Part shown: piece by piece, positions 1 through 64,000 of the stretch
Position numbering within the stretch: position 1 is the stretch's first letter
How the letters are laid out: every line of letters starts with the position of its first letter
DNA from: Paecilomyces variotii
Taxonomy: Eukaryota
Length of the DNA: 64,000 nt
Assembly: GCA_004022145.1 (NCBI GenBank)
Contig: RCNU01000004.1
Strand: one strand, 5' to 3'
The notes under the pieces: generated by a model
Database searches by the model: none
What the model was told of the DNA's origin: nothing
Seen by the model: the letters and a program-made list of their open reading frames with translations, nothing else
Translations under genes and position numbers: made by a program

Positions 1-3000
1 CGATCCTTTTCTCCTCTCTTTGTATCCTCACCGGCTAAAGGACAGGAAGAATCAGAGAATGAGGATGCAGCTATCGATGCAGGAGAGAATGGGAAGTCTA
101 AATCAAATAGCCGCTTCTTGGCGCTGGTCGCTCAGAAGCGAAAGGAGAGAGAAGAGAAGGAGCGCCTCGAAGCTGAGAAAAAAGCAGCTAGGCTGGAGAA
201 GATGAAGCAGTTCAGTTCTGATATTTTATCAGGCGAGGACAGCGACGATGGCACCGGACAGCGATTGTCCCAGAAACCTCGTCCTGCTCGCAAAGCTAGC
301 AAAAAGGCCCTGGAGGAGATGAACCGAGAGACGCAGAGAATCAGCAGAAATATGCAGCTTGCACACGAAGCACGAACTAAAAAGAAGATCACCAAAGAGA
401 GCTTCTTTGCTCGATTCAACTTCATGCAGCCGCAGGGCCAAGATGAGTCCACCCACGCACAGGATAACTCTTCCACGACCGCTGGCTCTCAGCATTCTTC
501 CGACGTCGAAGCGCAGAAGGACAAGACAACTCCGCCAACATCGCCAGCCCGAGCACCGTCGCCAGATAAACCGGCTGATGCCGCAACTTCTGAGCAGGCG
601 AATCAGTCTCAGCTGGCGGAACGGGAGGTTACTAATTATGAAGCAGAACTCCCTTCTGTGGAAGAACTCCTTACGCAGCCACTCCCATCCCAGGAGCCCA
701 CTCTTATTGCACAGGCTATGGTCCAGGCAGAAGAAAGTAAGCCAGAGCCTACAAAGAAGGATACAAAACCACTCCGACGAGCCCTTACAAAGCCTCCTGT
801 TCGTGTGCAGTTATCTCGACAATTTGTAGCCGAACACCAGAAGGATGACTCCGACGATGACCTTGAAGTAATTACGTCACCTGCAAAGACTCGCCGCATT
901 GCTGTCTTTGAAAACCTGCCGTCGAAACAGGCCCAAGAATCGGCCTCTATGCTTAAACTCAAGGCCCTGGCTCACTTGACCTCACCCACTCGTCGGAGTA
1001 CGTCAATGTCCCCAGCGGAGCTGTCCGCTGTCCTGCGTATCCAGGCACGACAGCAGGCTGCAAAGGAGAGGGCTGAGAGGATCGAAGAGCTGCGAGCGAA
1101 GGGAATCCATATCGAGACAGCTGAGGAACGTGCCGCAATGGATGCTGAGGTTGAAGATCTGGTGGAAAAGGCAAGAAAGGAAGCGGATGAAATCAGAAAA
1201 CAAGAGCGGGAGGCATCAAAGGCCGGCAAGCCCAAAACTATCGAACTTGATAGCGAAGAGGACGAAGACTACGAATTTTCAGACGAAGATGATGATGGGG
1301 AAGCGGAAGACGAGGAAGAGGAAGATGCAGATGATGAAAATCTTGTTGAAAATGAAGCTGGAGAAGCCGGGGAATCCGAGGAGTCTGAAGAAGAACCAAT
1401 GGAGGAGGATGACTCGGACGTTGAAATGGAAGCTACCGTCTCAACCCGAAGAAAGCGTCCTCTGAGAGTCGTCAGTGATGATGAAGATGAAGAGCAAGAA
1501 CCGGCGACTCCTGCGAGAACCGTCACACAACGTCCAGAATCCATCAAGAAACCTACTTTCCCGGACATGCCAAATTCCAACGACTTCACCATGGGTCTAA
1601 GTCAAGCATTTGCAGCTACATTAGGCGGTAGCCAGTCTGAGAATCAACAGGAGTCGCCTGCAATCCTCGGCAGTCTCCCAGACCCTGCTGGAGCTTCAGC
1701 TGGAGTCCAGGAAACGGATCCTGAAGTACTCGTGAAGGACAGTCAGGGACGAAGAGAATCTGTTGACATTCTTCACGGCTTGACCCAATCTCAAACTCGC
1801 ATTTCGGAATCTCCTGGTCCGAAGATATTCTCGCAATATTCTCAGATACCAGATCCGACCCAAGATGAAGGATTTGTGATGTCACCATTCGACCAGTCTA
1901 AACGCTTTGTTGAACCCCCAGTGTCGACTGTTGAGACAGTTCTCCTACCTCGGGATGAATCGCCAGTCGCAAAGAAAAGCAGGGTTCTACGACGTGGACA
2001 CCGTGCTGAAACTGTGGATGCTGATGACAACGGTTTTGAGATTGAGGCGAGCGCTTTCGACGTCATGCGGAAGGCAGCAAAGAAAAAGAAAGAAGCTGTT
2101 CTGTTTGACAAGAACAAGTCCAAGGCAAAGGAAATTGTGGATGAAGTAGCGGAGGAGTCTGAGGATGAATACGCCGGTTTAGGAGGTGCAAGCGATGATG
2201 AAGACGCGGGTGAAGAAGACGAGTACGATCGGGACATGATCAATGACAACAGCGGTGAAGTTGTCGATGAGAAAGAGCTGGCTGCACTCAACGCGTACGT
2301 TTTGCATTTTCTTATCATGAATGGTTATATACTGACTTGCTTTCAGGAACCACCAGCGTGCTATGGACGAGAAACAGGTCTCCAAGCTGCTGAGGGATAT
2401 CACCACTGGTGCTCTTCGCCGTCGGCGTGCTGCAGATGACGAGTTCGATCTGGATGATTCCGACGACGAGTTGATGGCCCGTCGACGTGCCAAACAGAGG
2501 GAGTTCGCCAAGATGCGTAAAGCTCTTCTGGCTGACGAGAAAATCGGAGAGATAGCGGAGAATCCGAAGAAGGCAGCCTTCTTCAAGGCAATCGAGGACC
2601 GTGATCAAGATGACGATATGGACCTGGACTTCCTCGACGAGCATACTGACTCGCGGGAGCACGATTCCTCTCAGGATGTCCAAGCAGAACCCGCTTATGA
2701 CGAGCCTGCCACAGCAGGAAGCAAGCGGAAGAGACCACTCGAGCCCTCCGCAGCTGATATCGCTAATCGCCCTCCGCCTCACCTCCGTCGCACTCCGGCT
2801 AATGCTGTCTCAAGGAAGCCATCGACCCTGGCTGAGATCCGGGAGACTGTTTCATTCCTCACAGAGACCCCGGAGTACGACTCTTTCCATGAGGACGCCT
2901 CAATAGAGGAGGAGGAGGATGAGCAAGAAATCAACGAGGTGACGGATTCGACAGCCGATGAAGAAGATGGTCGGATTTCTCAGGATGGATTTGCAATCCC

Positions 3001-3430
3001 CCGAAACCCTCGTCGCACTCGCGGTCCTGTAGTAGATCGCCTTTCTCTACTGCGCCAGGCATCATCCAATTCTGCATCTTCCGCCAACAGCAAGCTGGCC
3101 TTCCAGTCAGCATCTGCAGTCGACCCGGTTTCTAAGATTGGTTTCCGACTTCCTGCATTATTGCGCCGCTCCACCACCGGCTCTTCAACTACATCGACAT
3201 CATCGGTATCCTCAGGTTCTAATTCCTCGCGGACAAAGACTGGCCCGGTTCCTGCTGCTGCGCACGGGAAGAAGGGAGCTGTGAACTATTACACAGCTGC
3301 CCGAGAACGAGAAAGAGAGAAGGAACTGAGAATGAAGCAGAGAGGCAGTGGCTCGAATATCAATGCGCTCTTGATCAAACACGCTGGCGGTTCTCTAGGA
3401 TCACTCGTCGGGAAGGGACAATGGGAGTGA
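1..3430 (+). CDS. MRC1: Mediator of replication checkpoint protein 1 (Mrc1/Claspin-like); 5' end lies outside the window; intron 2295-2346
   Basis: Long acidic, low-complexity ORF with an MRC1-like motif (EIVDEVAEESEDEYAGLGGASDDED...DMINDN...D.KQVSKLLRDITTGALRRRR). Intron GTACGT...CTGAC...CAG joins the two ORFs in frame (LNA|NHQRAMDEK). Confidence 0.88.
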
Positions 3431-3633
3431 AGGACCTCTGGGAATTTAATGATGGAATTATACCCGCGAGAAGTTGTCATGAATTTTCACGGACCGGCTC
3501 TGTACTCATTGGATACGGCGTTTTATCAATTTGGCGTTGTGCGAATATAGTTCTATAGTTAAGGGTAACTTGGATGAGTAGTAGTGTTGAAATACAACAA
3601 CATGCTGCAGTATAATTGATTGGTCTCTCCAAA

Positions 3634-4444
3634 CTAAATAAAATGAGAATGACACTCAGAGAGGGTGTCAATAGAGCGACAGTCACGAATAACAGCTTCG
3701 ATAATATCCAAATGCTTTTGTTCAGTGGAACCCCAGTCCCAGCTTTTAACCGACCGAACTGCTTCCTCGACCCTCTTTTGAAAATCCTCCTCACTTTCCT
3801 GACTTTCATCATAGTCATATGAATCCTGAAAAATAAAGTAGCTTATAAAGCAAACAAGATCTGACTCCACTTTGAGCCTGTTGATATCGCCAACTGGACA
3901 CTTGAGAAGATAGCATATCAAGGACAACATATAATTTGGAGGTTTAGGTGTCAAAATTTTTTGATTCAAGTCGAAGGTAGATATGACCTCCACTGTATCC
4001 TCGAGAGTAAGACCGACGAACGAGAGAGGGTACAGATGTATCGTCATTGGGAAGCGATAATATTCGCCATTTATATTGTGTATGAGTGCCTTTGTCTCCC
4101 ATTCTCCTCTAGATGCAAGTAGTTCAGAAGGAGGGGCCAAGGGAAATCCGTGGTCTAAGAGCGTTCGAGACGCGAGCGATAATTGATCGTCAGGCACGAT
4201 CCACTCAACAGTCTAGAGGCTCATAAGTCAGAACATCAGTTTTGAGGTTGAATATATGTTTCTCAAACGTTACCTGAAGTACCACTGGGCAGCCGATACG
4301 GTGCATCAGCTGTTGTCCATACTCAACAATCATGATGTCTCTGTCCCGAAGACATTTTGCGGCCTCGGCGATAAGCTCCCGATCTCCTTTGAAGGGTCGC
4401 GGAGACTTGCGAGGTGGAGTGTTGCTGTGTTGCGGAGACTCCAT
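3634..4444 (-). CDS. Hypothetical fungal protein, 2 exons (intron 4213-4273); possibly nucleotidyltransferase-like fold
   Basis: A GTAACG...TAG intron joins the 4205-4444 and 3634-4197 ORFs in frame (GCPVVLQ|TVEWIVPDDQLSLAS). The fold guess is inference only. Confidence 0.6.
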
Positions 4445-6001
4445 TGTGAGATATAAACGCTGGTCAAGACCGGACTGATTCGAAGTGCATGTAATCAGGA
4501 TGAAGATTTAGATATGGTAAAACTGCTAAAATCTTTGGTTCAAAGTGCCACAGCTGGATGAGCGAGACGACATCTACTCGCATTATCATTGCAAGTGTAA
4601 ACAGCGCCGACCTAGTAGGTTATCGTAGGGACTAATTATTTCCTATTCCTCCCAGCTCGCATAGTGAAGTCTTCCCGTGAAGGCCCACGCCTTGCCTTTC
4701 GGATTCATCGCGTACCCCCTCCTCGGGCATAAAAAGGCGTCTCTGCCCCCTTCCTCTTTGTCTTCCTTTCTCCTCCTCGCGCATAATGGGCCGGCTGTAT
4801 CACTCCTTTATGGCCTGGGCCCAGTGTGCTGGCTTTTCTTAGTGCATTCTTCAATCCCACTTCATGTATAGAACATTGGCATTTATTCAGTAACAAATTC
4901 TATATTGAGGTATAAATATTTCTTAAGGTGGCTTGCATCGTCCGATTCGTAATCATCATTGCTTTTCTTCTTTATTTAATAAAAGAAGCCTCGAAGCTGT
5001 TCCAGCTGATATTGGGTGAAGTACTTCGGAGGAATCATGAGTTTTTTTTCAGCATGACATCCAGCAACAAGTTGATCATCAAAGGTTGTCAGTTAATTCC
5101 TCGTTTCTTTCGTTCTTTTTGACCAATAAGTGTGACAATATTTGCTAACTTATTGCTTTTCAGGGGTTACAGGGACTGAAATTTGCAGTCGAACTGCTTC
5201 GAGGTGGAAGCGACGAGCAGCTGAAATTACCCAATGCGAGTTCTGTACCAGTGGATGCAAATTTCTGACAAATGACGCGGGCGAGGGTTATGGAGATATA
5301 TAAAGTTCGTCTAAAGTTCCTCTATCACTTTCTTTTTGATTCACATGAAAGTTTCGAGTCCCAATTCTACATTCGTCGGCTCTTGTTCTGACAAAGCTAG
5401 AAAGGTGGATGCATATCGCAGGGTCTACGCGTCCTCGGAGCATTACCAGGGCCAGCGATGACTTAGAAGACATTAGAGTCATTTGATGGCTTTAAGCCAG
5501 TCGACCAAAAAGAAGAACTCCTCGTTAGTCTGACCTGGATCTGAGACCATTCTTTGCTAGTTATGGTGAAAACGGAAGTGCCTTTGCCGGGCACACTGGA
5601 TATGACATTGACAGTTAACTCGCCGCAACGCAAGTTATTCAAGATGGAAGGAGGAACTCGGACCGACGCTATTCGCCTACTGCAGAGCCTCGGGGGGATG
5701 TTTAATGCAACCTGACCAGCAATTTGCGTTAGTTATGGGTGTTAGGAATATTCTAATCAATTTGGGGCCTATCAAGAGAAGCCCAAGGGCGAACTGTTCC
5801 CGGGCATCTGCTTGCTATGTGCAAAAAAAAAATCGTGAGGTTCAGCCTCTGCTTGAGACAATGATGGAGAAGGAGAACTTTGCCATGGTTGAGAATTGAG
5901 ATGAGCAGGACTCAGGAAACGGACAGGGGAAAGTCTGAGGCGGATATAATTAAGCAACTCTGGAGGGGAAATGGATCATAACCATTGGCACATGTTTGTG
6001 C

Positions 6002-6976
6002 TCAGTCCCTGTCAACAGCATATGCCTCCAACTTGGGAAGCAATTCCTCCAAAGTCGATATTTTAGCAGCGTCATCGGGGCCCTCGTTGTTATCACGAAG
6101 GAGAAGAAAGCTCTTCCAACCCGCATTCAGAGCGCCCTTATAATCTTGCTCATAGTTGTCACCAACATGCACACAGGTCCAGTCATCCGTATTAGTTGCT
6201 TCTGCAGACACGCCCAGAAACGATGATGCTTGCCTCTTGGCGACCTGAAATATTAGCGGATGCGGTTTTTCTTCACCTGCCTCGTAGCTCGTAATAATCA
6301 TGTTGATATCGTTGTACTGTGAACTATCTGAAGACGAGCCTTCTACGCCCTCTTCGAAGCCCGGCAGTTCCATACTAGATCTACCCTGGTCTGCACGAAC
6401 ATTCCCGACTTTCAGTCCCAATGACTTCAGAACGGCAGGTACGCGATCGTCTGAATTGGAGATTACTCCAACCACTGTCCGTGAGAATAATCCATGTTTA
6501 TCATTCCCGCTAGTGTTCCGTAGAGCTCTTAATCGTTCAAAGAAGGGCTCCACATCCGGGTATAGCGCATACCCCTCCTTGCTAGCGAAGCGATCGAGAA
6601 GACTCTCAACCAACCCGTCCGGAAGCTGGACCTCCTCCTCATTATTATGTACACCCCCAAGGCTGTGACCATCTGCTCTGATGACACGAGTAAAACTACC
6701 TTTTATGACCTCTCCCCACCATTGTCGCGGGCCTCCGTAGCGACCGTTGAGGACTTCCTGCCTTCCATAGTTCGGCCAGCGCTTGCTCTGCGCCTTGTAT
6801 GTCTCTTTGAACGCTGTCTTGATTTTCGAAGGAGTGACGACGCTAGGTGATAGTCCAAACGAATGAGCCGTTGAAGCGTATTGTTCTGGGACCGCAGGAC
6901 GCGGGTGGAAGACTGTCGAGAAAGCGTCAAAGGTAAGAAGGAGAGTCCGGCTTCCGTTCGAAGTCGTGAGAGTCAT
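6002..6976 (-). CDS. HAD-superfamily hydrolase (HDHD3/Dpi35-like)
   Basis: Motif I TFDAFST, motif II VISNSD, and EEKP...IF and HVGD...DY.GA..AGW motifs; intronless 324 aa ORF. Confidence 0.88.
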   Translation of the reverse strand: MTLTTSNGSRTLLLTFDAFSTVFHPRPAVPEQYASTAHSFGLSPSVVTPSKIKTAFKETYKAQSKRWPNYGRQEVLNGRYGGPRQWWGEVIKGSFTRVIRADGHSLGGVHNNEEEVQLPDGLVESLLDRFASKEGYALYPDVEPFFERLRALRNTSGNDKHGLFSRTVVGVISNSDDRVPAVLKSLGLKVGNVRADQGRSSMELPGFEEGVEGSSSDSSQYNDINMIITSYEAGEEKPHPLIFQVAKRQASSFLGVSAEATNTDDWTCVHVGDNYEQDYKGALNAGWKSFLLLRDNNEGPDDAAKISTLEELLPKLEAYAVDRD

Positions 6977-8210
6977 TGAGTGTTTATCCGGTTCCGTGAC
7001 TTCGTGAGGAAGAATCAGAGTGGGGTTGTTGCGCGAGAAGCAGCGAAACTGAAGTTGATCGATTGAAATTCTGATATGTCTCTTTCAGTTGACGTCGAGA
7101 AATTGAGAGTCCTGTTAGTTTCCGCTAAGATAAAGCTACCTTGGTCCGTGCTACGTCTCACTATGATTTAGCTTATGGCCCGACTTGAGAGTCTAACCCG
7201 CCTTGAGTTACTCTGTATCACTTACTGCTATTCTATATAAAAGATTTCTGGCCTGTTTGCCGATTCATCCTTTGACGCCCGAATTCGCTTGAAAATAGAC
7301 TGCTACGGACTTCACGCTACCGGGATGTAATATTCAGTGAGGTCACTACTATGTTGTATGCAGAAGACCTGACCTTGACGGGTCGATATCAAGATATACT
7401 GTAGATTCTTATCATCTGGATCTTGGTCGCGATGTTCTCAGAGTGGCATTCGACATCCGGCATCGATCCGTAATCTATCCTAGGATCAGGATGTGGAGGA
7501 TTTTGGTAATTTCGCGCACCTTATTTCCATGTGCTCTGGCTATTCAATGTTGATATATAGAAGCACCTGAGTACGGGACTACCAGGATGAGTTCTGTAGA
7601 ATTCAATAGAGCAAATTGGATCCGGCTATATGTGACTGACGGAAGTACTGTACATAGTACGTACAAACGTGCGTAACGCATCTTGTAGTTTCTCCATGAT
7701 GACATGGATCTTCTAGATGCAGACAATTTGTACGAGGGTACTATACTAACGCAATGGTGTTGTTGATGCGATATAGAGTACTACTTATGCCATGCCATAG
7801 TTGAACGCCGATTACCTGGATGGGTAAGGGTTTACGAAGGTGCCACGAAGCCAGACGCGCAGTTAGTGGAACACCAAATCTGGTTAAATCGCGAGGCAAA
7901 GCTCACTACCTATGTAGTAGTATGCACTGATAAGGCTCCACCAGATTTATAACTAGCTGAAGATCTTAAGCAACACGATGTAACCTCAGATCCTCGGAAA
8001 AAAGCCCAACGGCGTGGATGTCTTTGTTAGTCAGCGTGTGTTACAATGTCCTTTTTTGGCGGACGCGCCGCATCGGCCCGCCAATCGATACTTATCGCCT
8101 CTCTTTCTCTCATTTTCTGTTCTTTCTTTGTTTCTCGATATCTCGTCCTAACGTGTCCCATATCAAAATGGTCCCGTCCAGCGTCTCAGAGCATATGCCT
8201 TCATAGAACC

Positions 8211-9797
8211 ATGCTGTCCTTACTGGGCTTGATGGTCCATCTAGCGCTCCTGGTGGCCATAGCAGGAGCGCTGTCGCCGACCCCAGACTCATATGGCTCG
8301 TCGCAGTCGCAAAGGCTAAGATATGCCAACCATATCTTCAATGCGATCCACTCTTCCATGCGACAATGGGGTTCTTCGCTGAATCACAATGGAATGTCTT
8401 TCTTTTGGGCCACGGTTCCAGAGGGAACGGAATTGTATCATGGAACCCATCAACCGGAGCCAGTCAACGGCACAGAGTGGCTTGCCTTCGAGCCAGAGCA
8501 TGCGATGCTCTTCGCAGGCCCAAGGCCCAAGGGGTTTAAACCACCACATTTTCCAGGACAGCCAGGCGATATGCCTATGGAAAGAGACCCACTGTTCTCT
8601 AACGAACAGTCAGTCTTATCAGATTCGGAGTTGGAGGAGAGGCAGATCGAGGAAGATGAACGTCCTCCACCCATGGACTTGGAACAGGGCTGGCTCCACA
8701 CATATGCGGCGATTAAGGATCTGCGTCTTCTCTATATCGATGGCATGTCAGCTGCAAAGTCTGACAAGGGCGTCTACGACACGCAAGATCGGATCTTGCT
8801 CAATGACACGGTCGGCGGGCCCGGTTTCCTAGAATACGTTCGCGCTCAGGCCATTTGCAAGCTAGCGCAGGAGCGATGGGATGACCGTATCGACGGAGTC
8901 ATCCGGATGGAATCCGGCTTTGAGATCATTCTGTGCAACTTCCAGCGGGATCTGGAAGTGGTCAGAATCACTCGCGCGAAGAAATACGGTGCCGATAGGT
9001 TCACGCCGGGATTCGGGCTACCTCATGTGCCAGAGGATATGTTCCGGTTTTACAAAGCCATAGCGGATCGATATCATGGAATAGGAGGTCACCGTGTGCG
9101 ACTCAACTATGACAATTTCGTCACGGCGTTCTCTTACGATCTCGACCTCTTCCGGAGTGGTGACTTGCCACGGTTAGCCAATCTATCAACGACGTCGCTG
9201 GAGCCGATGAGGAAAGACCTTGTTGATCTCGTGATGAAGCATGATCCTACTGAAAAATCATTTGACTGGCAGGGAGTGGTCGATATGATCGTTCAACGTT
9301 ATTCCAACGAGCTGAAATATCTTGTCTCGGAAGATCTCTCCACCTCGAGACTCCTGCATAGAGAGCTAGATCGCATCTTGCGTGGATTCATTGATTTCGA
9401 TTACCGGAACACGACTGCCGAGATCGAAAGATGCGCAACCCAGTTTATTCCAAAGAAGGCCCCAAGGAATACGCTCGCCGGAGAAGTTGTCTATCATGTG
9501 TCACACAAGATTTGCTCAACACTCTTTTACGCTCTTGAAGAGCACGACCGCAAAGCTGCTGTCGAGTCGATCAATGACCTTGTTTCTTATCTCTCGTGGA
9601 CTACATGGAAAGAGTGCAATTGCTGCGCACCTAATGAGGTCTGTTTCATTCCTATATGGCCGGTCGGAACTTATGAGGACCGGGAACATCCTCGCTGTCG
9701 GGGAGAGATGCCTCCTCCTCCCAGAGAAGAAGAGAGGTACTGGGAGCTACCACCGCGGCCACATAAACGGAGACCACATCGAGAGAGCTCCTCATAA
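8211..9797 (+). CDS. Conserved hypothetical secreted/membrane protein (ORF is open from 8046; start uncertain)
   Basis: Intact long ORF. Hydrophobic signal-like segment MLSLLGLMVHLALLVAIAGA; motifs HIFNAIHSSMRQWGS, LYHG, WLAFEPEHA, DGMSAAK, DGVIRMESGFEIILC; Cys-rich C-terminus. Confidence 0.8.
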   Translation: MLSLLGLMVHLALLVAIAGALSPTPDSYGSSQSQRLRYANHIFNAIHSSMRQWGSSLNHNGMSFFWATVPEGTELYHGTHQPEPVNGTEWLAFEPEHAMLFAGPRPKGFKPPHFPGQPGDMPMERDPLFSNEQSVLSDSELEERQIEEDERPPPMDLEQGWLHTYAAIKDLRLLYIDGMSAAKSDKGVYDTQDRILLNDTVGGPGFLEYVRAQAICKLAQERWDDRIDGVIRMESGFEIILCNFQRDLEVVRITRAKKYGADRFTPGFGLPHVPEDMFRFYKAIADRYHGIGGHRVRLNYDNFVTAFSYDLDLFRSGDLPRLANLSTTSLEPMRKDLVDLVMKHDPTEKSFDWQGVVDMIVQRYSNELKYLVSEDLSTSRLLHRELDRILRGFIDFDYRNTTAEIERCATQFIPKKAPRNTLAGEVVYHVSHKICSTLFYALEEHDRKAAVESINDLVSYLSWTTWKECNCCAPNEVCFIPIWPVGTYEDREHPRCRGEMPPPPREEERYWELPPRPHKRRPHRESSS

Positions 9798-10032
9798 GCC
9801 TTTGCGTGTATTACTAATAAATAAAGATATCCCTTTACAGTATTTCTTGTTGGTTGCTACTGGTTTCATTGGAATCTTTGGCGCGAGATTATTACGGGGT
9901 CAAGGACTGTTTTTATATACTGTCTAGCGAGCGAACTTTTAACGATGGGACTGTTTGATCGTATATATTTCTTGCTCGTCATTCGCCCTCTATACAGTGG
10001 ATTCAAAGTTGCGACTTCGGGCAAGATACGTC

Positions 10033-11472
10033 TCATAGCTTCGCTCTTTGCTGTCCTAGCTTCGATGACCTTTCACGAACCGACTTCCAATACTTTTCTT
10101 TCAGCGGCAAGACACCAAACGCTATCTCTGCCCATTTATCGTCCCACGGTGGTAACTCATATGCATCACTTTCGGGTGCAGGTGGGCCCGCCAGGTTCAC
10201 CAAAAAATCAAAATATTCCTTGAAGTCGGGCTTGATCTCGTGAAAATTTGTGGAAGGACCTTTGTACTGCACCCGTTCCACTTCCCACAAATCCTGCTCC
10301 TGCAGACTGGGAAGAGGCTTTCCTCTTCCTGCGAAGTATCGTGCCACTGCAACAGCTTGGTACTCATAGACCCGGAAGCTAATTCCTGCACGAACCTGCC
10401 CGACTATCGCCAATGATGGATCACCGACCTTGAAGATGTGTTGGTAAAATCCTGCGAGACGGTTGTTCGGTGTGACAGGATCGGGTGTAAGGAAGGGATA
10501 TGACACGCGGAAACCGGTCCCAAAAATGACTTTATCGACATTATCGGCTTTATTTCCGTCCGCGAATTCGACATTGATTCCCGTTGGGGTGGTTTCGATA
10601 TTCTTGATTTGAGGTTTAACTTCCACATTTGGCAGATCCCATGCTGCCTGCAGCGCTTCGTTCTTCCCGCGTTGCGAGAGATATAGAGGGCCTTTAACAA
10701 GATGGTATATCTCTGAAACAATGTCAGCCGCCGAGACATTGCCTCCAACCACAACAACTTTCTTATTGATATAGTCATTCTGCGAACGGTACGATTTGGA
10801 GTGTTCAAAGCGGGTTGGATGGGCTTTGGACGCCTCATTCAGTCCAGGCACGTCGGGAATGAAGGGAATGTTGTAATGACCACTGGCGACAACAATGGCA
10901 TCGAAGTGCTCTTGCCACCAATAGTCCTGAGGCTGGCCGTGACGGAGCTGTCCTGTCCGTCGAAGGGTGACGGTCCATTTGTCACCGACTTTTTCGACCT
11001 TCTCGACTGTCGTATTGAACGATACGAGATGCAGATAGTCATGGAACAGATCCTCAAGCCACTGCGCTACCACGCGAAAGGGCCGTGTCGGATTTGAATT
11101 GCCGAATCGTTCGATTGACAGAGGAGAATTTGTTTCCGGTAGGGGCGTGTGAGTGAATGCCATGACTTTGGCGCCCACATTGCTATCCAAGCCTTCATAG
11201 ATACCTGTTCGGGCGGTTGTGTCTTCCGCGGCAGTTGGCGTGAACTGCGGGAACCGAGCTGGGATATCTTTAGCCTTCTGGCTGGTACTATTATCCTCAG
11301 GAAAAGGGAATACGTCTGGAACAGGATCATAGTTCCAGGTTCCTCCGACACGATCTCTTCGCTCAAACACGCGAATGGTGTCGAATATCTTTTCTTGGTG
11401 TAGAGCTCGAACGGCAGAAAGGCCGGAAGGGCCAGTCCCAATGACGGCGACAGTTCTATAGCGAGGACCCAT
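10033..11472 (-). CDS. Flavin-containing monooxygenase (class B FMO)
   Basis: FAD-binding GTGPSG, GGTW, VASGHY, FMO-type FEHSKSYR, NADPH-binding GGNVSA, and GTGF; ends in AKL. Confidence 0.92.
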   Translation of the reverse strand: MGPRYRTVAVIGTGPSGLSAVRALHQEKIFDTIRVFERRDRVGGTWNYDPVPDVFPFPEDNSTSQKAKDIPARFPQFTPTAAEDTTARTGIYEGLDSNVGAKVMAFTHTPLPETNSPLSIERFGNSNPTRPFRVVAQWLEDLFHDYLHLVSFNTTVEKVEKVGDKWTVTLRRTGQLRHGQPQDYWWQEHFDAIVVASGHYNIPFIPDVPGLNEASKAHPTRFEHSKSYRSQNDYINKKVVVVGGNVSAADIVSEIYHLVKGPLYLSQRGKNEALQAAWDLPNVEVKPQIKNIETTPTGINVEFADGNKADNVDKVIFGTGFRVSYPFLTPDPVTPNNRLAGFYQHIFKVGDPSLAIVGQVRAGISFRVYEYQAVAVARYFAGRGKPLPSLQEQDLWEVERVQYKGPSTNFHEIKPDFKEYFDFLVNLAGPPAPESDAYELPPWDDKWAEIAFGVLPLKEKYWKSVRERSSKLGQQRAKL

Positions 11473-13572
11473 TGCAACTTATAACACGATAACTTCTTTG
11501 GTAAATCCTTTGCGTAACGATATCAAGCAAAATAGAATACGATATACACCCCCAAAGGATCTCGCACCGAAAGAGCTCCCTCATGCGTCCATCCCATATC
11601 TTATAAATCCCAACCCAACCACTCCAGCTCCATTGCGCGACGCAGATCCACATTGTCGACATATCTACTAGCATGCAAGACAAATGATCCAGATGCATCG
11701 CGAAATACATTGAGAGTAATATAAGTAATATAGATAAGCAATCGACTGCAGCGATTGGAGCGGGGAAGGAAATGATGTTGTACCCGGTGTCCCTGACGTG
11801 ATCCACCCCGCGTATGAGTCTACGCAGACCTCGAAAGGAGGCCGAATAACTAGTATGTCAGTGCTGATAAATAGGTTTTACATCGTTGATAGAAATGGAA
11901 TTGAAATCTCAAGCATGTCTTAGGAATAAGGTAGTTTGTTACAGAGGTTCGATAATTTTGATGGATTATGGATTCAATGTGTATCTAACTACCTATGTAC
12001 ATATGTATAGTTGATGATATGTAAAAGAAAAAGAATGCATAATGTGGATTAGGTTAACTAGATTGGACCTGTGGTGTAAGCTGAGCTAAGCTTCACTTTC
12101 AATGCAACACCAATGATAGATGATTGAAACTTTCACGGGGATTTGAAGCTATGATCCTGCGTTGTTAAGTCTTAAGAAATGGGTCATGGCACCTTATAGA
12201 TTGTAGACACTTTATTAGATGGAAATATACAAAGAAATCATATCCACACAACGTCCCTAAAGGTCCTGAATATATATATATTTCCTTTCTTATTTCCGTT
12301 TGGCAGAAAGAGACTACTACCAAGTCCTTCAACGCCTGTAAGAGGAAAATGAAAGAGTGCAAACAGAATGACGTAGATCTTGGGGTCGAAACTATTCGCA
12401 TCGGAAATATGCCATGCCATATTTTGATAGTATTTACTTGCTCGTAGGACTGCCTTTATATCCGCAATCTGCTTCCGCTGGAAGCTTTATCCTATCCTAT
12501 ACTAATGAACCGCTAAGCTTGCTATGGAAAAAAAAAAAAAAAAGATGGCTTTGGCCTATAGTTTTATAGCCAAGTTTAGACCTCTCGTAGTATACGATAA
12601 GCAAACGACTCAAGTATTGCACCGTTTTTCTGCTTCCCTCACCCTGGGCCTCGTTTTCTGGCCGCTTTTATTGCCGACTATCTGCCTGCCATTCATCCAT
12701 CTATGACACGCGATAATCTGTTTCCTTGATTCTCTCCAGCCCGACACGCTATTGCCTTTTCTTTGCCCACTGTCCGATTCTCAGGCTGTTCTGGCTAGTA
12801 TTGGCAGCGAGGCGATCCGGTCGTCTGAGAACCTAGATAGTTGAGTCCTCAGCGTATCGCCTAGCTTCCTGTCAATAAGAAGTCATGACGCATAGTCCCC
12901 AATCATGGGTTAAATACCGCAGCGATGACCGAGAACCGACCGTCCTTTATGATTCGTGAATTTCTTAAAGACGATTTCTCGACAGGCACTTCGAAGCAGT
13001 ATTATTGAATACCAGGTACTTCTAATCCTTCTAATCCTTCTAGATCTTCTAGATCTTCCTGGCCGAGTTAGTGACTCTTACCAAAAGGATGTGATTTTTT
13101 ATGGGACTAAATAGATCCATCTACACTTATAAAAGTCCTCAACTCTCAGAGGCTCCCCCCCAAAGATATATCCTGATAGAGATAGGCTACTCTAGTAGAT
13201 GTCGGATAAATCTTTAAGGGTCCCTCCCCACACGAGGCCGGATTGTGGGGAGAAATGTGGGAACTCCGGTCATCGGACTGCGGCATCCAGCGCTCCCCAC
13301 GCCACGGATCGTTCATCTCAGCAGACGATGCTCTCTGTCCATCGCCACGGTGTGGGAGATCGGGCTAAAACAATGCCATCTCTTTCCCGGGAGCTTTACC
13401 GGGACATCAGACTGGAGCGCGATGCGGGGATTATTTGTTTCGTCACGTCTTAAACGTTCATAATTAAATCGATACCCCTCCTGTTCTTACTGTTTGCTTC
13501 TTACGCATTGTATATAAGTTAACACATTTCATCTGCCTGTCTTGTCCCCTAACAAAACATTGAGCAATCGAA

Positions 13573-15062
13573 ATGGGGTCCATCGCAATGGATATATCCA
13601 ACAAGGACCTTAGAATATGCATCATCGGCGCAGGTATGTCCGCAACTCCACCTTTCCTCTTCGTAGTATATCAATCATGGAACCAAATGAAACTAACTGG
13701 TGGTAAGGCATGGGGGGCCTCACGTCTGCGTTGGCCCTTGCAAAGGAGGGCTTTAAGAATATCAATGTCTATGAAACAGCATCCAACCTGGGTTTCGTTG
13801 GCGCAGGAATCCAGCTGGCGCCTAATATGGCTCGCATCTTGGACCACCTTGGCGTCTGGGAACCTATCGCAAAAGAAGCCACTAGTATTCGCGAAACAAG
13901 TATCCGACGTATGTGATCCTCTATATATGATGAGCGAATGCCTGCTAATCTATTTGCAGAGGGCGCCAATGACCAAGAATTAGCACACGTCGAACTTGAC
14001 TATATCGAAAAGACTTATGGTTACCCGCATATGGTTGGTCACAGAGCGTCCTTAGCCGGTTCGCTATATGAGGGATGCAAGCGTGAGGAGAGTATCAAGT
14101 TCCATTTCTCGACGGGCGTGGAAGAGATAGAGTCCTTCTCCCCGAAGCCGAGATTTATAGCAAAGCCTCGAGATGGGGAGCCATATACCGTCGAAGCGGA
14201 TGTTCTCCTGGCTTGCGACGGAATTAAGAGCAAGATACGCGTCGCGATGCTCAAACTACTCAATGTGGATGCGGAAGTCCAGGACACGAACCAGGCCGCA
14301 TATCGAATCATGATCCACCGCGATGAGGTGAAAGATGACCCAGAGCTTCTTGAATTGATGGATAGTGACCGGGTTGTGCGCTGGATCGGCCCGAAGAGAC
14401 ACATTATTGCCTATCCTGTGTCGAACAAGACGATTTACAACCTCTCGACGACTCAGCCGGATGACAGGTTCGCGGCTGCACCTTCTGCTACATACACAAC
14501 AAGAGCCTCGAAATCAGCGATGCTGGATGTTTTTGGCGATTTTTGCCCGATGGTGAAGCGCATGCTTGACAAGGTTCCCGAAGGGGAGGTTTGCGAGTGG
14601 AAGCTGCGTGTTCACTCGCCTCTACCTACCTGGGTCCACGGCACCACTGCACTCGTGGGCGATGCCTGTCATCCGACATTGCCCCATCTGGCGCAGGGAG
14701 CAGCTCAGGCAATTGAAGACGCAGCAGTGATTGCGGTTGCACTATCCAAGTTGCCCGATACGTCTCCAGAATCCATAAACAAGGCTCTTCGAGTCTACGA
14801 GCAGGTCAGAAAAGGACGGGCCGAGGCATTAGTAGAGATGGCAGCTGCTTCCGGAAGGGCCCTTCATCTGGGCGACGGAGCTGCCAAGGAGGAGCGTGAC
14901 AAACAATTCGCAGCATTGAAGGGTGGAAAGGGTCCTGTCCCTGACAAGTGGGCGGACGCTGATGTCCAGAGACTGATCTACGGATTCGACTGCGCGCAGG
15001 TCACGCGCGATTCCTTTGACGAGATTTTCAACAACTTGTCACCCGTACAGGGTGGTTTGTGA
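13573..15062 (+). CDS. FAD-dependent monooxygenase (salicylate hydroxylase-like, class A); introns 13634-13707 and 13909-13959
   Basis: Spliced GAG|MGG Rossmann motif, GAGIQL, ACDGIKS and GDACHPTLPHLAQGAAQAIEDA; both introns restore the frame. Confidence 0.92.
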
Positions 15063-17289
15063 ATGCTCCAAGAGTGATGGAGTAGTTTGTCGGAGCATTC
15101 CTGCGTATTATCACTCGCAATAGAAAAGTGGGAAGCTCTTATTTCCGATCCCATATCTACGAACAGATGCGTTTCGAGAAACAGGAAGAAGGCATATAGC
15201 ATCATAGTCATAATGGAACCTGTATCAAGTAGTGTTTCAGCGGATTTGTTATTCAATTCGTCGTTCAGCCAAGAAATAAACTATCTTCTTATGTCTCATA
15301 CCTCCTATCCGGCCTTGTTTGTCAACGTTAACTAGAATATAGCATTCACTAGAGATGATTAGCAATTGTGAAACTAGGCAAAAGTGAACGACATGAGTCA
15401 CCATTGAATGGAACTGCTACCTGCTCATTTACAACTCTACCCCTCCCGAACTGTGTGAATTCTCAGAACTATCCCACCCATTATAAGCTCCAGAATATCT
15501 GCAAGTCAACCCTCTCAACATCTCTATATATCCCTTTCTATTCCAAGAATGCCAATATGGTATCGAGACATGATCTTATTAGCAGTGCGAGGGAACGCAT
15601 TAATACATATACATCTACTCCATCTAGTGATGATGAAAAGCTCATTCCTTGCATGACCGCACTCATCGATTGATGGAGTCGGGGATTCGCTTGCCGTTAT
15701 AAGGATCTGCACTTCTCTGGAGTTGGCAAGTTGCAATGATCCCAGAGGAGCTAAATCATCCCTCTAATGGTATCATCTCTCGTAGAGAGATGATGATATA
15801 CGCCAGTACTTATGTTGGGAAGGGCCCCAGATAACTGGCCAACTGCTACACCTTTTGCTCGGATTCCTCTCCGAGTCGCATTCCTATATACAAATCCATA
15901 ATTTAGATCTTCCCTATATTACCTCATGGGAAATCACCAGAGGCAAAAGCTTCACCTGCGGCTCCTCTCCCGTTGTAGAGTCCGCCGCCCCAGCCTCCTG
16001 GGCCTTTCCCTCCCGCGGAAGAATCGCCTTCTTTCGGTTTCTTTTTGTAAGTTACTTCTTCTTTCGTGCAGTGCGTGACTGACGGCTGAAGCGGCCATCG
16101 TGTTTAGTCCTGCGTTACGCCTTGAAGCTGTGCCTTCGGGCATGTGTAATTTTGTTCCTGCAATTTCGCGTTTGCACCGACGGTAACTACGCCAACAATG
16201 TTAACCACACTCTGGTGCAGATGGCCATTCAAATATTATGTTGGATGATTCGAGAAAACTTCTGCAAAGACCACCCGTAAGCTGCATCGAATCTTGTCCA
16301 TGAAATCGAACTCGGATTCTGATAATCCAGAGAGTTACTCGAGTATCTGCTTCCGACACGAGGCACTCTTCCGCCCCCTCGTGCTTATCCTGGCTCTGCC
16401 GATGCCTCTGTTCATCAGTTATACATGCGAGATTCCTGCAGGACACTGGTTCGTCAAAGGCGTGACGGAGAAGAGGAAGGAGTGCTCTTCGGGTTCTTTC
16501 ATTCTTTTGCCGTCAATTCAATTCTCCTTAGGTATATCGTGATTTCGGGTAACCGGCAACATGCATATATGACAGTTGCGATTCTCGGCGGAGGGTATCG
16601 AGAGTACATATATATTGGAAGGAGTGGTCGATAACCAACAAGACTGCTTTTTGACGCTCAGATGCTATGGGCCATTGAATATGTATGAGAGGAAGCAAGT
16701 CAATTCTTTCGGACGAATAGCCCGATACCAACATCTTTTATACGACTGGAATTTTCAAGGGTACCCGGCATGTATACGAAATGAAGCTTTCTACATATCT
16801 TTTGGCCTACCCTATCCCCAGTGCTAAAAAGGTCGATATCTGGGAAGACTTCAAATTCGAGCAGATGATATTCGAAAGGCCCTGGATCTGGTGCAACGTG
16901 TCATAGAAGGCGAAGCAGCAGCCAAACAAGTTACGAAAATTGACATACTGAATTGACGCGCCTGGCTGAATGACGATGGTTAAGTGTCCCCTCCCTTCTG
17001 CGCCGTTGTGGCCTCTGGCCAACCAGTGTGCAGCCTCCACTGTGCCCTCGCCTGTTCTGCAACCAAAAAGAACGAACACCATACTTCTCAAAGACCACTT
17101 CTATGACACCCATAGGATCATTTTCGTTGAACCTGGGAAAGTTAGGCTTTATCCTCCACAGCCTACCTGGTCGAATGAGCTCCTTAATGCATTGCACCCA
17201 AAAGTCTCGGAAGGGGATGTCAATGGAGTGTGGAATTCCATACTCAACTGTGGTTTTAACCCGGTTAACTGGTATGGTCACAGCAAAGA

Positions 17290-17462
17290 AGTTCTTCGGC
17301 GACCATGACCAGAATCTGTTAATCGATGAAGCGCAATTGACTTATGATTCCTGGCTGTGGTATACAGTGATTAAGGCACGGATAGGGAGATCGTCCGGTC
17401 CTCGGTTGTATTTGTTCGGTTCATATGGTAGCCCCAGCACGGGTGCCGCCCACAGCGCATAG
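17290..17462 (+). pseudogene. Fragment of a P-loop NTPase gene (Walker B region), paralogous to the pseudogene at 47.5-48.8 kb
   Basis: Reads LLIDEAQLTYDSWLWYTVIKARIGRSSGPRLYLFGSYGSP, which aligns with FLIDEAQISYGDYGLWLNSIKSQSGRQ/RICLFPSYGSP at about 48.7-48.8 kb; no intact ORF around it. Confidence 0.6.
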
Positions 17463-18008
17463 CCCCTCAGCAGCTCTTTTTAAACGTAAGTATCTATCCT
17501 TCATATTGTGGATTACTCAAGCTAATAAAAATAGTGGCTCCTCGAACACTGCTGCCCCTGCTATTCCATGGTCGGCCATCGAAAGTAGCATGTATACCGA
17601 TGGAGATATACTTGCCGTAGTAGATTCGTACTCTGCCACTGCCACAGCAATGACTGGGCTGAACACGGAGTATCTTGTCGCATCAGCATTTGAGTCTCCT
17701 GCTTCCGCGCTCATCCTGAGCAGCTTCACTCGCAGACTTATAGATCTCTTCAAGGGCCAGATCAGTCATGAATATAAAGCCAGCTAATATTGAATCTTAT
17801 CTGGATGCAAGAAAGCATATAGAGTGGCTTCTCTATTCTATCTCTCGCGGAGGTTACGATTATAACAGCAGAAACGTCCTAATGATATAGGCCTACGAGC
17901 AGGGATAGACGCCGGTTCTCGCAAGATGCTGGGGACGGCTTTAATTCCCGTTCGATACCCTTTGTTCATTCTGATCTTAACCCTCAATTAGGTCTTCTCT
18001 TTTTTTCG

Positions 18009-18061
<53 letters not shown>
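18009..18061 (+). repeat. Poly(A) tract, 53 nt
   Basis: Uninterrupted A run, preceded by a short T run. Confidence 0.95.
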
Positions 18062-18062
<1 letters not shown>

Positions 18063-19289
18063 CCGTAAGTAGTACATCTGCCTTTGTTACTACTCCTTGT
18101 TTCTATTGAGATGACTATATCCCATCCCATATCCACGCCAAGCCTCTACCTCTCTCGCCTTGAAATCGTGCTCCTGTCTTCTTGTTCTGAGGTATCCGAA
18201 TGTAGTGCCTCTGCATTCCTTGGTTTAAGCTTAGCAGGCATAGATCAGGATAGGAGACCCCAACCGCAAGGCGTAAATCGATTAAACCCTCTGGAGCGAA
18301 GCTCGCTGAGCTTATATTCTCTAGCAACTGGCTCAGCCTATTTATCTCTGTGGGTGGAGCTAGAAAGGCGTGGGAGAAACCCGTCAAGAGGGAGGCCTGC
18401 ATGAAGGCAGGCTCCGACAAACCCCCTTGCCCAGGACACTTATTGTCGAAATGTTGAACATTAAAAATCTCTTCTTTTCTGGTGGGATCTTTCTAATTAA
18501 GATTATATCTCCTTACCTCGAGAAATTTACCGTTGAAGAGTTACATATTGAAAACTTCCTTCTTTGCCTAGAAGAAAGTCCGCCTTCAGGGAAATGTCTC
18601 CGCTGTATATCCGCAAAAAGCGAAAAACAGGAGAAATACCAGCATTCTTCATCAATATAATACGCCGCATCGTTCGATGCGACCAATATCAACAACGTTC
18701 GTTTTTCATGTTTCCTCCCGCTTTGACACAATTCTCTCTCATTTGCAGGAAAGACGCAGTAAGGATCACAAACCATGTCAGAAAGAGTTTATGTTGATAT
18801 GGGAAAAGAGAATGCTGGCCCTCAGCCAATACCGGGGCGAAGATGGCCCTTCAGATATAGACGGTGCATATGTGGTAGTTGAATTGTCTTGTGGAAAGCT
18901 CGGTATTCATGTGCTTTAACTATTTGAACTGGCCTGTTTTGGACATCATCTCGCTCCTCGCCACCAACGCAACCCAGTGAGGTTTTCAGTCCTTGGAGTC
19001 TCTTAATTACCATTGTTGATTCTCGTTGAGGCCTTTTTCGTTTCTCTTCGTGGTCTTGGTTTCTTCAGATCCTGACATGAATATTTGAATGGCCCCACAT
19101 ACTACAAGAGTGAGGCAGTAAGAGATTTGCTGCACCCCGCATGGCCCCATGCTTTAGTTGTAGCGGAGCGTATATAAACAACTATTTTCTAATAATGTTA
19201 CTTGAATTCCTGCTTTGTTCTAGTAGTAAGCTCTGGAGTTGAGCTTATGTGCATCTGCGTAACTTCTGACTGCTCCGAGCCTCGCATAA

Positions 19290-21116
19290 ATGCAATCCGT
19301 CATGAGAGCGTTCAATTGGTCCAGTTTCGCACTGGGTATTGGCACCATCAATGCATTTACCTGCGACCCGACTTCACTTCAGGAGTACCTTGGATCTGGG
19401 ATCAGTGTGACTTCAGCAAAATACTTGGCGAATAATGCTACTTTTGAAGTTCCCTCGAGCGATATCGGCTTCCCGACATCCCCTACCAATCTCCCGGCCC
19501 TCTGTGCCCTCGAAGTGAAAGTGCCCTCAACCAGCAATTCGTCTTATAGCTTTGGGCTTTTCCTTCCAGATGACTGGAATGGCCGTTTCTTGTAAGTATG
19601 GATTGCCACTAAGACTCTGATCTCTGTTCGGCTGACATACTATAGGGCCGTTGGGAATAGCGGCTTCGCCGGAGGCATCAACTGGTTAGACATGGTGAGA
19701 GATTGACCCGACATCTATTCATGCCTCTATGTCTCTTATCTCATAATATTTCAGGGAGCCGGTGTGAAATATGGGTTCGCAACCATCTCCACCGATACTG
19801 GCCATAGCAGCACATTACTCGACGCAAGCTGGGCCGAGAACGATCCCGAAGCGTTCGTTGACTGGTCCTATCGTGCGTTACATGGATCAGTCCTCGTAGC
19901 CAAAGATTTAACCCAGAAGTATTATGGGAAGGGTCCTGCGTTCAGTTACTACACAGGTTGTTCCACCGGTGGCAGGCAGGGCTTGAAGGAAGCCGAAATA
20001 TTTCCCGATGACTTTGACGGTATCGTAGCAGGAGCCCCTGCTTGGTGGACTGTGCATCTGCAGCTCTGGAACATGAAAGTTGGGATGTATAACTTACCAA
20101 CAGATGCTCCCCATCATATTCCTCAGGAGCTATTTCCAATTATCGGCGCGGAGGTATTGAGACAATGCGATGGCTCAGATGGTGTGATCGACAATATTAT
20201 CTCCGACCCAAGGTGCTGCAATTTCGACCCTGAGACCCTACTCTGTCCAGGAACCACTGCTGGTGGATGTTTAACTAGCCCTCAACTTGATACACTCTAC
20301 CATCTGTATGGGGACTGGGTTGAAGCGAACCAGACGTTTGTATTCCCACACCTGGAACTTGGAAGTGAAGGGAACTGGGGCATGCTTCTTGGTTCAGACG
20401 AGCCAACCACTCTCGGCACCGACTATGTCAAGTATGTGCTCGGACTCGGCTCGAATTGGACATGGCAAGATTTCAACCCCAGTGTCCTTGCCCTATCTGA
20501 AAAGCTAAACCCGGGCAATGCCACTGCTGGATTCGATCTTTCAGCATTCTCAAAGAAGGGTGGCAAGATCCTTCATTATCACGGTCTTTCGGATGGCGCT
20601 ATCGCTGCTGGTAGTAGCTTGTACTACTATAACCATGTCCTTAGAACGCTGAAGCCGAGAGGTATCGATCTGGACGGCTTCTATCGCTACTTCATGGTCC
20701 CGGGTCTAGAGTATGTTATGTCCTTTCGTTCTATGTTCCCCATTCACAAGCAATTAGTAACATCATTTAGACACTGCACAGGCACTTCATCTACCATGAA
20801 TGCGCCCTGGTACTTCGCAGGCGCAAATCAGGCAGGGGCACTAGGAACCGGCGTCAGCAGCGTACCTGGATTTGCTGACGCAGAACATGACGTCCTCCTC
20901 GCCATGATGGCGTGGGTTGAAAGGGGCCAGGCACCAGAGTATATCATCGGAACCAAATGGAACAATGATACGCTCCAGGATGAGGTGGCTAGACAGAGAC
21001 CATTGTGCATGTATCCGAAACAGGCGATGTATATTGGGACGGGCGATGTAGATGATCCGCAGAATTGGGCATGCGAGATGCTCTACGGGGGAAATGGATT
21101 GCGAAAGAATAATTGA
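19290..21116 (+). CDS. Tannase / feruloyl esterase B family; introns 19592-19645, 19695-19754 and 20711-20770
   Basis: Signal-like N-terminus, LPDDWNGRFL|AVGNSGFAGG, STDTGH, nucleophile GCSTGGRQG, YHGLSDG, PGLE|HC and RPLCMYP. Confidence 0.93.
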
Positions 21117-21310
21117 GTTCCTCAACTTGATTGATGTGTCAAATAGCCAGATATCCGATTGCATTAAAAACTCAATTTGGCGAAGACTCTCCGAACGGCC
21201 GGCTTCATTTCTTGAAGCTCAGTCTACGTGCCCAGTTCTTGACTCGGTCATGTCTGTCAACTCGTCAGCTGAAAGAGTAGCTATTTCAATAAAGCATGGT
21301 CAGTCACGGA

Positions 21311-23391
21311 TTACTTAGCTAGCACATTCTCATAATAGTGTGCCTTCGCAGAGTCCATAATGGTTTTCACATCCGCTGCGGGGACCTTCTCCCTGCGGTC
21401 ATTCGAATACAAGCCATTGACCTCCTGTTCTATATCGGCCCTAGTTAAGTATTAGTACCGACACAGATTGATTCACGTACGATTTGAAATCCAACGAAAC
21501 TTACAGCTGGGTGTATACAACACCACACGAATGGCCGCCTCTGACAACTGCCATGATTAGCTTTTCAAGGCGGCTGAGTAGGTCCTTAGGATCAGCTGCA
21601 GTAGTATATCCCCAGTCCCTGTCACCTTTCGAGGCATCCTTCGCTGGAGCAATGTTGACACCACCACATTCCGTACAGATCACAGGTGCGCCCGGCCTGT
21701 GCTGTGCACCAGCGTCCAGAAGGATGGATCCGGAATGGATTGGTGGAACAAACATATCATGACCACCCTTCTTGCTGAGAATACCTTGCATCATGGAACA
21801 TGATTCAGCAAGCTGCGGAGAATCGGAGTAGTCATGGTAAGTGGTCAAATCCGTCATGACATGCTCCCAGCCACAGTTATCATTGATTGGCCGGCTTGGA
21901 TCAAGAGTTCTGTTTGTTACGATTAGCCAAACCACTGTCACTTCCATTTACCTATTAGGCGAAAAATCAGACATACTTGGTCATGTAGTACAGAGAACGG
22001 ATGTGATTGCGTTGCTCGATGTTGTCTTTGAGCGAGGTATAGGCCCAACTCTCGTTGACAGGGGTCCAAGTGACGATAGATGGATGATTGATGTCTCTTT
22101 TCACAACTTCCATCCATTCGCTGTTGAATCGTTGTACATAGTCGTCACTAAATTCGTAGGCGTTGGCGATCTCGCCCCAAACCAGGTAACCCAGTCGATC
22201 TGCCCAGTACAGGAAGATAGGGTCTTCAACCTTTTGATGCTTGCGGCATCCGTTGAATCCCATGTTCATCGACATGATGATATCATCCTTCAGTGCCTCT
22301 GGAGAAGGAGGCGTCATGCCAGTCTCGAGCCAGTAGCCTTGGTCCAACACCAAAACTTGGAAGAAAGGCTTGTTGTTCACTCGGAATGTCCCATCGCCTG
22401 TGTTCCAGGATAGACTGCGCATTCCAGTTGTGGTCTGAACTTCATCTACGATCTTCCCAGCAGCATCGTAAAGGCGCAGGGTTAGATCATAGAGAATAGG
22501 GTATCCTGGCTGCCACAGAGCAACCCGATCGTGCCAGGAGCCAGCAATATTAAACGGTGGTTTGCTCCGTAATTCATCTGGATTCGGTACTTTCATGTCA
22601 ACGTTAAGGCTCACAAATTCCTTGTCTTTAGGGAGCTCAGCTCTCGCCTTGCTGACGGGTAGCCCTCCCAAACGAGCTTCAATCTCAACACTGCATTTTG
22701 AAGCGGCTCGTCGACCAATTACAGAAACACGCGAATGCAGCTCACCACGCTCGATATCATCTGAGCGGAGAATCGTCCCTTCGCTGCTGCTCCCCAATCG
22801 CATTGCTGGTACACTCTCGAGCCAGACGGACTGCCAGATTCCGCTAGTTGGTGTATAAAAGATGCTCTCCGGCACGGGGCCCCAGAACTGCTTTCCGCGA
22901 GGCTGAGTTAGGTCATATGGAGAGTCACGAACACGTATCGTTAGACGAGCCCTCTTCTTGCTGTCCGTGTCTTGAAAGGCGTCTGAAATGTCCAAATCGA
23001 AAGGCACATGGCCACCACGGTGGCCCCCGACGAACTGGCCGTCGACCCAGACAGAGCATTCATAATCCACGGCACCAAACCGGATAATCAAACGATTCCC
23101 TTTGGCTAATTCATCGGTCGTGCGAATGTCACTGATTATGCGCTCATACCACAGAACTTCGTGGGCTTCATGGACGCCAATACCGGATGCAGGCGCCTGA
23201 AATGCGTAGGGAACGTTGATTTTGCGTTTTTTCTGTGCACCTGCTTGAGTCGGAACCCCCTTATGTTGCCATAGCTCTGACAATCCTGAGTCTGCATCAT
23301 CAAAGATCAAGTCCCAGGGTTCGTTGAGCGACGTCCAATTTAGAGTCTTGCGGAAGAAGTCGGGACGCGGATATGTTGCGGAAGATGCCAT
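21311..23391 (-). CDS. Glycoside hydrolase family 2 (beta-galactosidase/glucuronidase-like); two 3' introns (about 21911-21976 and 21441-21504)
   Basis: FGAVDY, VLDQGYW, GFNGCRKHQK, NHPSIVTWTPVNESW, DPSRPINDNCGW and YTQL|ADIEQEVNGL; no signal peptide seen. Confidence 0.92.
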
Positions 23392-24537
23392 CTTCAGAAG
23401 TAGATATGTAGGGCCTTTGACGACACAAATAATGGATAGAAAAGAGATGTTCCTGGTAGTTCTTCACTGGCGATAGATCATCCAGCCGTCTTGAAATCTA
23501 CTGGATGGTCATTGTTCTTTTGTTTGAAGTTCGAGATCAGGTCAACAATTATATGATATCATACCCGTGGTCGCTTAAGTATGACCCCGCGAGGAGATCA
23601 ACATACACCTCAGCAACCCCGCAGCACCGCATAACCTGGAGCTCATGGCTTCATCTCTCACTGAAGGATATGTATAAAAATGAGTCTCTATCATGTCGTG
23701 ATATGTAGCTCTACATCATCCAGCCAAATTTGAATCCTGGTCCCAAACGTAATTCAGTACATATAGAAGTCTCCCATGTATGATACAATGCTGGATATCA
23801 ACTCCTACTCGCTCTACGCTCCAGTGCAGCATAACAAACATGCAGGACTATACACAGCGCCAGGCGCGAGGCACATGTGCGTATCAAGTATGCCTGGTCC
23901 TACGTGAAATGTCAAGCAATCTGTAGATTCGGGGGGTGCCTCACCAACTTTGAAAAGGTCCTGGTCGTGGAAGTCAAAAGGTAACTAATTATTGTACAGT
24001 TGACTATGTAAGACATCGAGAGTCTCTTGAAAGATATACGGCAGAGACTTTGGAGAAATGCAAACCCATATAGCTCATCCTTCGGCCGTAGAGTCTTTTT
24101 AGTAACTGTGATGTCTTTCTAGTTTTGTCTGATCGAGAATAATAATATAGAAGATGAAAAATATACTTGCGGCTTCTCCCTTTTTTCCTTACCTAAAACC
24201 GATATTAGAATAATAACTGATGATATTTATATCGTCTGAATGTGCAGTACAGACGAGTCAATATATGGGACCGGTCAATGGAAGCAAAAGTTTTGATGCA
24301 AGCAGATACACGGAGCCTGAGCACCGGCAATCCGGGGCCGATGGTTTAAAATAGTATCAATTATTCTGGATAGGCTCTAGTGGTCTTTTTCTGTGATATA
24401 TATTTACCGCCAAGCCCGCTAAGTAGAAGAAAAAAAAAAATAACATAGACAGAAAAGCGAAAAAGAAGACAAAAAACAAATTCTACTACCAATCTTATAT
24501 AAGTTGAATTGTTGATTTACCTTGTCATTTGCTTCAG

Positions 24538-25263
24538 ATGGCCCATTATCTCTCCCAAGCCAGCGCCAGGCTGTATATGGTGCTCTCTGCTTTTCTTCTT
24601 ACTTCGTGGACTATCACCGCATTAGGCCTCAGCGCCCTCAATGTGCTCAACGATAACAAAACCTTTATCCAATCTCTTGCCGCAATCAGTCTTTTCACTT
24701 TCCTCGCCTGCCGTCTGCTTGTCCTTTTCAAGCCTAGAAATCCTGATGGTTCTTCAAATGGTACCATTGCGCACTTTATCGCCTCAGCAGACTATGGCTC
24801 TCGTAAAGGAGCCCTCGTGCTTTTCGGATTGTGCTGTACGTGGCTCTATGAGCTATTAGCAATGGGAATGCTATTGTTATTCACGACTTTGTTTGGCGGT
24901 ATTATGGCTACAGCGCTCTACCAAGAATCCCAAACTCAGGACGGTTCGGCTGCAATAGACAATGACACACGCGTCGATGCATCGACTACATCATTAGCAG
25001 AGGTCAATGAGTTCAATGCCAAGGCAGGGGTGGATCTGACGGTGTTTTTCAAATGGATCCCTCCCAAGGCATTGGTTTACTTTGTGGCTGCTCTCTGGGT
25101 GAACTTCCTGAGTCTGGGCTTTTATATCTTGGGCCATGCTGCAAAATCCCTGGTTAAGGTATTAAGTTCGCCAGCAGCTGCGCCTGGGGCCTCATTCAAT
25201 GTTTCAGCTACCGCGAAGCAGGTAACATCTGGTGAAGGGAAAGAGCTTGATTCCGCGCAGTAG
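24538..25263 (+). CDS. Hypothetical membrane protein (about 4 TM segments)
   Basis: Intact ORF of about 241 aa with four hydrophobic stretches; no family recognised. Confidence 0.65.
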   Translation: MAHYLSQASARLYMVLSAFLLTSWTITALGLSALNVLNDNKTFIQSLAAISLFTFLACRLLVLFKPRNPDGSSNGTIAHFIASADYGSRKGALVLFGLCCTWLYELLAMGMLLLFTTLFGGIMATALYQESQTQDGSAAIDNDTRVDASTTSLAEVNEFNAKAGVDLTVFFKWIPPKALVYFVAALWVNFLSLGFYILGHAAKSLVKVLSSPAAAPGASFNVSATAKQVTSGEGKELDSAQ

Positions 25264-26988
25264 GCTCTCAGAAGCAGATGTGGATAAGATAAAATTGTAA
25301 CCAAATCTGTAAGTAGCATGAGTGTCAAGTAGATAGAGACAAAGGCTAGCTAAGATTATTCACAAACTGAAAAGTTGCCATATCTTGTGTTTTCCTTAAT
25401 TCCCCTCGTATCGCAATAGGCGTATCACTTTTCGAACCTGGAAATAGTTCATGCAGTTCACCAGCACACTTACTCTACAGATGAAAGTACTCGATGCAAT
25501 CTGGACAAGTTGCAGTATTTAGTTGAGGCTTTCACCGATAACTATAGTCTCGGTTAATGAACACGAACCCTTGGCTCGAAACCTTCGGGACTGCAGCCAG
25601 ATATCAAGACACTCGTGTTTAGCAGGGGTAAAGCCTAGGCTCTGCTCGTGTCCCGGGCGCACAGCGAGAAAGATAAGAATCGACTGGGGAGAAACGGGGC
25701 ATACGATACTATCATAAAGCCAAACAACCATGAAATACCCTCCTTCAGCCCTGCTTCGAGGTTGCCCGAAACCGCCCATCTCGTATTTCTTCGGCGAGAT
25801 CTATCTGTTTCCGAGTCCATACATACTTGCTCATGATCATCTTCTGACTTGACGCCCAGCAGCCCCTTGAACCTGCATGTCTTTATCCTTATGTCACGCA
25901 TGCCTCCTCAGCTTTGACTCGAAAATCGAAATGCCGAGAAGACATTAACCTTTGTGGTTAATTCTCCGTCTAAAAGGGGGCCGAAAATACGCCAACCGGC
26001 GGTGGCGGAGCGACACCAAGAGCGCGCGCTCGGTTAGATTAGAATGCGCGATTATACCTACTCGAACTATATTATACTTAGCGTGTGTGCTTTACGAACC
26101 AAAATTCAGTTTGTCAGTTCGGGCGTCTTGTGCCGTTCGCTTCTAGATGTAGAGGGAGGAGTTGGTAGGTTGTCTGTCCTGGGCTCTGCAGGGGCGGGCT
26201 TCTTAGCGTTAAATGAATACGGGAGGATGACGTTATTAGTCTGGGGATATGTTCGGGGGATGGTGGATCTGCCGCCTTCTAGAAGGGAAATGGAATGGGA
26301 ATTGTCAGTCTAGTGGGACTAGAGGGATAGTGAAAGTTGGTCCATTGAGTTCGACTCTGAGTAAGGGCTGACCATCAGGTCAGATAGATGCGCTGATTGG
26401 ATTGAATGTTTAAGATGCCTATGTTGTGAGAGAATGAAAACGACAATAGAAGAATCAGAAGTTCCCTAAAGCAAGTATTATACACTCATAATTCCCAAGT
26501 ATAGGCGTATACGATCCCTCCGCAAAACTCCACAATATAAGCATAGTCCAAACATAATATTATGGTCCACGCAGCATTCCTGAGAAATAGCGGCATGATC
26601 TCCCATGACTGTCAGATCAGAAAATAAGACGAACTCCCCAGAACCCGTATATAGTAGACAGAATAAGTAACCCGAAATCATGAGGTATTCCCTCGTCGCG
26701 TCCCGTTGTCCAGCTGCGGGACGTACACCTCCTTGTTATACATGTCATCGTAGAAGAAACATACATAAAATAAAATGACCAAGACAAAGAGTATCGCACG
26801 CCAGGATTGTCTGCACCAGGCTCTCTAGAGAAGTCTGATGACGGAGCCCCAGCAGGAAAGGGAAAGAAACGAACATATGCAACGATGCACAGCGTGTTAC
26901 AGGACCGAAAAAAAGATACAGAAGGAATTGCGTAACATCATAGAACATAGCACATCATATCGTCCAGTCGCATCGTATTGTAGCCGCA

Positions 26989-27667
26989 TCATCTTCGGAC
27001 CGCATTCGGGGACAAAGATTCTTCCTTTGCAGGCTTCTTCTTTGGCACTTCACGCTTAGCAATGTTGATGCGATGATACGAGCGTAGGTGCTCGTTCAAG
27101 TGGTCCTTGCGAGGGAAGCCGTTCTTGCCCTTTCGTGCACATTTTGGCACCGGGCAGTTTTGGAACACGGGGTAATGAACAGTAGTCTGATGTCGTTTCA
27201 AGTCTGCAGATCGGGTAAAACTCCTGCCGCAGCTGCACTCGAAAGGTTTCGTGCGTCTGGGAGGAATCAGCTAAATCCTGACGAATGTTGGCTTACTGAA
27301 AGTTAACTCACCTCTCTGATTCCAGAGCCTCCAGGCCTGAGGGCGGACTGCGCGAGAGGGTATTGAGATCATGGGTCTGATTCAAACTGGGGCCCATATC
27401 ATATGGAAAAGCTGTCCGGGGGTCTGTTGGCGAGGACGACTGCATGAAATCGGTGCACTCCATAGGATTTAGGTCGTTCCAATCTGGAAGGTCGTACGCT
27501 TGACCATATGAGTCGAAGTCGTAGCATTGATCGAATGACATTTGGGTAGTATCGATGTTGTTGTCTGTCACCACAGGATACGAGGTTGAGTATTGGCTGG
27601 GAAGACTTGAGTAACTGCCGGTAGTCTGAGTCGAGTCATTGCTGCCCGTAGAGTATGATGGCTCCAT
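26989..27667 (-). CDS. C2H2 zinc-finger transcription factor (2 fingers); intron 27257-27311
   Basis: Ser/Thr/acidic N-terminus spliced (ESER|RTKP) to FECSCGRSFTRSADLKRHQTTVH and CPVPKCARKGKNGFPRKDHLNEHLRSYH, followed by a basic tail PKKKP. Confidence 0.88.
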
Positions 27668-30600
27668 AGCTGGACTATATCCACCGTTATAGTACTAACA
27701 AGGCGAAATGTGAGCAAAACAAGAGCGAGATGAACGAGCAAAGGTATCGTACCATGGTATGTATTTATAGCAGAATTCGTAGTAAGGTACAGTTTAAAGT
27801 AGTAGTATGGCACACAGTAAGCGATGATAGAGTTATGATATGTTCAGAGAGGAGAGTTGATAGCGTGATATATAAGGAGCAATGTACAAACTTTCTGGAA
27901 ATATGAATCTTGAAGGAATGAAGGGCATTTAAGATGGCCTGGGTAGCGAGGTGCTGTCACCTGAGGAAGATCTACGCCTTCACCCATTCGATTTCCGTAT
28001 CAGTTCTGGGATCGGGCTGGAACTACACGTGATGAATGCTGTGTTGGAGGTCTGTTAGACACACAGCCACCAAAGTAATGGTTATTGGGCGACCTTGGCG
28101 AGGACTCCATGAGATATTGGGGAAAAGTGATGCGAAGCTTCACCCTCGAACTGATCTGATCTTCTGGGTTACCAAACGAACGTGGCTCACCTGCGTGCGA
28201 ACCGACGCCGTAACGGGAATCGAACGATCGAAGCATGCATGGAATGTTTTAGTGTCTGAGGCGTATCCAGCAACATGCCGGTGAACCGATCGATGACTTC
28301 GTCATTGGAGTATGCTGGAGACGAAACACGCCACAAGACGGGACGTTCTCAGGCCAAGGGTCCTGGGACGGACGACGAGTCACCGCTAGTTAGGAACTTA
28401 GGAGCTTAGGATATACCGACAGGGTGCTGTGCCTACCCGCCAAGTCCTCCCTGTTACCTGACTTAACCCAGTCGAAGGTATTGCGAAAGAACCATGACGA
28501 TGTGGACCCGTGTTCGTTCAAGAGGCGGAGAGCAATTCCGCAGCCATGAGGCTCGAGTACGAGACGCTCGAGGCATATCGGAGGGGAACAAATATCTCAT
28601 TGCCTATCTAGCCTTACCTATCGCCTCATTCTCAAAGATGGCAGTGCCAATAAGGGTGGAAACTTCAAAGGTCCCTGTCGGAACGGCCCGAGGCTTGCGA
28701 TGTCCGAGGGCATCAGTGTGTGTATACGGGGCAATGAATAACTCGTATTGAGGATGATACTGAGATAGAGCCCAGGATACGGCCACCGCAAGTTGCTGGT
28801 TGAACCCAAGATCATCAGGTAGACAGACGGGGCAGCTTGAGGTTGAACACAACAAGGTACCTGGAAACCCCGGTATGTACCCTATCTCACAACGTGGATC
28901 TTCAGCTTCAGCGAAATTCCGCGACCATCAGACCGCTTCATCAGTGCTGGACAATGAGGTAGCCGGAGAGACAGTTGACTACAATGCCAGATCTTCGGGA
29001 CGGCATACTCACACGGTGCATTATTGGGCCAGTGGACAGTCTCTGCTGGCATCGTCAGACTGCTGCACGGGAATAGTGACTGCAATCCTAATGGTTGCCG
29101 TGTTCAACTGTCGCTTATAGGCTGTTAGGAAGAGCCTTTAGGGAGCCGCATCGCACAGCCCCAATCGCGGTAAAATCCCGCAGCGACCAGACAAAGAATC
29201 GGAAAGACACAACCATGTCTGCACGGTAGTACAAAGTGAGGCGACTCTCAGCCAGTCCACTCACTGAGATGCGTGTCTTGACGTTGTCCCTGGCATCATC
29301 GTCCACAGGGTGCCGAATGGCGGGGTGAACGGGTGAAAGCGAACAACAGGCTTCATCCTCACTGGACTGGAATTCGACAACACCCTGCCGGAGATCAGAT
29401 CGACCCGCTTCCCCGGAGCCTGGGTGGATTTCGTTTCAGGGTATCGATGCCGTTTGGGGACACGTTTCTTGTCATGCTGTTAGGAGTGTTCACTTCAGAG
29501 AGACTCGTGGCCTTCTGACCCCAATGGCCGCTTCTTCAGGAGCCGAGGTATGTATGGCATACATACTTACTCCCCAAGGTGCTCTGTCGATACTACTTCA
29601 CGCCTGAAGTACTGTGCAAATCCTTTGTGCACACCAAGCCCTACTACTAATTTACTAGTTATGGAGCACCGCATAACTCAACAAAGCAAAGCACCATCTA
29701 ATTCTACATCGGTAAAGCCTGCTCGAAAGCTACGCGCGTATGGTGATGCCGCAGAGCGCCAAAACGATGTATGTTGTATGTATGTACAGTACATACATAC
29801 TTCCACGTGGATCAATAGTCTCCCACTGCTCACTTTCAGGCTCCTTCAACGTTTCAGATGTACGCTAACCCTCAGGATCTCCCACCCCTCGTCAGTTGAA
29901 ACATCGTCTACTCCGTACTCCATAGATGAAATTCAGCCCTACAACCCAAAGATGGAGCGATCAATCTCTGCTTGAGCATGATGTCAACATGGCAGATAAC
30001 CTCGAGAGCACTGCCGCCCACCAAGGGTTCATTTCGGCAGTGCCATCAGCTTCGATCGCTATCACAATGCGACCACATTTAGATCTCAACCAGACAGGCA
30101 TTGAGAAGGCAATGATAAAGAACACCCAACAGCGGCCTGAAGAGGTGCGACTGGAGATGGACAGAAATCCATTGAATAGCTCGTTACCTAAGCTGTATCT
30201 TTGGGAGATTACCTCTGGTGACTATCATGGCTAGTCGTTGTTAAGTCGGTGTGAAAATATTCGACCATGAAACATGTTAAACAACCGATCTGCTGCAGTG
30301 CGATGCATACCACCCGCAGCATGGGAGGCCAAATGAGAATTATGTTGGCTCTTCACCGCTTATAGATCATTTCTACCCGATGTTTTACTACTGCTAACGA
30401 GGACTTCTCAGTTCAGCATACTTTCTCATAGTACGGTGGTCATTGTATACCTCTATCTGCACATTCCAGTGTTCATTGAGAGGCCTCATCCAATCTAGAT
30501 AATTGTAGTCACTACGTGGTATATAGGTTACCAGACTGGCCCTAGAAAGGAAAAGAAGGAATATTGGACGATGAAGCCAAGGAAAAAATGTTTCCTGGCT

Positions 30601-30921
30601 TGAGCTTGAATTTGACGACTCTTGAGACATATGGGGGACGATGGCATGACAGTCAAAAAAAAAGCGACAGCCCACCGTAATAAGACAAACCAAGATTCCC
30701 ACACGCCTCAATCAACTAATGTCCTTTCTTCCAAGCACAAAGTCCTGTCTGAGATCAATCCCATTGAATTCAAAGCCTATCGATATCGAAAGTATTTCCG
30801 TTATTGCAGCTGTTGACGCCTAGCCCAGCCCAGCCTAGTGTTATGAAACCTAACTGCCTCGGCTAACCATCCGTTTAACTGCCAAATGAAAACTACCGAT
30901 CCCATAGGAGAAACCATGCCG

Positions 30922-32898
30922 TTACAAATCATCCTCAAGATACTTGTAAATAAATTTGAAGTCCGCCTTACGCCGATTCATCCTGGAGACGAGATGTTAG
31001 ATCAGGTATGACAACAGGGCTGTTTATGATGACTTACCATGTGCTTTCATAATCGAAGAATCGGTAGGTACCCTGCTCAAACTCCTCTGTGATTGTCTTC
31101 GGCTCCTCGTGACGCTGGAACCAGGTCTGGTACTGCTTGTGGAAACGCCAACTCTGATTTTTCAGCGCCTTGGCCGCTAGATATTGCTGGTATGTGCCCT
31201 GACGATAATAGAAGATATAGAACAGTGTATCTGTGTCTATCCTTCCTGTCTCGTATAGCCGTGGGTCGTCGAGGATTGGCAGCGGCTCCTGAGGATAATA
31301 GATGGGCGTGTTATAAGGGTTCTGCGGCTTGTAGTGCTTTGGCTTCTCGGCATCGGTAGGCTCGGGGCAAGTCGTGAGCGATGCGGCCAGCAAACGCTGT
31401 ACCGACGGCGATTGGTTCACTGATGCTGTTGCTCTTTCCTTCGTTATCTCGAAAGATTGTATTAGATCTTGCAAGCCGGGAGGAAGGTGATATATCGAAT
31501 CCTCTGCATTTACATCCTGCTTGGAGACATCGCCATTTGTCACTGGTTGATCCTTAGTAGCTATGGACTCTGCCTTATCCGCTGCCGGCGTTGAGGATGG
31601 TCCAGCACCCAAAGAACCTGCCGCTGAGCCTGCTACTGGAGTACCTGGGCTGAGAGCTTGTGTCTTTGTCCGCGCTTGGGTGGAAGGCTCTTCCGCGCTT
31701 GGAGCCGTTGGCACTGCTTTCTGGACAGGTTGTGCAGCTGGAACGCGTGGGGAGGCCGTAGACGAAGCTTTCGAAACGGGAAAGGCTGCCGAAATTGCAG
31801 GGCTCGCTCCTGGAGGAGGTGGTAGAGGTGCAATACCGACCCCATTCTTATCGCTTGCGGCAGCAGCAGCAGCGGCAGATGCATACTTCAACGTCTCTCC
31901 GGGAAGACGGGTAGGTGGAGGAGCAGGCTTCATACCGCTAGCGGAGGAGGACGAGGGAGTATTGGGATGCAGTGTTGCGAGAACCGGAAGAGGCGACTTC
32001 ATCTGGGTGGATGGCCTTCGTGGTGCCGCAGGATCTGCCTTGGGCTTCCCTCGTGCCTCTGGCTCATCCTCCTGTACTGACTGTGCATCCTGCGAAGAGA
32101 CCCGGTCGTTGTCACCAACGACACCAAACTGAGACTCCTCGTCGCCAAGGTTCAAGTCATCGTAGAGCGTTTCATCCTCGCCTGAGTAGTCCACGTTGTG
32201 ACCGTCCTCGACATAGTACTTAATGCTGTCCTTCAGATCCACGACCTGGGCCGTTTCCACGTTACCGTTCTGAAGTGACCGTAAAAGCAACTCGAGCTTG
32301 TTGACATGCCATCTATGTCGTTCCGATATCCGCGAGATGTCCGCTAAGCGATTCGTTTTCGCCACGTCCTTCTTGCCCTTCTTCACCGACGCATGTAGGG
32401 TCTCCTCTTCGGCCTCCATCGCCTCTATCTTCTGCTGGAGCTCGTCCACCATGCTCGACAGGAAATCAGCAGCTTCAGCCTTCTCCTTCTCCTTAGGATC
32501 TAATCGAGATGCGGCGGATAGCCCTTCCTTCGAGTATGCCTTCGTCTTCATCTCCTTCTCTACGGCCTTGAATTGTTCCATACACTGCATACTAGTTAGC
32601 TCACTGTATCTCGCGCAACCGTAGGGTATCGGCCATGGCGTACTGTTTCGATGGCCCTCCGCTGCTCCAGCAGTGGGTTCTTGTCTTTCACCTCATTTCC
32701 GGCCGCCCACGACTTGATCTGATCTCGGAATCGCTGAAGCTTCTTGATCTCTCGTTTGAGGTTGTCCTCTAGCTTATCGCGCTGCGCAGGATTGGACGTG
32801 GATCGGATCTTTTCATATATGCCTTCAAATGTTTGTATACCTTCAGCGACCTTCTTGAAGGTCTTGTCGATCTCTTGCTGCGTTTTTCGGGACGTCAT
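30922..32898 (-). CDS. NOT3: CCR4-NOT complex subunit Not3/Not5; introns 32585-32643 and 30983-31037
   Basis: N-terminal RKTQQEIDKTFKKVAEG...KLEDNLKREIKKLQRFRDQIKSW and C-terminal NOT box (DTLFYIFYY.QGTYQQYLAAKALKNQSWRFHK...W|MNRRKADFKFIYKYLED). Confidence 0.95.
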
Positions 32899-33561
32899 GG
32901 CTGCTGTTCATATGAACAGGAGGCTGTGGGTATGGGTCCCTGTGCGGAGGAAAATAGGACGCTACAAGCTCCTACGTCGAGCAAGTGCGTGGACGCGTCT
33001 TCGTAGATGTTATTTGGGTGCGCCACGAGGGCTGTCTGAATGCTCGCAGAACCAAACAACGGTGGCGTTGTGCTGGGAAACTCGATTTCAGCGTCGTGAA
33101 GCCTTGTTCCGGAGGTGTCAAGCTGGACGATGCCAAGACCAATCAGAGGGCACTAACACCTGAACCGAAGATCTGACGTCTGCAAAGGCGACGGAAGCTA
33201 TCTCAACGATTTGATTGATTTGTTTTGTTTTGTTTGGCAACTTGACCACTGGCTGTCCTGGAGACGGTCGAGAATAACACATGGACCGGTCGCTATGAGC
33301 TTTGATTGTTGATCGTGGTCGTCCTTCTGCTCTCGATGCCCAGCGCTGAGCATGCGATAGGTAGGCGGCCCCGAATCGATCGCCGCATTCGGTGGTCGAG
33401 GTGAAAAGAGATCTGTCGCACCCCTATTATTATTGCGCGCATTATACAATCATTCTGTGTTTATTCTTGAATACATATTTATTTTCAATATCCAACTGAC
33501 TCGTTTCTATCTTCATCCAGAATCCTTGCGATCGTAAGCTACAACAAACGAAGAATCCAAT

Positions 33562-34407
33562 ATGAAAGGTCTCTCCCCGCTTTCACTCCACCCACGCCAG
33601 AATGAGGGTTAACCAAGCCAATAGCGATTTTACAGAGAGTTACGTCGGCTTCGGTCACGGTCGACAAGCAGCTTATCTCGTCAATCGGTCGGGGGATTCT
33701 GGTATTTGCGGCCATTGGCAAGGATGATACAGAGAAGGATGCGGAGTCTCTTGCGGCAAAGGTCCTGAAGGCGAAGCTATGGCCAGATGATTCTGGGTCG
33801 ACGGTTAGTGGACATCACTGATGCATCGTCAGTTGCGCGAGTGATCTGACATCTGAGCGGGTGTCTCTAGTGGAAAAAGAGTGTCCAGGATGTACAAGGA
33901 GAGGTCCTTTGTGGTGAGTACTCTAGCCCAATAGCCTGTAGATGTAGCTGACCCAAGATATATAGTCTCGCAGTTTACTCTGATGGCAACCATGAAGAAG
34001 GGCAACAAGCCGGATTTCCATAGCGCGGCTGACCCTGAATCAGCACGAAAGCTGTACGACCACTTCTATAACAAAGTGCGAGATCTATACCAGGCAGACC
34101 GCGTGAAGAATGGCGTATTCCAGGCCATGATGGAGGTAGAACTCAAAAATGATGGACCGGTGGGTGTAGATTACCGCAGTGAAGACGGAGCGGTATAGTA
34201 ACTACTATCCCGAGTCATGACATGGCTGACTTGACACAGGTTACGATCGAAATCAACACCAACCTTCCCAAACCAGAAAAGAAAGAGACGCCATCTGCTC
34301 AAGGCTCTGAGGGAAAGGGGAAGGAAAAATCGACAGAGTCGAAAGAAGGGGAATCCAAAGGAAGCCAGTACTTTGAATTCAAGCTTCCAGCATCCCTATT
34401 AGAATAG
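33562..34407 (+). CDS. DTD1: D-aminoacyl-tRNA deacylase; 5 exons
   Basis: Spliced MKAILQRVTSASVTVD, VLC|VSQFTL, KGNKPDFH and GVFQAMMEVELKNDGP|VTI (Gly-cisPro motif). Confidence 0.93.
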
Positions 34408-34840
34408 ACATACCATATATATAGATCAACCTAAAATAAAAAATAAAAAAAATTAAAACAAGAGAAGTAACGAAACGACAAAGCACATGGATGGCTCGTA
34501 CCATAGATCTCGAGCTGTAGCCTATGTACTAGTATCAGACACTATTCTTTAGTGTAAGCGCTCCGCCTAGAGTATTCCTTAGGGCTTAGGATTTTGTTCC
34601 TGGGCGGGGTTTTGCGGCACTTGGCGGGGCATCAACCATGCGGACAGGGAAAGTGAAGGGCGGCATGGAAGCTTCTTGAATATCCTGAGGGGCCCTGGCG
34701 AACCTGCCCCAGCAGTTAGTTCTTCAAGTGTCTCCCGGCTGCTGCTACTGAGTACAATACTTCAAATAGTGGACTTCTGTCGTCTCTTGCATCTCTCCAG
34801 ATATACCCTCAGACGTCGTTTGCTTGAGCATCCATCCATC

Positions 34841-36212
34841 ATGGCTGAGTCAAATAGTATGTGATTGCGCGACACCTGAAAACCCCGCATAGGATCGGAC
34901 TGACCTTATCTCCCATCCAGGCCGTCCTCGCGTGTTCTTTGACATCCAGATTGGGGATAGAAAGGAGGGCAGGATTGTCTTTGAGTTGGTACGATGAGTC
35001 TCTTAATCAATGTGTGTTGGTGACGATTTTACTAACTGTTTACAGTTCAACGATGGTAGATGACCCCGCAACGAGTACGACAGAACACAGTAGAGGCTGA
35101 CTGAATGCAGTTGTCCCAAAGACCGCAGAGAATTTCCGCGCTCTTTGCACGGGAGAGAAGGGTGTTGGAAAGCAGGGCAAGCCATTGAGCTATAAGGGTA
35201 TGTGCTTTTTTCACAATCCGTCCAGCTCTCGCAACCGCAAGAGGTGCAAGCATTAACTGTAGCATGATTAGGCTCGATTTTCCACCGGGTCATTAAGCAG
35301 TTCATGATCCAGGGTGGTGACTTCACTGCTTTCAATGGTACTGGCGGCGAATCGATCTATGGCGAGAAGTTCCCCGACGAGAACTTCGAGCTCAAGCACG
35401 ACCGCCCCTTCCTACTGTCCATGGCCAACTCTGGTCCTGGCACCAACGGCAGCCAGTTCTTCGTGACCACCGTTCCCACCCCTCACCTAGATGGCAAACA
35501 CGTCGTGTTCGGAGAAGTGATCAACGGCAAGAGTCTTGTTCGCAAGATCGAGAACATTCCTACCCAGGCAGACAAGCCCGTTGTGGATGTGACCGTGGTG
35601 GACTGTGGTGAATTGAAGGGTGAGGACTACCAGAAGGCTGGAGAGAAGATCGTCGATAGCACTGGCGACACATACGAAGACTACCCCGACGACCACCAGG
35701 GAGAGGAACTGTCCGCGCCTCTGGTTTTCAAGATCGCCTCTGAATTGAAGGAGTTTGGTAACAAGGCTTTCAAGAGCGGCAACACCGAGCTCGGACTCGA
35801 GAAGTACCAGAAGGGCCTGCGCTACCTCAACGAATTCCCGGAACCGGGTGACAACGATCCCAAGGAACTTGGTCCGCAGATGAAGGCTCTCCGCTTCACC
35901 CTTCACTCCAATTCTGCTCTCCTCGCCAACAAGCTGGGCCAGTTCAAGAACGGTCAGACTTGGGCCACCTACGCCATCGAGACTGCGGCTGCAGCTAACG
36001 CCAAGGACGCTGATAAGGCCAAGGCCTATTACCGTCGTGCAGTCGCCAATATCGGTCTGAAGGAGGAAGAGGAGGCCCTCAAGGACCTCCAGGAGGCCTC
36101 CAAGCTTGCTCCCGGCGATGCCGCCATCACGAACGAGATTGCTAGGGTTAAGAAGACCGTCAAGGACCGTGAGGCCAAGGAGAAGGCTGCCCTGAGGAAG
36201 TTCTTCTCGTGA
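34841..36212 (+). CDS. CPR6: Cyclophilin-40 / peptidyl-prolyl isomerase D with TPR repeats; 5 exons, including a 10-nt microexon at 35046-35055
   Basis: [65 protein letters not shown], and C-terminal TPRs ([16 protein letters not shown]). Confidence 0.95.
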
Positions 36213-36691
36213 AATCCGGATAACTATCTCTCATTGTTGAAGAAGTTCAACTTAGAGAACTAGACTCAACACATTGTCTGGTGTGGTCCGATTGGATACG
36301 AAAAGGACATGTGTGTCTCGATGGGTTGCTCTTAATGATCATGAGCTCTTATTTGCTTAAAACGTGGTGTTTCTGCATTATGGGCAGCATGGAGAAATGG
36401 CGCAATTCTGCTTCCGTGGGGAAGTCAGGTACAGTGGGCTTTTGTTCTTATGGACGCAGGATGGGCAATAGTCTCTCAGATGAGAAGTAAAGAATGAAAA
36501 GTTAATCATTGATATATTGCAGAAGACCTCGCCAACTAGAAGACTTAACTAAGACTTGGTATCACCTACGCAACATCACCCCGCAGCCTTTCCTCTGACA
36601 ACTCCCCTTAAAAGGAACACTAGTTATACTCCTTCAAAGTCACACACCCCAGTTTTCCCCTTACCCCATTAAACCTGTGCGTGCCAGGTCA

Positions 36692-38245
36692 TTATTTCTG
36701 CATTTTATCACTTGTATAGGCACACGTTCCCATGTCCAACTTGACGGCTTTCGTTTCAGGCCTTATATCGAAATCAAAGATATCCATGGGCAAACCAATC
36801 GTTGTGCACGCGTTCGGAATGTCCACGATACCGGCAATATGGCCCTGCACAGGCGCAGAGCTCAGCAGAAGATAGATCTGGTAGTCATCGTAGCCATAAC
36901 GACGAAGATACTCGATCACACGGAGACAAGTCTGCCTGTAAGCGACTGTCGTATCAAGAAAGTGCTGTTTGCCATTCTCGTCGACGGAGAAGCCCTCGAA
37001 GGTGAGATATCTGCCCGGGCCGAATTGCGGCTCGACGGGACCAGGATGGAAGATAGGTGATTTCATACCCAGCTGGGCTACGCCATCCTTGATGACGGAG
37101 AACTTGATCGTGATGATGCCGGCCATTTCGATGGCGCCGCAGAAGGAGATCTCGCCGTCACCTTGGGAGAAGTGAAGGTCGCCGACGGAGAATTTGGCGC
37201 CGGGGACGTGAACAGGGAGGTAGACCTTGGAACCACGAGATAGGTTCTTGATGTCGCAGTTGCCACCGTTCTCCGGTCGGCCCTAGTTTGGATTCTGTTA
37301 GGATATTGAGAGAGAGAAAAAGGTATCCGGTTAGAGAACATACGGGAATGGTTCTCGCTCCTTCTTGAGCGACCTTCTCCTTGATCTCTGGGGTGGCAGC
37401 ACCGGCATGAGCATACTTTGGCTCTGGTGGCTTTGCAACGTCGCGACCCAGGTGAGAGTGAGTAGCGATCAATTCTCCTTCACGCTTGTTCCATTCCGCC
37501 AGGATCTCCGCGGATGGAGCACATCCCAGGATACCGGGATGGATGAGGCCTGGGAAGCGGACATGGGGAATGTGTCGCGAAGAGCAGAAGATTCCCTCAA
37601 AGTCCCAGATCGCCTTGGCGCTGTTAACAACTATTATTAGTGTCTTGATTTCGTTTGTAGCTGATGAATGAATGAATGCATTGGCAGATTTCCGTGCCGA
37701 GAGCGTAATTACTACTCACCACTCAGGGTAGAAGTCATCCAGGAAACCACCCCCGTTCTCCTTGTGAAAGATGCCAGTAAAGCCCCATGGTTGGTCTTGG
37801 AATGGCTGAACGTCCTGGATTTCTACAACCAGCACATCGCCCGGTTCGGCCGTCTCGATGTCGAATGGGCCTGACAAGTAGTGTATCCGGTTCAGATCGA
37901 CATTTCGAAGGTCGTCTGCAGAGTCGTTGTTTCCAATCTGGCCACCAGTCCAGTCCATGCATTCGATCTTGACGACCTCATTGTTTGCGATCTTAGCGCA
38001 AGCCGGGACTGTTTGATGGGGTTATTTTCGTTAGAAGACTGGGAACATCCACAGATAGTGGCGAGAGTTAGAAAGACGGCAAAACACATACTATCTGGAT
38101 GCCATCGGTTCTAAGGGTTACAGTTAGAAAAACAACGAAAGACATTGTCATCTGGTAAGCAATTTCGTACATGTAGATAAGGCTGCTCCCAGGCAGGCTT
38201 GCTCCAGTCAATCTTGACTGCCGTGCGGATTTCCTTGGCGCCCAT
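36692..38245 (-). CDS. fmdS: Formamidase (FmdA/AmdA family), multi-exon
   Basis: LH|NRWHPD, IECMDWTGGQI, HYLSGP, AEPGDVLVVEI, RFPGLIHPGILGCAPS, ENGGNCDIKNL and GDLHFSQGDGEISFCGAIE. Confidence 0.95.
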
Positions 38246-38551
38246 TGTTCACTGTTCACAGTATATCTGATTTTTGGGAACTATTACCCTTATACGAAAA
38301 GAAAGTCTCGCAAGAAAAGAGAGAACCTCAGGCTGACAAATTCTCGAGTAAATAGTTAAAAAAACAACTCTTCTTGTAAGTTCACCACCGCGGGCGTTAG
38401 CGGTCCTTAAGTATCAACACTTCCCAGTTCCAGGCGGGGAGAGACCGTGCAATCCCTCCTCACTCCATATCGGACGAGAGGAGGCGCGATATTATTATAC
38501 TTTGCCAATTGTAAATCTAAAATGCCTGGACGATCCTGAGGGCATGCTCAG

Positions 38552-38671
38552 TTATCGAGTGCATCCATCCTTGCCCCGCAGGAGGGGAAATGGCCAAGGA
38601 TTAATGTTACGCGATAGCCAGGCCGCTTATCTTCTTCGCCTATCAATTTTTCCAGGTTTTCTTTCTTATCA
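38552..38671. promoter_or_regulatory. Cluster of five HGATAR (GATA/AreA-type) sites upstream of fmdS
   Basis: TTATCG at 38552, CGATAG at 38612, TTATCT at 38627, CTATCA at 38640 and TTATCA at 38666; fmdS is AreA-regulated in A. nidulans. Confidence 0.55.
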
Positions 38672-39468
38672 GGCCCGAATCCCGCTCCAGACGTCGAGCA
38701 ATTCCCGGCGCCGATTTCGCTGCTGTTTAGGGGTTCTTGTGCTTGTGGAAACTGGAAAAGACGTTGATGATGGGGTGTTTTCCGCCAATCGTCGAATATT
38801 TAACAGTCGGGTCGCGGATGCGGCTATGATTGTTGTCGCAAAGTTCCCAACAGTTCCACAAGCTGGTCTGCTACTACATACATAGTTAGATATGCTAGGT
38901 AGATCTGCTCTTCCATTTGCAACTTTCGTTTTTCCAGAGGCTTGGCACCACTACACACAGGGCCATTGTGGTTCTTGATCTCTATTCCGTCCTGGCGTGT
39001 GGTTCGTCTATCTTCAGTTTTTTTGCTCTCAACGGTAACGAACTTTAATCACAAAGAGGCCCAAGTATTAGGACTAGATATGTATAGGGGATGCCATGAC
39101 TTACGTCTCGCGTCTGTCTTGGGGCTCATGCTATGCTGAGTAGGCGTTATCAGAGCTGGGTGATTTGCCCGGTTGGCGACGGTCTCTACACATCTCTAAT
39201 AACACTCAGAGGTTTATACGTATGTTCAATACATATATAGTCGGAAATACCCTGTCGCAGATGGTGCATTTGTATGTCCCGGCTCCCTGATGATCTCTGG
39301 AAGAATTGACAAGAGGTCACTTGAGGCCTTTTTATTATCATGAAACCGCTCAAGCTTAAACAAATAAAAGACTTGAATGATAGTTAGGGATTGGTCAGCC
39401 CTGTATGCCAGTGACTAGTTATCTGGGAGAACCCTGCTCCAGGCCCATATCCCCGTAAACGCTATGTA

Positions 39469-40796
39469 CTAAATGGCCTTGCCTGCCGGAACAGAAGACG
39501 AGGTGTCGTAGTCACTGCCCTGATCTTCACTGCGATCCACATTGTACTTGTCCAGATTGTCCAGTGACAGCTTCAGGAACTCATGCTTATTCTTCCATCT
39601 CACCTGAGACTCCACGAATCCTGAACTGTATGCTGGTGGAGGTGGTGGATCCGTGATCTTGGTAATCAAATAAGCTGTCGAGGCTTGAGCAATACCATAC
39701 ATGAGTACTCCGATGAATGGCGTCCGGAGAGCGATCGTGAAACCGAAGGCAAATCCAAACAGGACACCTTCGCGGTCGAGAAACCATCGACGTTTTTGCT
39801 CCTTATCGAATTTGACACGGGAAAAATAAGGCTCGAGCTGGTTGAAAGTTCAGAATGAGCAGCCAACGGATATGAATGCGAGAGCTGACTTACCAATTCT
39901 CGCATTAAGCTGCGGGATGCGAAGTAGCTGTGTAGAAAGGTAACAAGTAGTTTCCTGGGAAGGAATATACCCGACCCGAAGATGACAGCCGCTGGGACCG
40001 TTCCTACACTCTTTCGGAAGGCGTAGAAACTGGCCGCGGGCATAACAAATCGACCAACAACCGGAAGCAAGGACAGGAGGTATATTCCCACCCACATTCC
40101 AACCTTGCGGCCATATCGCTTCGCAAAAGCCGCCAGTGCCTGTGGCAATGGCTTGGAAGGTCCTGAAGGACCCTTGGTGGAGTACATTACAAGATTAGGG
40201 TAGTACATAGCGCGGAGTTCCTTGGGGTCATCCTTCTTATGCTTCTGGACATAGGTCGTGTCGACCCATCTCAGGGATTGCATGAAACTGCAATTGTCAG
40301 CATATCTAGTTTTGACCTGCTGCCAGGAAAACCTACATGTCATCCAGGGTGGGAGTAATATATCGCATCAACGTCATAAGAAGGAATGGCACCTGAAGCA
40401 CGAAATTGGAAACAAAGTCCAAGCCCTCAAGGAGCTTGTCATCCCATGTGGCATGATCCAAGTCGGCAACTAATGATACTATCCAAAGCAAGACCTTGAT
40501 CGCAAGGATCTGAAAGAATCAATCAATTAATGTCTAGTAAGCAAAGAAGCATTTGTTCTGCACGTACAGGTATCTGCACAATGATATGGATGGCAACTCC
40601 AGCGGCTATGGCAATTGCCGCTTGCCGAAAATGCTCATGTTTGAAGAGTTCCGGATTTTGAAGGGCGCGCACCGCTATTTCATATGTTTGATTAGACTCT
40701 ATCCGCTTCGATAAAACTCTGCAGCTTGAGAGACTCACTTCCTACCACGGTGAGCTGGAAACCACGAATCACCGCATTGGGTTCGAAGTTGGACAT
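39469..40796 (-). CDS. usgS: Transmembrane protein UsgS (EI24-like), multi-exon
   Basis: Starts MSNFEPNAVIRGFQLTVVG; ALQNPELFK, FMQSLRWVD, SRSLMREL|LEPYFSR and WFLDREGVLFGF; co-oriented directly upstream of fmdS, as in A. nidulans. Confidence 0.85.
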
Positions 40797-41330
40797 GGTA
40801 CCGTCAACTACTCCGTACCTCAGATATACGCAGGTTTCAATAGAGTTATTCGATCAAAAAAAGCGCTAATCAGATGCAAGAAGCATCAATGCACTTTATC
40901 ATCAGTTTTCAAGTCCAGAACATCGAAGAGACTTGGTTCTTTGGCCAACTCGAGGCAGTAGCATTCCAGGCTGCTAGCCGCGTCACTGATCTGATAGCCG
41001 CGAAACACCGGGCAAACAGGACAAACTGGCCGAATCAGGCAGCTAGTCGGATGCCCGGGTCGATCATGGTCCGAGCGCGCGGTTAGATCACGTGCAGCAC
41101 ATGATTAAGCGCACGGGTCACGCGTTCCTGTCCCAGCGGGAGTCGCGACTGGGAATGTCTGGATTCCCCGCCTGCCGCCAACCAGGGATCAGAACCCTCG
41201 GTCGCAGAAGCGTCAGATACACTCCTTTTTCTATCCATGTTTGTTGACTCCTGTCATCCTCTGTGAGTCCGATGCCGTCTGCTCGACTCACAGTTCTATG
41301 TTGCCACTCCTTTGTTTCTCTTAACCGACC

Positions 41331-43019
41331 ATGTCCACTCCCTACAATGCGGCCGTTGACGTCCAGCCGGTCCGCCGCGCCGTAACTCTCCCTACGAAAC
41401 TCACGCATAGGAATCAGCCCAAGTCGGATTCACCTGAAGCCTCTGATACGCTTCTGTTCTACCATCCCTCCGTTAGGATTGTGCACTTCGCACCTCGTTC
41501 AGTTGTGCCGGTGCAGTTGAATGCCGCGCCCTCCGATTTCGATTATCCTGTGGACGCCATAGAAACACTGCCATGGAGATCTGCAACCGAAAGGACTGTT
41601 GCCTGTGGTCCGCTGAGATTTGAGCATATCCCAGGGTTAACAGCGTTTCTTAAGTGCGGAAACGTTGTTCATGCAATCCTCAAGAACTCCCAGTGCTGGT
41701 GTGTCGACGGGGTGTCTATCTTCGTCCTGCGCATCCGTCCACTTACATACTATCGCATTGAGCTTCCAAACGGAACCGAAGAGGATAAGCAGCGCGTTTC
41801 CGATTTGAAGATTGCTCTGCCGCAAATACTGCGTTACGAGATCACTCCATGTCCATTCAAAAGAGGGTTTACTGTCGAGATCCCCCTCGAAGCCATCCTC
41901 CCCAGAAGAAAGAAGGCATGGCGTCCGAGGTCGCGAGACAGCGCGCCCCCTCCACCCTCCGATGCATCGCAAGTCTCACAGGACTCTTGGATAAGTGATC
42001 AAGCGAGCACGGGGTATGATACTGATGGAAATGCGACCGATTTCAGCATCTCTGAGACCAACATCTCCGCGGCAGACTCCGCGGCAGACTCCACGGCAGA
42101 AATCGAGAGCGTCGCAGAGAACGACAAGTCGGTGCCTCCATTAGACATTCCCGTAAAGAGTGCATATGCACACTGCTCGGCACCAGAACTTCAGCCGAAA
42201 GTGAACACCCTGCCGGCGAGATTCGAGGCAATCCCAGAATCAGAAAGCGAGGCTGAGCAATCCACTCTCTCAACGAGTTCTGATTCTTTCCACTCTGTGC
42301 AGACCCCTGTGTCTCCATTACCACCTTCTCCGCCTTATTCCGATACCGCCTCTCCACCGCCGACACTCGATTTCGAGAAGAGATTGCCTATTCCTTCTCG
42401 TCGTCACAGCGGAGAGATATCCGAGATAAAAATAAATCCAGAGCATGTGTCCTCTGCTACACAAACTACTCCTCGCCTCTCTAATGGTGCCGCTACCTCT
42501 TTCGCGACGCAAACGTCTCCAGCGCACTCTACGTTTAGCGGGGTTTCTAGCACCTCAACTGCTGTGCCTATCTCACCAGGATTGCGCGATGCAGTGCCTT
42601 CTGCTCCTAGCGCTGCAAGCACTGGCGTTGAGCTTGAGGAACGAACCCTCAGAGTCATTTCCGAAGTCAGAGCTTCCAGGAAACGTGACCTATCGCCGAT
42701 GCCTCCACCATCAATACTTTTCCAACCAACACCTGCTGACTCAGGACACCATCTAACGGCCTCAATCCTGCAGAAGACGTGCAGCATTGTCCTTGTGCCA
42801 CCGTTCCAGTTGCTTGTACTGCTTATCCAGGTTGCAGCGAGAATTGCGGTGGGAAACGCCGTCGATCCTGCTCTTCACGACGCCAAGGACGGCAGCACTC
42901 TTGATTTCGAAGGCCAGGACGAAGAGGATGATTTCGGTCTTCCTATCACACCTGCCCTCTCTCGACAAGCTTCTAGATCGTCACAATCCAAAAACCCGGA
43001 TACCTCTGAGCTAGACTAA
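41331..43019 (+). CDS. INP1: Inheritance of peroxisomes protein 1-like
   Basis: N-terminal domain TLPWRS.TERTVACGPL...AFLKCGNVVHAILKNSQCWCVDG.S.FVLRIR..TYYRIEL, followed by a Ser/Pro-rich tail. Confidence 0.8.
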   Translation: MSTPYNAAVDVQPVRRAVTLPTKLTHRNQPKSDSPEASDTLLFYHPSVRIVHFAPRSVVPVQLNAAPSDFDYPVDAIETLPWRSATERTVACGPLRFEHIPGLTAFLKCGNVVHAILKNSQCWCVDGVSIFVLRIRPLTYYRIELPNGTEEDKQRVSDLKIALPQILRYEITPCPFKRGFTVEIPLEAILPRRKKAWRPRSRDSAPPPPSDASQVSQDSWISDQASTGYDTDGNATDFSISETNISAADSAADSTAEIESVAENDKSVPPLDIPVKSAYAHCSAPELQPKVNTLPARFEAIPESESEAEQSTLSTSSDSFHSVQTPVSPLPPSPPYSDTASPPPTLDFEKRLPIPSRRHSGEISEIKINPEHVSSATQTTPRLSNGAATSFATQTSPAHSTFSGVSSTSTAVPISPGLRDAVPSAPSAASTGVELEERTLRVISEVRASRKRDLSPMPPPSILFQPTPADSGHHLTASILQKTCSIVLVPPFQLLVLLIQVAARIAVGNAVDPALHDAKDGSTLDFEGQDEEDDFGLPITPALSRQASRSSQSKNPDTSELD

Positions 43020-43684
43020 TCGCTTCCATTCCACTCATTTTGAATTTCCGTTCGAATTATGACTGATATTTGTTGTAATACTGTTTCACAACCAACCTGA
43101 TTTATCTGAGACCTAGGTGGCTGGTCCACCTGCAGGAAAGCATCCATGGGCCGGATACGTGATTTTTTGGCGGTCTACTCTCTACGATTTTTCTTTTGTT
43201 GGATATCCACTGAGTCTTCTCCGCTTCTGACTCCCGTGTATATTTGATCTCGTTTTATGTATCGCATACCCTGTCTTTATAGCGTGCTGTATGATCAATA
43301 GAAGTTTATTCTTATCGTTAGATCTATTTCGTTCTCCTATCAGTTACTGTGGTTTGGCCGGCCTTCTTGTATATCGAGGGAAATTCTTCCCTCTCAGGAG
43401 AATACCTGGACGCCCCATGATTTCTTCTAGATACACGTGAAGCCCTAACAATTAGTTATCATTTGCAAAGCTGCTGACACAGCCTTGGTATTTCGTTCGT
43501 CGATCGGTACATTAAATGACAGGAGACGAAGTCTAGAACCCCCAAAACGCCAAAACTCATGCAACACTAGCCAGTTAATCCAGCGAACCAGCCATCCTCA
43601 GAATTGCAGCCAGCAATCCTTGCCATCACGGATACAGATTTTGAGACATCAAGTAAAGCAGCCAAGCTAACCTCCTCCCTCATC

Positions 43685-44184
43685 TCATGCCTTGGCAACC
43701 TTTCCAGCCTTCCCCTTCTTCTTCTTGCCGCTACGATCGCGCTTCTTCATGCCGACCATACCAGCCTTGCACACCTCCGCATATCGTACATAAAACGCCT
43801 CGATATCCTCGGGCGCGACGACCGTAGCCAGCTTCACTTTCGGGTGTGCGTCTTCTCTGCTCTTTGTTTTTGACTTGGGGTTCGCAGCATTTGTGTTTCC
43901 ATCGGTGGCGCGGATGAGGATTGATGACTGAGATGGTGCAGAAGAGTCATCTGAAGAAGAGTTGTTGCCGGGTAGACGCTTTTGAGTCAGGTAGACGGAG
44001 CCACGCGACTTCTGTGTCGCGGTTGTGAGGAGGTTGGTGAGAGAAGAGAAGAACTGGTTGAAGATGGTAAGTTAGTGAACTAAATCCTAGAAGGAGCAAT
44101 GCATTTATATCGCATATATTGTATGAGCGAGCGAAGGAAGGGCGAGTTTGTATGTACTTCGTCATGGTTGAGATGAGGCGCCAT
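43685..44184 (-). CDS. SRP14: Signal recognition particle 14 kDa subunit; intron 44054-44157 (absent from the ORF track)
   Basis: Manual translation gives MAPHLNHDE|FFSSLTNLL...GSVYLTQKRL...ILIRATDG...KVKLATVVAPEDIEAFYVRYAEVCKAGMVGMKKRDRSGKKKKGK. Confidence 0.93.
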
Positions 44185-44547
44185 CTTGGATGATGTTCGC
44201 CGATTGAATTTGTGTGAATTCACCCGTATGAGCCTCGATGGGAGAATAGAGAGTTCCGTAAACGACGGGACGAGTCAATATAGAATAATATAAATGAAGA
44301 GGCAATATTCCCGGGCAAGAAAGAATATTATCTCTCGATCTCGAATTCGTAGTCGCAAACCGTGTCCGGAGAGGGGTCCAAGTGCCGGAGGAAGCTCGGG
44401 CCACATGGAGTCTTTTCTCCGCCTCCGCTCCGCAGAACCATTTCGGCGGCAGTAAAAAAAGTCAAGATCTTACCGCTCCGGTGGAGGAGCTCGCGAAGAC
44501 ATTTTTCAATATTTTTGTCTTTCTCCAGCTCCCCAATTTATTTAACG

Positions 44548-47212
44548 ATGCCGCGTCCTATGCACAAGACGACGGCGTTGCCGCGGACGCTTCGTGATGA
44601 GCTGGGAATTAAGGATACTTATGGTGAAAAGAAACGCAGACGGAATAATGGACCCGCGTCTCGCAAAGAGCGGCGCAAGGAAGAGAGAGCTCAGAAGAAA
44701 GGTCGTCATGTACCACCGCATGTGAATCGGAGACAGTTACATCACGAGGATGACGACGAAGGTACCGATTTTGGAGGATCAGACTTTGGCTCTAACGAGT
44801 CTCAATCGGAAGAAGAGGAGGACCGTTCGACGAAGTCCAAGCCTACGAAATCAACGAAGCAACCGAAATCTATACTGAAGAAGTCTAAGAAAAGAGATGT
44901 CTCCAATGAGGAGGATGAGGATGGACCCGCTGAGCCAAAATTGCCCAAGGCTGTGAAGGAGAAGCTGGAACAGGACGATGCAGAAATCGCTGCGCTGGAG
45001 AAGAGGCTTGGGATCAAAGGAAAGAAGCTGCCCAAGTCCTTCCAGGAGGATGGCCTGGATGAGCTGCTGGGTGACTTGGCCAATGGTTCGGATATGGAAA
45101 GCAAGAAACGCAAACGAGAAGCGGATGACTGGTTACAGATGAAGAGAAGGAAAGCACGAGGTCTCGCATCTGATGAGGAAGACGATGAGAGCGACAGTGA
45201 CCTTGGCAGCGATGACGGCCTGTCCGACCTCATGGATGGCCTTGACGAAGATGAGGAGGAGGACGAAGATGACGTTGATCTAAATGAGAGTGAGGATGGC
45301 ATCGAGGAGGACGAGGAGAGCGGCAGCGACGACGAGGATGGTGACTTCGAAGGGTTTGATGAGGAAGAAGAAGAAGAAGAAGAGGCACCTCGAAAGAAAG
45401 TCAGAGAGAATCCTTATGTGGCTCCTGTGTCGAACGGAGAGAGCAAGCAAAAATACATACCTCCATCGCTCCGTGCACCAGCCGCATCTGAATCGGAGTC
45501 ACTCACCCGCCTGAGAAGACAAGCTCAAGGGCATCTCAACAAGCTCTCCGAAGCTAATCTCGTGTCCATTCTCGGAGAGATCGAGAAGCTTTATCGTGAA
45601 TACCCTCGACAGAATGTCACATCTACCCTGACGACATTACTGCTGAATCTTCTCTGTGAACGATCGGTTATGCAAGACACTTTCGTTATCCTACATGCCG
45701 GTTTCATTGCAGCCATCTATAAAGTTGTGGGCATGGACTTCGGTGCGGAGATAGTGCAGAAATTGGTCGAGACGTTCGACAAAGGCGGTGATGAAAGAGG
45801 CGCATTCGAGGGCAAGGAGGCCATCAACCTCATGTCTTTATTGTCTCAACTTTATAACTTCCAGGTCGTTGGAAGCACGTTGGTGTTCGACTACGTTCGC
45901 ATGTTCCTTGAGAAGATCACTGAATCCAACACAGAGCTTCTCTTGAAGATCATCAGAAGTATGACCCAAATGACACCTGGTTTCACCCCTGGACTCTTTA
46001 CTGACTGACGTTGCAGATTCTGGCCCCCAATTGAGACAAGATGACCCTTCTTCCCTCAAAGACATCGTTCTCCTCATTCAACCTGCGATAGCCCAGGTTG
46101 GCGAGGAATCCCTGTCAGTTCGTACAAAGTTCATGATCGACACCATTACCGATCTGAAAAACAATCGCATGAAGACTGGAGTAGCGGCGTCAGCTTTGAG
46201 CTCCGAGCACATAACCAAGATGCGCAAGATCCTGGGCTCATTGAACAACTCCCGTACGATCCGTGCGACAGAGCCGATTCGGATCTCGCGTATGGATATT
46301 CTCAATTCGTCGAAGAAGGGGAAATGGTGGCTCGTGGGCGCAAGCTGGAAGGACGATCCTCTCGAAGCTGCTAGGCAAGAACTCGGCAGTCTTCCTCGGA
46401 ATGAAGCCCCTGTCGAAGACAGCGACGGAGAACCAGACCTCGTTAGCATCGCAAAAGCTCATCGTATGAACACAGATGTTCGTCGGTCGATATTTGTGGC
46501 AATCATGTCCGCAACTGACTACCGGGATGCGCATGTGCGTCTGCTCAAGCTCCGCCTAAAACGAACGCAAGAACTCGAGATACCCCGTGTCCTCATCCAT
46601 TGCGCTATGGAGGAACAGGCGCATAATCCATACTACACACTTATCGCACGCAGAATCTGCGGGGAGCTAGGACGCCGCATCAAGGTCTCCTTCATGTTCT
46701 CCCTGTGGGACATTTTCAAGAAGATGGGTGAGCAAGGAGACCTGGACGAGGATGAGGATGACAATTTTGGTGCAGACGAGGAGGACAACAAACTCGAAAC
46801 CAAATCCGTTGTCAATCTCGCAAAGATGTACGGCAGTCTGGTGGCTGACGGGTCTCTGACTCTGGGCATCTTGAAGAACCTCAACTTCGCCTACCTCCAA
46901 CCGAAGACGAGCATGTTCGTCGAACTCCTCATCATCACTATCATCCAGCAATCGCAAAAGCAAAAGCAAAAATCGAAGAAAAAGGATGGCGAAGAAGACG
47001 CACGAAACGAGAAGCCTCTTATGGAGGTATTCCTTCGTACACGCGACACACCACAAGTTGTTAAAGGCCTGATCTATTTCATACGCAAGGTCGTTGCGAA
47101 GACAGACATCGTTCCGACAGATAAGGAACGGAAGCTGGTGAAATGGGGATGCAAAGTCGCCGTGGATGCGCTCAAGATAGTCTCAGATGGCGAGTCCGCT
47201 CTTGATGCGTGA
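44548..47212 (+). CDS. SGD1: Nucleolar MIF4G + MA3 domain protein (Sgd1/NOM1); intron 45959-46016
   Basis: KYIPPSLR, LNKLSEANL (MIF4G), R|NSGPQLRQDDPSSLKDI, GKWWLVGASW and RMNTDVRRSIFVAIMSATDY (MA3). Confidence 0.93.
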
Positions 47213-47498
47213 TAATGGCCGCTGTTACGCTGATTTGATGATTGTGATTTTCCCGTTTTGTCATCTTTATGTATAGAGATACCTCTCATTGTTTGACTGG
47301 GGAAAAGTTTGTGTGCTTTTATCCTGTAAAGCGAGGACCGTCGCGCTCTTGTACGTCATACTGTATTTACTCCCGTATGTTGCTTTGCAACCAGTCTCTA
47401 GCTCTGGGTTTTCTTGATCTGGCCTAGCAAAGAAGGTTATATTATTGATTCATGATATTTATAGAATAGTAGCCAGTTCCACTGTACTGAGAAAATCA

Positions 47499-48840
47499 CT
47501 AGGGGTTAGAGGCATCTAAGATTTCCATAGACGAAAAATCTTCCGCGAACACAGCTCTCCAAAGCTTGGTACCCGGGACATCTTTCTTCAGATTAGTAGT
47601 GCAATATAGACAGGGAGTAGGTTCCTATAAGGTTTACTTACTGTAAGGGCGCGGAGGCGAAGTCCGGCACTCTATGATCAACCAGTTTCGCAGCCAGCCC
47701 TTCTGAATCCACGGAGTATAGCTCCCATTATTCACAAATCGTGAACAGTGGGCGTGCAGTCTATCTCCGTCTCGCAACAGTTCGATACCCCATGCGACGT
47801 CAGCAAGTCTGAAATCGATGCGGCCATCGCCATCGCCCAACCATTCACTAGATACGTTCGACGAAAATCCGAGAACCTCCTGTAAACACCGATAGAATTC
47901 GTCTTGGTAACAAACTTCGACAGGCCATATAATGGCTCCAGTGCCTACCCGCGTTGTGGATGATATATTTTGACGGAAGTCGACTGCACGACTAGACCAA
48001 GGAGGAAAACTCCTTACAGATCTGGCCCCTAGGTCTGATATATTTCTTAGCGGAAATTTCCTTAGTACCGCTTCCGCTAAATCCTCAATGGTGGGGTATC
48101 TTTGTATGGGGAACGGGACCGAAGAAGCAGTGAGATAGTGCTCAATATACCTATTCGAATTAGTAGACTTCAAGATAATGAAAAGAAGCATGTTCCTACT
48201 TAGCATTCAGTCTCGTTGGAAACACACAAACAATATCGATCGCATCGGCATCGAGGGGTTCCGAGTGCAACCATCCCCGTTCGTAACATGTTCTAAATGC
48301 CGTCATTGCTAAGGTCACGTTGAATGCTTCCATTCTTCAAAACTTCTCGGAGAACGTCTGCTGCATGGTAGCGGAGCGTTCGTCGGTCTACAAAAGACCG
48401 TTTAACTTCTGTTTGTTCGAGAAAGGGGAAAGACTCCTCTTCGTTGTCCATAATCATTAACTAGGACTTACCTTGTGAATCATGCCAAGTGCACTGTAAA
48501 CAGCTCCAGGATGTCCATTAGTCAGGGAAAAGATATGACGGAAGTCGACTGCAAAATACCGTCGAATTCTTCACGGGTATAAAGAGGCTAATCTGTGGGG
48601 AATCTCCGATTCTCGATATGGTGATAGATATTCGCTGTTGGACCCCGAGATGTGCAAGTGTGCTACCAATGGGGTGGGTGTCCGGTCCCTCATAGGGGCT
48701 GCCATATGATGGAAATAAGCAGATTCTCGAACCATATTGGCGGCCACTCTGAGACTTGATAGAGTTTAACCACAGTCCATAATCTCCATAGGAAATTTGC
48801 GCCTCGTCGATGAGAAAGGTAGTTTCTACATCTTTGACAG
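47499..48840 (-). pseudogene. Decayed P-loop NTPase + PD-(D/E)xK-like nuclease gene
   Basis: FLIDEAQ (Walker B) and SYGSP fragments with frameshifts; C-terminal YQDEFYR...SEW..DGDGRIDF....WGIELLRDG..L..H..RF...G.Y; residual introns; interrupted by 70-bp repeats; no 5' end found. Confidence 0.7.
47971..48040. mobile_element. 70-bp mini-LTR-like insertion with 5-bp target-site duplication TATTT
   Basis: TGACGGAAGTCGAC...GGCCCCTAGGTCTGATA flanked by TATTT at 47966-47970 and 48041-48045; related copies at 48846-48915 and 48536-48553. Confidence 0.7.
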
Positions 48841-48845
48841 TCTCT

Positions 48846-48915
48846 TGACGGAAGTCGACTCGACTACTAGACCAAAAAGGAGAACTCCTTAGACGTCTGG
48901 CCCCTAGGTCTGATA
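48846..48915. mobile_element. Second full 70-bp copy of the same element (no TSD visible)
   Basis: Same termini (TGACGGAAGTCGACT...TCTGGCCCCTAGGTCTGATA) and same length; the middle is diverged. Confidence 0.65.
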
Positions 48916-49361
48916 GAATATATAAAATTCGAAATACAGTGCTGTTGCAGGAAAGTAGGATGGGAAACAGAAGATGGAGGAGCTGGGATGGAGATGGTCA
49001 GTACACTTTAAGTATTCCCCGTCAGTGTATTTAAGTACACCGCCTTCTTTGCCCGGCCTTCAGGAAAATGTATACTAGAATAGACGTAATAAGTTACTTT
49101 AGAAAGCTTTGCCCCATTTACATTTACTTAAGGACAGTTTTTTTAGGTACGAGTGGAAATAATAAGGCCGTATATGGCCTCCATGGTCGTCATTTTCGGC
49201 GCCAATTCCACAGGTCCTCGCATTCTGACTGTAATGATACAAGGTCTGTGCCTTTTCCACGTTTGGGTGTCTCTATTTCTTTTTATAGCGACGATCATCT
49301 AGTCAACCGTGGAACTAGAATATATTACAGCGAATTATCATCGTTCACAGTATCATATAAT

Positions 49362-50843
49362 TTATCGTAATATTTCCCATTCCAAGCCAACCAGCCATTT
49401 CTCTTTATTCTGTGCTGCCGTCGCCTCGCCGGGTCGACTGTCTAAACCACGCACCGTATCCTCAAATCCAAGCTCGACTTCCCATAGAAGACCATGGTGA
49501 ACACCGACTACGTTATTCTTGCTGAGTTTAGGCGTCTGCTCCGAAGCCGTAGACGGTCCGAACCCTGTAGACTTCGACTGCGGTGGCCCAACTAGGAGCA
49601 GATTCCTATCCTGCGACGAGGAGTATTGACTAGGCTGCAGTGGCTGTATTTCTGCAGAATGTCCCTTGACAAGGGTAAAGGGCCCCGAGGCCAGCGTTCC
49701 TTGGCTAGCATTAATAACCTCTGCTGTTAGAAGGAATTTCTTCTGTTCTGGTGAAACATGTGTCTGTGCGGAGTTCGACATAGTCCTTCTATTATGCTCC
49801 CCGGTTGCTGCAGTCTCCAGAATCCAGCTCCGCACTTGAGTAGCCATACCACCAGGTACATAGCTTGGAGTATTAGACCGCGGCCTTCCCCGTCCCAAAG
49901 AGCGTGAGGATGGCGAAAAGGGTGTTGGGATAGAATGATCGTCAGTTTGGTATGACGGGGACGGTGAGCGCGGCAGTACGAATGCTGGTTTCTTTCTCTG
50001 CCGGGGAGACTGAGGTGCTGGCGTGCTGGACCCGAATCGTATCTGCGGAGAAGGGCGCGATACGGACTGAGACGCGCTAAATAGAGAACGAGGGGGGGCT
50101 CGAAATGGAGTCTTTGCGGCTATAGAAATGCCAGGTCTTGATGTTTCAGTCGTAGCAGAAAGACTCAGTCGAGGTGCTGGCGTAGCTATTGGTGCTGTCG
50201 CTCTAGGAAGCGCACTTGGCCGAGGGGATCCATTCCGCGCTTCGGAAGGCGAAGGAGGCTCAGAAGGAGATGAGTGTATAGGGTCCAGGTGAGAGCGTCG
50301 ACGATAGGAAGAGAATACCTCCGGATCAGCAGAGACACGACGTCTCTTGACCCGGTTCGGAGTAGGCGGGAATATCTCATCGAATTCCGCGACTAGATCT
50401 CTTTCCCCGTCACGGGGATGTGAGTCAGGGACGTCATGCTGGGCGCCAGAACCTGGAGAGTTTGATGGATTCGCGTCTTCCTCTTCTGAGTCTTCTATAG
50501 CATCTTTTTGCCGAGAGGATGATGGCGCTGTATTGGATCCTAGTTCGCGTCGCGGACGAGCCACGGGGGATGAAGGTTCTTCCTCATCACTACTGTAGAT
50601 TTCATCTCTACTGAATCGACTAGGAGTACTCCCTGGAAGAACAAATCTAGGAGTCGATGCAAACTGTCGTCCCGCACTGGAGGAGGCCGGAGAGCGGAAT
50701 GCCAGCCCTGCTCCTCGCGCGGAAGCGGAGCGGGGACGTTGCGACGGTAGGCGAAACGGAGAGGGGGTCTGTATAGATTGTCAGCGTCCAGATTTGAATA
50801 TTTCTAGGCCATTACTCGGGGTTCATACTCCTATAGGAGGCAT
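49362..50843 (-). CDS. Hypothetical Ser/Pro/Arg-rich protein; intron 50769-50828
   Basis: MPPIG|TPSPFRL... spliced at GTATGA...CTGAC...CAG; ordered-looking C-terminal motifs YVPGGMATQVRSWIL, LLWEVEL and WLVGLEW. Confidence 0.75.
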
Positions 50844-51270
50844 GGGGTATCCTGTAGTTGTACGAGCATCTTTGAGTTAATGTAAGAATCAGAGAGATCA
50901 AATGTCTGATACAGTAAGCTGCACACCGCCTTCGACACAGGCACAAATGGACTGCTTTCGAGATACTTCTTATGATAGGTAATGGCAAACGTTGTATAGC
51001 TCGTGAGCAATGGTATTGATCTTTGGCTATAGTGTCCCTCTGTCCCAGCATTCAGTGGTGGTCGTTCACCATATTCAGTGTATTGTAGCTCGGGTGGCCG
51101 AGATTGCTATTGCCACACAAGGAGAATCAATTCTTTTAGTAGCGCAACCACATCAATAATAATAATAGTAGTAGTAGTAGTATGGGTCTTCAAAGGAGAC
51201 TCTGTACCCATAGGTGTAGGTTCACAGGATATGATGAGGGGAGGAAAGAAAAAAAAATGAAAAAAACAAT

Positions 51271-51397
51271 TAGCATGTCCTGGTTTCGATCCAGGGACCT
51301 CCGGGTTATGAGCCCGCTATTGTAATGTTAGTGAATTTGATCAATATATATTGGGTCACGTGATTTCTTACGCGCTCTCCCCCTGAGCTAACATGCT
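51271..51397 (-). tRNA. Initiator tRNA-Met(CAU), copy 1; exons 51372-51397 and 51271-51316; 55-nt GT-AG intron 51317-51371
   Basis: The spliced 72-nt sequence folds as a full cloverleaf with A1:U72, three G:C pairs at 29-31/39-41 and T-loop AUCGAAA; an oligo-T terminator follows. Confidence 0.93.
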
Positions 51398-52972
51398 CTG
51401 ATTATTGAATATATAGTGGCAGGTGGATTTTAAGAAGGATTTTTAGTTATCATAGCTATATTTTCTTAAGTTAGGGAATTATTATTTAAGCTAAGACATA
51501 ACTAGTTAGTTAGTTAACTACCTTCTGTGCTTCCCCAGCTCTCTTATTATGTCTTTGTTTATAGGGGATTGCGGATGTGACTTTCTTGTTGTAGTGCAAG
51601 AAGATCCATTCAAACCCTACAAGAGGCTAGTTGTTTCCTTGAGTTTAAAGTTGATTGAAAACATATCTAGATTTTATGATGCGGATTACACCCATCTTTT
51701 GTAAAAAGATAGAGGTAAAGTCCAGCAGAATCTTCATCAGGGTCGATCATTCCAGATAGAATCCTGGCCACGATGGTGTCATTGACTCTTAGAAATGCCC
51801 TGGGTTATTTACGAAGAATCGAAGGGCCATATTCGTCTGTCGACATCAGCTGGCAGGGGAAAGTAAAATGAAAAGAGCACATAGGTACACCTTCGAAGAG
51901 ACCAAAAAGCGTGACGAGTTTGATGACATTTTGCCGAATCCTAGGGCACGGAGATAATATTAGGATCTATACTGGCATTTGGAAGTAAAATCTCTGAATT
52001 GCCCGCTATCCTAATTAATTGGAATCTATCACTAGTTTTATGCTAGAAGACGAATGAAGAACAATATTGCTGCGTAATCCACCTGAACAAGCGGTAAACT
52101 GTTCACATCGGGCAGCTTGTCCAACAAAAAGGACATATAGACCCACTTTTTGGCCTGAAGATTATATCTAGGTTCCTCACATGCAATTCTTGCTTCCAGT
52201 TCCTGAGCACACTTCACGAATTCACATGTGAAATGAAGGCTTAGCAAATAAATGACAACCTAGAGTTGCATGACAGATGGAGGAGACCCGGAAAGCCTCA
52301 TCCCCGAGTTCCTTGTCCACATTACTCGGAGAATTTCTGACATAGACGTCCACTGAAGAATCTCTAGAGCAATATCACAGATATTTCTCTCGGGTTTAAA
52401 AGTAGCATAAAGTCTTGGAGTCTGAAGAGAATCAGCCTCTAAGACATGTCTCTGGTTTTTGTTATCCAATGACCCTACCAGTCGCGGAGAGTCGGGGAAT
52501 TCCCCGTGTAGGATCCAGGAACGGGCAGCTGATCTGATGGCCCACCCATCCACACGTATATAGATTGCATCTTCTCGTCGACTCATATTATGGGACCTCC
52601 ACCTACGGGGTTGACCGGGCACACCTATAGAATGGTTTGGATCCTCTGTAGTGGATTATTGTTCTCGCGGAAGGATACTACTCAACCACTCTCTTTGCTC
52701 CCATGAATGCCTTACTGAGGTATCAGCAGCCACACTCATGAGGCAGTTTATGCGGTTTCTTTCCCCACGGATGGGTTGCTGGCCAATTGAAGGATATCGC
52801 AAGGTGGTTCCTGATATCCAACGTACGATGCCCGCATTTCTATTATCTCATGCTAATCGTCGAGGAGAGAGAGTCTGGAGCAGGACGATGAAGATAAATG
52901 GAGGCCATGAGCCCATCGAGGTGAGGAGGATAGGCCCAGCAAAAGTGAGTAAGTGTCAGTATCAGTTTCCCA

Positions 52973-53127
52973 ATGGCTTTCTTCAGCGTCCCTGTCTCTG
53001 CGGCCAGCTCCGCCCCCGTTTCCGCCCCCGTTTCGACGTCTTCTTCTCCCGCTCTGGCTTGTCCTGTCTCCAACTTTGCCCCCGTTTCGACCTCTTCTTC
53101 TTCCTTTTCTTCCTCTTCCTTTTTTTC

Positions 53128-53159
<32 letters not shown>

Positions 53160-54647
53160 CTTCTTCTTTCCCCCTTTTTCCGAGGTCTCCTGCCTCCGCT
53201 TTGCTGCCTCCTTATGCCTCGGTCTCGACCCCTGCCATTCCCCCTGTCCATCCCTCTGACTCTCTTGCTTTTGCTGGTCTCCTCCCTCCTACGCCTCATC
53301 CTGAGGCTCTGATTGTTCGTCCGCTTGTTCTGTTTGTTGCCAGGTCCTCCGCTGGCAGACATGACACCACTATGGAGTTCTTGAGAAATAGTCTCTGTGG
53401 TACCCGTAGAGACTATGAACGTGTCTATGGAGCCTTCGAGGCCGATTCCCCCGATTTAACATTCGTGCATGGCTCGAATCGGCCGTTTGCGCCTACGGGG
53501 CTTATTGCAACCCGTATTAGAACGTTCTTAACTCGAGCGGAGAACGAAAGACGAGATGTAGTTCTGGCCATAAATGGCTGGGACGGTCTTACGACAAATG
53601 AATTATCATTTGCCTCTCTTTTCCGGCCTGTAGAGAAGGTATGTACACATTCCCATTTTTCATTTTCATTGATGTCGATATACATAGATCGCTGTGAAAC
53701 TCCGGATCTATGTCGATTCGCCCCGTGTTTTCAAAGAGGCCGACGCTGCTATTGCAGCGAAGGTGTTCACCGGAGAGATTGATATTGAAACAAATGGACA
53801 TCTGCTTCCGGATTCCACGGCTCAATTTATCTCTAAAGTGCGAGCTATTGGCGCTGCAAAGTTGCTGTATGAACTATAAATTCCCCTGAAAAGCTGGCCA
53901 TCTAATTTATATTATTAGGCTCTCCTCGGATATGCAGAGCCTCCTTAGTGAATCGCACCAAAGAAACACTCCGCCGAACCCTGGATCCCTGCAACGCTAT
54001 AAGTGCGCTCAATGTGGCAAGGAAATGCCGACCATACAAACCCTCAATGTGCATCTTAATAGATCGCACGGTAACAAGGTCTCTTGCAAGTATTGCGGGA
54101 TGATATTTGGCAGAAAGGACCACCGAGATCGGCATGAACAAGCGGCTATCTGCCCCGAACATCCAGACTATGTGGCTCCAGAAAAGAAGCGCCGGGCACC
54201 AAGAGGCATCTCTGAACGTTTCCAGAAGCGTGTAGAGACAGCCGCGAGCCGGGGTAATCCCAGCTCGGACAACGCCTATCCGGCGTACCACGAGTTGCAA
54301 GCTAACGACTCGAGATTTCCACGGGTTGATATTGACAAGCCCATTGTTTATCGAGGAGAGGTCTTCTGTCGATTTCCGGCGTGTGTTCACCCGGTAAGTA
54401 TTATGATTTCTTTCTTAGAATATTTCTTTCTCACAAGCTAATATTGTTCTAGACTAAATTCAGTGAGACAACTAAGTTGAGAACTCACTATAAACTGAAG
54501 CATGGGCTCATGTACCCGGCCTACACGGTCGGGAGAATGTTCCCGATTGATGAGAAAACACACGCCGATGGTTTGGAGTGGTTGGCTCGCTGTGTCTATA
54601 TGGGAGAGGATACTGCTGGCCCCCAGCCAGTGCCAGAACGGCGTTGA
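52973..54647 (+). CDS. 4-exon protein: Ser-rich N-terminus + putative serine-recombinase-like domain + three C2H2-type zinc fingers; introns 53639-53687, 53867-53918 and 54394-54452
   Basis: Three GT-AG introns join four segments in frame (VEK|IAVK, KLL|LSSDMQ, VHP|TKFS). Fingers: CAQC...HLNRSH, CKYC...HEQAAIC and CRFPAC...HYKLKH. Confidence 0.7.
53127..53168 (+). repeat. (CTT)n microsatellite encoding poly-Ser
   Basis: About 13 tandem CTT units within a longer pyrimidine-rich tract. Confidence 0.9.
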
Positions 54648-54749
54648 CAGAATGTAAACATACTATATAGAAATATTGATATTTCTATGCCTTCTCTCAC
54701 CGAAATAGCTCATTACTCCTTATGTCCCGAATGAAATCCTAAAGCTGCG

Positions 54750-54853
54750 AGCAGATAGGTCGCCGGGCTGCCGCGTCGCGTAGGGCTTAACAATCATTCA
54801 AACATACCTTAACGGCCTTAGAATAAGTCTCTGATCGGAACCAGGGAATGCTA
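54750..54853 (+). pseudogene. Degenerate fourth copy of the intron-containing tRNA-iMet gene
   Basis: GTCTCTG-ATCGGAACCAGGGAATGCTATC matches GTCCCTGGATCGAAACCAGGACATGCTATC. CGCGTAGGG...TCAAACATACCTTAAC resembles the exon 1/intron junction of the 55369 copy. A T run follows; the anticodon arm is lost. Confidence 0.6.
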
Positions 54854-54939
54854 TCATCCTGTATTTTTTGATTTCTTTTCTTTCTTTTTCTTTTTTAACC
54901 TCCAAGTTATCTGTCATGTTCCGAGGGGTCAAGCTGGCC

Positions 54940-55065
54940 CTGTGAAGCTTATATCCTCCTCAGGGGCGTAAATAACCTTTCCACCAGATAAGATACTCCG
55001 TGACAACCTTATTCCGGCGCCTTGCAACACGTTTGTCGAACATGGCTTCGAACTTATTACCTCCA
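54940..55065 (-). mobile_element. Chromodomain remnant, probably from a Ty3/Gypsy chromovirus integrase
   Basis: FEAMFDKRVARRRNKVVTEYLIWWKGY, then a frameshift to YAPEED; fits the chromodomain consensus (EYLVKWKGY.PEE); no RT or integrase core seen. Confidence 0.55.
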
Positions 55066-55368
55066 TTGACTGCAGAAGGCCTCGTCAGAAGTTGCCGACC
55101 AAAAGTGTCTGCTTCGGAGCTGATTCTAGCTGCACGACTGAAATCACTGGATGATTCCACTGGCTGAGCATAAACAGTACACTGTCTCCTATAACACCCT
55201 AAGGTTTGATGGCTTCAATATTTTTGAGAGCATCAGCTAAAAGATTATTGTTGGATTGCCTCCTAATAGCTGATCACGTAGTGCAACAATCCCCCTGCTC
55301 GAGAAAATGTGGCCATAATATGGATGCCCTTCTTAAAACTTAGCTGGGTCTAGACACTCACCAATCAG

Positions 55369-55498
55369 AGCATGTTAGCTCAGGGGGAGAGCGCGTAAGG
55401 AATCACATGACTCAAATACATACATTGAACTGATCCACTAACATTACTATAGCGGGCTCATAACCCGGAGGTCCCTGGATCGAAACCAGGACATGCTA
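55369..55498 (+). tRNA. Initiator tRNA-Met(CAU), copy 2; exons 55369-55394 and 55453-55498; 58-nt GT-AG intron 55395-55452
   Basis: Exons identical to copies 1 and 3; anticodon CAT at 55459-55461; T run from 55507. Confidence 0.93.
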
Positions 55499-55698
55499 TC
55501 CAATTCTTTTTTTTTCCTGTTTAGAGCAACCCTTCTTATAAATCCTAACCTTCTCTAACAAAATATAAATAAATTAATATACTATTAGTGGCTAACTAGT
55601 ATATATCTTTTATTGATTCTTTTTCTTTAAGGTATTAAGTGATTCACCGCCTTCCTTGTTCAGGAATAAAAAAAGGGAGAGTGAAAAAAAGAATTGGA

Positions 55699-55825
55699 TA
55701 GCATGTCCTGGTTTCGATCCAGGGACCTCCGGGTTATGAGCCCGCTATAGTAATGTTAGTGAATTTGATCATTTTATATTGGGTCACGTGATTCCTTACG
55801 CGCTCTCCCCCTGAGCTAACATGCT
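55699..55825 (-). tRNA. Initiator tRNA-Met(CAU), copy 3; exons 55800-55825 and 55699-55744; 55-nt GT-AG intron 55745-55799
   Basis: Exons identical to the other copies; convergent with copy 2; shares the 3' trailer TCCAATTCTTTTTTT. Confidence 0.93.
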
Positions 55826-57087
55826 TGTGGATGTGTTTTTGTCGCCTGGATCGTCTTAACTGGGCATTCAAATTCCTGGGCACTCAGGCATTTATCTCAC
55901 ACCTTCCTTTTAGGAACTATACAGACACACACCCGGTATACGGTGCTATATACGGTGATACCGATGGTTAAAATCCTCTTCCGGACTTCCCAGAGCGGTC
56001 TGCTTTATTAAGATGATGTATTGAGATAGCAGTAGCTTACGGGCGTGGCAACATGTGTATATATATAGAGAGGGAGATGTAGATATACAGCATCAATTTA
56101 AACCAAACTCGATCTACTCCGATCATAACCGGTGGCTCCGCTCGAATCCTTGACACGCCGATGAGATAAAGTATTCAGTCTATAAAACCCAAGCGGCATC
56201 CTGCGGTCATAACAATGTACGCCGAGTTCTGTGGCTAAGAGGGCCATTCACCAGTAATGTGACATTTCTGGATGATAGATGTGAAGGTTGGGTGAAGATC
56301 TTAATCTTTTGTTCTTAATTACCTGCTACTCCGCCTATGTTATGATCCTTTTGGTTTAGACACGAGTATTTCGGTTTCTGGCTGAGGTCCGAGATTCTGA
56401 GTAGAGCGTTCGTGCTCTTTTGCGCAAGTCTTCGAACCTCGCAAAGAGGCGTATCTATGTGTAACTTGGGCGAAAAGGGGAATATGGGTGACAGCAACAG
56501 CGGTCAATATACCGTCGAGTAGATCTAGTTAATATCTGGGATGCCCCAAAAATGTACAGCACACAGATACAAAGGACACATTCCAGGCTCCTATATCAAG
56601 CCCTATGTCGGAAACCTGGATAAGCTATCCAACCCCTGGCCGAAGGCTGAGACTACCTACTACTGGAGCCTTCGAAACTCCGTAAATCCCAAACGACACC
56701 AAAACAAGCATGAAAATGCTAAAAGATCTTGATGGTCTTATAGTTACCATACCCGGTTATAAGAACCGTAGGGGCTAGTCTTATCTAAACGTCGACCTTA
56801 AGAAAAGTCTTGCTTCTTATACCCCGTGTCTCAGTATCAACACTCTTGCAAGCGGTTGCGGATATTTTGTCCATACTCGACCTGCTGGTAGCTCTTGCGA
56901 ATCTTACATCTCTAGTATTGCTCGCAGGGTATGAACCTCAGACATCAAAAAGTAATCAGCAAATGCATCCTAAGTTCTGGTGTACAGCAGATTGCGCGCA
57001 TAGAACAAACACCTGTCAAAACGAAACTCAGAGACCCAGAAATTATCATCCTGCTCCAAACCCACCATCCCATCCCGAAGCTCCCAT

Positions 57088-57726
57088 CTACTCTTTCAGA
57101 CCCAAATCAACCTTTCCCAAATCCTTAAAATCCTCAAAACACTGCCCCATCGCTCTTCCCTTATCATCAAAAATGACTCCTTCCCCTTTCAACAACTTCG
57201 TCTTCTCCACAGCATAACTCCCCCCATTTCCCCACGCTCCCTTGTACCCTCCAATCGTCCGATCCGTCGCCAGGACCCGGTGGCACGGCACATCCGGTGC
57301 GAATGGATTCGTTCGCATGGCATTCCCGATAGCACGTGCGCTGGAGTTGAGATGTGTGGATAACGCGGCGTATGTGGTCCAGCGGCCTGGAGGGACGGAG
57401 AGAAGGGTACGGTAGACGAGACGGCGGTAAGGGGTCAGAGTGGGGTGGGAAGAGATGCGGTGGAGGGATTTGGTTATTGAGGAGAGTGTAGGTGGAGAGA
57501 GCAGAAGAGTGGTGGTAAGGGCAATGGGTGATGTGGATTGGTGTTTCTGGTTCTTATGGGTTTTGAACGGCTGAGATGGAGAAGACCGTTTGATGATTTT
57601 TGAGGAAATGCTGTGTTTATGTAGAACGGCAGTTTCTGATTTGAGTTTCTTGGTTTGATTCTTTGCAGTGTTGACATTTGCCGTTGATAAGGCGGTGTCG
57701 GTAGATGATGTATGGTCTTTCTCCAT
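57088..57726 (-). CDS. O6-alkylguanine-DNA alkyltransferase (MGMT/Ogt family)
   Basis: VPPGRWTTY..L......SARAIGNAMRTNP, active-site VPCHRV, IGGY and K..LL..EG. The ATG at 57726 is preferred over the GTG-started extension. Confidence 0.88.
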   Translation of the reverse strand: MEKDHTSSTDTALSTANVNTAKNQTKKLKSETAVLHKHSISSKIIKRSSPSQPFKTHKNQKHQSTSPIALTTTLLLSPPTLSSITKSLHRISSHPTLTPYRRLVYRTLLSVPPGRWTTYAALSTHLNSSARAIGNAMRTNPFAPDVPCHRVLATDRTIGGYKGAWGNGGSYAVEKTKLLKGEGVIFDDKGRAMGQCFEDFKDLGKVDLGLKE

Positions 57727-58533
57727 TGTGTTGGGAATCCTTATGGACGTAAGTCTGATGTGGGAAGGCTCCGAGATGGAGAGGCGGATAGTTGATGTAC
57801 CCAGCCTAGTATCGAGCTGAAAACAATCCTGAATGAGTAGATTTCCGATCTGCTTGTAGTGAATAGATGTTTTGTTGAGAAACCACTTAACGCGTCCAGA
57901 CGCGTCGAGTCGACGATAGGAGTCTCGAAGAATATGTACCACAGGGACGAAATATCCCCGATAGTCCACCGGTCAGGTCTCTTAACTCACTGGCATAATA
58001 AACAGATACTTGAAAGGTAGAGGGGAGAACTGATATAAGAAGTGTTTGCCGAAATCAAATCCGTCTCGCATTAATCATGCTGCTCCGGAAATGACCAATG
58101 AGGATTGTGGAATAGACAGTGCGATGAAACTGGCCAATCACAATCACCTGAGGTGTTCTCTGCACATGGCTTTACAATGTCCACCTCAATTCTAACGCGT
58201 TTCCAGTATTTTCAAGAGCAGATAAATAAAATAAACGTACAGCGTTTCATTAGTGAAATAGATTGGATAAGTCCTCGAGTATCTCCAATGTTTGTGTACC
58301 TAGAGCCTTACGCTCCGAAGACGGTTACAAGCTTGTCGCAAGTGCATAAAACCACATTATAGTTATGGCAATCTATATTCATGGATTGCACCATTCATCG
58401 AACATCACCGGTTATTTCGTGTTATCTCGTCACTCATTCCAGTACACGTAGTTTCTCATCATGGTATTACAACGCACATCGAATAGACGCGATATCCAAC
58501 CACTTCCACAATAAGGTAGAATGGATGATGATC

Positions 58534-60633
58534 CTATGCGGAGTTCACATGGTCAACAGCAACTTTATCGTCGGTTGAAGTTACTTTTCTATCCAAGTCC
58601 AGAGTCAGCGCAGGCGCATTAGACCGCAATGGCTTTCCCGTCTCTGGGTCAACGACACTGTGGTTACGACTGGTGCCCTGGACCAAGTCCGGGTTTTCGG
58701 CCTTGAGTCGAGCAAAAGTACGTTCTGCATCCCAATTCCAGGGAGTGTCTGCTGCAAATAGCAGGTCCATATCCTCCAGAGTGCGTTGGTTACTCTCCGG
58801 ATAAAGAGCCCAGACCATCGGAATACTGATGACATTGCTGATAGCAAAGATGTAGAGGGTCTTCTCTCCAATGGCGCTGAACATGACAGGGCAGAGAAGG
58901 GTCTGGGAGCACAGCATATCAGATTTGTCAACCATAGGATGGATAAGGGTCGGAACTTACCAACCAGCCATTTCCAATACTCCAGCCTACCACACCCCAG
59001 GCGTTACCTCGCGCTCGGACAGCCAGGGGGAAGATCTCAGCAGGATACAACCAAGGAACAGTCAACCAAGTCGCACCGAAGACAGAAGTGAAGATGAAGA
59101 CCATGGAGGCTGCTGCCGCACCGTACTGGGATGCCTTGGTTGCATGACCGGCCGCGGTAGCATCTATGCCCAGCCGAGAGAACCCACCCGCAAGGAACAT
59201 GGCAATGCCTTGTACAACCGCACCCCAGTACAGGGTCCAGCGACGGCCAATGCGGTCCAATGTGAAGACACAAATGAGGGTGGCAAACTGACCAGGTGTC
59301 AGACAGATTCATTTGTGTTACTCAGATGACGTACCATGTAAAAGATGTTGTTCAAGCCACTGATCCATTGGCTCTTATCTGCATTGAAACCAGCGATCCG
59401 GAAGATTGTAGGCGCATCTTGAAATTCGGTCAGTCATCCCACAACTCTGGATCTGACAGGGAAGAATGGAACATACATATAGTAACACCTGCAATACCAA
59501 CCCATTCTTGAATGATCTGCAGCCAAATAACCAGCTGGACACGACGACCGATGTGGAGTTTTCCAGACTTGTAGCCGAATAGCATCGCCAGATATGAATT
59601 GCCGTGAGCAATTGTCTTCTCAAGTTCCGCGATATTCTGGATGTCTCGGAACTCGGCATTCACCCTGATCAGATCTTCACCCTGACTACCACGGAGACGG
59701 CCAAGAATATAACGGGCTTCCTCATCTCGACCGACTTTGACAAGCCAACGAGGAGACTCTGGGAAGAACCACACAATGGCGAAGAGAAATAGCAAAGGGA
59801 TAATCTGGAAGGCAATAGGAAATCGCCAGCGAATCGCAGATGCTCCTGCATCAATAAAAGACAAGCCACTGTAGTATACAGTCAGAATGGTCACAGAATG
59901 AAGTATCTATGATAATACGTACTACTCCAACCAGTAGGCAATGACAACGCCAAAGATATTGAGCGTAAACTCAATGGCGATGAATTGCCCTCGAGATGTG
60001 TGTTCGGCCTATTGACATGGTTAACGGAGATCGGAGACACGAAGACGACGACTAACAGTTTCTGTGGCCCATACAGGCACAATGGCATTCAAAATACCCG
60101 TTCCGATACCGTTGATGAAGCGCGCTATATTTATCAGCCTTTGCAGTAAAGAACTTTTCAGAAGCTTGAGTCTTACCGCAAATCATCCAATTGTGATTTT
60201 GAGCAGAACATTGCAAAGCTGCACCAAATACTGCCCACAGCGCTCCGGCAGCGATCGACTTGACTCGACCTATGCGGTCTCCAAGCCAGCCACCAAACAG
60301 TGCTCCGCAAAGAGTGCCCAGATAATAAACAGAGACAATTCCGCCTTGGAGGAGACTGTTTGTAACCACTGGTGTGTTAGGGGTTCCGTCTACGGTCGTA
60401 GTATAGCCGAAACCCATAAGGTCGATGTAGTCTTTCGCATTATTGACACCACCCATCATACCCTATCACGCAATCTGTCAACGGCCCATCGAGGCTTCAT
60501 TGTGGTAATTCTGCTATACCTGGTCATAACCGAAGAAAAGAATGGACAACGCCGCCACACAGTTAATAGCTACGAGAAGGCTACGCTTCTCAAGCTTGTG
60601 GACAATATTCCACGGGGGTATTTTATCACTCAT
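58534..60633 (-). CDS. MFS sugar porter (Stl1-like), multi-exon
   Basis: FFGYDQ|GMMGG, GDRIGR, WRFPIAFQ, FPESPRWL, DRIGRR, PWLYPAEIFP..VRA.G and YPESNQRTLEDMD. Confidence 0.93.
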
Positions 60634-63600
60634 TGCGAATATCTGTCTGTCCTGGAAGGCTGTTCTAGTTCACAGAAAATGTGCAGGAAGAAGAAAAGGA
60701 ACTCCAACGGTAAGAGCATCACCTTATGAAGAAATTGGTGCCTCTCAGGCCCAGACCATGACAGATGGGCTCAATAGAGTGGATACAGCTCCAAGGCTGT
60801 TGGCGGCTGTACCATAGAGGGGTCTTAATTGTTTCGAGACCATTCTGATCACTACGGACATTGTGGTGGCGCTCCAACTATTTAAAGCTGCAAAGAATGT
60901 AAGAGACTCTGGACCATCTGGGACGCACCCCGCGTGCAAGTTTATCATCCGTGCTTCAGCGTCTAGACCTGAGCAGGATAATATGATGTCGATCCCATAC
61001 AATTTTGCCTTGAGTATTCGGGAATATTCGCAGATCGGCCTGTCCAGTCCACACTACTGGACAATTACTCCTCCCCGTGGGACAAACTGGAGAAGGCGCT
61101 TGATTGCTATTAGCGGGGTCTGTACTGCAAAGGGAACCTGGAAGCGCTCGAGATCGGGCTCTGAGAGCATCAATTCGGTAATCCGATCTATCTCCAGGCA
61201 GAAGATAACCCGCTCCCAGCGAGAGAAAGCCCTCTGATTCGAGTAGCATTTGCTCTTTGTGGCCATGATCTCCAAACCCTGACTCAGAGTGGTGTGACTT
61301 CATGGTCTAACTTCATGAACTAGCCTCGTGCAACACACGAGATTCTATCTCGAAATCTCTGTACATAGTACGTATATCGTTGGCTCTCGGCATATCCTTT
61401 CGGGATCCCACATGGGATGGGATTCACAGAGACTCAACAAGGCGCAAGTGAGCCTGTCGGTTACACCGTGGTTGTCCTGGAGGTAGACAATTACGTCGAG
61501 GTCATACCCTTTGCTGGTTAGTGGTTAGGGACTGTGCATCGCATCCCTTGAAGCGGGGGAAAGACTCGCGGGGATACTTAAGCCTGGGGATCGGATCGTG
61601 GAGAGAAACTGGGGGCGATCGGGAAAAGTCCGAGGGTCAGTTCGTTGGCGTCAAAATTAACCGTCGGCTTGGACCGGTGCGCGCAGTCGGGTATTTTTGG
61701 TCTCTTGCGGATTGTATTCTCCATGCAACTCCTATAAAGGACAGGATGAAGAAGCAGACTTCGATTGATCCACCGCAAGGCACTTAATGCTCTCCTGTCC
61801 AAGTGTCGATGCACGTCGGAAGATAGTTATTGCCGTGCTTGTCTTATTCGACTAGGGGACTATTATTATTTTCTGGTTCCCAGATAAGATGCCGTTGTTC
61901 ACTCGTTTTTCATCTGTTTCCTTATGGCACTGACATCGTTACGGACATCTAGTTTTCGGACGATCCTCTGATTCTCTTTTCCTTTCTTCTTCCGTGTTGA
62001 ATGCTCGAACACCATCGCCCAGATGGGTGGAAGATATTGTTCGACCACTAGCCTGGGTGTCCCAATCATTCTGATGCGAAGATATCGCTCGTTCACTTCA
62101 ACTTCCTCCAATAACACAATCTCTCTTTTTAAACATTTGCTGCGACGAAACTTGGTTTGATCTAGCTGTCAATATGACTGCCAACGGATTACCCGTCCTG
62201 GAGTCGAGTGACTCCAGTCAGACGTTATCTTACAGAATTAAGAGATACAAGAAAGTATTCACTGTGCGGAATCGAGATTTAGCAGTAGTCATCCCAGTAG
62301 AAAAGGAGAATTCATTAATAAACCTACCCTCACAGGATTGGATTTCGAGAGATACCGACCGCCGTAATACCATCACTAGAAGTGAGAAGATTTATGATTT
62401 ATCTAACTATAATACTTATTAGAATCAGCTATGATTCTTATATTGGAGTCTTGAACGTCCTAATTATGACTATAGAAGTTTATCGTACTCACCAACCGTG
62501 GATTGACGAAGAAATGAAGTCGATGATAGTCTCTAGATTCTTAACCCCGCATGACTATTTTCGTTGAACGTCAGCGTTGAAGTAGGCTAATGTCCCTCTA
62601 ATTCAATACACTTCTCTTCCATTTGGTATAACTATTGGCTAATATTGAATAGTCATCCACCAGTTTAATGGGCAGTATACGGGTTCTCCTAAGAATCCTG
62701 ACATGCAATATAGAGCAGCTAATTGGAAGACTTGCCTTATCTTTATGCTAGTATGCGCCCACGGCTTATCAGAGAGCAACTTGAAGTCCAATTTATGTGT
62801 ATCTTTTATTGGACTAAGGTTTCTAAGACGTAGTGCAATGTATTCAGGGTATATTTTGAAGTCTAGAAAGGAGATATTCAAAATATTCCGTATATTGAGC
62901 AGGATAGCATAAAAGACTAATCTAATGGATACTTAAGAACTAGACGACTGATCGAAGAAATAATAATAGATTATCTTCCTAACGCTAGCCACGGTAGTCA
63001 CGCAGATCATCCCTATAACTCAAGCTAAGCTCTTTGGTCCGGCGCATGTTCTTACTGAAGGAATAGTATCGATATATGGAGCTTCCCGCATTAATAATTT
63101 GTGGATTTGGGCGAGGTTAGCAATTACCAGTACTTATGGACAAAAGTTATATACCGGCATGAATCATTTTCATCCAGCTTAGCCCTCGATGTTGCCCTTT
63201 GGGTGTTATGTTACTATTAGCTCGGCCCAATCGAAATTTAGCTAAAGTCTTTTAGCTGTCTATATGCGGGGCCCGCCTAGCTGATATTTATATTTGGTCT
63301 GCACCGTAAACGGTGTTATCATGCGGCATTTTATATATCTTATTGACCACCCGTTTGATACAACCTGTCACGACGGCCACTAGAGTAGCTAGGCATAAGA
63401 CAAGAAGCAGTATTTGATTGAGTACACTTGCATCCATGTAATTTATAGTTAGTCAGACGTATCTGATATCTCGCCACTCCGGTCGATCTATATAGTTACA
63501 TAGTTATGGTAACAACACGTTAGTAAGCGTCTAGTCTTTCCTGCGGAACGGATATCCGGAAGTATCGGCAGTGAAGCGCATTGAAGGGGAAAATGCGTTT

Positions 63601-64000
63601 CCCAGACATGCAGACTCGGGACACCATTTAGCAGCCATCTCGCAGGGGTTTCGAAGCTCTAAGAGACGCTTGATTGGAGAGGCCGCTGTAGTCCAGAGTA
63701 TCTAGACGGATACTGATCAAGTCTTGTCGACGCTGGCGGGCAAAGGCTTTGCCCCTAACTTACTTAACTTAACCGACGCGGCCCGATGCTGGATGATGAC
63801 ATAATGCACAGGACGATACGGTAACTTACCGGCGTTACGATACGAGCCCGGCAGCTTCTGCTTCAACGTAAACCTCCAAACTCTCGAATCCTCCCAACAT
63901 CCTGAATCTAAGCTCATCCTCTCCACCCCTCCCAATTGCTCACGCTCCTCCCGAATCTTTCGTCCCCGAAGGATTTGGCCTTACTGCTCTCCGCTTCTAG

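Follow-up and report, generated by a model that had tools for sequence, protein, structure and literature searches.

We find that a 64,000-nucleotide stretch of DNA (hereafter the window) carries three genes which, with a probability of roughly 0.7, are functional initiator tRNA-Met genes in a fungus (Eurotiales) resembling Paecilomyces variotii, each interrupted at tRNA position 27/28 by a spliceosomal intron of the U2-type GT-AG class. A spliceosome-dependent initiator tRNA, if true, would break the division between tRNA introns and spliceosomal introns. In the parts of the literature available to us, these are treated as separate, unrelated classes (PMC10275265, 10.1101/2025.06.17.660180), with nuclear tRNA introns cut by the tRNA endonuclease and spliceosomal introns residing in Pol II transcripts (PMC10275265, 10.1101/2025.06.17.660180, PMC4090602). 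A preliminary description of this DNA was aware of no spliceosomal introns in tRNA genes. Our literature search, conducted mostly without subscription journals, likewise yielded no earlier report of an mRNA-type intron in a tRNA gene.

Initiator tRNA genes and their inserts

An exact-match search with both tRNA halves located exactly three initiator tRNA-Met genes in the window: gene A (51271-51397, minus strand), gene B (55369-55498, plus strand) and gene C (55699-55825, minus strand). In each, a 5' exon with tRNA positions 1-27, including the A box and D arm (A, 51372..51397; B, 55369..55394; C, 55800..55825), is separated from a 3' exon with positions 28-73, including the anticodon CAT and the T arm (A, 51271..51316; B, 55453..55498; C, 55699..55744), by an insert after position 27, at the first step of the anticodon stem. 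The exons were placed by exact matching combined with in-silico splicing (for the gene A 3' exon, with the cloverleaf) and, for the gene C 5' exon, also by contig alignment. When the insert was removed in silico, ARAGORN folded all three genes into a tRNA-Met(cat) with a full cloverleaf; its printed structures have a CAU anticodon, an A1:U72 pair, an anticodon stem closed by three G:C pairs and a T loop reading AUCGAAA, with A54 and A60. The A1:U72 pair, the three G:C pairs of the anticodon stem and A54/A60 are features that we take to be marks of eukaryotic initiator tRNAs. Judged by its predicted fold, the spliced product is a textbook eukaryotic initiator tRNA. The exons are identical at 72 of 72 bases across the three genes, while the flanks cannot be aligned beyond about 15 nt, which argues for selection on the genes.

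The inserts measure 55 nt in gene A (51317..51371, minus strand), 58 nt in gene B (55395..55452, plus strand) and 55 nt in gene C (55745..55799, minus strand). They were delimited by in-silico splicing, joined in A and B by a pattern search. All three have a donor of the form GTRNGN (GTAAGA, GTAAGG and GTAAGG, respectively), an ACTAAC branch site that fits CTRAY and puts the branch A 11 nt upstream of the intron's final base, and a TAG acceptor that fits YAG. There is no ambiguity in where they are cut: the last base of the 5' exon is C and the last intron base G, while the first intron base is G and the first base of the 3' exon C, so a shift of 1 nt either way creates a G:G mismatch in that stem of the anticodon arm. 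On the exon side of the donor, the 5' exon ends in GCGC, which is unlike the usual sequence at that side. A composite pattern of GTAAG, ACTAAC and YAG spanning 45-75 nt matched three times on the two strands of the window, each time at one of these inserts, and simulated windows gave an expectation of 0.16 matches per 64-kb window. The three inserts are paralogues and therefore represent one evolutionary event, not three. All known copies of the intron begin with the same 5 letters and end with the same 3. Conserved ends combined with diverged middles may also have arisen through gene-conversion tracts reaching in from the exons, a pattern for which selection is not required.

Ab initio prediction gave 16 mRNA intron candidates in the window, 10 of them no longer than 80 nt (median of those 10, 58 nt), so that the inserts fall within the organism's range of intron lengths. 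The donors of these candidates are GTAAGT, GTATGT, GTGAGT and similar, and their branch sites lie 8-22 nt from the intron end (13 and 8 nt in the RNA-confirmed introns). One RNA-confirmed mRNA intron, of 52 nt with CTAAT 13 nt from its end and a TAG acceptor, lies at 53867-53918, 1.4 kb from the tRNA genes, and is spliced out in a contig of run X8. The preliminary description had reported three initiator genes interrupted at 27/28, with identical exons, a GTAAG donor, a branch A 11 nt before the last intron base, a TAG acceptor, diverged intron middles and an anticodon stem restored only by the exact GT-AG cut. Each of these points held in all three genes when we ran the exact-match search and ARAGORN on the spliced forms, read the letters at the borders and aligned the genes. 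Its likening of the inserts to local mRNA introns in length and signals also agrees with the ab initio candidates and the RNA-confirmed intron.

Outside the exons and inserts, several features resemble those of Pol III genes. Gene A is followed 5 nt past its end by T7 and T9 runs (51249..51266, minus strand), gene B after 9 nt by a T9 run (55507..55515, plus strand) and gene C after 9 nt by a T7 run (55684..55690, minus strand). We read these as putative Pol III terminators; inside the introns no T run is longer than 2. In the aligned leaders, genes A and B share a TATA-like 11-nt element at -41..-31, CCTTCTTAAAA (51428..51438, minus strand, and 55328..55338, plus strand), which is a candidate TFIIIB site. 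The A-box and B-box consensus sequences, in the D-loop and T-loop portions, lie within the exons of all three genes. By their sequence the genes thus have the make-up of type-2 Pol III genes, with A and B boxes and a close T-run terminator, and Pol III would be their polymerase.

The genes escape standard tRNA scanners, as had been suspected. ARAGORN called 0 tRNA genes in the whole 64-kb window and 0 of the 3 unspliced forms. Rfam returned no match in the window at gathering score, and at E<=10 its sole tRNA signal was a half-match of 17.1 bits against a threshold of 29. No Rfam intron family matched at gathering score or at E<=10. A self-splicing group I or group II intron was considered and rejected, given the length of 55-58 nt, which is too short, and the lack of a match to an Rfam intron family. 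Within the 64-kb window, to which the search was confined, blastn-short detected no further copy, complete or partial, of the intron or of either exon.

Junctions in public contigs

The transcript and DNA evidence consists of public contigs, rather than reads, from four runs, for which the label RNA is a guess. The exon-exon junction predicted in the preliminary description does occur, placed precisely at the GT/AG borders, in contigs of two RNA-like runs (X8 and X19), each from a different study. X1 is a genome-like DNA run with the same organism label and 33.9 Mb of contigs; it had 0 joints at these loci among the contigs aligned, although contigs show presence and not absence. One X1 contig of 130 nt (record 4) contains the whole of interrupted gene B, intron included. 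Two different continuations in X1, behind 55513 and 55522, imply that further copies exist.

X8 contains two GT..AG joints that are missing from X1, one of them the clean 52-nt skip, and it therefore behaves as RNA. One of its contigs joins 55744, the left side of the joint in the gene C 3' exon, directly to 55800, skipping exactly the 55 letters of the gene C intron with no ambiguity (0 on both sides). The skipped segment ends in CT..AC on the plus strand, which is GT..AG on the minus strand. The letters between the two sides of this joint are not given, and unrelated letters may lie there. However, the alignment stops at the exon borders even though the intron ends are common to all copies, which indicates a contig without a homologous intron. 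The contig is at least 545 letters long (at least 255 + 61 + 34 + 195). With at least 195 letters on the upstream side of the gene and at least 255 on the downstream side, well beyond a T7 run, it resembles a Pol II or read-through transcript. What it demonstrates is that splicing of the insert is possible, not that the tRNA precursor undergoes it. On its downstream side, 30 loose letters match, as an exact reverse complement, the loose end that X1 has behind 55513, so the spliced RNA derives from another genomic copy, the flank of which the DNA run contains.

The X19 contig is short, with only 12 leader and 4 trailer letters. In this contig (record 9), letters 1-50 align to 55695-55744 and letters 51-76 to a 5' exon, with nothing between, so that the letters of the gene A 5' exon are joined directly to a 3' exon. 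Its leader is foreign and one letter of the 5' exon is changed. Pieces from X19 are 95-99% alike and have foreign flanks; the run may derive from another strain or species, in which an intronless gene is conceivable.

Proposed maturation route and rival explanations

In the reading that we prefer, each gene would be transcribed as an ordinary tRNA unit, using an upstream TTAAAA element, the exonic A and B boxes and the T7-T9 terminator, to give a precursor of 127-130 nt that would be unable to form its anticodon stem. U1 would pair with GUAAG, and the ACUAAC branch and the UAG 11 nt downstream would serve the two transesterifications. The joined 72-nt body would then fold, and RNase P and RNase Z would trim its ends. 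Thus the spliceosome would be the catalyst and Pol III the polymerase, and splicing could precede end trimming, as the leader and trailer letters kept by the X19 contig suggest. It seems probable to us that these are spliceosomal introns in Pol III-type tRNA genes, comparable to that of the fission-yeast U6 gene. We are more tentative about a wider claim, plausible as it may be, that each initiator tRNA molecule here, and perhaps in a broader set of Eurotiales, must pass through the spliceosome as a short, uncapped Pol III precursor, spliced ahead of end trimming. All of the cell's initiator tRNA would presumably be made by this spliceosomal route.

Spliceosome recruitment is usually coupled to Pol II, which favours an explanation in which the spliceosome acts only on Pol II host or read-through transcripts. 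Pol III transcripts would then be unspliced dead ends, and the tRNA would be cut by RNase P/Z from spliced Pol II RNA or come from an undetected gene. The length of the X8 contig, the clearest spliced one, fits this route, as does a spliced Pol II-type intron on the plus strand (55204-55281, a contig joint) that shares gene B's strand and ends 88 nt upstream of it. We nevertheless consider it unlikely. The T7-T9 runs no more than 9 nt past each gene would be useless there, as would the -41..-31 element common to A and B, and the X19 contig is as long as a primary Pol III transcript would be. Moreover, standard RNA libraries lose tRNA-sized molecules, so long transcripts alone would be visible either way, and fission-yeast U6 is a spliced Pol III transcript according to the portion of PMC5855946 available to us. 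The three genes could instead be disabled copies, with intronless genes elsewhere supplying the initiator tRNA and yielding the joined contigs. An intronless gene is the norm among the other eukaryote-type initiator genes that we fetched (41/41 uninterrupted; 31 + 10), our sequence search for one spanned the 64-kb window only, and the foreign leader and changed 5' exon letter of the X19 contig would suit such a source. Yet disabled copies would hardly keep identical exons while flank similarity is lost, nor all of their splice signals and terminators intact. In addition, X1, from the same organism, lacks the joined form among the contigs aligned though further copies are evident, and the flank of the spliced X8 contig matches one X1 DNA copy. 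We regard this explanation as quite improbable.

Very improbable, in our view, is a tRNA intron of a non-canonical kind that the tRNA splicing endonuclease, or some other protein nuclease, cuts and Trl1 seals, with the GT...AG ends and branch motifs a coincidence or relic. Cuts at non-canonical positions, including the anticodon stem, are described for Cyanidioschyzon and nucleomorphs in the accessible part of PMC4090602, which also mentions some very short nucleomorph introns without a known mechanism. Furthermore, the predicted minimum-free-energy fold contains a 3-bp helix that brings the two cut sites together. However, the preliminary description had failed to form a bulge-helix-bulge (BHB) here, and so did we in all three precursors: with a BHB geometry as described in the literature and run without a positive control, just 1-2 of 4 pairs formed in the central helix at the cut sites, the outer helix came to 0 bp, and an hBHBh' motif was found nowhere in the three precursors. 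A SEN-type cut is further at odds with the position, 27/28 rather than 37/38, to which the ruler mechanism does not apply. A full set of spliceosomal signals at genome-typical distances is also hard to credit as coincidence, since the 0.16 expected per 64 kb is for a match anywhere and the chance at fixed borders is far less.

Known systems and possible consequences

The nearest parallel is the single U6 gene of Schizosaccharomyces pombe, a Pol III gene whose mRNA-type intron the spliceosome excises (Tani and Ohshima 1989, via the part of PMC5855946 available to us). As far as that account goes, both cases have a short intron that has GT-AG ends and a branch site and is of about the length of the organism's mRNA introns, in a small essential non-coding RNA gene of Pol III type. 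They differ in that the host here is a tRNA and not a spliceosome component; in that the usual account of how the U6 intron arose, by reverse splicing into an RNA located at the catalytic centre, is not obviously applicable; in that several dispersed copies exist here, all seen with the intron; and in that spliceosome dependence has been demonstrated for S. pombe U6, whereas here we infer it. The same excerpts describe spliceosomal introns in the U1, U2 and U5 snRNA genes of Rhodotorula hasegawae and in the rRNA genes of some ascomycetes. These are likewise stable fungal non-coding RNA genes but, unlike our Pol III-type genes, are transcribed by Pol II or Pol I. The non-coding hosts named in that portion of PMC5855946 are U6, U2, U5, U1 and rRNA, and tRNA is absent from them.

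Among tRNA genes, those of Cyanidioschyzon merolae and of cryptophyte and chlorarachniophyte nucleomorphs are also nuclear genes split at sites other than 37/38, the anticodon stem among them, and are also missed by standard scanners, according to the part of PMC4090602 that we could consult. There, the Guillardia theta nucleomorph introns are 3-24 nt long and others have a BHB and use the tRNA endonuclease; ours are 55-58 nt long, with no BHB and with spliceosomal signals. Canonical tRNA introns (37/38, SEN/TSEN with Trl1 or RTCB) resemble the present ones in that they need to be removed before the tRNA works. They differ from inserts at 27/28 that have GT-AG ends, a branch site and no anticodon-intron pairing geometry (PMC10275265, 10.1101/2025.06.17.660180, both available in part).

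If the spliceosomal reading is true, tRNA would be a second Pol III host of spliceosomal introns besides U6 and only the second spliced class of Pol III transcripts known, and nuclear tRNA maturation would gain a fourth route. The capacity to start translation would be tied to the capacity for pre-mRNA splicing. It would become a question of its own how a tRNA gene acquired an intron that then spread to, or stayed in, all copies. Since these genes escape both ARAGORN and the Rfam tRNA model, genome annotations may appear to be without an initiator tRNA. The system is readily testable, with short genes, clear point mutations and a transformable fungus. A further observation concerns the intron itself, inside which an RTCACRTG box is conserved; if the spliceosomal reading is true, this box could allow a transcription factor to exert additional control from inside the gene.

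Split initiator tRNA genes and their intron signals

Three initiator tRNA-Met genes, A (51397..51271, minus strand), B (55369..55498, plus strand) and C (55825..55699, minus strand), each consist of a 26-nt 5' part, an insert of 55, 58 and 55 nt, respectively, and a 46-nt 3' part, and both halves match exactly. When the inserts are removed in silico by coordinate, the three 72-nt products are identical, and ARAGORN calls tRNA-Met(cat) in 3/3 of the joined forms versus 0/3 of the unspliced ones. In the ARAGORN cloverleaf of the joined form, the pair A1:U72 is present, three G:C pairs close the bottom of the anticodon stem, and the T loop reads AUCGAAA, all of them hallmarks of a eukaryotic initiator tRNA. 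The insert lies between tRNA positions 27 and 28, behind the first base of the anticodon stem, and its border is unambiguous because neither neighbouring base recurs across it; this agrees with the preliminary description, in which shifting the cut by 1 nt placed G opposite G. The observation of split initiator tRNA-Met genes is confirmed, far beyond chance. A blastn-short search of the 64 kb returned no extra copy of either exon, whole or partial, besides these three genes, and no further copy of the insert (introner-like spread was sought there).

It had been suggested that standard scanners could miss such genes, and the two used here do: ARAGORN found 0 genes on the whole window, and Rfam gave 0 matches in it at gathering score. 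At E<=10, Rfam produced on the split genes only a half-match of 17.1 bits (threshold 29). A sno_ncR1 match at 51617-51717 in the same relaxed search (24.4 bits, E = 1, threshold 94) was taken as chance.

All three inserts carry a GTAAG(A/G) donor, an ACTAAC with the branch A 11 nt before the last base, and a TAG end. As an ab initio yardstick, we collected GT..AG segments whose removal fuses two open frames, both 60 codons or longer. This gave 16 candidate mRNA introns in the window (at most 80 nt in 10, median 58 nt), with donors GTAAGT, GTATGT, GTGAGT and similar, and a branch CTAAC, CTAAT, CTGAC or CTGAT at 8-22 nt from the end. Contig evidence from X8, an RNA-like sequencing run, confirms two introns. 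The first, at 53867-53918 (plus strand), serves as local reference: it has 52 nt, GTATGA, CTAAT at 13 nt and TAG, and is spliced out in an X8 contig whose shorter flank spans 200 letters. The second, at 55204-55281 (plus strand), is a 78-nt GT..AG intron. The earlier impression that the inserts resemble the mRNA introns of the window in length and signals thus fits both the ab initio and the X8-confirmed sets.

A strict pattern of GTAAG, ACTAAC and YAG within 45-75 nt occurs three times on the two strands of the window, every time in a tRNA insert, compared to 0.16 in simulated windows; because the inserts are paralogues, these three occurrences count as one event. The probability that a random insert with fixed ends would have all three signals by chance is negligible. 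The tRNA introns have no T run longer than 2, which means little because only 3/16 of the candidate mRNA introns hold T4 or longer. An RTCACRTG box, the E-box/Cbf1-type bHLH site, occupies intron positions 9-16, as TCACGTGA in A (51356-51363, minus strand) and C (55784-55791, minus strand) and as TCACATGA in B (55403-55410, plus strand). The box falls within the conserved 5' third of the intron; it could be an intragenic protein-binding element or could reflect shared ancestry.

Joined forms in RNA-like runs

We compared the stretch with a genome-like run, X1, and with three runs guessed to be RNA, X8, X16 and X19, in all cases as contigs rather than reads; DNA-like runs containing the stretch comprise about 34 Mb of contigs. 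X8 behaves as RNA, since it contains a clean 52-nt GT..AG joint from 53866 to 53919 and a second joint from 55201 to 55280, both absent from X1. An X8 contig also shows a joint from 55744 to 55800 that leaves out exactly the 55 letters of intron C. The ends of this joint, CT..AC as read along the plus strand, correspond to GT..AG for the minus-strand gene C; the joint has 34 letters on its shorter side and no ambiguity (both 0), and was flagged 'between: not known'. The aligned X8 pieces end precisely at the exon borders even though the first 5 and last 3 letters are common to all three known introns, so the X8 contig holds no homologous intron. Beyond the gene, the spliced contig continues for at least 195 letters on the upstream side and at least 255 on the downstream side. 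The 30 loose letters on its downstream side exactly match the reverse complement of the X1 loose end that lies beyond a gene trailer, behind 55513; the spliced RNA therefore originates from another copy in the genome, D, and the DNA run contains the flank of that copy.

X19 belongs to a different study. Its record 9 is 88 letters long: letters 1-50 align to 55695-55744, comprising the 3' exon and 4 letters of the trailer, letters 51-76 align to the 5' exon with a single mismatch, and the remaining twelve are a foreign leader. Because the two exon pieces are adjacent, this record contains a clean exon-exon junction. The X19 pieces are 95-99% alike with foreign flanks, possibly from another strain with a different gene. 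X16 had no contig matching the stretch. For X8 and X19, the evidence is drawn from the covered parts of the stretch. The joined form is therefore seen in 2/3 RNA-like runs (X8 and X19), their RNA labels being guesses, versus 0/1 DNA-like run; X1 has no joints anywhere in the stretch, although absence from contigs is not proof.

In X1, gene B including its intron forms one 130-nt contig, with a depth of 325.8 versus 141-157 for its neighbours. This is a hint that the B-type intron exists in a second copy, depth being a weak measure. Behind 55513 and 55522, X1 contigs continue in two different ways, which implies at least two more gene copies elsewhere in the genome; these copies have the trailer of genes B and C in common, run into other DNA beyond it, and include the source, D, of the spliced X8 contig. 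The summed contig depth of X8 peaks (53.9) at 51200-51356, a segment that takes in the terminator and 3' exon of gene A together with part of its intron, and one X8 contig overruns the end of the stretch.

Excision and transcription of the precursor

The best explanation, to which we assign a probability of roughly 70%, is that these initiator tRNA genes carry a spliceosomal intron excised exactly at GT and AG. Cutting by the tRNA endonuclease is an alternative, and its motif, the bulge-helix-bulge (BHB), has two 3-nt bulges, each cut after the second base, and a central helix of 4 bp, together with an outer and an inner helix, a geometry from the literature that agrees with the anticodon-intron pair rule. 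At the GT/AG borders, 1, 2 and 2 of the 4 central-helix pairs form, and the outer helix has 0 bp. The preliminary description could form no BHB, and the full motif is indeed absent at every cut-site pair in all three precursors; both relaxed forms fail too, because both require the central helix. The ruler mechanism of the eukaryotic tRNA endonuclease is excluded by the position of the insert, and a self-splicing intron by the length of 55-58 nt together with the lack of an Rfam match. In the predicted minimum free energy (MFE) fold of the precursor, the acceptor and T arms persist but long-range pairing replaces the D and anticodon arms, at -34 to -36 kcal/mol versus about -23 with the cloverleaf enforced. 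This energy lies only about 2 sd below that of shuffles, and we do not take the fold as conserved structure.

A T7-T9 run begins 5-9 nt beyond the end of each gene, and A and B boxes lie within the exons. An identical 11-nt element, CCTTCTTAAAA, sits at -41..-31 in both A (51428-51438, minus strand) and B (55328-55338, plus strand), the remaining flanks being unalignable, and gene C has only TTAA at that position; the element is a candidate upstream promoter element for Pol III. Together, the T runs, the shared element and the A/B boxes are the anatomy of independent Pol III units, and the short X19 contig, whose leader is 12 letters and whose trailer is 4 letters long, matches in size a Pol III primary transcript that has been spliced but not trimmed. 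The spliced X8 contig speaks against this, as it far exceeds the length of a Pol III tRNA transcript. In addition, on the strand of gene B, the spliced Pol II-type intron at 55204-55281 ends 88 nt before that gene, so a weak Pol II transcript runs toward, and perhaps through, gene B. Under either model only long transcripts would be visible, because ordinary RNA libraries lose tRNA-sized RNA. It seems more likely, if unproven, that the polymerase is Pol III, and the precursor is most likely a Pol III product like fission-yeast U6. Both systems have a spliceosomal-type intron in a Pol III-type gene, but here Pol III is only likely. A 42-codon ORF (about 55043-55171) lies just upstream of the 55204-55281 intron.

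Gene copies, known introns and neighbouring genes

The exons are identical across A, B and C (72/72), and the flanks lack similarity beyond about 15 nt; exon identity amid unrelated flanks rules out decaying pseudogenes. Introns A and C are identical at 51/55 letters, and B shares with C 16/17 of the first letters and 17/17 of the last, with a different middle. The pattern first described, of identical exons and conserved splice signals around diverged intron middles, is real. As read from these alignments, the conserved ends could reflect either selection on the splice signals or gene conversion from the exons, which would produce an identical pattern.

The exact 3' exon had 0 matches in the prokaryote genome collection. 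A degenerate eukaryote-specific 3'-half pattern found 10 eukaryote-type initiator genes there, on 9 contaminant contigs, and the eukaryote-specific 3'-half pattern found 31 initiator genes at 29 loci in the viral collection. All 41/41 are uninterrupted and none is shown to be fungal, which says only that the intronless form is usual. In metagenome contigs, the 5' exon end followed by 40-70 nt and the 3' exon start occurred at 7 loci, all of them bacterial tRNA-fMet genes with a chance upstream match.

In the literature searched, where subscription journals are thinly covered and an older report is possible, we found no spliceosomal intron in a tRNA gene, in line with the preliminary description, which knew of none. 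Both a 2023 review on tRNA (PMC10275265) and a preprint from 2025 (10.1101/2025.06.17.660180) present tRNA introns and spliceosomal introns as classes that are unrelated to each other. A 2014 tRNA intron review (PMC4090602) gives only Cyanidioschyzon and nucleomorphs as non-canonical eukaryotic cases and does not contain the word 'spliceosome'. The non-coding hosts of spliceosomal introns named in a U6 review (PMC5855946) are U6, U2, U5, U1 and rRNA genes, and an A. niger tRNA catalogue (PMC6108506) includes two 72-bp intronless tRNA-Met genes of unstated initiator status. Spliceosomal introns in non-coding Pol III-type genes are already known, and tRNA would be a new host class. Its presence in this essential RNA would run counter to the textbook separation of nuclear intron types.

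Elsewhere in the window, a single-exon gene at 41331-43016 encodes an Inp1-domain protein that is 98% identical to a Paecilomyces variotii protein and 84% to one of P. variotii No. 5; the next named matches (43-50%) are from Thermoascus, Rasamsonia and Aspergillus. These identities assign the window to a Paecilomyces variotii-like fungus of the Eurotiales. A two-exon gene at 44353-47212 (plus strand) encodes a MIF4G/MA3-domain protein, Sgd1/NOM1-like by atlas families, with a 58-nt intron candidate at 45959-46016. A long CTT/TTC microsatellite at 53087-53176 lies within a low-complexity serine-rich open frame and was omitted as a repeat from the run comparison.
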